This document shows positions 1 to 64,000 of a stretch of DNA of 64,000 nucleotides, one piece after another. The stretch is taken from the NCBI RefSeq assembly GCF_036365525.1, contig NC_090373.1, positions 40,835,590 to 40,899,589 of the forward strand. The letters are read 5' to 3'. The stretch's first letter is position 1. Each line of letters starts with the position of its first letter. The notes under the pieces were generated by a model. It saw nothing but the letters and a program-made list of their open reading frames with translations. It did no database searches and was not told the DNA's origin. The stretch comes from Heterodontus francisci. Its lineage: Eukaryota. The position numbers and the translations under genes were made by a program.

Positions 1-295
1 AGTCACCTGAACCTCAACTTTGGCACCCTAACAGCAGCTCTATGATGCACCCTATGGTGATGTGGCTCCTGTCGTACCTATTCTGTTTGACAACTGGAGT
101 CTCCTGAAGCACTGTTCCTCAGACAGACCAAGGAAGCTGAGCCTGTGCCTGAACACCCTGTGAGGTGAGTAAGGCCTTCTGCGAACATTGTCCCTCTGTG
201 GCTGCCTTTTCTGTTGCCCACCTGCAGCTCCTTCTTCATCACGCCTTTGCTGCTGGAATTCCGTATCCTCCTCCTCTTCTTCAGTCCAATGCAGT

Positions 296-1098
296 TGTTA
301 CGACGAGGTGAGCAATGTGTCTAGGGGGTCTCTTGCTGTCTTCACCTGGTCTTATTGGAACAGGATTTAATTCTAAAAGCACTGTGTTTTGAGTTCCCCT
401 TTTTGTGAATCTGTGTTCACAGTTTCCAATTATCAGTCAAATAACTGAGCACAAACAGGCTTTCTTTGGTTTAAAGCAGAAAGATTACGTTTATTAAACT
501 TTATCCTTAATTCTAATACGGTTCATGCCTGCGGATATACGTCGCGCTCACACTAGCATGCTAACATGATATATATCTCGAGCTCGCTGTAGTCCTTAAT
601 TGAAGTTATATTCTTGTGTTTCGTTGGGGCTCAGTAATCTTCTTAAAACTTTGTTCACATGGCAAACCTTTCTCTCTTTGAGTTTCAGGCCTTCAATGCT
701 TTCAGTTCCCTGAGAGTTAGGCAGGCAGGTGGTGTTCTTAGTTCCAGGAAAGCACACAGTGCTCTGCCTGGCAATTCCTTTGTTTGCGAGTTCAAATTCA
801 AAAAGCTCCCAGGGTGCTCAGCAGGCTAGTCATGTGACTAGTTCCTTAAATGGAACAGTCTCTTCACATCACTTGTTGGAGGCTCAAATTTCTCTGCCCT
901 AGCCAGCTAGCCATGTGACTAAAACTAGTCTGACCACTTCTGTGTATTGGAGAGCCACTGCAGAGTCTCCATTGTTTCAACATTGTCTGTTACCATGGAA
1001 ATGTCTTTCCAATCAGAGATTGCAATTTTTAAAGTTTTCATGTTTATGTGGCGAAATAATGTGCGCCTCAGCCTTGGCAGGTGAGGGTTTGCCTGACA
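296..1098 (-). mobile_element. Solo LTR (family A), reverse orientation
   Basis: TGTTA...TGACA termini with a perfect 4-bp TSD CAGT (292-295, 1099-1102). Both ends match the reverse complement of the 11489-12342 and 30459-33711 copies. Confidence 0.85.
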
Positions 1099-4000
1099 CA
1101 GTGAAGTTCGAGCAGCACCCATAATTAAATTCTCTTTTTTCTAACAGCGTATCAAAAGCACATCAAAGCAGTGATCACAGAATCACAGCCAACAATGAAC
1201 TGAAAGAGCACCTGCAGCAGCTTTATTCAGATCAGTTCTCCTTTAGTTTCAGCACACTGATCACGTATTACCCGATCCCGCCAGCATTCCCCTAATGACC
1301 CATGTGAAACCTATGCTGCAAGATCTTAATTGCATCACAGGACCCCAATTTACATGTGTTCATGAGCTTCACGCTTCTCTACAAAGGAAGACTCACTGAT
1401 CCTAATACTCGCCACTGTTAAAATAACAATGACTGCGAATGCAGTGAGTTGGGGGTGGGATTGCTATTTCTGGCATTCTAGCCCCTTGCCTGACCCTTTC
1501 CTGCCTGTTGGGAGGGGGTTAAAATCAAGCCCATAGTCTTTTAATATAAAATAAATTACAGTTTACATAAAAATGTAAGTGCACACCCTCCATGTATTTA
1601 TTCATCATTAAAACACTGATTATTTATTTGCTCAAAGCTTTTCGTTACTCAACTTAAAAGCAAGAGAAATGCAGTTCATCGATGTTTGACTTTGCGTTTT
1701 TAATAAAAGGCACCCCCTCGCTATGATAAATGGTGCTTTTGCTGGCAGACAGATCTTTCCTTTCTGCAGCCACGGTGCCATTTCCCCCAAGGGAGTCGCT
1801 GAATTTGGGCATCAATTGATGTCAGTTTGAACTTGAGCAGAGGGACCACTGGTCATCTTCAATGAAGAGAACAAGCACACTGCATCTCCATGGTCTAGCC
1901 AGTGAGAAATGAATAATATTCAGAGGGAATTAAGAATATGCTTCCTGGGAAAACTGGGATTTTGAAAGAGGTGGGACTCACCGTAAGTTTAAAGTCGGAT
2001 TTTAATTATAATTTAAATATAATTATAAATATTCCTGAATTGGTATCATTTTCTCTCACAAAACAAAACTGATATTTTGGCAGCATCGCAGAGCTAGTCT
2101 CAGCCATGTGAGAGCAATTACATTACATTCGGTTCAAAAGCGTTCATTTCTTTGCTAACATTTGTGTTTTGATACATAATGTATCTTTAGTGCACACAAT
2201 AATGGGATTAGGTTTTTAAATGTAAGCTGTGTAATCACCTTTTAGAGGATATATTCAGGTAACATTTATGCCATAGTGTTTTCTACTTACATGAATAACT
2301 GAAATGCTCCTCATGAGGGAATAGATATCTAGCACAGTACATGTATTTAATCAACTATCTTGTACTGTGAATCTATGCTTGTGAATGCAGCACTTGTTCC
2401 ATCAAATCCATCACACGTTCAACCTCACTTGCTGCTGACCTTCTATCACAAAGGTGGCATAATATATCTTTCCATTCAAGTGGAAGCAATATCTTAAAGG
2501 AACTGGTCTGTTCACATTTGTCTTTAAAATCCCATTTTTATTTCTCCACAGTTTTATACAAATTTAAAAGGGAACTGTGTACTGACCCACACCATGCTAT
2601 TTCAGGATCACATACAACAAATAAAGTTGTTTGTCTACTGTGCTTCCCTTCTGTCAGTACCAAGTTTGTGCTCCCCCTAAGTCATGTTTCATAAACACTG
2701 TGCCCAGTGTAGAAGTGAGCAACACAAATTATTGAGGTTTCACACTCAATCCCTAGTCACAGCAGTTACCGGAAGTACCACAAATGGCTCCAAAGCTACA
2801 AAGTTGAAAATCTGCCCTGCTTCCTGTTAAAACCCATATATGGGAGGTCAGAACAGAATTGGGTTTGATTATGATAACTCCCATGGTCAAATATGATGCC
2901 AACATGTGCCCTCTGAGCTCACATATGAAAAATGTGAATTGGGGCGAGCTCCTAGAGGGAAATCAGTACCTGTAGAACTATACTCCCACTGTGAGTGAGA
3001 GCATTCAGGAGACAAAGGGAGAAAATTGGAAAGGAGGAGGAAGTAAAGGAAACTGAATTTGGTTTCCTACAAGCTGACACCAATTCTGGCACAGGAACTG
3101 AAGAACCCTGATACTGTGCCAGCCCTCTGTCACCACCTTTGATCCATCACAGCAAGTCAAAGGCTGTCTGTCTGGCAACAAGGGCTATTCCCATTCACAG
3201 CCAGCTCAAGACAGCATTTCAAAACCCACACTTGCCAGCTGAAAAGCAATAAGCCACTGGTCCACAAGATCCACTATCAATCGAACCAGTAGAAAGCTGA
3301 AATAAAGGTCAGAGTGCATCCTGCAATACAGCCTTGGTTCAGTGGCCTGGATCATAGTCATTTGCTGCATGATCCACAACATTTCTGCGCAACGGGAAAA
3401 ACAAATAGAGCCTGCACTGGATCAGAGCCTTCCAGCACCTTATAAGGAAGACTGCATTGACTGTGAGAGAGGGCACTAGCAGCAGCCTGCAGCTCGAGCT
3501 CTTCATCAACAGTTAATTCACCAGTGCTTCATCTGACCTAGTCATGCTCAAATCTACCTCATCCCATATCCTGTAGAGTCATTACCATCACCCATTTCTA
3601 TCTGGAATAAAGAATTTCCGACCAAAGACCAACATTTATTTACAAAATAACCAACATTGCAAATTAATAATCACAAACTGTACTACTTTTTAATGGCTAA
3701 CACTAATGCCAGAAAACAAAATTTTCACCCTGGTGTTAATCCTTAATGTCTCGTTAAATGACTTTTTTGTACTCTACTATTCCTGTAACAACGCTCCTAT
3801 GAGTGCCAGAAATGCCTGGGCAGCCAGTCAGTAGAACGCAAATTAGGTTTTGCCCACAAGATGGTTCGGGCCTATCGCTGGCAGCTGCAGACTGTTGCTC
3901 CAATTGCTCCGTCCACCAACCACCTGACAAATCTCAACGGTGCAGACTGATCCCAATATATTTTTGGAAATTGCTAGTGTTAAGATATCCTCACATCGCT

Positions 4001-4437
4001 ACTGCACCAGTAACTAACACAGAACACGGAATAACATTTATTTTCCTATGGTGTCAGAACTTTGAAATATTCACATGATAGGTACTTAGAGTAAAGTTTC
4101 TTCCCAAACTTTTCCTGAGTTTTAAGTTTGGTACTAATAACAAACAACTCTATGCAGAGGCTGAAAAGTCCAACAACCACACCGAAACCAAACGCTGGGA
4201 ATCATTAATCAGACTGATACACTTCAGAATATATAAGTATGATGACTACTTAACATACTTACAGCCTGCACAAATAGTTACTGCTTCACATAAGAGCAAG
4301 GAGCAAATATAGGCCAGACAGGCCATCTAGTCTGCTCCTACCACAGAGCTGCACCACTTACCTTATCAGGGATATCATGCTAACCATTTAATCCCTTGAA
4401 GGAACTTGAAAAATGCCTCTCTGATCCTCAGCACAAT

Positions 4438-5328
4438 GGGAGAGAATTTCATCTTTAGCGCTTGGGCACGGCACAGAGAGGAAAACCAAGTGGGTAGGAT
4501 TTCACACCAGTAATGGAGCCCACCTGACTATCCTTCCATTAATTCACAGGAGCAAATTTTCTTCTGTTGAACTTGAGTGTAGCTAATAGCTGGGGAGGAG
4601 TGAATATTGGAAAATAAGATGGATAAGACTGCATTGACCCATTTGATTGTCAAATGTCGGCAGGGCTGGGACTGAGTGCAGATATGATTTAAAAATCGCG
4701 GTCCCAGAAGCCATTTCTGGACCCCAACGCCTCTGGGAGAGATTTCAATTTCAATGTCATTTTGCCCATCGAGGGGAGGGAATGGGGAACCTTCTGACTT
4801 CCAATTAACAGCCCATTAAGCTCCTAGAGGAGCTTGTTAAGGGGCAGGGGAGGTTGGGATTGCACTTTTCAGATTGGATTCCAACGAATCCGAACAGTCT
4901 AGTGCATGTTAATGTACAGCTGCCAGGATCACAGTGGGGCGAAGGGAGATCTTTTCTTTTATAAGGATAAAAATTATAGGGCCCTCGGGTATGTTGCGCT
5001 GGATCATCTGCATTATCTCAGATTTGGATCTTTCAACAATGACTTCTCTTATGCTGCTTACCCTCTCAGAAGCTGCCTGCTCTCTTTGACAAGGCAGTGG
5101 CATGCCCCATCATGGCTGCTGTCTGCCTTTGTTGCTCGCGCTCTGCGGGCAGCTCCCACCTCCTGGAGATATTTGGCCCCACTAATTGGGCACCTTGTCG
5201 CCTGCTGCCCAATTAGGGGACTCACATTTCAAAATAGCATCACTTGAGCGACGCAGCTGAGGCGTGGGGTCGGGACCCGGAAATTATCTGGGCGTCGGGT
5301 TCTCAAACCTGTTTTGAAAATCCAGCCC
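4438..5328. mobile_element. Non-autonomous TIR element (MITE-like, probably Harbinger-related)
   Basis: Starts GGGAGAGAATTT and ends GAAAATCCAGCCC, the same terminal motif as the 23184-23825 element. No real coding capacity. Confidence 0.55.
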
Positions 5329-5690
5329 ATAGAGTCGTAACGGCACAGAAGAATGCCATTTGGCCCATTGAGTCCATGCCGACTCTCTGTATAGCAATCC
5401 AGTCAGTCCCATTCCCTGGCTGCATCCCTATAGCCCTGCAAGTTTATTTCCCTCAAGTGCCCATCCAATTTCCTTTTGAAATCACTCATCATCTTCACTT
5501 CTACCACCTTCATAGACAGCGAGTTCCAGGTCATTACCATTCGCTGCATAAAAATGTTCTTCCTCACATCCCCTCTGCATCTCTTGCCCAAACCCTTAAA
5601 TCTGTGTTCTCTAGTCCTTATATCATCATCTTATGGGAACAGCTTTTCTTTGTCTATCTTATCTAAACCTGTCATAATCTTGTACACTTT
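5329..5690 (-). mobile_element. CR1 LINE 3' fragment
   Basis: ORF 5403-5591 reads DVRKNIFMQRMVMTWNSL...FKRKLD, the CR1 ORF2 C-terminus, followed by a CR1-type 3' UTR. Confidence 0.85.
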
Positions 5691-6669
5691 CGCACCGTCA
5701 CCCGATCTGAATCTACGCTTTTGAGCAGGCAACTGGGACATCGGCAGAAAGGAAGTGATGCTCTACTTTAAATATGTTGATCATGTCCCCCGATGTCATC
5801 AGAACCCATTCTGAGATTTTAGGTGGATGCTTGAGCTGGCGTGATGGGGTTTGGGGGGGTGGGGTGTGGTGGGTGGGTGGGGGCAGTCAGTCATGGCTTC
5901 TTCATTAGGCAAACCTGTTCGGAGTTGGATCCTGGGTCGATGAAAGCCAATAAGGTAAGGTTAAACAGTTTAAAATGTAGCTTTCCTTGTGGGCCAGGAG
6001 GGGTTCTTCCACCTGCTCCACCACCCTCTCCCCAATTGTGACCAGAGCTTCCCACCATCACCCTCCCTTCCCCAATCATGGCCAAAGCCTTTCACACATC
6101 CCCTTCCTCCCAATCACGACAGCAGCCATTCCCCACATGCCCCTCTGTCCCGATCATGACCACAGCATTTCTCCTACACCCCTCTCCAACTGTGGCCAGA
6201 CCCTTTACCCACCATCCTTTCCCCTAATGACTGCTGGGAACCATTCCCATGGATCCTATCACCAGATGCCTCTCCCACCTGCCGGCCAGATAGTCAATCT
6301 GGTTGGGTGTCTGCTGGGAGTCTTCAAATGCGGCCCTGTCAGTAAGATCAGCAGGGCCTCAGGGCCCCAAACCTTGCCGGGTTCATTACCCACTACTGGG
6401 CTCCTGTTCCCCTTCCTGTTCCCCTGTAATAATCGAAGGACTATGGAGATGACACAGATTTTTTTTTTTACAGATATGCCAGCAGAATCCACTGCTGACT
6501 CAGTGTCTATCAATTTTCATAAAGTAATTGAGTGAAATAAGGATGCTGATGAATGACTAACGAAGCTTTGGAAATTTACTCAGGAAATCTGTTATTACTC
6601 ATGGACCAAAGAGGGACTGAGCCTCAGCATAATATCCTAAATGACATTCACAGATGCAACAGATATTCA

Positions 6670-6846
<177 letters not shown>

Positions 6847-8106
6847 TTAATAATAATAAAAAAACTTCATTAATTCCAGGCAGCTGCTCCGTGACCTAAT
6901 GTACTGCCTTCATATAAAATACCTCTTCTTAATTATTAGAACTGCACTCAGCACAGGTTTTCCAATCGAAAAGTTCAAAGTGTAAATAATTTGAATTTGA
7001 GGGTTATATCCTTGTTAAAATTGAATTTGTCATTTAGGCTCAACAATAACTTGCATTTATATAGCCCCTTTAACAGCTCAAAGGTCTCTCTGTAAGTTTT
7101 AATCAATAGACATAAACATATCATACCATACCATTAGTTTCACTCGCATGGACCAAATCTATCCTGCATGTACACAGGCGTGTATTTAAGGAACTTCTTG
7201 AAGTTCCCCTTTTTAAAGCTGAAACCAGGTGTATGTGACCACTGGCACATCACACCTATTACATGAGTATCCCAAAACAGTTAAAGAGATTCCACACAAA
7301 GAAAAACTAATAAGCAAACCTATACCTTATGACTAACTCACTTCACAAGCTGAAATGAACAAACAATTGCAAATATTTCTAAAGTTGTGGTCAGAAGATC
7401 AGTACATATGAACAGACGAATTAGGAGCAATTCTCTGTTCCTTTACTTTATAACACAAAACTTTTTCTTCCAGCAGTTAAATATTGTTTCACTATATGAA
7501 TCTACTGACCATGAATCTATTCTAAGTTTTGTATTTCCATACACTTGTTTTAATCAAAACTTGGCAATTAACTCACACAGACATAACCTCAGTTGTCACA
7601 TGTAATGTTGCCATACATCTCTCTGAGCTGACTCTGGTTTCTTCTGAGAAGCACACCACTGGGTGTTTGAACCTCCAATAACCTGGACTGGTCACATATC
7701 CTCGTAACCTCTGCAGGACACCAAGTTCTCGACACATGGTTGAGGACTCTGACCTTCTGTCGTACCTACATTTGGGTTAACTGGTCCAGCTTGCCTATCA
7801 TATGATGCCTTCATCTTCCCTTGTTTAGACAGAAGAATATTCTTTACTGTGACAAACTGAGGGAGATGATGACTGAGTAGGGTATTTCTTACCTGCCTTT
7901 CAAACATCAACACTGCAGGTGGCAATAATCCCATGTCCAATGGAGTAGCCTGGATGTGCAGCATTGTGACCTTGAGATCTTGACCCACCTGTCCACACTT
8001 TAAAATAAGTGCTTTGTTGGTGTGCACCATGCGCTCAGCCATGCCATTGAACTTAGGGTAATGCAGCGGCAATGTCATGTGATGGACTTCCCGTCCAGCA
8101 TACATG

Positions 8107-9046
8107 AATGATCCCTTCCCCTGTCAGCATTCCGAAGGAATCGTTCCCTCCGCGACACCCTGGTCCACTCCTCCATTACCCCCACCACCTCGTCCTCTTC
8201 CCACAGCACCTTCCCCTGCAAGAGCAGGAGGTGTAATACCTGCCCATTTACCTCCCCTCTCCTCACTATCCCAGGCCCCAAACACTCCTTTCAGGTGACG
8301 CAGCAATTTACTTGTACTTCTTTCAATGTAGCACACTGTAGTTGCTGCTCACAATGTGATCTCCTCTACATTTGGGAGACCAAACGGAGACTGGGTGACT
8401 GCTTTGCGGAACACCTCCGCTCAGTCCGAAAGCATGATCCTGAGCTTCCGGTTGCTTGCCATTTCAACACACCCCCCTGCTCTCATGCTCACATCTCTGT
8501 CCTGGGATTGCTGCAGTGTTCCAGTGAACATCAACGCAAGCTCGAGGATCAGCATCTCATTTACCTATTAGGCACGCTACAGCCTTCCAGACTGAACATT
8601 GAGTTCAATAATTTCAGAGCATGACGGGCCCCCCATTTTACTTTAATCTTTAGTTCTTTTTTCTTTTATTTTTTGTGTTTATTTTAGTTTCGTTTGTTCA
8701 GTTTGTTTCTACTGTGCCTACCCACTGTTTATTTTCATGTTTGTGCTTGTGGCTGTTCAGTTTTCAGTCCATTAACACCCTATTTGTACTAATGCTTTGT
8801 CTTCTGGTCAGTTATTCTCTGTGACCTTGTCCTATCAATACCTCTTTTGTTATCTCTTGCCCCACCCCCACTTTACTTGTTTAAAATCTTTTACATTTCT
8901 TATATTTGTCAGTTCTGAAGAAGGGTCACTAACCTAAAGCGTTAACTCTGCTTCTCTCTCCACAGATGTTGCCAGACTTGCTGAGTTTTTCCAGCACTTT
9001 CTGTTTTTATTTCAGATTTCTAGCATCCACAGTATTTTACTTTTAT
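8107..9046 (+). mobile_element. Penelope-like element, 5'-truncated (GIY-YIG endonuclease plus terminal repeat)
   Basis: ORF 8295-8624 CSQCDLLYIWETKRRLGDCFAEH is GIY-YIG-like and closely similar to 28920-29897. TSD ATACATG/ATACGTG (8100-8106, 9047-9053) within the Gypsy integrase. Confidence 0.9.
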
Positions 9047-11488
9047 ATACGTGTCTTGGAATTGTCTTCCTGTATATTGCGGCCTATTATTGGAGGCAAT
9101 GTCCTGCGGCACGCCAAACAGGCTGAACAGTGCACTGACCATATTAGAAACCACTGCACTTGATGTATCTCGTACCTGCCTGATGATTAGAAACTTGGTG
9201 AAGTAATCCGTAACAAGAAGGAAATCATCACCCTGAACATGGAACAAATCTGTGCTGATCTTCGCCCATGAGTGTGAAAGTGTTTCATGTGGGATCAAGA
9301 GTTCCTTCTGTTGATACGGCTGACAACTTCATCATGTGCGCAGGATTTCACCAGCGTCTCAACATCACTGTTGATTCCTGGCCAGTAGGCTGTCTCCCTG
9401 GCAAGGCACCTGGTGCGTTATATTCCTAAATGCCCTTGATGCAATTAGGCTAGAACATCAGAACACAGAGCCCCAGGTATAAAGATTTGTTTGCCATTGA
9501 AAATTATCTCTTGTGATATACCAGGCTCGTCTCCATATAGCCAGAAACAGTGTAGACGTTCAGTTAATTCCTGTTCGGCGTCAGACCATCCTTCCACAGT
9601 CACCTTCCTCAACAACGACAGGGTAGGGTCATGTGCCATCTCGTCTCTCAGTTGCTTGCATTTGAGGGGTCCAAAACCCATGAAATCGATTTTGAGGACA
9701 TCCTCAATCTCAGTATTCACACTGTGGACATGACAATCTCGTGAAACATCTGCATTTTTATTTTGGTTAGGCAACCTGCTCAGGGTGTCTGATGTGATCA
9801 TTTTACTGCCCAGTTTATATCATACGTCACAGTCGTACCCCTGGATCTTCAACAAAGTTCTCAGCAACTGTGGAAGAGCACTCATGAGCGGTTTGCGCCA
9901 TATGATTTCAAGCGGTTTGTGGTCAGTCTCCATGGTAAATGTTTTCTGAATAAGTAGGTGCGAAACCAATGAAACCAAAAAACAGAGCCAGGATTACACG
10001 TTTGATGTTAGAATAATTGGATTGAGCTTGTGACAAATTCTTTGATGTAAGGTTTCCCTTCCCGCATGATGCAGGCTCCTAATCCCTTCTGTGACATGCC
10101 AACCTCGAGTGTGGTCTCTTTGGTCAGGTCGTAATACTGCAGCATGCTGTTTTGACTTAACATGGCTAACTTTAAGGACTCAAACATCTGCTAGTGGTCT
10201 TCCTGCCACAAGTAAGGGGTATCTTTATGCAGCAGTTCCTTAAGTGGTGCTGCTCGCTAAGCAAATTTGGGGATGTACGGGGCCAAAACGTCGAATAGCC
10301 CGAGACACCATTGTAGGTCTTCTCTGTCCTGAGGAGTTGACATGGTTCTGACATTTTCAATCTTGTCTGGGTCTGGGCATATTCCTGTGGCAGAATATAT
10401 CAACCCAAAGAAGTTGATTTGCCCAACGCTGACCTGGCACTTCTTGCTATTACACACAAGGCCCTCATGACTAGCAGCCAGCATTAACAAGTGCAAGTTC
10501 TGGTCATGCTTTGCCTTGGTCCGGCTCATCACCACAATATCGTCGGCTATACAGATACAGCCCAGGACATTTTCTGTTATCCTGTCCATGTATTGTTGGA
10601 AAATGTCCTGGCTGATGCACAGATCAAATGGTAATTGTCTGAAACAGTATGTCCCAAATAGCATTCTAAATGTTGTGAGTAGCTGGGGACCTCTTGGCTA
10701 AGTGGACAGACCAGTAGCCATGCTTCACGTCTAACTTTTAAAAACTTAGCACTAGTGAACGTAGGATTCAGCTCCTCCAGGGTTGGGATTTTATGTGGGC
10801 ATCACTTAACGACTAAATTCAGTCGTCACAGGTTTAAGCAATTTGCCATCTTTCTTCAGCACGCAGGTAATGGAGCTGCACCCATCAGAATGCTGGTGCA
10901 CTCAGTGGATGACTCCATTGCATTCCATCTCATCCAGCTCCACTTTAAGCTTCTCCTGAATGTGCACAGTGCACTTCCTTGGCATAGCGATAGTAGGGAT
11001 GCATCCTACTTCATGTGTAGCTTGGCATCACCCTTGAAATCGCCAAGTGCATCAAATCTGTCTGGGTAAAGTAGCTTCAGGTCTCTAACTGACTCAATGC
11101 ATTCTGTGTTGCAACGTTCCATACTTTTCAGTGCAGTACTGAATTTACATATTGTGACAATTAGTAAATCTGGGCAGACTGGAAGTCTTGCAACAGCTGA
11201 TGCAGTTGTGTCTACAATGTAAAACATTTGTGGTAGCCATTTGGAGTTCCCATAGCTGCACTGTAAGGTTATCGTTCAAATGCACTTGATTGGAGAACCA
11301 TTGTAGGCAATCAACCTAGTTGTGGTGGGTTGAACCATAGATTCCCATTTCTTGGAATACATATCCTTCAGTATACGAATTGGCAGAATATTTGCATTTG
11401 CTCCAGTGTCGATTTTTACTTTGAGTTTGTGCTTGCCACTCGTATGCGAACATATAATCCTGATCGTAGTGAATGCCTCAGACTGTGT

Positions 11489-12342
11489 TGTCATGCAGGC
11501 CCCTACCTGCCAAGAATGAGGCACATTAATTTTGTCACATGGACATTAAATTTCAAATTGTTGCTGGGGAGCAGGGAGGCCTGTTACAAGGGATTGGCAG
11601 GTCCCTAGCTGGAAAGACATTTTTGCATATTAACAGACAGTGTTGGAACAAAGGAGCTATCCCCTGCTCCACAAACAGACCTGGTCAAACCAGTTAGTCA
11701 CATGACTAACCTGCTTGGCTGTCTGGGTTTTTTCTGAATTGTACAGTTTTGAACTGAGAACCAGCAGAAATCTCTTTGCTCCTGGATTGAAAAGACCTCT
11801 CCTGTGGCAGCCTCTCCTGTCTGCTCCCATCTCTTTCTCACAGAACTCAAAAGACCTACTGAAGACACATGAACCCCAAGAGAGAAATGTTTCCTACAGT
11901 GAACAAGGTTTAAGAAGAATACTGGGCCCCAACGAAAAGCAAGTTCTACCAACAAACAAGGACTCTACAGTGAGCTCGAAGGCCCGTGACAAAAAATCTT
12001 CAAATATTGCCTCTAACCTTTCCACTTTATTTTTCTTCTGCTCTTTTCTGTCTCTCTTTGCCTGTGCATATTGCGTATGCATGCGAGCGTGGGACTTGGC
12101 ATGTATCCGTAGGCGTTAACTGAATTAGAGTTTTAAGTTTATGTTTAATAAAATTTTGCCTTTCTTTTTAAACCTTTGAAAGCCTGTTTGTGCTCATTTC
12201 TTTGCCTTATAATTGGAAAGCGGTGAACAAGGATTCACCAAAGGGAAGCTAAAAACACGGTGTTAAAAAAAAATCCTGTTACAGTAAGACCAGGTGAAGG
12301 CTGAAAGGGAACCCTAGACCTCTTTCTCACCTGGTCGTAACA
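11489..12342 (+). mobile_element. Solo LTR (family A) inserted between Gypsy gag and protease
   Basis: TGTCATG...CGTAACA termini, AATAAA near 12147, flanks GTGT/GTGA. Homologous to 296-1098 and 30459-33711. Confidence 0.85.
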
Positions 12343-13830
12343 GTGAAATAGCATGACATGCTGATCCAAATTGACTAAATAGAATGCTTGCTCACTTTTC
12401 ACACGAGTGCATTCTTCATCAGTGTCCTCTTGATAATCTGTCTCTCTGCCGATCTGATGTACCCATTTGGGCTTTTGTTGTGTGTTGGCATACCTCTCGT
12501 TGCATTTTCCATCCTTTCTTGCAGAAGTTCTCTCTGTCTGTGATCTGCCACCATTCTTGTGTGCAGTATTTGAGCTCGGCCTTCTGCACTGCCTTGCCCA
12601 ATGTCCTCACATGCCACAAGCTTTGCACAGGTCCTGGTATGTCAGAAAACTGAGAATTGGGTGAGTCAGGCCACATTTGCCACAAAGTTTAGCAGACTTC
12701 TGAGCCTTGGTAACCATACCGATGTTTGTAGCCATCCCCAATGATTGTAACTGTTGGTGCCCAGCTATGATGGCTTCACATTTCCTTCCATCATGGAGTA
12801 GTGCATCTATAGTGTGCCCTTGCTACTTTTCCAGCAGTTCTTTTTGGTAAATGCAATTACCAGCAGGATAACTTGTTCTGATAATTCAGTATCAGTGATG
12901 TCACAATATCGATCTTTGTCTCGGCATCTTGCCACAAATTGGACAATGGTCTCATCTTGCCTTTGTGGTGGGTCATAAGCTGTACCTTCAGTTGCTGCTA
13001 CAGGAATATCCAGATCTTATTAGGATCCTTTAGATTCTCATCTGACAATCCTGAGATATTGAGCTTTTCAAACCTTCATTGCTCAGTGAAATCTTAATTT
13101 TGGTAGCTTGTTTCACTGGTTCAGTGACTTCCAGGTCTGGGAAATTAAGCTCCATTTGCTGTCAGAATAGTTTAAATGCAGACCCTATGTCCAACATCTT
13201 CCAGTCCAAACTGGGTATCTGAAAGCCATTGTCTTAATGATCCTGCTTTTTTAAAGGCTTTTATAGGCTGTATTTTTCACAGTAACAGTTCTTTTGTTTC
13301 CCTTTTAAGACAAATTCGGTACGTGCCCCTTTTAAGAGTGATAGATGATAGATCTCATTGTTTGCACAGACAGGCTGTTTGTTGACACAGCTATTTGTTT
13401 TTTTATCAGCTTAGTGAATGACTCTCTTTTTAAAAGAGGGCTTTTTTTTTTAAAGAGGACAAGCTTGCAGTACTTGCAGCTGCCACAATTAGTCTTTAAC
13501 TTTGTGCGGGACCTCCTGTGGCGGTATATTTTTTTCATTCTTCAGCTACTGCTTTTAAAATGTTTCGACCCACTGTCAGATAGGTGAAAGCTCTGAACTC
13601 CTGGAAAATTGCCTGCTGTACTTAAACAGCTCCAACCTCCCGAGGTCCTGGACGTGCTCTTGCTTGCTGCAGTGTTGTGGGATCTCTTGCTGGCTGCCCT
13701 CCTGCTGTATCTTCAGTCACTCAGGTAGTCAGCTTGCTGTTCCTTGTTCTTTCAGTTGAGGTATTCATCGGGAAAAATCAAATGTTGCCACAATGTGATG
13801 TTTGATGGTCTTCAGAAAAAATAGATACCA

Positions 13831-14100
13831 ACGCAGCCACCATGTAATATTACTTGTCCCTTGAATGTGTGATCTGTTGTTGAGTCACATGACCACATGT
13901 AATATCCAAAATGAATGAGGGATTTATTATAACTGAATTGGAATATATATACACAAATAGTAACTGCAGGAGGACATCTAAACACATCTTACTATCCCTA
14001 GTTCCACCCACAAATCCTCGTCACATGTGACTCGACATCACTTCCTCTGAAGATCTGCTCTTGCAGTCCTTAAGGTGGTCTGGTCTTAAGGTTGTCCCAC
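13831..14100 (-). repeat. 5' LTR and primer-binding site of the Gypsy element
   Basis: On the minus strand the LTR ends ...ATTACA at 13843 and is followed directly by TGGTGGCTGCGT (PBS-like). The LTR outer boundary is approximate. Confidence 0.6.
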
Positions 14101-15000
14101 AACAGGGTCACACAACAGTTGGACATTAAGGGAGTGGAATCCCTTTTGGTTGCGGTACTTCTCAGAGTTCTTATGCAGTGCCCACCAAGTGACGTGTTTG
14201 CAGTCAATGGCACCCTGCACCATGGGGAAGCCTACAATCCCCAAAAAGCCATGTGCTCACACTACCTGCTTCTCTATGAAAAAAGATGATGAATGCTATT
14301 GGAATACAGAGTCTCAGTGACCTCTCTTATGTAACAGTAGATGGCGAACGCCAGCCTGGAAGGATCCAAATGCATGAAAGTTCATGGTGACAGTCACCTT
14401 CACAGTCACTAATAATGCCATCTTGTGCTCTGAGGTTGCAGTTGTGGCTGCAGGAGGTGGCAGATGTCTGTGAAGACAGCCTTAATAAAGTGAGATTTCT
14501 GACATACTGTTCCTCGCTGAGGTTCAATACGAGAATTGCTCCGTGAACACATTGAGTGGATATGCCCTTCTGCTGAGAGCCCTTCTCCTCCTCCTCTGTA
14601 GTGGCTTGTTCCCCTCTGTGCTGCTTCTACTTATTCACCCTATCATGCTGTAGTCTACGAAGAATGCAAACTACTGTACCCATGCACAATCCTTGAAGTC
14701 AGGACAAAGTCCTTCAGCACATTCCACACCAGTTCCTGTGGACTTCAGTAACTTTAAACAACTCTAGAAACAACTAAAAACTTCGACAATTGCAGCAAGA
14801 GTCAGTAGAAATCAATCAGCAACTAACCTGGAAGTAGTTGATGATCCCTTTAAATAGCACTGGTGGGGATCTTTTGTGTTGCTGAATGCATGTTCAGCTA
14901 TGCAAGGTTAGCTGGAGCATTGACCTCCAAAACAGCAGCACTGGCATCAAGTCACTGGCATCTGACATGGCTAAACATCATTTTAGAGGCAAAATAGCAC
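14100..15000 (-). mobile_element. Harbinger transposase N-terminal remnant (HARBI1-like)
   Basis: NLSEEQYVRNL and, in a shifted frame, VTMNFHAFGSFQ (LxFxAxGSFQ motif). Similar to 54300-54950. Confidence 0.7.
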
Positions 15001-15419
15001 CAGTGGCATCAGAAAATGAACAAAATAAAACCAAATTTCGCAGCACTTGTATCTCTATCAGTAGGGCACATCCTCAGGTGAGATTGCTTGTACAAGCAAC
15101 CCAATTAAATTGGCCAGTGTTGCAAGGGCTATTTTCAGGACAGAACTTCAATAGCTGAGTCCACTTTGGCAGATGTATATAACAGTATTGCATTACATTT
15201 GGACAGTTACTAAAATCTGATATGTTTATACTGCCCATTTTTTGATCAAAAGACAGTGGACACTTTTTTGGAGCAGTTTTGAAAAATTCAGCTGAAGGGC
15301 CAAGGTTCAAGGTTCAGGACCACCAAGGTTGAAGATATGAGACAGTAAAGCTTATATTAACCTTAAACAGACACATATTCAGCTGGTCCCAAGTTAATTT
15401 CTGCTTTCTGTGTTAGCCT

Positions 15420-15850
15420 TTGTTGAGTGATAACGCTCAGCCTTCACTCCAGAGACTTGAACTCATAACTTAGGCTGACACTTCAGTGCAGTACTGAGGG
15501 AGCACTGCAATTTTCGGAGGTGCTATTTTCTGGATGATGCAAAAAACCAAGGCCCCGACTTCTCTCTCAGGTAAACATAAAAGCTTCCATGGAATTATTC
15601 AAAGAAGAACAGGGGAGTTTCTCTTGTTGTTCTGGCTAATATCTATCTCTCAATAACATCACTAAAATAGATCATCAGGTCATTTAGCTCACTGTTGTTT
15701 GTGGGACCTTTCTGTGTGCAAATTGGCTGTCATATTTCCCTACATTACAACAATGACTGCACTTTAAAACTACTGCATTGGCTGTGAAACGCTTTGGGTA
15801 TGTACTGATATCATGGAAGCTGCTGCATCAATACACGATTTTCCTTCTTT
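15420..15850 (+). mobile_element. DeuSINE (SacSINE1/AmnSINE-like)
   Basis: Deu-domain-like GGCTGACACTTCAGTGCAGTACTGAGGGAG...AAAGAAGAACAGGGGAGTT, followed by an L2-type tail (TGTGAAACGCTTTGGG). Confidence 0.75.
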
Positions 15851-15864
15851 ATGAGACATTTTGG

Positions 15865-16560
15865 CCCCTGAAATTTACTCTGGCTGGAAAGAGAGCAGGG
15901 GCAAGGAAACCCAGATATAAGTCTTTCCTAGAAGTCATGTAGGATTTAACTGCAGGAGTCCTTAAAAGTTTTTCAGTAGGTTTCCTGTTCAAAAGCCCAA
16001 TTGATAGGCTGATGCTTGTTAAGCATGAAAGCAGCCGAGGAGCAAATGCCAGGTAAGTGGAGAGCGGGTTGGGGTGGCAGTCAGAGATAGCAGAGGGTGG
16101 GGGAGGTTGTAGGGGGGGGTTGGGGGTCAGAGTTCACAGGTGTTGGCAATTGTGTGGTTGGGGGGTGGTCCTTGTTGGACCTGGAGGAAATACTCTTGCT
16201 CCTCCTGGCCCTCAAGCAGTTCTATCAATGCACTTACCTCAGAGATCCAGCCCTCCCTCCTCCTTTCACCGGCCCAGATTCCTGAGCCCCAGGAAACTTG
16301 GCTGATATTAGTTAAAAAAAAGATTAAAATGGAGACACGTAGCTTTCTTAAAATATTTTAGTGACCATCCTACCTCCTGAGAATGGATTGGTCACACATC
16401 ACCCCGCTACCCCCGACCCCACCACCACCACAACAACCTGCCTCTGCAAAAACTGGAAGTGGACAGGTTGGAAACAAGTCAGGGTCTGGTTTGAAATGCT
16501 TAAAGTTTTACTTTCCACCTGACCAACTCACTCATTCTTGGGTGTTAAAACTACCCATTT
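15865..16560. mobile_element. Degenerate GC-rich MITE-like repeat
   Basis: Ends in TTAAAACTACCC, with internal motifs resembling the other GC-rich MITE-like repeats in the window. Boundaries approximate. Confidence 0.4.
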
Positions 16561-17062
16561 TGATTCCCTTTTCTTAAGCTTTTATTCTCCCTTCTCACGT
16601 CGAAATGCTTGGGCAGATAACCTGCTCTCACACTTTTGCCATGGTTCTACAAAACTATCTCACAAGAACAGCCCAAGAATGAATCTCCTGCCGATTTTCA
16701 ATGTCAGGGACATGTGTGACCACCAGACAGCACCTTCCCTGGCAATTTTTGTTCTAATACTAATTTTGTGTTTTCTGAGTCCAAATAATTAGATTCTGGT
16801 TGGATACACTTCATATATGACTGCTGAGAAACAACGATAAAGTTTCAAACTGGTTCAGTTAGTAATAGAAACAAAAAGCCAAGCTATACCAGGGAGGTAC
16901 CAGATACATTTCCCAGCCCATGCTTGACTACTAGCTGGTATGACAGTGGGAGCACTACAGTGGGCTTCAGGACCTTTAGGCTGTAAGAGCAGGCCACAAA
17001 AGTATCCCTCACTAAATGACTAGTATTACAGCATAATCCTTCTTTGTTCTGTCACTAAGCTA

Positions 17063-17170
<108 letters not shown>

Positions 17171-17544
17171 CTAGGATAAAAAAAACATTCAGATCATATA
17201 ACAGTGAACAGTTGAAAAATTGAAACGGCTGCACAAAAGCCATGACATTATCTTGCAAACTAGTCCCTTTAATATTGACTCTAATTCTTATTACTGCCAT
17301 GCTAAAGAGAGAAATGATAAACATGATTACATTGCTCGCCTCCAAAGGATTAATAGATAAATGCACTGACCGATTGAGCACTTAAGGTCAGAACATCCCA
17401 GGGCAAGTGTTACGTTGTAGTGTCATACATGTATCATTTACTGGAAGCAATAATGAAATATGTTGAGAGAGAAAGAGATCTAGGTATTATTGTGCACAGA
17501 TCACTGAAGGTTCATGACTAATGTAGATAAAGCTAATAAAGTAT

Positions 17545-17780
17545 TGAAATAAAATCAAGAAATGCTGGAAATACTCAGCAGGTCTGGCAGCATCTGTGGA
17601 GAGAGAAGCAAAGCTAACGTTTCAGGTCAGTGACCCTTCTTCAGAACTGATGAAGGCTCACTGACCTGAAATGTTAACTCTGCTTCTCTCTCCATAGATG
17701 CTGCCAGACCTGCTGAGTATTTCCAGCATTTCTTGATTTTATTTCAGATTTCCAGCATCTGCACTATTTTGCTTTTATTA
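17545..17780. mobile_element. Penelope-derived inverted-repeat (hairpin) element
   Basis: Two ~100-bp arms (AAATGCTGGAAATACTCAGCAGGTCTGGCAGCATC / GATGCTGCCAGACCTGCTGAGTATTTCCAGCATTT) matching the Penelope 3' termini at 8910-9046 and 29765-29897. Confidence 0.85.
17612..17680. ncRNA. Pair of minimal hammerhead-ribozyme motifs, one on each strand
   Basis: Minus strand: AGUU-CUGAAGA-AGGGUCACUGACCU-GAAA-CG-UU-AGCU. Plus strand: CUGAUGA-AGGCUCACUGACCU-GAAA-UG-UU-AACU. Both have the CUGANGA / stem II / GAAA / UH core. Minimal hammerheads are a known feature of Penelope repeats. Confidence 0.6.
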
Positions 17781-19429
17781 TAACAAAATATTGAGTTGCA
17801 TTAATAGAAACATTCATTATAAATCACAGGACACCATTCCATCATATACAAGTCATAGGTTAGATTGCATATGGAGTACTGGATCCATTTTGGTCTCCTC
17901 ATTTAGTCGGTGATATAATGGCCTTGGTAAAGGACCAGAGTGGAGCTGTGAGAATGATTCCTAGCATAAAGAACCTACGCTACATAGATAGGCTGAAGGA
18001 CATTGGTCTATTTCTTTCAGAGCAGTGTAGACTTAAAGGTGAGCTGTTGAGGTTTATAAAATAATTCAAGGGCTGCAAAGCATCTTATTGATAGATTATT
18101 CCACTTTGATAGATTGGACAGGAGTTTAAACTATGTAAGAGCAGGAATAGACTAGATGTTAGGCAGTTTTTCTTTTCCCAGAGTAGTGATCCCTTAGAAT
18201 ACATGGCTGCTGGTGTAATGGGTGCTGAGTTTCTTCATACCTTCAAGAGGAAGTTGGACCAGTTCCTGGCTGGAGCAAAGATCACATCATATTGAAGGTA
18301 ATTGTCTTTATCGGTACACTTGGTCCAAGTGATCTCTTGGGTTAGTTTTGATCACCTGAGGCAGGGGGGTGGGTGGTGGTTGGAGATAAATTTTCCAGAA
18401 TATTTTTCCCTTATTGATCCTGTTCTTTTTTACCTCTTCCAGGAGAGAATATTCCTTCAGGAGTGAAGCAGTGGGAAGAAGCATTTAGCCATGATGGGCG
18501 GGCCTTCAGGGTGTTGGCTGGCTGGATGGACCTGCTGGTATTTTCCTGCCAATCCAGTTTGTAACAATGACAGACTGTCTTAAGTAAAGAAACAATGGAA
18601 TTTAGAATTCCCTCTACTAAGTGTGAGTGACTGCGAGCTTTCTAGTTCTTGCATGAATTTGGTGATCGTGGACATATTCCTCCGCTTGTCCACTGGCGGG
18701 ACAGGAGGGAAAAAAACAAACTCTTCAATACTAAATTCCCCATCCATGTTCACAAGTTTGCGCCCATGAAAATGTAAATAAGGACATCGTACATGGAATT
18801 TAAATTTTAGTGAAGGTTAGGTACCATCATTTCACCTCGGCGTCTACCAAGCATTCTTCCTTTCATGAGTTCAAAAAATATGTAAATAATGTTCCCTGCC
18901 TGCTTTGGTGAAGTCAGTTTTACTTAGAATATTACTAAGAGGTCACAAGTGCACCAAAGCTGCATAAAACTTTATAGCTAGGCACATATGAGGTAAAACT
19001 GCTTAATAATAATGCATTTTAATAGAACAGCAGGGACCACCTCTGAGCTCTGAAATTTAGCAGGGCAATTCAGAATATCTGGAATTTCATTATTATTTTA
19101 CACAGCAGCAAAAAAAGTAATATATACTGGTCTTAAAAGGGTAAAATAATGTTGAACTGAAATATTGAACCGAGAATTTCCTAATAATAAAGAGCAGGTT
19201 ACTGCTCGATAAAGCAGCAGTAATCAAATCACAGTAATGAAACCTCCTGTGTGAATACCATCACATACCAACAGTCGGACATGGACTGAACAGTGGCATC
19301 TCCACCGCCAATGGCTGCCAGCAGGAAAACAGCAGGGCTGGTATTATGGAAAGATCATATTATTGGAACAATGGGTCTTCGTCATCCAAAACAATCTTGC
19401 AAAGTCATTGGGATGGTGTTTTTTTGTAT

Positions 19430-19765
19430 AGAATACATAGAATTTACAACACAGAAACAGGCCATTCGGCCCAACTGATCCATGGTTTATTCTCTACATG
19501 GTGCTTCCTTCCAGCCTACTTCATCTAACCCTATCAGCATAAGCTTCCATTTCTTTCTGCACATGCACTTAGCTAGCTTCTCTTAAATGTATTTATGCCG
19601 TCCGCCTGAACCATTGCATGTGGCAGTATTTGCTACATTCTCACCACTCTCTGGGTAAAGAAGTTTCTCCTGAATTCTTTATCGGATTTAGTAGTGACTG
19701 ACTGATACTTTTGACTCCTGGTTTTGGACTCACCCACTAGTGTAACTATCTTCTCTATGTCTAAC
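19430..19765 (-). mobile_element. CR1 LINE 3' fragment
   Basis: Reverse strand reads FRRNFFTQRVVRM, followed by a CR1 3' UTR (GGGCCGAATGGCCTGTTTCTGTGTTG). Confidence 0.8.
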
Positions 19766-21037
19766 ATAAATCATGAGCTAAAACCTGCCATCAGACTGCA
19801 GAGGGGGTGTCCCTTATGTGCATTATATTGAGCCTATCTATGATGTAACCAGCTTACCGAATAGCCATGTTGTGGAAAGATTCCTGGGCCTTGTGTGATC
19901 TTGATACATTGATGACCACTTAAAAAATGTTCTCACTACTCAAGGATATAAAACGATAAAAAGTGACAAAATGATTGATTACCCTATCCTTCAAAAATGA
20001 AACAAAAATTGGTCTTTTATTCTTAGTTCCTTAGTTTTTGAAAAGGCTCAAAATCCTTTTTTTAAAAAAAAGTTTCAATCATGAAAAGAATTCTTGTGGT
20101 CTTAATAGCATTTTTGCCCAAGGAGATTTTTTTTAAAAAACTGCTTCTTTTAAAGACTTATACAAGATGGTGGGCTGGTAAAAGATATTAAATTGTTCAA
20201 AGTTGAAAATGGCAGGAAGTACATTATGGTAAAAAGGCATTGTTGAGAACACAATGTTCCTTTTTAACATACTGGATAATGATATTTTTCAGAACCTAAA
20301 ATAGACAAGTTCTTTCTTATAGAGCTGCACAAACTGACAATTATATGACTAGCACATTCAATAGAGACCAGAATAAGACAAACAAAAGACACACACATTG
20401 TTCACTAATCATAGCTGTTAACCTTTAGACTCAACTCGTGTCATTTTTAGTTAGCAGCCGGATGACTGAATCCCTGCAGAGTCAGATCAAGCAACTCGTT
20501 CAAAGAGGAAAAAAAGCAGTGAAAAAAAAATGTCACATTTCACAAGCCCTTCTGCTGTATGTGTTCCAGGTCCTGTAGGACTTTTTGATCAATGGGAGTT
20601 TATGTATCCTATGAGCAACCTACTACTGGGATGGAAGGCACATTCTGAGCCTGTGAGTGGGGGCAGATATAGGGAAAGAGGAATTAATCAAAGCAAGGCA
20701 TTTGGAAAATCTGAGCATTGTATTTATTTTCAATATTCCAATTGTGATTTAAACAGAAATCACAATGGGGAAAAGAAGGATTATGGAAAAATAAACCATC
20801 TATGTCTGGAATCTTGACAGTCAAAGCCTACAAATTACATTCATTGTGTGCAAACCATCACTTCTAATGAATATCCCTAGTATAATTATTCATTTGGCAT
20901 ATTACAGAGGTACCATAATACAATAACGTACATCTGTGCAACACTGCAATAAGAATTGTGCTGAAATCACGCCCACTCCAACCCAATAAGTAGTTACACT
21001 AGAGAAATAGGGTTGATGAGAATATGAACTCTTTTCA

Positions 21038-21268
<231 letters not shown>

Positions 21269-23183
21269 TTAATGTGAAATCTAAATATTTGGACCATTCC
21301 TAAGCTACTATTACATAAAAATAAATTATGGAACATACAAACATGTCTATCCAAAACTGATTTTCTTCTTTTATTTAATGTGTACATATCTGAGCACATA
21401 TTGGCAATATAACTAAATTCATCTGTGGTTTGAAGTTAAATTCATGTATTTCAAACATGAATCTGACATAGCAAAATTGATAAATATTATCTTCTTGACA
21501 AATAATAATAAAGAAAAATATGAAGCCATAAATGAGAAATCCACAACATATTGGTTAGAATCTGGAACAGAAAGACACGTTAACATTTTGAGTATGGTTC
21601 TTCATCTGAATTGTTATCCAGAATCTTCTCTTTTTGTCAGATTGTTAGCAGGTGTATTTTTTTTAAAAATCTCTACTGAAAAAAAGTACCCAGTTATGTC
21701 TGATCAAAGCAGTGAGTTAATCACTTCATGTGACTTAACTTACAACATTCTCAGCTGGATTGAATCAGTGAAGATAGAGGCCCTTATTCCAAACTCTCTT
21801 ATTTTCAGTGTACAAATGCTTGCTCATCATATTGATTTCAACATTGAAACAGAGTGCATCCATTTAAAATATTCCCCTCAGTGACTACGTAGAGTCCAAT
21901 TAATAGGTGGCAGCTGGTAATGAAGTGAATTGGGTGAAAAACAGTAACAGAGTAAACAACAACATGGGAATAGGCTGTCAATTATTTTTTGTTTCTTTTA
22001 GCTGCAAAGTTATTCAGCCATTTAAATCCTTATGCCATGGATATCAGCATTTCGACCCCGGATGTTCTGTAAAATAAAATCATTTAACTCCATGGAGAGA
22101 GTGGAATATTTTCTGAAAACAGTGAAGCATGTAATGATTTTAAATTATCGTTAAAAGATTTCTGATATGCTAAAATACCAAGTATTACAGATAGACACAG
22201 CTGAAATCTCCAACCACTCGCCTAACACACTACATCACATCTTTCAGAACCTAGACCCTTTATTGGCTTCTTTACCGTATGCTCTGGTATAAACACCCAA
22301 TTACTGAATCGTAGAACATTAATAAATATTCTGCAACTCAATTTCTAAAGCACAAGTTGAACAAATGTCAGACATGTCAGAATCTGAGCGGGTTACAGAA
22401 AATAAAGTACCAAATGATGCAAGCCTCATAACTCATAAACAATATACCAGGCACAATTAAGTCATGTTGGCTGCAACACAAGTGATTTATTCTCAATTAA
22501 ACAGCATTCTCAATATGTAAGTGAGATAATTATTTTTAGTTTAGACTAATTTTTTTTTGTCGATTTCCAGCTGGACTTACAATCACAGATTCTGTAAGAG
22601 GTCACAGTGGAACATGTGACGATGCTATGTGAAATGACCAAAAATCAGTCATTTTTACATAAAGGTCAGAAGGGAATGGATTTCTCAAACATTAAACTAC
22701 TGTGGGCCGAACAGTTTCTTTCATCCAAAAGTGCCAATGGTGGTTTGATAGAGGCTCAGACAACAGACCTGCCCACGAGAGGTCTATTTAAACATTCTCA
22801 TCATTAATATTTACTATTGAATTTCTAACTTTATCCCCCCACTCAGGACCACTGGCTTTTAAATACCAGTGAAGCAGGTGACAGTTTGCTAGTTGTGCCA
22901 CCCTATTGCAATCCCAGTGATTGCTGGCAGCATTACCAACATCAGAAAGATCATTTCACCTGTGGGCCATTATTATCATCTTGCAGAAATCAGGCCATGT
23001 ACTAACCTGCAACAGAAGTCCATTATGATTACAGAGCAAAAAAGATCTACACAGTTATAACGTAAAGTACCCCCATTTTATTCAGAATTCATATCTCACA
23101 ACCTCTCATGCTCCAAAACCTGAATCCAGATTCTGCACAATCAGTGGAGATAGAACGCAAGTGTTAGAGAAAGGAAACACATG

Positions 23184-23825
23184 GGGCTGGACTTTGTAGT
23201 CCCGCTGCTGGAAGCGGGGGGCAGCCAACTTCACATATTGACAGCTGCTGCCCCCACTGCACACCCGCCACCCCCCACCCCCCCCAAACCACATGCTGGG
23301 GGCAGCTTCGGCGACTCTGTTCATGGCGTCACCTGTTGAGGGAGCAGTTGCTGGCCCCATTGTTAAAAGGTTCCCAACCCTGAAAACAGCACATCATAAC
23401 TCAGAGTTCACCCCTTACCACCGCCCCCATACCCAACAGAATGCGGAGTTCACCTCTTCACCGCGGCCCATCACCAACCCCCCCCACCCCACCATTCCCA
23501 TCAGAGTACAAAGTTCACCCCCTCCCCACCTCGGTGGTGCCAGCTTTCCCAGGATGGGAAAGTGAAGTGCCGTACGTAACGCTGAAGATCCGGAACTGAG
23601 GGGAAGATCGCTGTGGCTTGCCTTTTAAGTCATGCAAATATGCAATTTAAATATGCTAACTTGGGTCCCATCACAGAGCAGCAGAGGGGCCGCCACGGAG
23701 CTTCCCCGCCACCAGGGGCCCGGCAATCCTGGCATCGGGTTCTGTGGCGGCCGCCGCTGCTGCTCCAATTCTCCAGCCATTCCCACCACGGAACCCGAAA
23801 TTGGGCTGGGAGCAAAATCCAGCCC
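23184..23825. mobile_element. MITE with 13-bp TIRs
   Basis: GGGCTGGACTTTG ... CAAAATCCAGCCC (one mismatch), non-coding interior. Confidence 0.7.
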
Positions 23826-24243
23826 ATAGAATGAGCCATCAACCTATCATTTCAGCTCAATTCAAATCCAGGTCCCGGGAAATAACATACTTTTGTTGAA
23901 ATAACATACATTGTGCAGCCAAGTTTCTTCTATTAGCAAGAACAGAAACAATAATAAAGATCAGATTTTAAAAAAAAACTGAAATGCTGGGAAGTGCAAA
24001 GAAGGAACACAGGTAACAACAAGGAGAAATGAAGTGTCAGGGAAGGAAGAAAAGCCCCAGAGACACAGGTAGACCTTTGAAAAGAAATGCTCGGTGGGAT
24101 GATGGAATATTACTGGTAACTGTACAATAATAAATCATAGTAGGGTAAATTATATTTTCTTAAACTGTAAGTAAAGAAGTAATGATCATCATGGAATCAT
24201 GAATTAACTGTTTGAGAATTCAGAATTTGCTACCAAAAACAGT

Positions 24244-24927
24244 GGGCAGAATTTTGTGCTGCCCTTGGAGATAGGCACGGAGGCAGGGGTGGGGAGGGGC
24301 CCCCACCATTTTGTCTGAAGATGGTCTTCCAGCCCCAGGCCAATTGAGGCCCTCAGGTGACCAATTAATGGCCACTTATGGGCCTCTTCCCTCCTCCACT
24401 TCAATTTTATTGGGTGGCGGGGGCCCACTGCTGCAGGGAGAGGTCGTCAGACGAAGCTTGGCAGCCTCCCAGCAGGCTCAGGGGGGTCTCTCCTTTGGGC
24501 AAATTCAGGGCCCCCAGAATATCCCATACCACCACCCCCCCTGCACCAGCAGCAATGGCCACCTCCTCCCCAACCTTAGAAAAATCTCCCCACCACCCTA
24601 ACCAACACCGCCCGCTCTACCCTGTCGCCAGGGCCTACCTGATTGGACCTGGCGAGCGGGACCCCACTCACCTCTCCCGGGGTCTCCTCCACTCTTTGGT
24701 ACTGTAGGGTTTCCTGCGGTACTGGCAGTGGCCACTGCTCTTGTGCTGCCAATACTGCAAAGCTGCCAGCCTTCCAACTGGCTGGTAGCTCTGGAGGCAG
24801 CAGCTCATCCCTTAAAGGGATGCCCGTTGTTAAATAGCAATGGGGGTCTGATGGAGGGATGAGGCAGGGTCTCCTCCTGCCTTCTGGCCCGCCACCAGGA
24901 ACCCATCGCCAGAATGAAATCTGGCCC
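24244..24927. mobile_element. MITE, Harbinger-like (3-bp TSD)
   Basis: GGGCAGAATTT ... AAATCTGGCCC termini with TSD AGT/AGT. Internal sequence is similar, in reverse, to 43805-44426. Confidence 0.7.
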
Positions 24928-26269
24928 AGTGTCTGTATTTTTTGCATGAAATGTCCAGCAAGATCAAAATTTGAAAGAAAAAAACAGCTTCATGTTCTTA
25001 TTTGGACCTGATCAGAATTACCTGAAATGTTGAAACCTTCTTTTCTTTTTCGGGTGATGACTAATCTGCTTTGTATTTCTAGTGCTTCTTGTTTTTATTT
25101 CAGGTATTTATATGCTTGATTTCCCTGACTGGACACTCATGTTAAGAAGCAGCAATCATAGGGAGTGTTGGCTGGGAAACTGTGGGCCCACAGCTGATTA
25201 TTTTTTGGCCAGTGATCCCTGCAGGCTCCACTTCTCACTCGGAGCAAGTAATTGGGGAATCAGCTCTCTATATTGAAATTGAAAGGAGTATTTAAAAGAA
25301 AATGATCTGACCAAAATATTCAGATGACATCATAAAGCCTAACAGTGAATCATAATTAAACTATGAGGCTACAATTATTATTAGAAGCAGTGTTTACTTT
25401 GCCCTATTGCTTCTTTTTAGGATACATCTTAAAATTCATTGATGCGTATGTTTCTTTCTTTTGGTCCATCTTTCTTTTTACTCATGTCCATAGTAGGCAT
25501 CATTATGAATACTAATACAGGTTGGTCCATTCATTGAGGCATGAAGATCATCACAGTAAAGAATTTCATTTTGGAGGACAGTCATTTCAAGATGACTGGG
25601 AAATAAAGCTACACTATCTGGTTGATGATATTAGTCAAGAAATTGTATTTATGTGATGCTAATTCATTTATTTGATCAGGGAGTTATCTAGAAATTCAGC
25701 ATTAAACAACAATGGGTGTGTCTTCTGTTTTTCTCTCTTGCTGGGGAAAAAAATGTCAATTGCAGTATAAAGAGGATAAAAATATATCCTTTTGTGTAAG
25801 ATCAGACAGTAAAAGGTATAGAGGAAGCCATCCCAAAAAGTGCACAATTGTAGACAAGAACAGTTCCGTGCATTAACAGCAGGCAATGTGGGAAGGTAAC
25901 ATCAAAATCAAACCATTTTAAATGTCAAATCATGACAATCTAACAGAATGGGGATTTGTTTAGTACATGCTCTTCACAGCATAACTATGCCTTCGTGATG
26001 GCACTGAGGGAGATGTCAATGTCATGCTTTATAACATTTCTAAATGACCTTATTTTACTCCATTTTACAAAGTGCATTTCCAATACCAAGTTTAGAGAGC
26101 AGAGAAATTAATTGCCTATCTTTTGAGTTACAACTTCAAAATTGCATGGATCAGTGAAGTGCCAGAATTCTAGAGGGGATTTATCTTAATAGCCTTTTCT
26201 GATAACAATCAGAGACCTATAAAGCAACTCATTTCTAATCTTGGCAGTTCATAATACAACAATAAAGCC

Positions 26270-29200
26270 TTGATTTTAACTTGGGACATGAATCAGGTGG
26301 GTGGGGGCAGGAAAAGCGGGAATCCCCAGTGACGTCGGCAGTGTGAGGCCTGTGTGATTTTAACTCTCAGCCTCATTATAAAATGATTGCGAGGCTGCTC
26401 TCCCAATCAGGATAAGAAATGGGCAGCCCATCCACATTCCCTTCTCTGCATAATTTCCAGCAAGCCTTCTGAGATCTATTTAAAGAGGGATTGCACCTCT
26501 AAATGTAAGGCTGCATTCACTGAAGCTGTACTGTATTCCAATATCATTTCCAAGAAAGGGGATCTGACAAATGAATTGCATGGCCCCTATCAGGTTTTCT
26601 CATATCTCCTAGGAAACCCTGGTGGTGGGGTCAGGGAAAGGAGGGAGGTACTGTTCCCCAGCACCTGCAGAAGCATCCTCATGGTAACTATTCATCAGGC
26701 CTGGACAGACGTGGCTGACAGGGTCATTGCCAGCAGAATCACTCCAAGAACTGGCTTCAGTATAGGAAGAGGTTCAGTTACCTCACAAAAGCCAGCAAGG
26801 TTGAGTGCAGCACTTCATCTCTCCATCTCTCTTAACGACACTTGACAAGACTTCTTTCACACCCCACCCCACCCCCAACACTCTGAACAATTCCCTCCTT
26901 TCCATCACATCCATTAACACCCAATCCCAAGGGCACATTACTAGACCTCTCATTGCAAACACATTCACTTATTCCTTTGCTTTCCTCACACGAACAGGAT
27001 TGCCTTCTCACATCCTAGCACTTGAAGAACTATCAACTTCTCACAGTATTCCTTCCTCATGTCGCATTCCGCGAACTTGGCTTCACATTCAACAGACTCC
27101 CAGCATTAACAAAAAACTTTTTTTCTTCCTTTCAGGTGTCAAGGAACGCAAGTTCCAGCAGCTGATGGGGACTAATGCCCCTCCAGATCCTTCTTCCCCT
27201 TCACTTCCCTCAGACCCCACCCCTTCTGATCTGACCCCTTGCCGTGTATTCACGATACTCTCTGACCTCCCCCTCTCTGACGCTGAACATTCTGTACTCA
27301 GCAAAGGTCTCAGTTTTATCCCCTTACGCCCCCACTTCAATGAATTTCGCTCTCGGCATGACGTTGAGCTCTTCTTCCATTGCCTCCACCTCCACGCTCA
27401 CTTCTTTGACCAGGAGTCCTCCCCCCAATCAGCAGACACATTCACCCGCCTCCAGCATTCTCCCTCTACCTGGACCCCTCCCCCTGGCCGCTTACCCACT
27501 CTTGATCTTTTCATTGAAAACTGCTGGCGAGACACTGGACATCTCAATTTCTCTGCCCCCTCACTCACTCTAACCTATCCCCCTCTGAACTTGCAGCACT
27601 CCGTTCCCTCAGGTCTAACCCCGACATTGTCATCAAACCTGCAGACAAGGGTGGTGCTGTTGTTGTATGGCGTACCGACCTCTACCTTGCAGAGGCTCAG
27701 CGCCAACTTTCAGACATTTCTTCCTACCTCCCCCTGGACCATTACCCCACCATCGAACATCAAGCAACTGTCCACAGGACTGTCACTGACCTCATCTCCT
27801 CTGGAGATCTTCCTTCTACAGATTCCAACCTCATAGTCGTGCAACCCTGGACAGCCCGCTTCTACCTTCTTCCCAAAATTCACAGGACAATCCTGACAGA
27901 TCCATCGTTACAGCCTGCTCCTGCCCCACTGAACTTATTTCTTCCTATCTTGACTCTATCTTTTCTCCGCTGGTCCAGTCTCTTCCCACCTACATCCGTT
28001 ACTCTTCTGACGCCCTACGTAATTTTGACAATTTGCAGTTTCCTGGCCCCAACCGCCTCCTCTTCACCATGGACGTCCAATCTCTCTACACCTCCATCCC
28101 CCACCAGGACGGTTTGAAAGCTCTTCGCTTCTTCCTTGAACGGAGGCCCAACCAGTCCCCATCCACCGCTACCCTCCTCCGCCTGGCTGAACTTGTTCTA
28201 ACATTGAACAACTTCTTCTTCAACTCCACTCACTTCCTTCAAGTAAAAGGTGTTGCTATGGGTACCCGCATGGGTCGTAGTTATGCCTGTCTTTTTGTGG
28301 GATATGTTGAACATTCCTTGTTCCAGTCCTACTCAGGCCCCCTCCCCCAACTCTTTTTCCAGTACATTGATGACTGTATCGGTGCCGTTTCCTGCTCCCG
28401 CCCTGAACTGGAAAACTTTATCAACTTTGCTTCTAATTTCCACCCTTCTCTCACCTTTACATGGTCCATCTCTGACACTTCCCTTCCCTTCCTCAACTTT
28501 TCTGTCTCCATCTCTGGAGATAGGCTGTCTATTATATTATCCATTATAAGCCCACCGACTCCCATAGCTACCTCGACTACACTTTTTCACACCCTGCCTC
28601 CTGTAAGGACTCCATTCTATTCTCCCAGTTTCTCTGTCTCCGACGCATCTACTCTGATGATGCTACCTTCCATGACAGCGCTTCTGATATGTCTTCCTTT
28701 TTCCTCAACCGAGGATTCCCCCCCACTGTGGTTGACAGGACCCTCAACCGTGTCCGGTCCATTTCCTGCACCTCTACCCTCACCCCTTCCCCTCCCTCCC
28801 AGAACCGTTAAGGGTTCCCCTTGTCCTCACTTTCCACCCCATCAGCCTCCATATCCAAAGTATCATCCTCCACCATTTCCACCACATTCAGCGTGATGCC
28901 ACTACCAAACGCATCTTCCCCTCCCTTCCCCTGTCAGCATTCCAAAGGGATCGTTCCCTCCACAACACCCTGGTCCACTCTTCCATTACCCCCACCACCT
29001 CGTCCCCTTCCCACAGCACCTTCCCCTGCAATCGCAGGAGGTGTAATGCCTGTCCATTTACCTCCTCTCTCTTCACTATCCAAGGCCCCAAACACTCCTT
29101 TCAGGTGAAGCAGCGATTTACTTGTACCTCTTTCAATGTAGTATACTGTATTCACTGCTCACAATGTGGTCTCCTCTACATTGGGGAGACCAAATGCAGA

Positions 29201-30450
29201 TTGGGTGATCGCTTTACGGAGCACCTCTGCTCAGTCCGAAAGCATGACCACGAGCTTCTGTTTGCTGGCCATTTTAACACACCCCCTGCTCTCATGCTCA
29301 CATCTCTGTCCTGGGATTGCTGCAGTTTTCCAGTGAACATCAACGCAAGCTCGAGGAACAGCATCTCATTTACCGATTAGGCACACTACAGCCGGCCAGA
29401 CTGAACATTGAGTTCAATAATTTCAGAGCATGACAGGCCCCCCATTTTACATTTATTTTTAGTTATTTTTTCTTTTTTCCTTTTTTTTGTGTTTATTTTG
29501 TTTTATCTTAGTTTGTTCAGTTTGCCTACCCACTGTTTTTCTCATGTTTGTATTTGCGGCTGTTCAGTTTTCAGTCCATTAACACGCGAACTGTATTAAT
29601 GCTTTGTCTTTCAACACACCATTAACATATTGTTTGTCTTTGCTCCATGACCTTCTGGTCGGTTATTCTCTGTGACCTTGTGCTATCTACACCTTCTCCT
29701 TTGTTATCTCTTGCCCCGCCCCCACTTTATTTGCTTAAAACCTTTCAAATTTCTAATATCTGCTATTTCTGAAGAGGTTCTGACCTGAAATGTTAACTCT
29801 GCTTCTCTCTCCACAAATGTTGCCAGACCTGCTGAGTATTCCCAGCACTTCTTGTTTTTATTTCAGATTTCCAGCATCCGCAGTATTTTGCTTTTATCCC
29901 AATGTTAATCTATCTTGCTTCTTCTCCACCTCTTAGTGGATGCACTATATGGACAAGCCCTACACATTTCCACTTAGCCTTACACAGTCCCTCACGAACT
30001 CTCCCTCCCTCTTTGTGCAGGACAAGACAGCATAGAATGTAAGGGAGAGGAGCAAGATTGGGAAGGCGTACCTAGTAAAGCCTTCACCTAAGTCCAGCAT
30101 GAACTACTGGAGATCAGTGGCCCAGACAAAGAGAGGGAAAGCAAGGCTGGCATATTATCTGCAAATTCCTTGTAATGCTTCAATTATTTCAGAAAATATT
30201 CAGCAAGCTTCACAACTTTAACCTGAGGATGCTCAGTCTCTTCATGCCATTCTATGTTTTACCCCTTTCCTCTTTCTTTGAGCTCCTTCTCAGCACTTGG
30301 ACCCTTCTGAAGACAACACCTCGGAGACAGACAATCCTACTGAGGATATACTGTCACACATTGCATCCTACCAAAGCATAAGCACAGAAGCTGGCATCAC
30401 ATGGGTTGGATAGTGAGCCAGAGAAGTCAGTACAGGGTGAAACAAGCAAA
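26270..30450 (+). mobile_element. Harbinger Myb/SANT-like gene remnant, split by a Penelope insertion
   Basis: RREVLFP..AWTDVADRV....TPRT then a decayed RKRFxDL-like motif (26640-26790). Resembles 53110-53300. Boundaries approximate. Confidence 0.55.
27045..29897 (+). mobile_element. Penelope-like element with RT and GIY-YIG (frameshifted)
   Basis: LSKGLSFIP, ARFYLLPKIH, LFTMDVQSLYTSIPH, GVAMGTRMGRSYA, YIDD; GIY-YIG VVYCIHCSQCGLLYIGETKCRLGDRF; 3' terminal repeat present. Confidence 0.92.
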
Positions 30451-30812
30451 TAGTTTAAGATCATGCTAGGCCCTCACCTGCCAAGAATGAGGCACATTAA
30501 TTTTGTCATGATCATTGATTTTAAACTGTTACTGGAGTGAAGAAAAAACTTGTTAAACAGATCAGCCATGGCTGGAAAAGACATTTGCATATTAACAGAT
30601 GGTATTTTGAAGGAAAGAAGACCATTCCCTGATACATTAAACCCACAATGGACTTTGATCATCAGGTCTTGTGTGTAACAGGAGCATTCCAGAGACTGCT
30701 AAGGTGATACAATCCAAGACGTGGTAAGACCAGTTAGTCAGATGACTAACCTGCTTGGCAATCTGGGTTTTTCTGAATTGTACACACAGTTTGATCTCAG
30801 AGTCTCTGTTTA

Positions 30813-31150
30813 GAGATACAGCACTGAAACAGGCCCTTCGGCCCACCGAATCCGTGCCGACCATCAGCCACCCATTTATACTAATCCTAGACTAATCCCA
30901 TATTCCTACCACATCCCCACCTGTTCCTATATTTCCCTAGCACCTACCTATACTAGGGGCAATTTATAATGGCCAATTAACCTATCAACCTGCAAGTCTT
31001 TGGCATGTGGGAGGAAACCGGAGCACCCGGAGGAAACCCACGCAGACACAGGGAGAACTTGCAAACTCCACACAGGCAGTAGCCGGAATTGAACCTGGGT
31101 CGCTGGAGCTGTGAGGCTGTGGTGCTAACCACTGCGCCACTGTGCCACCA
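30813..31150 (-). mobile_element. tRNA-derived SINE (HE1/V-SINE-like)
   Basis: Reverse strand has A-box GGCGCAGTGGTTAG and B-box GGTTCAATTCC plus a CR1-like tail. TSD TCTGTTTA. Closely similar to 61696-62050. Confidence 0.88.
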
Positions 31151-31178
31151 TCTGTTTACTCCAGGACTGAGAAGATCT

Positions 31179-33178
31179 CATAGAGTCATAGAGTCATATA
31201 GTCGTACAGCATAGAAACAGACCCTTCGGCCCACCGCGTCCATGCTGACCATAATGCCTATCCATAATAATCCCACCTGCCTGCATTAATTCCATATCCC
31301 TCTATGCCTTGCTCATTCAAGTGCCTGTCCAGATGCCTCTTAAATGTTGCTACTGTTCCTGCCTCTATCATCTCCTCAGGCAGCTCATTCCAGATACCCA
31401 CTATCCTTTGTGTGAAAAAAATACCCCTTTGATCCCCTTTGAACCTCCTCCCTCTCACCTTAAATCGATGCCCTCTAGTTTTAGTCACCCCTACCATGGG
31501 AAACAGACTCTGGCTATCTACCCTATCTATGCCTCTCATAATTTTATATACCTCTATCATGTCCCCTCTCAGCCTCCTTCGCTCCAGGGAAAACAAACCC
31601 AGTCTATCCAATCTCTCTTTATAACTCAAGCCCTCCAAACCAGGCAACATCCTTGGGAGTCTTTTCTGCACCCTCTCAAGCTTATCACATCTTTCCTGGA
31701 GTGCGGCGACCAGAACTGCACACAGTACTCCAAATGCGGCCTAACCAACGTTACGTACAATTGTAACATGACGTCCCAACTCTTGTACTCAATGCCTCGT
31801 CTGATTAAGGCAAACACGCCATATGCCTTCTTCACCACCCTGTCTACCTGTGTTGCCACTTTCAGAGAACTATGTACTTGCACCCCAAGGTCTCTCTGCT
31901 CAACAACACTCCCCAGGGCCCTGCCATTCACTGTATATGTCCTGCCCTGGTTTAACTTCCGACAATGCATCACCACACTTGCCTGCGTTAAATTCCATTT
32001 GCCACTCCCTTGCCCACTTTCCCAGTTGATCTATATCCAGTTGTAACCTTAGACAACCTTCCTCACTGTCCACAATACCACCAATTTTGGCGTCATCTGC
32101 AGTCATTAATACACATGACAAACAACAGAGGGCCCAGCACCGATCCCTGCGGCACACCACTGGTCACTGGCCTCCAATCTGAAAAACAATCCTCCACTAC
32201 CACCCTCTGCCTCCGACCACCAAGCCAATTCTGTATTCAATTTGCTAGCTCACCATGGAGCCCATGTGTTCGAACCTTCTGGACCAGCCTACCATGCAGG
32301 ACCTTGTCAACGGCTTTGCTAAAGTCCATGTAGACAATGTCCATCACCCTGCCCTCATCAAACCTCTTGGTCACCTTCTCGAAAAACTCAATCAAATTCG
32401 TGAGACATGATTTCCCACGCACAAAGCCATGCTGACTATCCCTAATCAGACCATGCCTTTCCAGATGCTTATAAATCCTGTCTCTCAGAATCCCTTCCAA
32501 TAACTTTCCCACCACTGATGTACGGCTCACTGGCCTGTAGTTCCCTGGCTTATCCCTGCTGCCCTTCGTAAATAAAGGCACAACATTAGCTATCCTCCAG
32601 TCTTCCGGTACTTCACCCGTGGCTAACAATGATACAAAAATCTCTGCCAGGGCCCCAGCAATCTCCTCCCTTGCTTCCCATAGCATCCGAGGATACACCT
32701 GGTCAGGCCCTGGGGATTTATCCACCTTAATGCGCTTCAAAACCTCCAACACCTCCTCCTTTGTAATGTTGATATGCTCCAGGACATTGCTGTTCCCTCC
32801 CTTGAACTCACTAACTTCCATGACCTTCCCAAAGGTAAGTACGGACAAGAAATATTCATTTAAGACCTCATCCATTTCCCGTGGCTCCACACATAGATTG
32901 CCACACTGATCCTTAAGGGGACCTACTCTCTCCCGAGCTACCCTTTTACTCTTAATATACTTATAGAATCTTTTAGGATTCTCCTTTATCTTATCTGCCA
33001 GCACAATCTCATGGCCCCTTTTTGCCCTCCTAATTTCCTTCTTATGTGAAGTCTTATATCCACTATACTCCTCGAGGGACTTGCTCGATCCCAGCTGCCT
33101 ACAGCTGACATATGCCTCCTTCTTTGTCCTGACCAAACCCTCAATATCCCTCATCAACCAAGGTTCCCTAAACTTGCC
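31179..33178 (-). mobile_element. 5'-truncated CR1 LINE (RT and C-terminus)
   Basis: [50 protein letters not shown] motifs; (GACTCTAT)n tail. Confidence 0.93.
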
Positions 33179-33924
33179 TGTCTCTCCTGTCTGCTCCCAT
33201 CTCTTTCTCACAAGCCTCTGAATCCATTGAAGACACATGAACCCCAAGAGAGAAAAATCTCCTACAGCAAACAAGGTTTCAGAAGAATACTGGGCCCCAA
33301 CAAAAAGCAAGATCTACCTACAATCGAGGACTCTACAGTGAGCTCGAAAAACTGTAACAAAAACTCTTCATATATTGCCTCAAACTTTTCCACTTAATTT
33401 TTCTTCTGCTCTTTTCTGTCTCTATTTGCGTGTGTGTATCGCATATGCATGCTAGCATGGGTGTGTGTCTATCCATAGGCGTTAACCGAATTACAGTCTA
33501 AATTCAAGTTTAATAAATTTCAACTTTTCTTCTACAAACCTAAGAAAGCCTGTTTGTGCTGGTTTCTTTATCTTATAATTGGAAAGCGGTGAACAGGGAT
33601 TCACCAAGTGAAGCTAAAAACACAACGTGTTTAAAAATATAACCCTGCTACAGTAAGACCAGGTGAAGGCTGAAAGGGAACCCTAGACCTCTTTCTCACC
33701 GGGTCATAACATTAACATTCCATCCAAAGGATGCAACTTCTGACAATGATGTGGGTCCTCTAAATTATACTGGAGTACCACCATAAACTATGTGTTCAGA
33801 TTGTAGAATGAAGTTTGAAACAACAAAATTATGACAGACATAGAGTGTTACCTAGGATTTGCCTTCAGGCTGCCACCCATATTTACAGGTGCAGATAATT
33901 TGGACATGTCCAAAGATATCTGAA

Positions 33925-34141
33925 ATAATAACAGAAGATATTGGAAGCATTCAACAGGTTAGGCAGCATCTGTGGAGAGAGAAACAGTTAATATTTCAGG
34001 TAATATTTCATCAGAATCTTGCAGACCACCAGCCTGAAATGTTAACTCTGTTTTTCTCTCCATAGATCTGCCTGACCTGCTGAGTATTTCCGGCAATTTT
34101 TGTTTTTATTTCAGATTTCCAGTGTCCGCAGTATTTTGCTT
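33925..34141. mobile_element. Degenerate Penelope-derived hairpin
   Basis: Inverted arms similar to 17545-17780 (GGCAGCATCTGTGGAGAGA / CTGCCTGACCTGCTGAGTATTTCC). Confidence 0.7.
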
Positions 34142-34419
34142 TGGTCTAATGAAAGCTGAATGCACAGACTATAATTTTCTAAAGAGGTCATCACACAACT
34201 GTGCAGTCTGGAAACTAGATCAAGAAACCACTCGCAAGACAGGGAGGGCTCTGTCAGAGGCCAGTGGGAGGAAGAAATGATGTGGATGGTTACGGTCTGG
34301 CTCTGGGAATGGAGATGAGCCCCATCCATACGTGCTGGCTCAGTAGATGTTATTGAAACTAAAAGCACCAAGAAACTGTGAGGGTGCAGACCTCTGGACA
34401 GAAATGAGGCTGCTGAAGC

Positions 34420-37400
34420 CCTGCATTACCGAATTCCCTAATGCATTGAATGTAAAAAAGATCTTCAACGATTTCTTGGAATGGTCACTCAGTTGGCAAA
34501 ATTTTTACCCAATCTAGCACAAGTTACTGAGCCCTTACAACAACTATTAAGGAAAGCTCACACGGTGTTGGAATGGATATCAGGAGCAAGCATTTCAAAG
34601 GATCATGGGGATTCTGATTTTGCCACATATCTGAGCACATTATATCCCCTCACTGCCAAAGCACTGACAACAGATGCCTCATCTTCAGGGTTAGGGGCAG
34701 TCCTTTTCCAAGATCAGCCAGACGGATGTCGAAGACTGGTTTATTATGCGCCTCGAGCATTGTCTGAGACTGAGACGAGGTATGCTGTCATAGAGAAAGA
34801 AGCTCTCGCAGTCACGTGGGCTTGTGAGACGTTTTCAGATTATATTATTGGCTTCAAGGTTGTCATAGAGACAGACCACAAAACCCTAGTTTCCTTACTT
34901 GATGAAAAAAAACGCGCCAGATGCCTCCGTGAATCCAGAGATTTTGGTTGAGGCTAATGCGGTTCACGTACGAAACGGTATACGTACAGGGCAAGCAAAA
35001 ACTGACAGCAGATGCACCGTCCAGAACTACTGTCAACCATCCTACATAACAGGATGTTAACTTTATGAATGAAATTGAGTGATATTCTCAGTTCAATGTG
35101 TCACAAAGGCCGGCAAGTTCAAAAAAGCTCCAAGAAAGTCATCATGCTCAGATGCAAGATGAAGAATGCATCTGTAACCTCCAATATTGCAGGCAAAGCT
35201 GGCCACAGCAGCATCCCAGTGGTAACAGGATGAAAATCTTCTTCGAGAAGAGCAGACATTTTATGATTGTGGATGATTTGCTGGCATATGACGAGAGGCT
35301 GGTGATTCCAGAGTCACTCCGGGCAGAGATCTTGGAGAAAATACACCAAGGCCACATGGGTATAATGAAATGTAGAACATGAGCTCTGTTGTCCGTATGG
35401 TGCTCGGGAATATCAAGAGATATAGAAGAAATTATTTCTAATTGCAAGGTATGCACAATGCAGAGACAGGATCAGAGCGAAACCCTTATCAGTTTATTTT
35501 CATATATAGTAAGTAATGTTTTTTTAGGGAGCTCTGTAGTAACGAGGACCAGGGAAGAAGGGCCCTAGAGTAATTGACATTATTTGATATTAAGCATCTT
35601 CCAAAAGATTTAACTTAAAGGGTTAAGTCATGGCAGGAGAGCTCAGGAATGCTCCTCGTGCTTTATGTGGGAAGCCGGGAACAATTCCAGTGCCTGGGAC
35701 CAGCATGTGTGCAGGAAGTGTCTCTAGCTGCAGCTCCTGGAAGCCCGGATTTCAGAGCTGGAGCAGCAGCCAGGGACACTGTGGAGCATCCGCGAGGCGG
35801 AAAGTATCGTGGATAGCACACATAGCGAGGTGGTCACACCGCAGGCTCAGACACCACAGGCAGGAAGGGAAAGGGTGACCACCAGGCAGAGCAAGAGGGC
35901 TAGGCAGGCAGTTCAGGACTCTCTTGTGGCTATTCCCCTGCAAAACAGATATACTGCTTTGGATACTGTTGGGGGGAGTGCCTCTCAGAGGAAAGCAGCA
36001 GCAGCCCAATTCGTTGCACCACGGTTGGCTCTGCTGCGCAGGGGAGGAGTAAAAGGTGTGGGAATGCAATAGTTATAGGGGATTCAATTGTAAGGGGAAT
36101 AGATATGTGTTTCTGTGGCCACAAAAGGGACTCCAGGATGGTATGTTGCCTCCCTGGTGCCAGGGTCAAGGATATCTCAGTGCAGTTACAGGACATTCTG
36201 ACGGGGGAGGGTGAACAGCCAGTGGTCGTGGTACACATTGGTACAAACGATGTAGGTAAAAAATGGGATGAGGTCCTAAAAGCAGAATATAGGGAGTTAG
36301 GAAGTAAGTTGAAAAGTAGGACCTCAAAGGTAGTGATCTCAGGCTTACTACCAGTGCCACGTGCTAGTCAGAATAGAAATAGCAGGATATATCAGATGAA
36401 TACGTGGCTGAAGATATGGTGTGAGGGGGAGGGTTTTAGATTCCTGGGACATTAGGACCGGTTCTAGGGGAGGTGGGACCAGTACAAACTGGATGGGTTA
36501 CACCTGGGCAGGACAGGGATTGATGTCCTAGGGGGAGTATTTGCTAGCGTGGTTGGGGAGGGATTAAACTAAAATGGCAAGGGGATGGGAACCTTTGCAA
36601 GGAGTCAGAGGAGGGGGGGGATCAAGGACAAGAAGAAAAGACAGTAAGGGGAATAAGAAAAGTGATAGGCAGAGAAATCAAGGGCGAGAATCAAACAGGG
36701 CCACAGTGAAAAATAATGAGAAGGGGACAGGTAATGTTAAAAAAGACAAGCCTTAAGGCTTTGTGTCTTAACGCGTGGAGCATTTGCAGTAACATGGATG
36801 AATTAATCGGGCAAATAGATGTAAACGGGTATGATATAGTCGGGATTACGGAGACATGGCTGCAGGGTGACCAGGGTTGGGAAATGAACATCCAGGAGAT
36901 TTCAGTATTTAGGAAGGACAGACAAAAAGCAAAAGGCGGTGGAGTTGCATTGCTGGTTAAAGAGGAAATTAACGCAATAGTGAGGAAGGACATTAGCTCT
37001 GACGATGTGGAATCTGTATGGGTAGAGCTGAGAAATACTAAGGGGCAAAAAACATTAGTGGGGGTTGTATATAGACCCCCAAACTGTAGTGGTGATGTTG
37101 GGAATGGCATTAATCAGGAAATTAGAGGCGCATACGATAAAGGAAAATGTGTAATTATGGGTGACATTTATCTGCATATAGATTGGGCAAATCAAATTAG
37201 TCACAATACCATAGAGGAGGACTTCAGGGAGTAGAAACGGGATGGTTTTCTGGATCCATACGTTGAGGAACCAACTAGAAAACAAGCCATCCTAGACTGG
37301 GTATTGTGTAATGAGAGAGGAATAATTGACAATCTAGGGATGAACGCCCATATGATAGAATACTTCAGCAAGATGGAGAGTGACGTAGTTGATTCTGAGA

Positions 37401-40400
37401 CGAGGGTCCTGAATCTTAATAAAGGAAACTACAAAGGTATGAGGCATGAGTTTGGCTATGATGGATTGGGAAACGTTATTTAAAGGGATGACGGCAAACA
37501 TTCAAGAGTGCATGGATGAACTGCAACAATTGTTTATTCCTATCTAGCGCAAAAGTAAAACGGGAAAGGTAGCCAAACCATGGCTTACAAGGAAAATTGG
37601 AAATAGCATTAGATCCAAGGAAGAGGCATACAAATTCACCAGAAAAAAAAACAGACCTGAGGATTGGGAGCAGTTTACAATTCAGCAACGGAGGACCCAG
37701 GGATTGATTAAGAAGGGGAAAATAAAGTACGAGAGTAAGCTTGCAGGGAACATAAAAATTGACTGTAAAACTTTCTATAGGTATGTGAAGAGAAAAAGAT
37801 TGGTGAAGCCAAATGTAGGTCCCTTACAGTCAGAAACAGGGGAATGTATTATGTGGAAAAAAAAATGGCTGACCAACTAAATGCATACTTTGGTTCTGTC
37901 TTCACAAAGGAGGACACAAATAACATACCAGAAATGTTGCGGAACACATGGTTTAATGAGAAGGAGGAACTGAGGGAAATCAGTATTAGCAGAGAAATGA
38001 TGTTGGGGAAATTCATGGGATTGAAGGCCGATAAATCCCCAGGGCCTGATAAACTACATCCCAGAGTACCTAAGGAAGTGGCCCCAGAAATAGTGGAATC
38101 TTCCAAGATTCTATAGACTCTGGAACAGTTCCTACAGATTGGAGGGTAGCTAATGTAACCCCACTATTTAAAAAGGGAGCTCGGGAGAAAACAGGGAATT
38201 ATAGACCAGTCAGCCTGATGTCGGTAGTGGGGAAAATTCTCGAGTCCATTATCAAAGATTTTAGAGCAGAGCACTTAGAGAACAGTGGTAGAATCGGACA
38301 GAGTCAGCATGGATTTACGAAAGGAAAATCATACTTGACAAATCTGCTAGAATTCTTCGAGGATGTAACTAGTAGAGTTTATGAGGGGGAGCCAGTGGAT
38401 GTGGTTTATTTGGACTTTCAGAAGGCTTTCAACAAAGTCCCACATAAGAGGTTAGCATGTAAAATTAAAGCGCATGGGAATGTGGGTAGTGTATTGCGAT
38501 GGATAGAAAATTGGTTGGCAGACAGGAAACAAAGAGTAGGAATAAACAGATCTTTTTCCGAATGGCAGGCAGTGACTAGTAGGGTACCGCAGGGATCGGT
38601 GCTAGGACCCCAGCTGTTCACAATATATATTAATGATTTAGATGAGGGAACTAAATGTAATATCTCCAAATTTGCAGATGACACAAAACTGGGCAGGAGG
38701 GTGAGTTGTGAGGAGGATGCAGAGAGGCTTCATGGTGATTTGGACAAGTTGAGTGAGTGGGCTAATGCATGGCAGATGCAGTATAATGTGGATAAATGTG
38801 AGGTTATCCACTTTGGTAGCAAAAACAGGAAGGCAGATTATTATCTGAACTGCTATAAACTGAGAGGGGGGAATATGCAATGAGACCTAGGTGTTCTCAT
38901 ACACCAGTTGCTGAAGGCAAGCATGCAGGTGCAACTGGCGGTACAAAGGGCAAATGGTATGTTGGCCTTCATAGCGAGAGGATTCGAGTACAGGAGCAGG
39001 GATGTCTTGCTGCAATTCTGCAGGGCCTTGGTGAGGCCACACCTGGAATATTGTGTGCAGTTTTGGTCTCCTTATCTGAGGAAGGATGTTCTTGCTGTAG
39101 AGGGAGTGCAGCGAAGGTTTACCAGACTGATTCCTGGGATGGCGGGACTGACGTATGAGGAGAGATTGAGTCGGTTAGGATTATATTTGCTGGAGTTCAG
39201 AAGAGTGAGGGGGGATCTCATAGACTCTTACAAAATTCTAACAGGACTTGACAGGGTAGATGCAGGAAGGATGTTCCCGATGATGGGGGTGTCCAGAACC
39301 AGGGGTCATAGTCTAAGGATACGGGGTAAATCTTTCAGGACTGAGATGAGGAGAAATTTCTTCACCCAGAGATTGGTGAGCCTGTGGAATTCGCTACCAC
39401 AGAAAGCAATTGAGGCCAAAACATTGTATGTTTTCAAGATGGATAGCTCTTGGGGTGAAAGGGATCAAATTATATGGTGGGAAAGCGGGAACAGGTCACT
39501 GAGTTGGATGATCAGCCATGATCATAACAAATGGCTGAACAGGCTTGACCGGCTGAATGGCCTACTCCTGCTCCTATTTTCTATGTTTTTATGTTATCTC
39601 AACCCAATTCTCGACCAGACCATGTGAACGTCTGGCAATGGATCTATTCATGTTCAATGGAAAATCCTACCTGATTGTCATCAACTATTTTTCATGGTGG
39701 ATTGAGGTCAAACATTTGTACATATGAAAATGGAGACAATCATTCGAGTGTTTAAAGAAATCTTTGCAACACATGGTATACCTGACCAGATAGTGTCCGA
39801 TACTGGACCACAAGTTGCAAACGGCTACTTCACTTACTTTGCAGAAAACTGTGGATTTGTACATCTTACAAGTTCCCCTAGATATCCATAATCTAATGGT
39901 GAAGCTGAAAGAGGAGTCAGACTTTTAAAGACAAATGAAGATTTTCAAACAGCACTCCTAAACTGCAGACCTACTTCATTGCTGTGCAGATTAGCGCCAT
40001 TGGAACTATTGATGGGAATGAAGCTTAGAACATAACTTGCAATCTTACCCAAAAAGTTACTTCCAGGCTACAAGTCCAGGGTTATCAGATAGGTCAAGAC
40101 AGAGAGAAGTCTTACAGATAGCAACAAGCCTATCATTGTAACAGGAGATATCGTACCAGAAATCTACTGAAGTTGACTGAAGGACTAAAGGTATGGGTAT
40201 GAGACCAAGGCTGAGAAGAGGTAATCGTTCAGAGAGATGAGAATTAACACTGATCTTATTTAGTACATTCTTCAGAAGGTACTATAAGAAGAAACAAGAG
40301 GAATCTTATTCCTAGTCATCAAAAGACGCTGGTCAGTCATACATTTGGATGAATCAGATGTTGAACCTGAAATTCAGAAAGCACTGGATACTACAAACCT

Positions 40401-40843
40401 CAATGAAGGCCATCCAAGGTTCAAACAAATACTACTAATCTTCTGCAGCTGACAAGATGATGATCAGGGAGCAATGGGAAACCTCCTGACAGATTGAATG
40501 CGATGTCAGAGACTTGGGGCGAGATGGGATAGTATGTAAAATTAAAAAAGTGAATGTATAAATATAAGTGAATGTATAAATATATATACACATCAAGACT
40601 TGAGGGGAAATGTAGTACACAGGTCTGAAAGGGTTCATGATTGAGACAGTTTAAGGAATACCTCCCACCATAATGACATAAGAGATCACATGAGAGACAG
40701 ACTGGAGAGAGATGCAGCCTGGCTTCCGAGGAGTCACACAGACTGGTGTGAAGCTGTACGTAGTTAGAATGTAATAAACACTTCATGTTCAAAGTACAGA
40801 AGACTCAGGAATCTCTCTAAGCTAGACTGACTAAGCATATTCA
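34420..40843 (+). mobile_element. Decayed Gypsy pol (RNase H, integrase) with 3' LTR, split by a CR1
   Basis: TDASSSGLGAVL, RYAVIEKEALAV, ETDHK, IHQGHMGI, IPDQIVSDTGPQ, SNGEAERGV motifs. Polypurine tract GAGGGGAAA then TGTAGT LTR start at 40611, with AATAAA near 40773. LTR end approximate. Confidence 0.88.
35491..39593 (+). mobile_element. Near full-length CR1 LINE (ORF1 zinc finger/SGNH esterase; ORF2 APE-RT), mutated
   Basis: ORF1 CSSC..CRKC, GDSIVRG, LPGARV, HIGTND. ORF2 GITETWL, GGGVALL, VYRPP, FADDTKL. TSD TTATC restores the Gypsy frame PLISTQF. Confidence 0.93.
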
Positions 40844-41217
40844 GGTGGCAACAGACAAACCAAACATGCAACAGTCGACTCCTGCAGAGATGGTCACAAA
40901 CTGTGCAGGCTGCTTGGAACACCCTTAACTCATGCATGAATGACTGCTGATGAGCTATCAAACTGCATTTTTAAACAGCCTCTGTGAAATCCTAATCACC
41001 AGGATCAGCACCTGAGTGAGTTGGCCTCGAGACAATTGGTTATTGCTACTTCAAACACTCCTGCATTTCGTCTTTCTGAATCATGATTTGGGCTTCATTA
41101 AGTGCTCCCTTTTGCACCTGAATCCCGGGCCTCAGCTTCTGAGTGTGCATATCTGTTCTGGTGTTTGACATTAATGAGTGCATAATGCAGGTACTGTAAG
41201 TGCTTGGCAGGGGCCAC

Positions 41218-41606
41218 AAGAACACAAGAAATAGGAGCAGGAGTAGACCATATGGCCCATCGTGCCTGCTCCGCCATTCAAAACCATCATGGCTGATCTT
41301 AGGATTCAACTCCACTTTCCTGCCCACTTGCCATACCCTTTGATTCCTTGAAAGACCAAAAATATGTCAATCCAGCCTTAAATGTATTCAACAATGACGT
41401 ATCCACAACCCTCTGGGGTGGAGAATTCCAAAGATTCACAGCCCTTTGAGTGAAGCAATTTCTTATCATCTCAGTCCTAAATAATCAGCCCTTTATCCTA
41501 AGACTGTGCCCCCATGTTTTAGATTCCTGACCAATCAATTCCTGAAATAATCTCTCAGTGTCTACCCTATTCATCCCCTTTAGAATCTTATATGTTTCCA
41601 TGAGAT
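41218..41606 (-). mobile_element. CR1 3' fragment
   Basis: Reverse strand reads GHSLRIK..FRTEMIRNCFTQR, followed by a CR1 3' UTR. Confidence 0.85.
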
Positions 41607-42569
41607 CCGCTCATTCAGCTCTGCTTCATCCTCCTCTTCTTACCCAGAGGTATATTTTAGAATGCTGGCTGCAAAATACCCCTCAAAGCAGATCTTATAT
41701 GGCAAGTTGGGGCAGTATGTTACACTGTAGTGCATTTCTGGATTTGAGGAAAAGAATGTATACGAGGCAGAGAGCAAAAAGAAAAAAGTAATAATATTCT
41801 TGAGCTTGGAGGAAGCTCTGACCTCAGACTAACCCTTTTGCTTCCATTCACAGAATCTTCAAGGCCATTTTCTTTTGAAAAGACAAGAGTTGCAGGTTAA
41901 GTGAGTCCCCCGCTACATACAAGAGTGCTTGATATGTGCACCTTTGCTTTGCAAACAAGCAGAATGTTGGAATAAGGAATATGAGATGCATCATCTAAGT
42001 GTCCAAACAAACAGCGTGCAAATGTCTTGTGTGGGTAGTGTGCTTGGTGTTTTCCATTTTCCACATTTAATTGGCCACAAGATAAACACACAGCAATGAC
42101 TAAAGAGTCCACTACTAAAATATGGGTGCACAAACAGTTGCCAGAAAGTTGTGCATTCTCTTACCATGATACTGCAACTAGCTGACAGTGAAATGCCATT
42201 AATACTCATTGTGAGGCAGCATTTTAAAATTGGCAAAATGTTTGCAATAGTTACTTCAGCTAACCAGTTTACTCCCATGTTGAAGGCACGTTTGAAATAG
42301 TGTTTACTCTGTATAGCATTCAGACTGCTCTGGCACTGCTCTTCACTCAAGTGTAACTGTGTAGCTTTTGCCAGATCCCTATCGTTATTAAGGAAACTGG
42401 ACTTATGTTGCATTTGTTGAAGCACTGGTAGTCAGTTATAAATGCAACCAGATCTCATTGCTTGTATTTTTTTCCAGTCAGTCATCTAAGGGTCACTTTA
42501 ATGTGTGAAATGGTGCTTCTGACCACATATCCACACTAGCATAGGACCACCTACTTCTATCTTCATACC

Positions 42570-43347
42570 ATACACCCAACTCCATTCCTGCCTCAACTCA
42601 TCCGCTGCTGAAACCCTCATCCGTGCCTTTGTTACCTCTAGACTTTACTCTTCCAATGCACTCATGGCTGGCCTCCAACATTCTACCTCCTGTAAACTTG
42701 AGGTCATCCAAAACTCTGCTGCCCGTGTCTTAACTCGCACCCGGTCCTGTTCACCCATCAGCTCTGTGCTCATCGATCTACACTGAATCCCAATTAAGCA
42801 ACACCTCAATTTTAAATCCCTCCATGGCCTCACCCCTGTTAGAGAAACTCCCAAGCCTGTTTGTGAAGAAGACACTAAGACTAGGATGCTTTGATGGAGA
42901 CGGTTTACTGCTTGCCACAAAGCTTACTTCTCCGCACCTAACAACATCCTGTTCACCATATTACCTACAACTACTAGGTTTTTAAGATCCATTAACAGAA
43001 CTTAGACACTAACAACCTCAACCTGTCTCTGTAATCTCCTCCAGCCCCACAATCCTCCGAGATATCTGTGCTCCTCAAATTCTGGCCTCTTGGGCATCTC
43101 GGATTTTAATTTCTCCACCAATAGTGGCTGAGCCTTCAGCTGGGAGTCCCCTTCCTAAACCTCTCCACCTCTCTTTCCTCCTTTAAGATGCTCCTTAAAA
43201 CCTACCTCTTTGACTAAGCTTTTTGTCACCTCCCCTCATGTCTTCTTATGTGCCTTGGTGTAAAACTTTGCTTGAAACGTTCCTGTGAAGTGCCATGGGG
43301 CATTTTATTTCATCAAAGGTGCTATATAAACACAAGTTGTTGTTGTG
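42570..43347 (+). mobile_element. L2 LINE 3' fragment
   Basis: AETLIRAFVTSRL, IQNSAARVLTR, FKMLLKTYLF motifs; tail AAAGGTGCTATATAAA...(TGT)n. Confidence 0.85.
42837..43014. mobile_element. Short insertion with TGTTAG...CTAACA ends (small solo-LTR-like)
   Basis: 178 bp interrupting the L2 fragment, with 6-bp inverted termini and flanks ACCCC/ACCTC. Confidence 0.55.
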
Positions 43348-43804
43348 ATTGTTGTTTGCTCGGCAGCCTTGAATCTCTCAAGATCAAGTACATCAAGTCA
43401 GTTATGGTGAAATGCCTGGGTGGAAAGGGAGCCGCACAAGCAGAAATATGTCAGAAATAGCTGTGACTACTTGAATTTGGCATTTTGAAGTCACAGATCA
43501 GGAACGCAGGGTATTTGTAGCAGTAGTGTGCCATCATGAAAATGCTTTGAAAGCTATGAAAGCAGCAGGAATGCTCTGCAGAGACAGATGCGATTAACAC
43601 AGAACTAAATACTCCCTCCTTTAGTTCAGAGTGAATGCCAACTTTTCCAAGTTCCAAATGGGATGGGGGTGGAGGGGGAGGGGGAGGGGGATAGGATCAT
43701 GCTATGAGTTTCTAGGCTTGCTTCACACAAGATGAAAATGAATAGAAAAACCTTTCCAGCCTTAATAATTAGTACCTCACTTAATGAAATATAGAAGTAA
43801 ATAG

Positions 43805-44426
43805 AAAAATAAACCTTAGCGACGGAAGTCCCGCCCTTTGAGAACTGCTGGCTAATCAGAGGCCGGCAGCTCTTAAACTGAGCAGCGCCACCGCAGAGGC
43901 AGTGGCTGCTGCTTGTGGAGCACCTACCCGAGGCCTAGGAGCAGCGCTGGTCCCAGGCCACAGGTAGGTCAGGGTGGGAGGGGTCTCACGGGGCCGGGGT
44001 CATAGAGGACGGCAGTGTAGGGTGGTCAGCAGCAAGGGCAGGGGTTGGCTTTCAGCAGCCTACACCCCGCTTCCCGATGCCGGGTTGCTCATTCAGGCAC
44101 TGTGCCTTTGATTGAGGGACACCACCTTCCCCTGGAGCCAGCAAGCAACCCGCACGATTTTTCTTGCCATGCGTCCCGTGCGGCTACTGGCACACCTGCT
44201 GCTTGAATAATTGCAGGCAGTGGAGGGATGAGGCCCTTAATTGCCCATTTAAGGGCCTCAATTGGCAGCAGAGTGGGAAGGCCATTCACAGGCCTTCCCA
44301 CCCCAGACTTAATATCGGCCTGTGGTGGGAAGGGAATGGGGTCCCCACCCCCTTCATCATTCCACCTGATTATATGCTCTCCCTACCTCCAAACCCACCA
44401 TGGTGGAGAGCATAAAATTCCCCCCA
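43805..44426. mobile_element. MITE related to 24244-24927
   Basis: Shares the TTAAGGGCCTCAATTGG core in reverse orientation and ends AAAATTCCCCCC. Confidence 0.6.
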
Positions 44427-46704
44427 TGGCCCCAATGAAGAGGACTATATATTGACCATGTGGAGGAAGCCTGCTCTCTGCCTTGCTGCCTCTTCCAATT
44501 ACTTCCTGAATGGATAAAGCTCCTGTGAAGCACCTGGACATTTTACTTTGTTAAAGGTGCTATGTAAATGCAAGTTGTTGTTGTTGTCATTGATCCTAAG
44601 ACAATATGTATGAAACTACTTGTGGGTATTGCAATATTTACTAGGACTCAAAAAGCCTCAACGACTGAGCCAACCCTCAGTATATGTAAAATTTCTTTTT
44701 GAGAGGTTAATATAATACAGGGTTCTCTATTAAGGGTTACATTTTAGAGTTAGAAGGTTTCCTTTTCTTGTTGTTAAAGCACATCTAAATTGTGTATTAA
44801 CCTTAGATATTGCTTAATTCTGGTTCATATTTTTTGTTGTATAATAAATAATCCTTTTATTTTAAAGTTGTTGTTTATGCCAGGAATTTGTTCCTAGGAT
44901 AAAGAGCCCAAGAAGTAAAAAAAAAAATTGTGGGGAGATTAAAAAGCATTTTCTAAATTAAAGATTAACATCACATTGTGCCTTTTGTCCCTACAAAGTC
45001 TAGATTGTTACCAATTATTCCATTTCCTCCTGTGCATCCAACCACTGTTTCTTAGCAGAGGAAAAGTGGTTTCTAGTGAAGTCCACAGTGCTAATACAAC
45101 TGAACAGAATGATTTGGAAGATCTTTCAGTATTCTACTGTACTATCAAAAGCCAATGTGATTTACAAGTGGAACAGTTGATAATAGCCTAGGCAATGTGT
45201 ATGCTCCAGTAAGCTTATTCTGTGTTGAAAAATAGCTTTCTGAGACTATCGTTCCAGATCTATCTACTGAACAGTGCCAAGGTCAGCAGGGACTGTGTAC
45301 AAAAGTGAGCAGATGTATTGCAACAAATGCAGATAAACTAAAAATCCTTACTGGAATTAGAACGTTAGATATACTGTATTCGAGGCCAAGTTGATAGAAC
45401 CAGATGGCATCATGTGTTGAGAGTGCTTGACCCAGAAAGTAAATGGTAACGTTCCCAATGCATCAGGGGCAAAATGGGTGGTTTAACATCCAACATGGCA
45501 AGTGGGGTGTGTGTGCTCTTATGGAAGTGTACTTTGCAACATATTGGTAAAGACGGAAAAAGAAGTGTCTAGGACCCATGCCTGAAACAGCTGTTAGGCC
45601 CTTTGTGTATGCAAATAAAAGGGGGCTTATTGCTTCCTTGAGGAAAGCCTGCTGTGTTCAGGATAACATGGAGAAAAAGGACCACTGGAGTTTGCCACCA
45701 AAAAGGTAATTTAAAAAAAAACTTACCTGAATATGAATCCAGGATGCTTAGGAGTGTCCTTCCACTGCAGTGCAGCCACTGTTGCTGCCCATCGCTCGTT
45801 CCCGTCCCAATCACTCTCTCCTGATAGCTCCACCACACCCTCTGTCAACTGATGCCAACTCCCTTCGATCACCTCCCCCCATACCAAGAACTAACTGAAG
45901 GCCACTTCTGGTGACACAGTATGCCAAAATCAAAATCTTCTTCATCGGGTAACTGACTGGGGATGCCCAGCAGGTGTCTGCAGTTCACTGCAGTCTCATA
46001 TAAGCAAAGCCTGAGGCCCAATATTGATTGAGCCTTGGGCCTATCCCTTCAGGGAATATTTCCTGCACCCAGATCATTCCAGGAAAGCAATATTCAGTTT
46101 CTTTAAAGGCTGACCTCACCTTATATTGCAATGTTAGTTCATTTAAATAAAAAGTCAGACATCCCTGTAATGATTGCACCGAATAAGCAGAGCAAGTGGA
46201 AGATTTGCATACTGCAAAGAAGAGGCTGTTGGGCAAGTGGCCACAAATACAGCAAAACATTTTGTAGCCTTTAAAGTGACACAAAATGCATTTAAAACAA
46301 TGGCTATGGCAAAAATTTAGCCAGCCAGGAAATCAGAGATTGTTAAGCATGCTAAAGGCATGCTCTCCCTATTTTCTAATTTGTCAGTGCTCATTCTGCA
46401 GTTGATCATAAAATCTCTTGGTGGACATCCTTGGGAGAGTTGTACATTGGAGATCTTGGAGAGTTATGGGTTAATAATAAAACTTCTTTGTATCTTTGAG
46501 CAACAGGCTTTGTAATATAAACAGGATAGTTGCAGAGCGCCACAGAGGAAAGAATAGCTGGCTTGAAGAAAATATCTTTGAAGTACACAACTAAGACTTT
46601 TTATGTTCTGAAAGGATTAAAAAACAAATGCATGATGATGTCTTAGCTGTGACGTGTACTTTGATGTAGGTAAACGAAATAAAGCTCTTGCTCTCGCCCT
46701 GCAG

Positions 46705-47537
46705 AGACCTGGCAAGAGATCTAGCATAAGGTGGAATGCGGCTCAAGATTCCAAATCCCTAAAGTTGTGGACACGGCAGTGGAAATGGTTAGCAGCACCG
46801 ACGATGTCCCCCTCTCATCAATGTGCACAAAGAGGGCAATCGAAGATGCAAACATGGGCAGGGTATGTTGTCTAGCAGCTATCTATTCATTGATTTTCAT
46901 CACGTTAGTTGGAATATAATTCTCACAGGCCTGCATGGATAATAAAGTGCCTGACTGCAAACAGCATATGGAAATCCAGTCACATCACCAATGCCAATTG
47001 CTGTGAAAAGCCTTTTAATATCTAATTTCTCTTCCAGAAGGAGAAGCCGCAAGGACACAGGATGCCAGAATGAAACAGCTCAAATCCATCATGGACAAGC
47101 GGCTGATGGGAAAAGTGAAGGGTGCAGGGGGAGCCCATAAAATCCAGCCCCATGAGCCTGAATCATACGTTGCATCTATATTTATCTGTACAGTAATTTA
47201 TAGTCTATATTTTCAAAGCTTACATGCAGGATACTGATATGTCTCCAATTTGCCTTACAGGTGCAATTGCGTGACGGATCGAAATCCCTGAGTGCAAATC
47301 TATGCAGTAAGATGTCCCACAATTTATTTTTTTTAAATATGCCATGGATGTCCCTTTGCTACTACATTTTGAGAAGGTGTCAAATTGCTTAATTTGGTCT
47401 CTTTCCTCCTTTCAGCATGTTTCACCCATCACCTACGAACTGAGGAGGCTGTCGCAAAAGTGCTTGCAAGATTCAACGGCTACATAACTGAGAAAATCCA
47501 AGATCTCAATAAGAAGCCAAAAGTGCAAAGATTTTGA
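46705..47537 (+). pseudogene. Decayed intron-containing BEN-domain (BEND5-like) gene fragments
   Basis: Exon-like pieces with AG/GT borders: 46705-46862 (E)TWQEI*HKVECGSRFQIPKVV; 47261-47306 VQLRDG/IEIPECK (frameshifted); 47416-47537 (A)CFTHHLRTEEAVAKVLARFNGYITEKIQDLNKKPKVQRF*. The last resembles the recalled BEND5 C-terminus ECLYDR...VNKYICEKIMDINK. Confidence 0.6.
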
Positions 47538-47749
47538 ATTTGTGTAGACATGTATTTCAGCTTTGGCAATAACATTTGTTCTGCTTTACTCAAAATTGCA
47601 TTCTCAGAGTGCTTTTTCTGGCTGGAGATTTTGCTAGATTTGGTATATCATGCCCATACTTCACTGAATGAACACCGTGATACATCAGTACACTGAATGA
47701 ACCAAATGGGCAATATTAACATAATGGGGTTACATCATAGTTCAAACGG

Positions 47750-47950
47750 GATATTCAACTGGCCTAGTTTCTAGGACAGTCCAACTGGTAAATACCACAT
47801 GAACTGGTGGTTCAACTGATATATGCCCACAGCTCAACTGGTGAAAATCCCACATTCAACTGGTTACCAGCAGGCAGTCAAAACTGGAGAAGTGCATTTC
47901 GTTTCCAAGTTGAAAACTGGTTAGTGAACTGGTATGAGTAACTGGAAACA
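47750..47950 (+). repeat. Dispersed array of AACTGG motifs (subterminal-repeat-like)
   Basis: About nine exact AACTGG copies (often TCAACTGG) plus variants within ~200 bp, irregularly spaced. Confidence 0.7.
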
Positions 47951-48441
47951 CCTTCTGGATAGCATGGTTTTCAACACTTTAGACAGAGAACATGCCTATT
48001 GCAAGAACTTTGTCTAGAAATAGGCATCCCTAGGAGGCAGCATGATCAGTTGCAGACTGATAATAAAAGGGGGCTAAATTGGATAGCCTATGAAAATGGG
48101 CACGGGACTGTGGTGCATGATTAACACATGCCTATTGTTTGCAAGGCAGGTAGCAAACCAATTTTGTGCTCCGTGTCCATCTTCATGATTTTCAAGCCCA
48201 GCCAGTGTTGAACACGCGGTTCATTGGCTGGACGCTTCAGTAGGGTGCCATTATCATGACTGGCCTGCACCACTTAAAGCTTTCCTACCTGCTTAAAGCT
48301 AGTCTGCACCTCTTAAATGGGAAATGACTGCTGTTGGAGCAGGTACTGGGAGTTGTGCTTGAAGAGAATCTAACCTGGGAAAAAAAGAGCAATGGCATAA
48401 CATGGGAGACAACATGCTTGATGTCTTTCAGATGCTGCACT

Positions 48442-51400
48442 TCTTTTGGGCCTCCTTATCTCGAGAGACAATGGATACGCGCCTGGAGGTGGTCAGTGGT
48501 TTGTGAAGCAGCGCCTGGAGTGGCTATAAAGGCCAATTCTGGAGTGACAGGCTCTTCCACAGGTGCTGCAGAGAAATTTGTTTGTTGGGGCTGTTGCACA
48601 GTTGGCTCTCCCCTTGCGCCTCTGTCTTTTTTCCTGCCAACTACTAAGTCTCTTCGACTCGCCACAATTTAGCCCTGTCTTTATGGCTGCCCGCCAGCTC
48701 TGGCGAATGCTGGCAACTGACTCCCACGACTTGTGATCAATGTCACACGATTTCATGTCGCGTTTGCAGACGTCTTTATAACGGAGACATGGACGGCCGG
48801 TGGGTCTGATACCAGTGGCGAGCTCGCTGTACAATGTGTCTTTGGGGATCCTGCCATCTTCCATGCGGCTCACATGGCCAAGCCATCTCAAGCGCCGCTG
48901 ACTCAGTAGTGTGTATAAGCTGGGGATGTTGGCCGCTTCAAGGACTTCTGTGTTGGAGATATAGTCCTGCCACCTGATGCCAAGTATTCTCCGAAGGCAG
49001 CGAAGATGGAATGAATTGAGACGTCGCTCTTGGCTGGCATACGTTGTCCAGGCCTCGCTGCCGTAGAACAAGGTACTGAGGACACAGGCCTGATACACTC
49101 GGACTTTTGTGTTCCGTGTCAGTGCGCCATTTTCCCACACTCTCTTGGCCAGTCTGAACATAGCAGTGGAAGCCTTACCCATGCGCTTGTTGATTTCTGC
49201 ATCTAGAGACAGGTTACTGGTGATAGTTGAGCCTAGGTAGGTGAACTCTTGAACCACTTCCAGAGCGTGGTCGCCAATATTGATGGATGGAGCATTTCTG
49301 ACATCCTGCCCCATGATGTTCGTTTTCTTGAGGCTGATGGTTAGGCCAAATTCATTGCAGGCAGACGCAAACCTGTCGATGAGACTCTGCAGGCATTCTT
49401 CAGTGTGAGATGTTAAAGCAGCATCGTCAGCAAAGAGGAGTTCTCTGATGAGGACTTTCCGTACTTTGGACTTCGCTCTTAGACGGGCAAGGTTGAACAA
49501 CCTGCCCCCTGATCTTGTGTGGAGGAAAATTCCTTCTTCAGAGGATTTGAACGCATGTGAAAGCAGCAGGGAGAAGAAAATCCCAAAAAGTGTGGGTGCG
49601 AGAACACAGCCCTGTTTCACACCACTCAGGATAGGAAAGGGCTCTGATGAGGAGCCACCATGTTGAATTGTGCCTTTCATATTGTCATGGAATGAGGTGA
49701 TGATACTTAGTAGCTTTGGTGGACATCCGATCTTTTCTAGTAGTCTGAAGAGACCACGTCTGCTGACGAGGTCAAAGGCTTTGGTGAGATCAATGAAAGC
49801 AATGTAGAGGGGCATCTGTTGTTCACGGCATTTCTCCTGTATCTGACGAAGGGAGAACAGCATGTCAATAGTCGATCTCTCTGCACGAAAGCCACACTGT
49901 GCCTCAGGGTAGACGCGCTCGGCCAGCTTCTGGAGCCTGTTCAGAGCGACTCGAGCAAAGACTTTCCCCACTATGCTGAGCAGGGAGATTCCACGGTAGT
50001 TGTTGCAGTCACCGCGGTCACCTTTGTTTTTATAGAGGGTGATGATGTTGGCATCGCGCATGTCCTGGGGTACTGCTCCCTCGTCCCAGCACAGGCATAG
50101 CAGTTCATGTAGTGCTGAGAGTATAGCAGGCTTGGCACTCTTGATTATTTCAGGGGTAATGCTGTCCTTCCCAGGGGCTTTTCCGCTGGCTAGGGAATCA
50201 ATGGCATCACTGAGTTCCGATTTGGTTGGCTGTATGTCCAGCTCATCCATGACTGGTAGAGGCTGGGCTGCATTGAGGGCAGTCTCAGTGACAGCATTCT
50301 CCCTGGAGTACAGTTCTAGGTAGTGCTCAACCCAGCGGTCCATCTGTTTGCGTTGGTCAGTGATTATGTCCCCCGATTTAGATTTGAGGGGGGTGATCTT
50401 CTTGATGGTTGGCCCAAGAGCTCTCTTCATGCCATCATACATTCCTCTGATGTTTCCGGTGTCTGAGGCCAGCTGAATATGACTGCATAGGTGTTGCCAG
50501 TAGTCGTTTGCGCAACGCCTAGCTGTTCTTTGTGCAGTACTTCTGGCTGCTTTAAGTGCTGCGGATGTTAAATCGCTGGGGGCTTTCTTGTAGTTCAAAA
50601 GTGCAATGCGCTTAGCGGCTATGACAGGTTCCAGCTCTTCATTATGAGATTGAAACCAGTCTGCATTTCTCTTCGCACTTTTGCCGTAGGTGGTCAAAGC
50701 TGACTCATAGATGGCGTCTCTGATGTGGGCCCACTTGGTCTCAGCATCCCCTGTGGGAGTGTTTTGAAGGGCTGTTACAAGTGAATTTAGAAATTTTTGT
50801 AACAGCTGTGGGTGAGAAATTCTGCTCGTGTTGATGCGCGGGTGGCCCTTCTGCTTGGAATGATGCAACTTCTTTGGTCTGAGTCTAACCTTGCTGCACA
50901 CCAGGGAGTGGTCGGTGTCGCAGTCCGCACTGTGGAAGCTGCGTGTGATTTGAACACTGTTTAAGGCGGCTTGCCTTGTGACAATGAGGTCTAGCTGGTG
51001 CCAACGACGTGATCTTGGGTGCCTCCATGAAACCTGGTGACAGGGTTTAGTGTGAAAGAACGAGTTGGTGATGCAGAGGTTATGATAGGTACACAACTCA
51101 AGCAGTCTCTGCCCGTTCTCATTCATCCTTCCAACGCCATAGCGCCCAAGGCAGGAGGGCCATGAGTCATGGTCGGCCCCAACCCTGGCATTAAAGTCCC
51201 CCAGCAGGAATAGGTGTTCGGTGTTGGGGATGCTGCTAATGATGTTATGGAGTTGTTCATAGAACTGGTCTTTAGCTTCAGGTGCGGAACAGAGTGTTGG
51301 AGCATAGATGCTGAGTAGGTGTACTGGACCAGAGGTGGTGAGCAGTCGGATGGACAGTATGCGTTCCGAGCCATTTGAGGGAGGCTCTATCATGCTGAGC

Positions 51401-53109
51401 AAGGAGTTTCTGATGGCGAAGCCCACTCCATGCTGTCTTGGTTCTTCAGGATCCCTGCCCTGCCAGAAGAAGGTGTAGTCTTGCTCTGCTAGAGAGCCAC
51501 TCGCGGGGAGGCGAGTCTCCTGAAGTGCTGCAATGTCCACATTGAGTCTACTGAGCTCGTTGTTAATGATGGCGGTCTTCCGAGAATCGTTGATTTGTGT
51601 AAGGTCTTCCGACAGGCCAGGACACATAGTTCTGACGTTCCAGCTTGCAAAGCGAAGGGCTGGTACCTTCTTTCCTTTTTTCATGTTGTTTGGTGCGGTG
51701 TATCAGTCCACCTTTCGGGCAATGACCCTGAGCTCCAAGCACCCATTGAAGCAGGCAGACTGTGGCGGGACAGAACCTTATTGACCGGGGGCTGCCCGGT
51801 TTGAGGCGGGCGGTAGCTGTCCAGTGAGGTGCAATGACCTCTCCCACCGACAAAGGCAACCCGTGGCGCCCAGTTTCTACGCCAATTTATCTGGACTTAT
51901 AACCCGTAACTGCTGCCTTCCGTGTTGTTTCAGTCGCTGTGAGGCAACTATGGAGTGACCTCTCCATGGCGCATGCCTGGGCAAATTTATGGAGGTTGAG
52001 AGTTGCCCAGTCGTCAAAACCCCCCTCTCGGCCTTTCTGGTGGGGTCCAAAGGAGTGCAGGACACGACGTTTGGCACCAGTATGGCTGCAGGAACTGCCG
52101 GAAACATGCCAAAGGTGACACATGACCGCCTACGGGGTTCCGCTCCGGATTTTCTGTTAGGGTTTACTCCCTTAGCCTTGGTCTCTCCCGAGACGCCCAC
52201 AAGGCAGTGGGGTTGTTGGGGCCCCTACACAGGTGTAGGATGGTGCCGGTGGGAGGAGGGGATGCAAGGGGGAGGGGTAGAGGGAGGGGGTGGGGGGGGG
52301 GTGCAGGGGAAGGGGGTGCGGGGTGAAGATGGTGCGAGGGGGGGGCGGGCTGGGACGGGGTTGTGAGGGGGTGAGCTGAGAGGGTGGAGCAGGGAAGGGG
52401 ACGGGGGTGGGGGGGGTGGAAGGGGGGGGGGGAGGGGGGGTGGAATCTGGTGCAGGTAATAAGCCATTTCCTCAGTGCCCACCATCGACGTCCGGAAAGC
52501 TCATCCACGTCCTTCGGGAGGTGAAGCATCATTTGGCAGACTTAGAGGTGATTACATTTGTTAAGGGTTTTTTTTTTTTGCAGTGGTTTAAATAAAGGCA
52601 TGCAGCATTGCCGACAGTGCGCTGCAGATGCTCTCCGAGCCATCTCCCGCGGGCGCTTTGAAGTTGCGGCCGTGGGGGCCGTTCGTGGATGTTTTGGGTG
52701 TTCGGGGCACCTTTTCACAGGACTTCTCTCGGGTCCCGCAGCTCCTTCTTCACCTCAATGGACTTACCGCATGCCGTGGCTGCAGACACTCTGGACTGTG
52801 AAGACAGCAGGATCGGAGATTAAAGTATCGGCAGCTGTTCTCGTCAGTTTCATCCGGATCAATTTCATTGAGAAAACAAAGAGCAGGTGTGGCTGGGGGA
52901 GGGCAGTGGGCCCAGGTAACATACACTAAACTAACTGTTAACTTTTAGATAGGGCTAAAATGAACTGATTTAAAGAGCCAGGGGAATTTAAACAGTTTAA
53001 GAGGGCAGATTGGGGGAGAAAACGTTAGGGATGGGAGCAGATGGCCATGGATAGAGTTGAACAGCAAGGGAGCTTCCAGCCCAGGAGCCATCTTGAAAGC
53101 TATTATCAT
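48442..53109 (-). mobile_element. Full-length RTE-clade LINE (BovB/Expander-like)
   Basis: Perfect 10-bp TSD ATGCTGCACT (48432-48441, 53110-53119), a single long ORF, very short 3' UTR ending AAAAGA, and a ~1.4-kb 5' region. Confidence 0.9.
48493..51684 (-). CDS. RTE ORF: APE endonuclease, reverse transcriptase and C-terminal C2H2-like finger (1063 aa, intact)
   Basis: SWNVRTM, ALQETR, LGDFNARVG, TDHSLV, NYRGISLLS, FIDLTKAFD, GVKQGCVLAP, LLFADD, RRLRWLGHV, CSTC..HSRRC. No stops or frameshifts. Confidence 0.96.
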   Translation of the reverse strand: MKKGKKVPALRFASWNVRTMCPGLSEDLTQINDSRKTAIINNELSRLNVDIAALQETRLPASGSLAEQDYTFFWQGRDPEEPRQHGVGFAIRNSLLSMIEPPSNGSERILSIRLLTTSGPVHLLSIYAPTLCSAPEAKDQFYEQLHNIISSIPNTEHLFLLGDFNARVGADHDSWPSCLGRYGVGRMNENGQRLLELCTYHNLCITNSFFHTKPCHQVSWRHPRSRRWHQLDLIVTRQAALNSVQITRSFHSADCDTDHSLVCSKVRLRPKKLHHSKQKGHPRINTSRISHPQLLQKFLNSLVTALQNTPTGDAETKWAHIRDAIYESALTTYGKSAKRNADWFQSHNEELEPVIAAKRIALLNYKKAPSDLTSAALKAARSTAQRTARRCANDYWQHLCSHIQLASDTGNIRGMYDGMKRALGPTIKKITPLKSKSGDIITDQRKQMDRWVEHYLELYSRENAVTETALNAAQPLPVMDELDIQPTKSELSDAIDSLASGKAPGKDSITPEIIKSAKPAILSALHELLCLCWDEGAVPQDMRDANIITLYKNKGDRGDCNNYRGISLLSIVGKVFARVALNRLQKLAERVYPEAQCGFRAERSTIDMLFSLRQIQEKCREQQMPLYIAFIDLTKAFDLVSRRGLFRLLEKIGCPPKLLSIITSFHDNMKGTIQHGGSSSEPFPILSGVKQGCVLAPTLFGIFFSLLLSHAFKSSEEGIFLHTRSGGRLFNLARLRAKSKVRKVLIRELLFADDAALTSHTEECLQSLIDRFASACNEFGLTISLKKTNIMGQDVRNAPSINIGDHALEVVQEFTYLGSTITSNLSLDAEINKRMGKASTAMFRLAKRVWENGALTRNTKVRVYQACVLSTLFYGSEAWTTYASQERRLNSFHLRCLRRILGIRWQDYISNTEVLEAANIPSLYTLLSQRRLRWLGHVSRMEDGRIPKDTLYSELATGIRPTGRPCLRYKDVCKRDMKSCDIDHKSWESVASIRQSWRAAIKTGLNCGESKRLSSWQEKRQRRKGRANCATAPTNKFLCSTCGRACHSRIGLYSHSRRCFTNH

Positions 53110-55164
53110 ATGCTGCACTGGAGGAGATGTAAAGTAGGAGAGATATCCTGTATCAACAGGGGCCCAGGAGGCCCTGCAGACACACCGTCAAAGGCATTGG
53201 GAGAAGATAGCTGTGGCGATCAATGCCAGGATTCAAGCCCCAAGGATCTGCTTACAATGCCACAAGAAGTTCAGTGACCTCACACGAATGGTCAAGATCA
53301 GTGAATGTATCTTCAAATGTCATATTCCACCAACTGCAGCACCAGTCCCAGACAGTGCACAATTCACTGCACTTTCATCACTCACCTGCCAACAATCTGT
53401 ATCAATCAGGAGTCATTCCTAATGTTCATATGCTTCACCTCACCCTCACACACTTAGCACTGCTGCAAGTTTCAAATCCACTGTTACAGGTTGCACACAT
53501 TGCCAGCTATTCAACCATGACAGCCGAAGCACCCAAACAGATTTTATCACACTCACTGACACACCTCCCTCTCTCTCATGTAGGAAAAGCTGGCACACAA
53601 CTGAAGCCAGCAGGAACTAACTGGAAGGGGACAGGTGTGTCTGCATGTCTTAATATACATGGAGGAGATGGTGTTGGCTATTATTGGGATGGCCATCATT
53701 GAGACGATCATTGCTGTGGCCGTGGCCAGCATCGGGACTGAATTCATTGAAGATGATAGTATCTCCATATCTAATGCTCCTTCTCACATTCCACTTTCCC
53801 CTCAACCACATCCTCTTCTGATTTATAAGTCACAGATGGTGGAGCACGCACCTATTAGTTTTGTCCCCATTTCCCTCACAACAACCTTACCTTTGTGCCT
53901 TTTGCCTTTCAGATACCCAAGAGATCCAACATGGTCAGACAGTGGAGGAACACCAAGAAGAGGGTGATGATGAAGACACAGCATCTGATATCATACTCAC
54001 AGCAACCAACTCAGACACAGACACTATATGCTAGGTCACAGGGCATGATTTGTTGCTTATGATCACACAACAGCTGGACATCAAGAGAGTCGAATGCCTT
54101 TGGGCTTCGACATAGAGCAGAGTTCACTTGCAGTACTTGCAAAGTGATGAGCATGCCATCATTAGTGCCCTGCACCATGGGGAAGCCTGCCATGCTACAG
54201 AAGCCATGTGCTCACTCGGCTTGCTTATTTCCGGCAAGAGGGAATGAAATGTAGCTAGCTCTCTTTGAATAGAGAGCCTCAGTGACCTCCTTAAGGCAAC
54301 AGTGGAGACAAACTGCAAGATGTTGCTAATAGCTCCAGCTCCAGTGTAGAAGGCTTCATGGCCGTGGTCATCTTCACATCCACCAGCAATGCAGTCCTTG
54401 CCCAGCTCTGAGTTTGCAGTTGTGGCTACAGCAGGTGGCAGATTTCAGTGAAGATGTCCTTTCTGAACCATATTATTCCTTGCTGAGGTTTAGGCAGGAG
54501 AATTGCTCCCTGAACACCCTCAGCAGGTATGGCCTCTGTCTAAGTGCCCTTCTCCCCCTCCTTCCTCTTCCGGCAGCTTGTCCTGCTCTGCATGACCTTT
54601 GTTCATTCTCCAAATGTGCTGTATTGCAAGAAGAATGCCTACAAGTGCATCCATATCTGGGAGCAAATGGCTTGTGCAGAAGCATTGAAGTCAGTAAAAA
54701 ATCATTCAGCACCTGCTACATCATTCCCTATAGAGTTTTGTTACTTGAAACAACCCATAGAAAGCACCAAACAATTGTAGAATTGATGCAACAGCCAGAA
54801 GGAATAAACCAGCAACTAACTTGCAAGTAATTGATGATTTCTTTAAATAGCACTAGTGGGTGGGAGGGGTGGGTCTTTCCTTCTGTTGAATGCATATTCA
54901 GCAGTGAAGAGAGGGCATTGGTTGGAGCGTTGAGCTACAAATAGCACTGCTGGTGCCAAATCAGCATTGCACGCTAATTGACATCATGATATGCCTGCTC
55001 TGCCTACTTCCGGCAGATGTTTCCTGTGTGCACATTAATGCCTGCATCAATATACAGTCTGGCACGATTTGTCCCACAAGTGTACATGTGCACACCCAAC
55101 ACAATTTTGGAGCTCTAAGGGTACTTGTATCATCTACTAAAAAAGTGCTAATAGACCAATTTCT

Positions 55165-57470
55165 GTAAGTTCGCAGGTGACTCGAAAACTGGTGGTGTCG
55201 TAAATTGTGAGGAGGAAAACCTTAGATTACAGGACAATATAGATGGGCTGGTAAGATGGGCGGAGCAGTGGCAAATGGATTTTAATCCTGAGAAGTGTGA
55301 GGTGATGCATTTTGGAAGGACTAACAAGGCAAAGGAATATATAATGGATGGTAGGACCCTAGGAAGTACAGAGGGTCAGAGGGACCTTGGTGTACTTGAC
55401 CAAAGATCACTGAAGGAAGCAGCACAGGTAGATAAGGTGGTTAGGAAGGCATATGGGATACTTGCCTTTATTAGCCAAGGCATAGAATATAAGAACAGGG
55501 AGGTTACGATGGAGCTGTATAAAATGCTAGTTATGCCACAGCCAGAGTACTGTGTACAGTTCTGGTCACCACACTATAGGAATGATGTGATTGCACTGGA
55601 GAGGGTGCAGAACAGATTCACCAAGATGTTGCCTGGGCTGGAGCATTTCAGCTATGAAGAGAGACTGGATAGGCTGGGGTTGTCTTCCTTAGAGCAGAGA
55701 AGGCTGACGGGGGACCTGATTGAGGTACACAAAATTATGAGGGGCATAGATAGGGTAGATAGGAAGAAACTTTTTCCCTTAGGGGCATAGATTTAAGGTA
55801 AGGGGCAGGAGGTTTAGAGCCGATTTGAGGGAAAAAAAATTCATCCAGAGGGTGGTTGGAATCTGGAACACACTGCCTGAAGAGGTGGTAGAGGCAGGAA
55901 TTATAGACCGGTTAGCTTAACCTCTGTAGTGGGGAAGATGCTTGAGTCTATTATGAAGGAAGAAATAGCAGAGCATCTCGATAGAAATTATCCCGTTGGG
56001 CAGACGCAGCATGGGTTCAAGAAGGGCAGGTCATGCTTGACAAATCGTTTGGAATTCTATGATGACATTACGAGCAAGGTGGACAATGGGGACCCAGTGG
56101 ATGTGGTGTACCTAGATTTCCAAAAGGCCTTCGACAAGGTGCCGCACAAGAGGCTGCTGCATAAGATAAGGATGCATGGCGTTAGGGGTAAAGTATTAGC
56201 ATGGATAGAGGATTGGTTGACTAACAGGAAGCAGAGAGTGGGGATAAATGAGTGCTATTCTGGTTGGAAATCAGTCACTAGTGGTGTGCCTCAGGGATCG
56301 GTGTTGGGACCGCAATTATTTACAATTTATATAGATGATTTGGAGTTGGGGACCACGTGTAGGTTGTCAAAGTTTGCAGATGACACTAAGATGAGTGGCA
56401 GAGCAAAGTGTGCAGATGACTGAAACTTTGCAGAGGAACATAGATACATTGAGTGAGTGGGCAAACGTCTGGCAGATGGAATACAATGTTAATAAATGTG
56501 AAGTCATTCATTTCGGTAGGAGTAACAGTAAAAAGGATTATTACTTGAATGGTAAAAAGTTGCAGCATGCTGTTATGCAGAGGGACCTGGGTGTCCTTGT
56601 GCATGAATCGCAGAAGGTTGGTCTGCAGGTACAGCAAGTAATTAGGAAGGCAAATGGAATTTTGTCCTTCATTGCTAAAGGGATTGAGTTTAAAAGCAGA
56701 GAGGTTATGTTGCAGCTGTATAAGGTACTGGTGAGGCCACACCTGGAGTACTGTGTGCAGTTTTGGTCTCCTTACTTGGAAGGGATATACTGGCACTGGA
56801 GAGGGTGCAGAGGAGGTTCACTGGGTTGATTCCAGAGTTGAGGGGGTTGGTTTATGAGGAGAGACTGAGTAGATTGGGATTATATTCATTGGAATTCAGA
56901 AGAATGAGGGGGAATCTTATAGAAACATATAAAATTATGAAGGGAATAGATAAGATACAAGTAGAGAGGATGTTTCCACTGGCAGGTGAAGCTAGGACAA
57001 GAGGGCATAGCCTCAAGATTAGAGGGAGCAGATTTAGGACTGAATTAAGAAGGAACATCTTCACCCAGAAGGTTGTTAATCTATGGAATTCCTCGCCCAG
57101 TGAAGTAGTTGACGCTTCTTCAGTAAACATTTTTAAAGCTAAGGTAGATATCTTTTTGAACAATAAAGGAATTAAGGGATACGGTGAGAGCGCGGGTAAG
57201 TGGATCTGAGTCCACGAAAAGATCAGCCATGATCTTATTGAATGGTGGAGCAGGCTCGAGGGGCCGGACGGCCTACTCCTGCTCCTAGTTCTTATGATCT
57301 TATGAACCCTCATAACAATTAAGAAGTATTTAGATGAGCACTTGAAACGCCATAGCATACAAGGATACGGGCCAAGTGCTGGAAAATGGGATTGATGGTC
57401 GGCACGAACACGATGGGCTGAAGGGCCTGTTTCTGTGCTGCATAACTCTATGACTCTATAACTCTATGAC
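55165..57470 (+). mobile_element. CR1 3' portion with a second CR1 nested at ~55899-57305
   Basis: The outer element's VEAG|TLITIKKYLDEH frame resumes after 57305 and ends in (ACTCTATG)n. The inner copy has RT (FADDTK) and its own TTCTTATG tail. Confidence 0.88.
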
Positions 57471-57829
57471 TCACATAGTCTTGAAGGCAGAGAAAGAGAA
57501 ATTTAAGGAGGAGCATGATACCGTCAGGGTCCAGAATGTACAAGCTGCTAATTCCTTCCTGGCAGCCTCAAGGCTATGTAAAGAACATGTGATGAGGAGG
57601 AGGAGTTGGACGATAAAGTACATGGCTTAGAAGGTGAGGTGGACAGACTAAGGAGTGAAAAGGTACTGGGAAAAGTGTGCTAACAGAAACAGAAAAACAC
57701 TAGCCTTGGGTTTGAAAAAGAAACCAGTGAGATGGTTGTTCGAATATGTGGCTCACTTCTCTATGTCGAGATGAGAGGCCAAAGTGGATGATCTAATGAA
57801 AGGGGAAGAACAGTATGTGTGTTGTTCAC

Positions 57830-58721
57830 TGTCACACACACCGGAATTGTAACGATGCAAATTATTGACTAACTCTAAAGAGTTATGATAAACTGACTAT
57901 TTTTAAAAAATGAACCTTTATTTAAAAAGTGAACAATCTTCCAAAATGCCACCGAAGGAGAGGAACCTTTGTCTATTCAAACAGTCTGACAAAGACAAAG
58001 GACAAATCTTCAAAGCTGAGAGGTGTCAATTGCACCCCATCCTAAAACATTCAAGAATCAAATTTATTTTTCTGAAACAAAGATGTGTAGTAGCAGTGTC
58101 CTGGGTCATTGTCTGATCACTATGGGGAAGAGATGAGAACATCTTCTACCAGGAGGTGAGAGGTAACATAGCTTTACCTTAAAAAAAGACAGCCTAAATA
58201 GAGAGAGAGAGAGAAGCAACATCTAGCAGCTTGTTTTCCAACACGCGAGAAGGCATGTGCTCTGCTGTAGAATCTTACATCTACATTGGACAGCAGTGAA
58301 CTAGAAGCGTCCCACAGTCTTCAACTGAACTATCAATCAAAAGAGAAATCTACAATTATCTGCACCCATCAAGAACTTGATTTCCAAGAGAATTCAATAG
58401 GTTTATCATGACATGCCCCCACCCCCGCACTAAAATTTACATTCTTTTTTCTCCCTCTCTATCTGTCTCTTCTTGTGTGTGTGTGTGTCTGTGTGTGTGA
58501 GCGAATGTATGAGTGGATGCGGTTGTGACAGTTTCTGGATAAGGCGTATTGATCAATAAACAATTGATCTTCTATTTTTTTAAACTTACGAGCAAACCTG
58601 TCACTGTCTGCTTATTTGAAAAATAAAACACCAAAGGGGGTTAAACTCGAATAACAAAACACTTGCTGCGGTCAGGTGGGGAGTTGAACAGTAGGAACCA
58701 TCGCATCACATGCCCATAACA
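57830..58721 (+). mobile_element. Probable solo LTR (distinct family)
   Basis: TGTCAC...CATAACA termini, AATAAA near 58555, and architecture similar to family A LTRs. No clean TSD. Confidence 0.55.
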
Positions 58722-58999
58722 GCATGAATTTGTTAAAGGAAACCAAGGGTGGAAACTGATGCAGGAACAGTTAGAGATGAAAGCAGTGGAAGTAGCTTGC
58801 TCAGAAGCACTTAAAGCATCGGTGGATGGGCCATCTCAAAACTGATAAGTGTTCAGTGAAAAGCTAAAATGTGACACTTATAAGCATGGGCTGAGGGGTG
58901 CAGAATTGGAGTTGGAATGGTGAAACCAGCAGTGAGATGCAGCAAGGGGTATCAAGATTAACACAATTCTTTTGTAATTATATTGGGAGACAAAGGTTG

Positions 59000-60165
59000 T
59001 TAAGGGTAATGTGGGCCTTATAAAAAAGAAATGTGGGTAATACTGAAAATGAAAATAAGGAAATGGCAGATTTGTTGAATAATTAGTGTGTGTAATTTTC
59101 ACAACAGAATTTCCAGGGAAATTAATAACATATCAAGGACTGGAACTCACTAAAGTTAATGTAAGCGAATGGCACTAAAGACTGACAAATCTCAAGACTT
59201 GATGGTTTCCACCCTCGGGTTTTAAAGGAAGTAGGGGAGGGCGTTGTACTTCCTATCGTCAAAATCTTCCAAAGCTCTATCGATTCAGGAATTGTCCTTT
59301 GAGATCAGAAAATTGCAAATGTAACACCATTGTTTCAGGAAATTCAGACAGAGAAACCAAGAAATTACATATCAGTTGTGGGGAAGTTATTGAAATCTGT
59401 AACTAAGGACAGAATGACTGAGCACTGAGAGAAATTTGAGCTGATTAGAGAGGGTCAATATGGATTTGTAAAGGGTTGTCTAATGCACCTAATTGAATTT
59501 TTTCAAGAAGTAACTAAAGTAGCAGACAGGGGAATGTCTGTGGATGTAGGTTACATGGATTTCCAGAAAGCATTGAAAATGGTTTCACATAAGTTAAGCA
59601 AAATTGAAGCTCACAGAATTGCAGGAAAATTATTGACCTAGTTGGGAGATTGGTTAGACAGTAGAAGACAGGGATTAGGAAGAATGGTAATGTACTCGAA
59701 TTGGAAGTGACTAGTAGTGTCCCACAAGGATCTGGGTTGGGGCCTCAACTATGCATTTTATTTATATTTAGAAGGTTAAAAGGTGATTTGATTGAGGATT
59801 TTAGGATTTTGAAAGGAATTGTTTGGACAGATAGAGAGAAACATTTTCTGCTGGTGGGGAAGTTTATGACAAAGGGGCATAATCTTAAAATCGGAGCCAG
59901 ATAATTCAAGAGAGAAGTTAGGAAACACTTCTTCACACAAAAAGTGGTAAAAGTGTGGAAATCTCTCCCACAAAAAGCAGCAGACATTAGCTCAATTAAT
60001 AATTTTAAATCTGAGTTCGCCAGATTTTTGCAAAACAATGGTACAAAAGGATGTGAAGCCAAGGCAGTAGATGGAGTTAAGTTACAGATCAGCCATGATG
60101 TCACTGAATGGTAGAACAGATTCGAGGGGCTGAATGGCCTACTTCTATTCCTATGTTCCCATGTT
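59000..60165 (+). mobile_element. Degraded CR1 with an internal deletion
   Basis: VGYMDFQKA and VTSSVPQGSGLGPQL joined directly to RRLKGDLIE, followed by a 3' UTR. Confidence 0.85.
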
Positions 60166-61695
60166 ATAAAGATTCAAGAGGATGAACTGAGAAAAGAACT
60201 GGGACTCACAACTGGATCTCCAGTGTTACCTCCACCATTTACTCTGTGCTATTACACCCCTCCTACATGCCAACAGAGAAGATTTTTAAGAATTGTGCAG
60301 AATGTAACAGGCTTGGGCGAGGACACAATCTGTGAGCTTGAGAGTTTGAATGGGATTAAGTAGCAAACATCAGAAATTGAAAATTGGCTTAAGTGAAAAA
60401 GGTTGAATTAGTTTATGATTGAATAAAGAAGGAAAAAGGGGAAGAACCTGTCTCTTTTCTACTGCTCAACAGAAGTTCTTTTGTTTTCAGTGTTCTGTCT
60501 CTTTAAACAGCCTGTGCAACCTTTTCTGTCCCTTTAAAAAAAACCTGTGAGAATGTTTCTTACTCTTTAAACACTTGTACGAATGTTTCTATGTCACTGG
60601 CTGTGGTTCTGCCTCTTTTTTCAAGACTTGAAATGTTACAAAGATTTTGTTCAGCTGTGCGGACTAACATTTTCTCCAGTTATTTTTATTTTTTTTACAG
60701 TTATTTTGAAAGGTACCTGAAAAAGGAAAAAAAGAAAGATAATGTAGTTTGCTAGGTTTTCATAAACACATGCTATTTTGATACTTTTATCCATTCCGTA
60801 CTGTGCTATATTTAAGATGCTGCTGTATTAAATTGGTGGTATTGAGGTTAACTAACCTATGAATTGTGAAAACCAGACTTTTATTGTGGTCACAATGAAA
60901 TGTTGATGACTGTAAATTGTGTGACAGTCTCTAATTTCAGACATAAGAATTTTCATTTTTGAATTTCTCTCTCATTCCAAGGACTCAATGGTTTGAGGTG
61001 ATTCTGATTGGTTAGTCACCTTGGTGGTACTAGAAAATGATAGCAATGAGCAAACTAGCAACACCCTTTGATCTTGTGATTGACTATGGAAATAAAAGGG
61101 AATGATTAAAAGATATCCTGCTGTCTCGAAATCAATTATCTGGAGACATCTTGCAGTTGGATCCTACGACAGAACTGTTTCACTGAATATTTAGAGTTTA
61201 AAGCAGTGTTGTTAATGATTTCTACCATTTTTAACAGGTTTTCCATTCTGAGGAATGGAGAAAAAACAGATAACATTTTGTGCCTTCATGTTTTGAAAAG
61301 TGGAGTAAACGAGAAGCTGAAATTTATTTCTGAATTTAATTGTATTCAAATCTTTGTGCAAGTTTTACACATGCATGGACTTTGAAAAAGTTTAATAGTT
61401 TCGTGTAGCAATCTTTTTGAAGTTTCCTTGAGAGCTGCGAGAAGTTGTGTGATGCATGTGACAGTTAATGATGATGTCTGGTTCTGCCTTCTTCTCAAAT
61501 GCAAAGAATTTAACTCTTACCACAAGCAGCTTTTTTTTATGCTTTTCAGTACCAATCTTCAATCTTCACTAAGCAACAAATTTTGCATTGCTGAGCGTAA
61601 ACATATATCTGGTATTATACAACTTTTTTTTAAATTTGAGGGGATGCTCCCCCACGTTGACTGAGAGGATCAGGAATGGACTGAAGCATTCAGTC

Positions 61696-62050
61696 GGGCG
61701 GCACAGTGGCACAGTGGTTAGCACCGCAGCCTCACAGCTCCAGGGACCCGGGTTCGATTCTGGGTACTGCCTGTGCAGAGTTTGCAAGTTCTCCCTGTGT
61801 CTGCGTGGGTTTCCTCCGGGTGCTCCGGTTTCCTCCCACATGCCAAAGACTTGCAGGTTGATAGGTTAATTGGCCATTATAAATTGCCCCTAGTATAGGT
61901 AGGTGGTAGGGAAAAAGATAGGGACAGGTGAGGATGTGGTAGGAATATGGGATTAGTGTAGGATTAGTATAAATGGGTGGTTGATGGTCGGCACAGACTC
62001 GGTGGGCCGAAGGGCCTGTTTTAGTGCTGTATCTCTAAACTAAAACTAAA
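61696..62050 (+). mobile_element. tRNA-derived SINE (HE1/V-SINE-like)
   Basis: GGCACAGTGGTTAGC A-box, GGTTCGATTC B-box, CR1-like 3' end and (CTAAA)n tail. Confidence 0.9.
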
Positions 62051-62694
62051 TCTCTGGGATTAGACTAGTTTGCATGTTGTGCAATTAATCCCTTGGGCTC
62101 TCATGAAGACTCACAATGGATTTTCTGTTTTTTTTCCCATTTAAGCAGGAACCATTTTTAGGATTGTACGAGTGCTGATGGTGCAGGATTGCCAAGAGTG
62201 ATTCTTTGGCATGTGCAAAAGTAGTTTCACAGAGTTATGAAGAAACCTTTGCTGGAAAAGTATTGCTGCAGTAAGTACTCGAATTGTGTTCAGAATTTAG
62301 GTTATCGCCTGCAAACATTGGTGGATCTTAGATGTCATAACGTGGTGAAATTTGGACTTAGACTTTGCATCTCAAAGACTCGGTTTCAACAGACTTAGAG
62401 TCATTTGTTATCTTTCAATGCTTGATTGATTGAGGATTGGTTGGGGGTGAGGTGGGCGGGGTAGATATTAGACTTACTTTGGTCTCCTCTGACAAACTAC
62501 CAAGCCTGGGCATAATTTATTTGTGAAATTTAAAATGATTCAATAAATCAATACCAGCACTCAAGAGGGGAATCTTCGCTGAAGTTAAAGGGAATAATAA
62601 CATTTTATTTTTTTAAAATAAGTCCTCTCATAGTGTCAAGGAAGAATGTCTCTTTGGGGGAAATGAAACTGAAATTTGACAAGTCTTGTCAGTC

Positions 62695-63945
62695 CAACAA
62701 TCAAGTTTGACTAATTTATTAGAGTTCTTTGAGGAAGTTACAAGCAACATGGATAAAGGGGAACCAGTGGATGTGGTGTACTTAGATTTCCAGAAGGCAT
62801 TTGACAAGGTGCCACATCACAGATTACTAAACAAAATAAGAGCTCATGGTATAGGGGGTATGGATAGAGGATTGGTTAGCTAACAGGAAACAGAGAACAG
62901 GCATAAATGGTCATTTTCAAGCTGTAACTAGTGGAGTGCCACAGGGATCAGTGCTGGGACCTCAACTATTTACAATCTATGCCAATGATTTGGATGAAGG
63001 GATAGAATGTATATTTTCTAAATTTTCTGATGACACATAGGTAGGAGAATAAGTTGTGAGGAGCACATAAGGAGTCTACAAACGGATACAGATAGGTTAA
63101 ATGAGTGGACAAAGATTCGGCAGATGGAGTATACTGTGGAAAGTGTGAACTTATCCACTTTGGCCAGAAAAATAGAAAAGTAGCATATTATTTAAATGGA
63201 GAGAGATTGCAGAACTCTGAGATGCAGAGGGATCTGGATGCCCTAGTACATGAAACACAAAAAGTTAGTATGCAGGTACAGCAAGTGATTAAGAAGGCAA
63301 ATGCAATGTTGTTTATTGTAGGGGGGAATGGAATATAAAAGTAGAGATGTTTTGCTACAGTTGTACAGGGCATTGGTGAGACCACATCTGGAGTATTGTG
63401 TACAGTTTTGGTCTCCTACTTCAGAAAGGATATAATTGCATTGGAAACAATTCAGAGAAGGTTCACTCAATTGATTCCTGGGATGAGGGTGTTATCTTAT
63501 GAGGAAAGGTTGGCGAAGTTGGGTCTGTATTCATTGGAATATGGAAGGATGAGAGGTGATCTTATTGAAACATATAAAATCCTGAGGGGACTTGACAGGG
63601 GGTTGAAAGGATGCTTCCCCTTGTGGGAGAGACTAAAATTCAGGGGTACAGTTTATAAATAAGGGGTCTCCCATTTAAGACAGAGATGAGGAATAAAAAA
63701 TTCTCTCAGAGGGTCATAAGTCTGTGGAACTTTCTTCTCCGGAAAGCAGTGGCGGCAGGGACATTGAATGTTTTTAAGGCAGAGGTAGACAGATTCTTGA
63801 CAAACAAGGGAGTCAAAGGATATCTGAGTCAGGCAGGAAAGTGAAGTTGAGTCCACAAACATATCAGCCATGACCTTATAGAATGGTGGAGCAGGCTCGA
63901 GGGACTGAACAGCCTACTCCTGCTCCTAGTTCGTATGTTTGTATG
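62695..63945 (+). mobile_element. 5'-truncated CR1
   Basis: [23 protein letters not shown] and [10 protein letters not shown] motifs; 3' UTR with (TATGTT)-like tail. Confidence 0.9.
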
Positions 63946-64000
63946 TAAAATCAGTCCAGTCTGAACCTATTCCTTGTGTTAAGGGTTTGGGGGTGGGGGT

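Follow-up and report, generated by a model that had tools for sequence, protein, structure and literature searches.

The stretch of DNA analyzed here (the window, 64,000 nucleotides) carries on its plus strand a transposon remnant at 46684-47959, and the findings as a whole are best explained if this remnant belonged to an animal cut-and-paste transposon of the EnSpm/CACTA (CMC) type with a working BEN gene and has since decayed into a non-autonomous piece, a reading that we consider highly probable. An earlier note, made from the sequence alone, had proposed an accessory gene of a CACTA/EnSpm-like transposon, possibly a mobile relative of BEND5. Both parts of this proposal held: the sequence is multi-copy, has inverted termini and is accompanied by an EnSpm/CACTA transposase in longer copies, and its gene, which is BEND5-like and has the compared introns in common with BEND5, forms a separate branch. 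Where that note had named the lack of a BEN/BEND5 match, or a single-copy locus without terminal inverted repeats, as contrary outcomes, we found the matches as well as the copies and the inverted ends.

The copy in the window

Sister copies align with the window from 46684 to about 47958. The element lies within the previously suggested extent of 46400..47990, but its left boundary had to be placed at 46684, and positions 46422-46680 belong to a different dispersed repeat outside the element. The left end, BEN exon 1 and the transposase gave no match anywhere in the window. A terminus-like sequence at 45966 (17/20 match) was rejected as a left end, since no array follows it and it sits in another repeat. 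The parts of the remnant are as follows:

46684..47959, plus strand: what is left of the right part of an EnSpm/CACTA-type DNA transposon (sister-copy alignment)
46705..46862, plus strand: BEN-gene exon 2, with a phase-1 acceptor common to BEND5 and a premature stop at 46722-46724
46863..47037, plus strand: 175-nt GT..AG intron, its joint present in runs X5 and X6 (one contig per run) and absent from DNA run X1
47038..47129, plus strand: 5' part of exon 3, frameshifted and truncated by a 1,393-nt deletion (frame intact in copies c11 and c24)
47130..47150, plus strand: terminal part of a small element with inverted repeats that sits within the intron of one subfamily
47261..47306, plus strand: start of the BEN exon up to 47292 (phase-0 acceptor common to BEND5) and former intron up to the new donor at 47307, joined by a 225-nt deletion
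47307..47415, plus strand: 109-nt GT..AG intron with a derived donor and the original acceptor
47416..47537, plus strand: last exon, C-terminal BEN helices, with a 12-nt deletion (54% over 39 aa to P0001)
47745..47945, plus strand: right subterminal AACTGG array, kept in sister copies
47940..47959, minus strand: right terminal inverted repeat, with one mismatch to the family terminus, at the outermost base; homology between copies ends here

The three AG/GT-bounded plus-strand fragments recognized earlier were thus recovered at 46705-46862, 47261-47292 and 47416-47537, together with the stop, the frameshift (located at the start of exon 3, 47038) and the deletions. Measured against sister copy c20a, the latter precede positions 47130 (1,393 nt, with which the coiled-coil region was lost), 47293 (225 nt) and 47439 (12 nt). 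The nested element is present in copies c6, c11, c20a, c20b and c9 and missing from c4 in the alignment, and its inverted ends suggest a MITE. Within the window, the last exon matches the shark protein P0001, which passes the Pfam BEN cut-off, with 54% identity over 39 aa (E 2e-7), and the exon 2 piece matches the sea-cucumber BEND5-like protein P0011 (tblastn, E 0.002).

The last intron had been taken as evidence of a compact layout. It is indeed 109 nt long in the window, but this is a derived form, because the original donor was lost in the 225-nt deletion; in 10 of the 11 measurable family copies the intron has 148-168 nt, while in the other one it contains an insertion and reaches 531 nt. 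The adjacent AACTGG array is real, with nine sites in the 221 bases of 47740-47960 versus 0.12 expected (Poisson P 1e-14), and is missing from the output of Tandem Repeats Finder.

The gene had also been called dead, which is correct insofar as this copy cannot code, but the copy appears to be spliced. Four runs were examined as contigs only, at depths of 3-4, with X5, X7 and X1 derived from one sample and the RNA status of X5-X7 guessed. Of the contigs of run X5, one bridged the 175-nt intron without differing from the window, and another joined 47306 to 47416, i.e. across the 109-nt intron, at a depth of 3.3 and with 36 letters on the short side. In run X6, from a second organism, a contig contained the 175-nt joint with three differences in 194 bases and extended 16 bases into the left flank. 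Exon 2 was covered without differences by one spliced contig, and neither intron joint was found in DNA run X1. The spliced form contains the stop and the frameshift. The window copy is therefore non-coding and seems to yield a rare spliced RNA antisense to a CUB/Sushi host gene. Exons encoding CUB and Sushi domains were located on the minus strand further left, at 6670-6846 and 21038-21268, and a motif scan of the window revealed none to the right of 21.3 kb. The antisense position relative to CSMD claimed before agrees with these exons; the host gene is presumably of the CSMD type, and the element would lie within one of its introns.

Copies, ends and transposase of the family

A check of copy number, inverted repeats, target-site duplications and transposase had been suggested, and its outcome was positive for copy number, inverted repeats and transposase. 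Comparison of 46300-48000 with the 6.0-Gb genome gave at least 63 other matches with 69-88% identity (40 of 228 candidates scored), and the copies lie 7-16% from their consensus (25 copies). A common right end was seen in 13 of the 14 copies aligned with the window. Among the first copies the left edges were ragged and the right end was sharp, which, together with the CTGG end, would suit a Helitron or another element without inverted termini. We regard this explanation as highly improbable, because (i) a matching inverted left terminus exists, (ii) a DDE-type Transposase_21 is linked to the element and (iii) the right end is not followed by any constant target base; the terminus and the relatives of the element transposase led us to reject it. 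The Helitron hallmarks (no inverted termini, a Rep-helicase and an A/T target) do not fit the element. Of 25 aligned loci, 4 have an exact CCCAGAAGG at the start of the left terminus and at least four more have it with one change; the flanks upstream of it are unrelated between copies. The left end thus opens with the same nine bases as the right end, in inverted orientation, and CCAGTT lies five bases further on at both ends. Arrays accompany both termini: 109 AACTGG sites were counted in 15 right ends and 133 in 13 left ends (69 forward, 64 reverse).

Only two loci, c27 and c20c, had a left and a right end enclosing BEN sequence. In these two copies no clean 2-bp target-site duplication, as seen in TRC elements (PMC1636069), was found: the flanks read AC/AT in one, and the left end is decayed in the other. 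Neither copy yielded an empty site, and none of the loci examined united both ends, transposase and BEN gene. A terminus-pattern count gave 68 hits versus 10 in the control, which overstates the number of ends, as 11 of the 14 hits fetched were not element ends; no young two-ended copy was among these 14, and 8 of 10 hits of one terminus variant sit inside another repeat.

In several copies, the left array is followed by the remains of a reading frame that runs on the opposite strand. Its pieces matched Pfam Transposase_21 (E 2e-5) and DUF4218 (E 1.3e-4), both below the curated cut-offs, and one piece retrieved 36 full-length protein relatives, most of them with PF02992. The best relative comes from the sea urchin Lytechinus pictus (69% identity), and teleost proteins reach 44-55%. 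Residues 229-984 of the sea-urchin transposase (P0042) align with copy c17 at E 3e-118 and have no match in the window. The D, D, DxxH and E motifs of the element transposase, which we take to be catalytic in such enzymes, align with those of P0042. In five loci (L101, L102, c33, c19a and c4t) transposase and BEN exons stand head-to-head on opposite strands.

Over 346 called positions, a majority transposase built from the copies shared 74% identity with the Lytechinus protein, a value biased towards that protein since the positions were called on its coordinates (the unbiased identity is 69%); a quick tree placed the two as sisters (SH-aLRT 96). These sequence comparisons make a horizontal transfer of the element between sea urchin and shark possible, as a lead only.

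The BEN gene and its relation to BEND5

The likeness to the BEN domain of BEND5, proposed for three peptides, was substantiated through relatives of the gene rather than through Pfam, which recognized none of the three window peptides and none of six sister exons when used alone. A Pfam BEN search of the genome listed five matches, none at an element copy identified in this analysis. By contrast, a main-exon profile from ten copies found 23 proteins (best E 3e-22), and all 15 of those scanned matched BEN at E<=0.1, seven of them above the cut-off. The intact relative P0001, which lies over the Pfam BEN (PF10523) cut-off, is 68% identical to the element consensus in the BEN region. The named relatives derive from sharks (the source of the closest proteins found), sea cucumber, crinoid and ticks, are mostly annotated as BEND5 or BEND5-like and are multi-copy in sea cucumber and tick. 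A profile of nine relatives retrieved Xenopus BEND5 at E 5e-47. Exon 1 alone yielded no homologue among 40 candidates.

A sequence search of the PDB with the exon profile revealed nothing below E 0.8 and, with full proteins, Insv only (E 0.083). The fold was judged on the shark relative P0030 and not on the element's own protein: its predicted model (mean pLDDT 59.8) shows a confident coiled coil and BEN domain and low confidence elsewhere. The best structural match of this model was Insv-BEN on DNA (E 4.5e-5), with Bsg25A at 1.9e-4, and the first 14 structures listed were all BEN domains. The N-terminal part of relative P0011 resembles the BEND5 cluster (TM 0.89); against Tudor-containing proteins it gave TM 0.53-0.54, under our bar for naming. 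The element protein is ordered as an N-terminal beta domain, a coiled coil and a C-terminal BEN domain.

Variants common to at least four copies numbered 54 N and 35 S, versus 308 N and 86 S for singletons (Fisher p 0.001; p 0.04 without CpG sites). The corresponding dN/dS values, from a simple site tally without a tree model, were 0.44 for changes common to at least four copies and 1.01 for private ones. Such purifying selection on the common variants fits a gene that functioned while the element moved, and it supports the view that the BEN gene would have been a working part of the moving element and not passive cargo. Outside the shark, no transposase was found beside invertebrate BEND5-like genes in four metagenome loci, of which three were short contigs of animal-like character and the fourth was largely bacterial, and the gene was absent from viral contigs.

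Xenopus BEND5, used as a query under a stricter first look that may have missed weaker loci, found one host gene (contig C5), which spans about 52 kb and has a last intron of 17 kb; its exon 1 matched only at E 0.18. Three fetched pieces of this gene contained no element ends. It groups with Xenopus BEND5 (100/99). As proposed before, the splice positions and phases of the element gene match those of BEND5: all three introns compared (the exon-1 donor, the BEN-exon acceptor and the last intron) agree in position and phase:

exon-1 donor: phase 1, after the AQIL motif, common to element and host BEND5
BEN-exon acceptor: phase 0, before the BEN exon, common to element and host BEND5
last intron: phase 1, before the last exon, common to element and host BEND5

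From these sequences we conclude that BEND5 and the element gene descend from one intron-bearing ancestor. Common exon borders would also be expected of an ordinary duplicated or processed BEND5 pseudogene beside an unrelated repeat. This origin is scarcely credible, given that the copies are numerous and dispersed, end alike and are linked to a transposase, a BEN-region identity to the host gene of only 36% and the ≈52-kb size of that gene; we rejected it on the dispersed copies, the left terminus and the separate branch of the element gene.

The element gene branches outside the clade of the host gene and Xenopus BEND5 (100/99). In a tree from which 8 of 20 rows were left out as short or long-branched, it groups with shark "BEND5-like" proteins (97/96). 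Since the branch is separate, the gene is not a recent BEND5 duplicate. The shark models with 68-69% BEN-region identity to it are those of Mustelus (XP_078063628.1), Cetorhinus (XP_078390907.1) and Carcharodon (XP_041036332.1), and Stegostoma XP_059506939.1 belongs to the same group; their open reading frames are conserved across two shark orders, and no clear orthologue was found in the genome studied.

The direction of the relationship is less certain, and we lean slightly towards BEND5 having been domesticated from the transposon, because sea cucumber and tick carry the relatives in multiple copies and because the element gene is closer in the BEN region to echinoderm proteins (40-53% to five of them) than to BEND5 (34-36%). 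The opposite course is that an EnSpm element captured an old cellular BEND5-type gene in the manner of a Pack-CACTA and made use of it later, in which case BEND5 would not be transposon-derived. Gene capture by plant CACTA elements does occur. Capture would explain the common introns equally well, and a clade of BEND5 with the shark element was not rejected (p-AU 0.29; the backbone is poorly supported). It could not have been recent, as the element gene lies outside the BEND5 clade, and the identities and multi-copy relatives just named also argue against it, so that we hold capture to be rather unlikely.

The proposed element and known systems

The layout of the element is visible across copies. 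Pieced together from overlapping copies, the autonomous form may have measured about 8 kb and would have consisted of the left terminus with its array, the transposase gene (minus strand), a common promoter region, the BEN gene (plus strand) and the right array with its terminus. Its BEN protein would dimerize through the coiled coil, bind the AACTGG/CCAGTT repeats at both ends, help the transposase to pair these ends and regulate the promoters of the element. By analogy, we are marginally inclined to see in it a TnpA-like end-binding and regulatory factor.

The DNA-binding core of Insv-BEN is CCAATTGG, as given in the relevant passage of PMC4281564. Sites with at most one mismatch to it occur at 4-5 per kb at the element ends versus 0.4 per kb in the window, about a ten-fold difference; the comparison was made post hoc, once the motif was known, and the likeness is modest. 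The commonest 8-mer of the arrays, TCAACTGG (65/255), is two mismatches away from the Insv core, and CCAACTGG accounts for 26/255. In the parts of the sources dealing with BEND5, the protein binds the Insv site weakly (PMC4281564) and has ChIP motifs that differ from those of Insv (PMC9233729).

Alternatively, the BEN protein may have acted as a chromatin repressor or anti-silencing factor on the element promoters, with the arrays bound by the transposase. Fly BEN-solo proteins are described as repressors and insulators in a passage of PMC4281564, TnpA also regulates promoter methylation according to a section of PMC1636069, and the N-terminal domain of P0011 is weakly Tudor-like. On the other hand, dense arrays in both orientations beside a terminus of 9 bp would suit a second binding protein, and the array motif differs by one to two bases from the site bound by the closest solved BEN fold. 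We therefore judge the repressor role to be somewhat less probable than end binding.

Several known systems resemble parts of this proposal. Vertebrate BEND5 (Xenopus P0032/P0033 and host gene C5) has the same domain order and the three introns, but differs in its BEN-region sequence, its well-supported separate branch and its size at the one locus found. Drosophila Insensitive and Bsg25A, both BEN-solo proteins (PDB 4ix7, 4x0g), are the best structural matches, and the Insv core is close to the array motif; they are, unlike the element gene, host genes, with 18-24% identity. Harbinger elements, which combine a transposase with a separate Myb/SANT gene whose descendants were domesticated as transcription factors, provide a two-gene parallel from another superfamily with another DNA-binding domain. 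They are cited in PMC11601247, and BEN is absent from the transposon-derived DNA-binding domains named in a passage of that paper.

The maize TnpA protein binds subterminal repeats. Like the En/Spm system with its TnpA and TnpD, as outlined in part of PMC1636069, the shark element has a short terminus, subterminal repeats at both ends and two proteins, one of them DNA-binding; in En/Spm, by contrast, TnpA is a splice product without a BEN domain and the termini read CACTA. Animal CACTA/EnSpm elements, termed TRC, are represented in the same source by SmTRC1 of Schistosoma mansoni and by Aedes and Tribolium elements, whose termini have a CCC core, with that of Aedes starting CCCAG (PMC1636069). 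The shark element shares with them CCC-starting termini, Transposase_21 and repeats near an end. It differs from SmTRC1, whose proteins arise from a single, alternatively spliced unit, in having a separate, divergent BEN gene on the other strand.

We found no description of an EnSpm/CACTA element with a BEN gene, or of a transposon origin of BEND5, in the literature searched, including the portions consulted of PMC6004678, PMC11601247, PMC4574769 and PMC5094011, a scope that excluded Repbase and subscription papers. The locus adds a vertebrate case with introns in common with the host BEND5, a selection test and shark relatives. In its widest form, our tentative and somewhat doubtful proposal is that BEND5 is a domesticated EnSpm/CACTA accessory gene, that BEN-solo proteins correspond in animals to TnpA and originally bound subterminal arrays such as AACTGG, and that a second domestication of this transposon gene, giving rise to the conserved "BEND5-like" genes, took place in sharks after horizontal transfer from a sea-urchin-like donor.

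According to passages of PMC9233729, BEND5 regulates chromatin and is active when germ cells begin to differentiate. A transposon family with the exon structure of BEND5 makes a transposon origin of this gene directly testable, and the terminal arrays offer a concrete candidate binding site. The finding would also identify the second protein in certain animal EnSpm elements and cast many "BEND5-like" annotations as potential transposon genes, and it hints that BEND5 itself may derive from such a transposon.

Host gene, LINE and dispersed repeats around the element

The element, an EnSpm/CACTA-type remnant (window 46684-47959, +), is surrounded by the following features:

6670-6846, 17063-17170 and 21038-21268, minus strand: CUB/Sushi exons of the host gene
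45885-46086: a further dispersed repeat
46422-46680: a second dispersed repeat, distinct from the element and adjoining its truncated left edge
48493-51702, minus strand: an open endonuclease and reverse-transcriptase frame of 1,069 aa

The host gene is presumably of the CSMD type, and a Pfam scan gave no match for its middle exon (17063-17170). An exon-like stretch with a strong donor at its end was also seen at 45723-45890 (minus strand), again with no match in the Pfam scan. The endonuclease/reverse-transcriptase frame, which we take to be RTE-like, belongs to a LINE that shares 99.7% identity across 1,560 bases with a copy at another locus (L103), and the LINE family is therefore young.

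Terminus-like sequences and features within the copies

The right terminus of the element (47940-47959) was matched at 17 of 20 positions at 45966, within the dispersed repeat 45885-46086. A 20-base near-copy of this terminus was found internal to a separate repeat family (L147, L148, L150-L153, L155 and L156), where its presence would reflect either capture or chance. Within the BEN gene, a small inverted-repeat element (47130-47150) is nested in an intron in one subfamily, and related sequence recurs at 44232-44285. Most element copies carry AATAAA, likely the BEN-gene polyadenylation signal, at the position matching 47569-47574, where the window copy has a one-base change. Elsewhere in the same genome (G000:C24:24083925-24084972), a BEN last-exon match immediately adjoins a transposase match in identical orientation, perhaps as a rearranged or tandem copy.

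Relatives in other organisms

A weak BEN-like match in a metagenome contig (L164:9963-10178), the rest of which is bacterial, is probably due to chance or a chimeric contig. The element transposase (L124:1746-2108, minus strand; compared with P0042 of Lytechinus pictus) resembles proteins of sea urchins more closely than those of teleosts, a possible sign of horizontal transfer. Intact element-derived "BEND5-like" proteins (P0001, P0030 and P0031) are present in Mustelus, Cetorhinus and Carcharodon, at 68-75% between both shark orders; a search of the Heterodontus francisci genome found no clear orthologue. These shark genes are a candidate second domestication.
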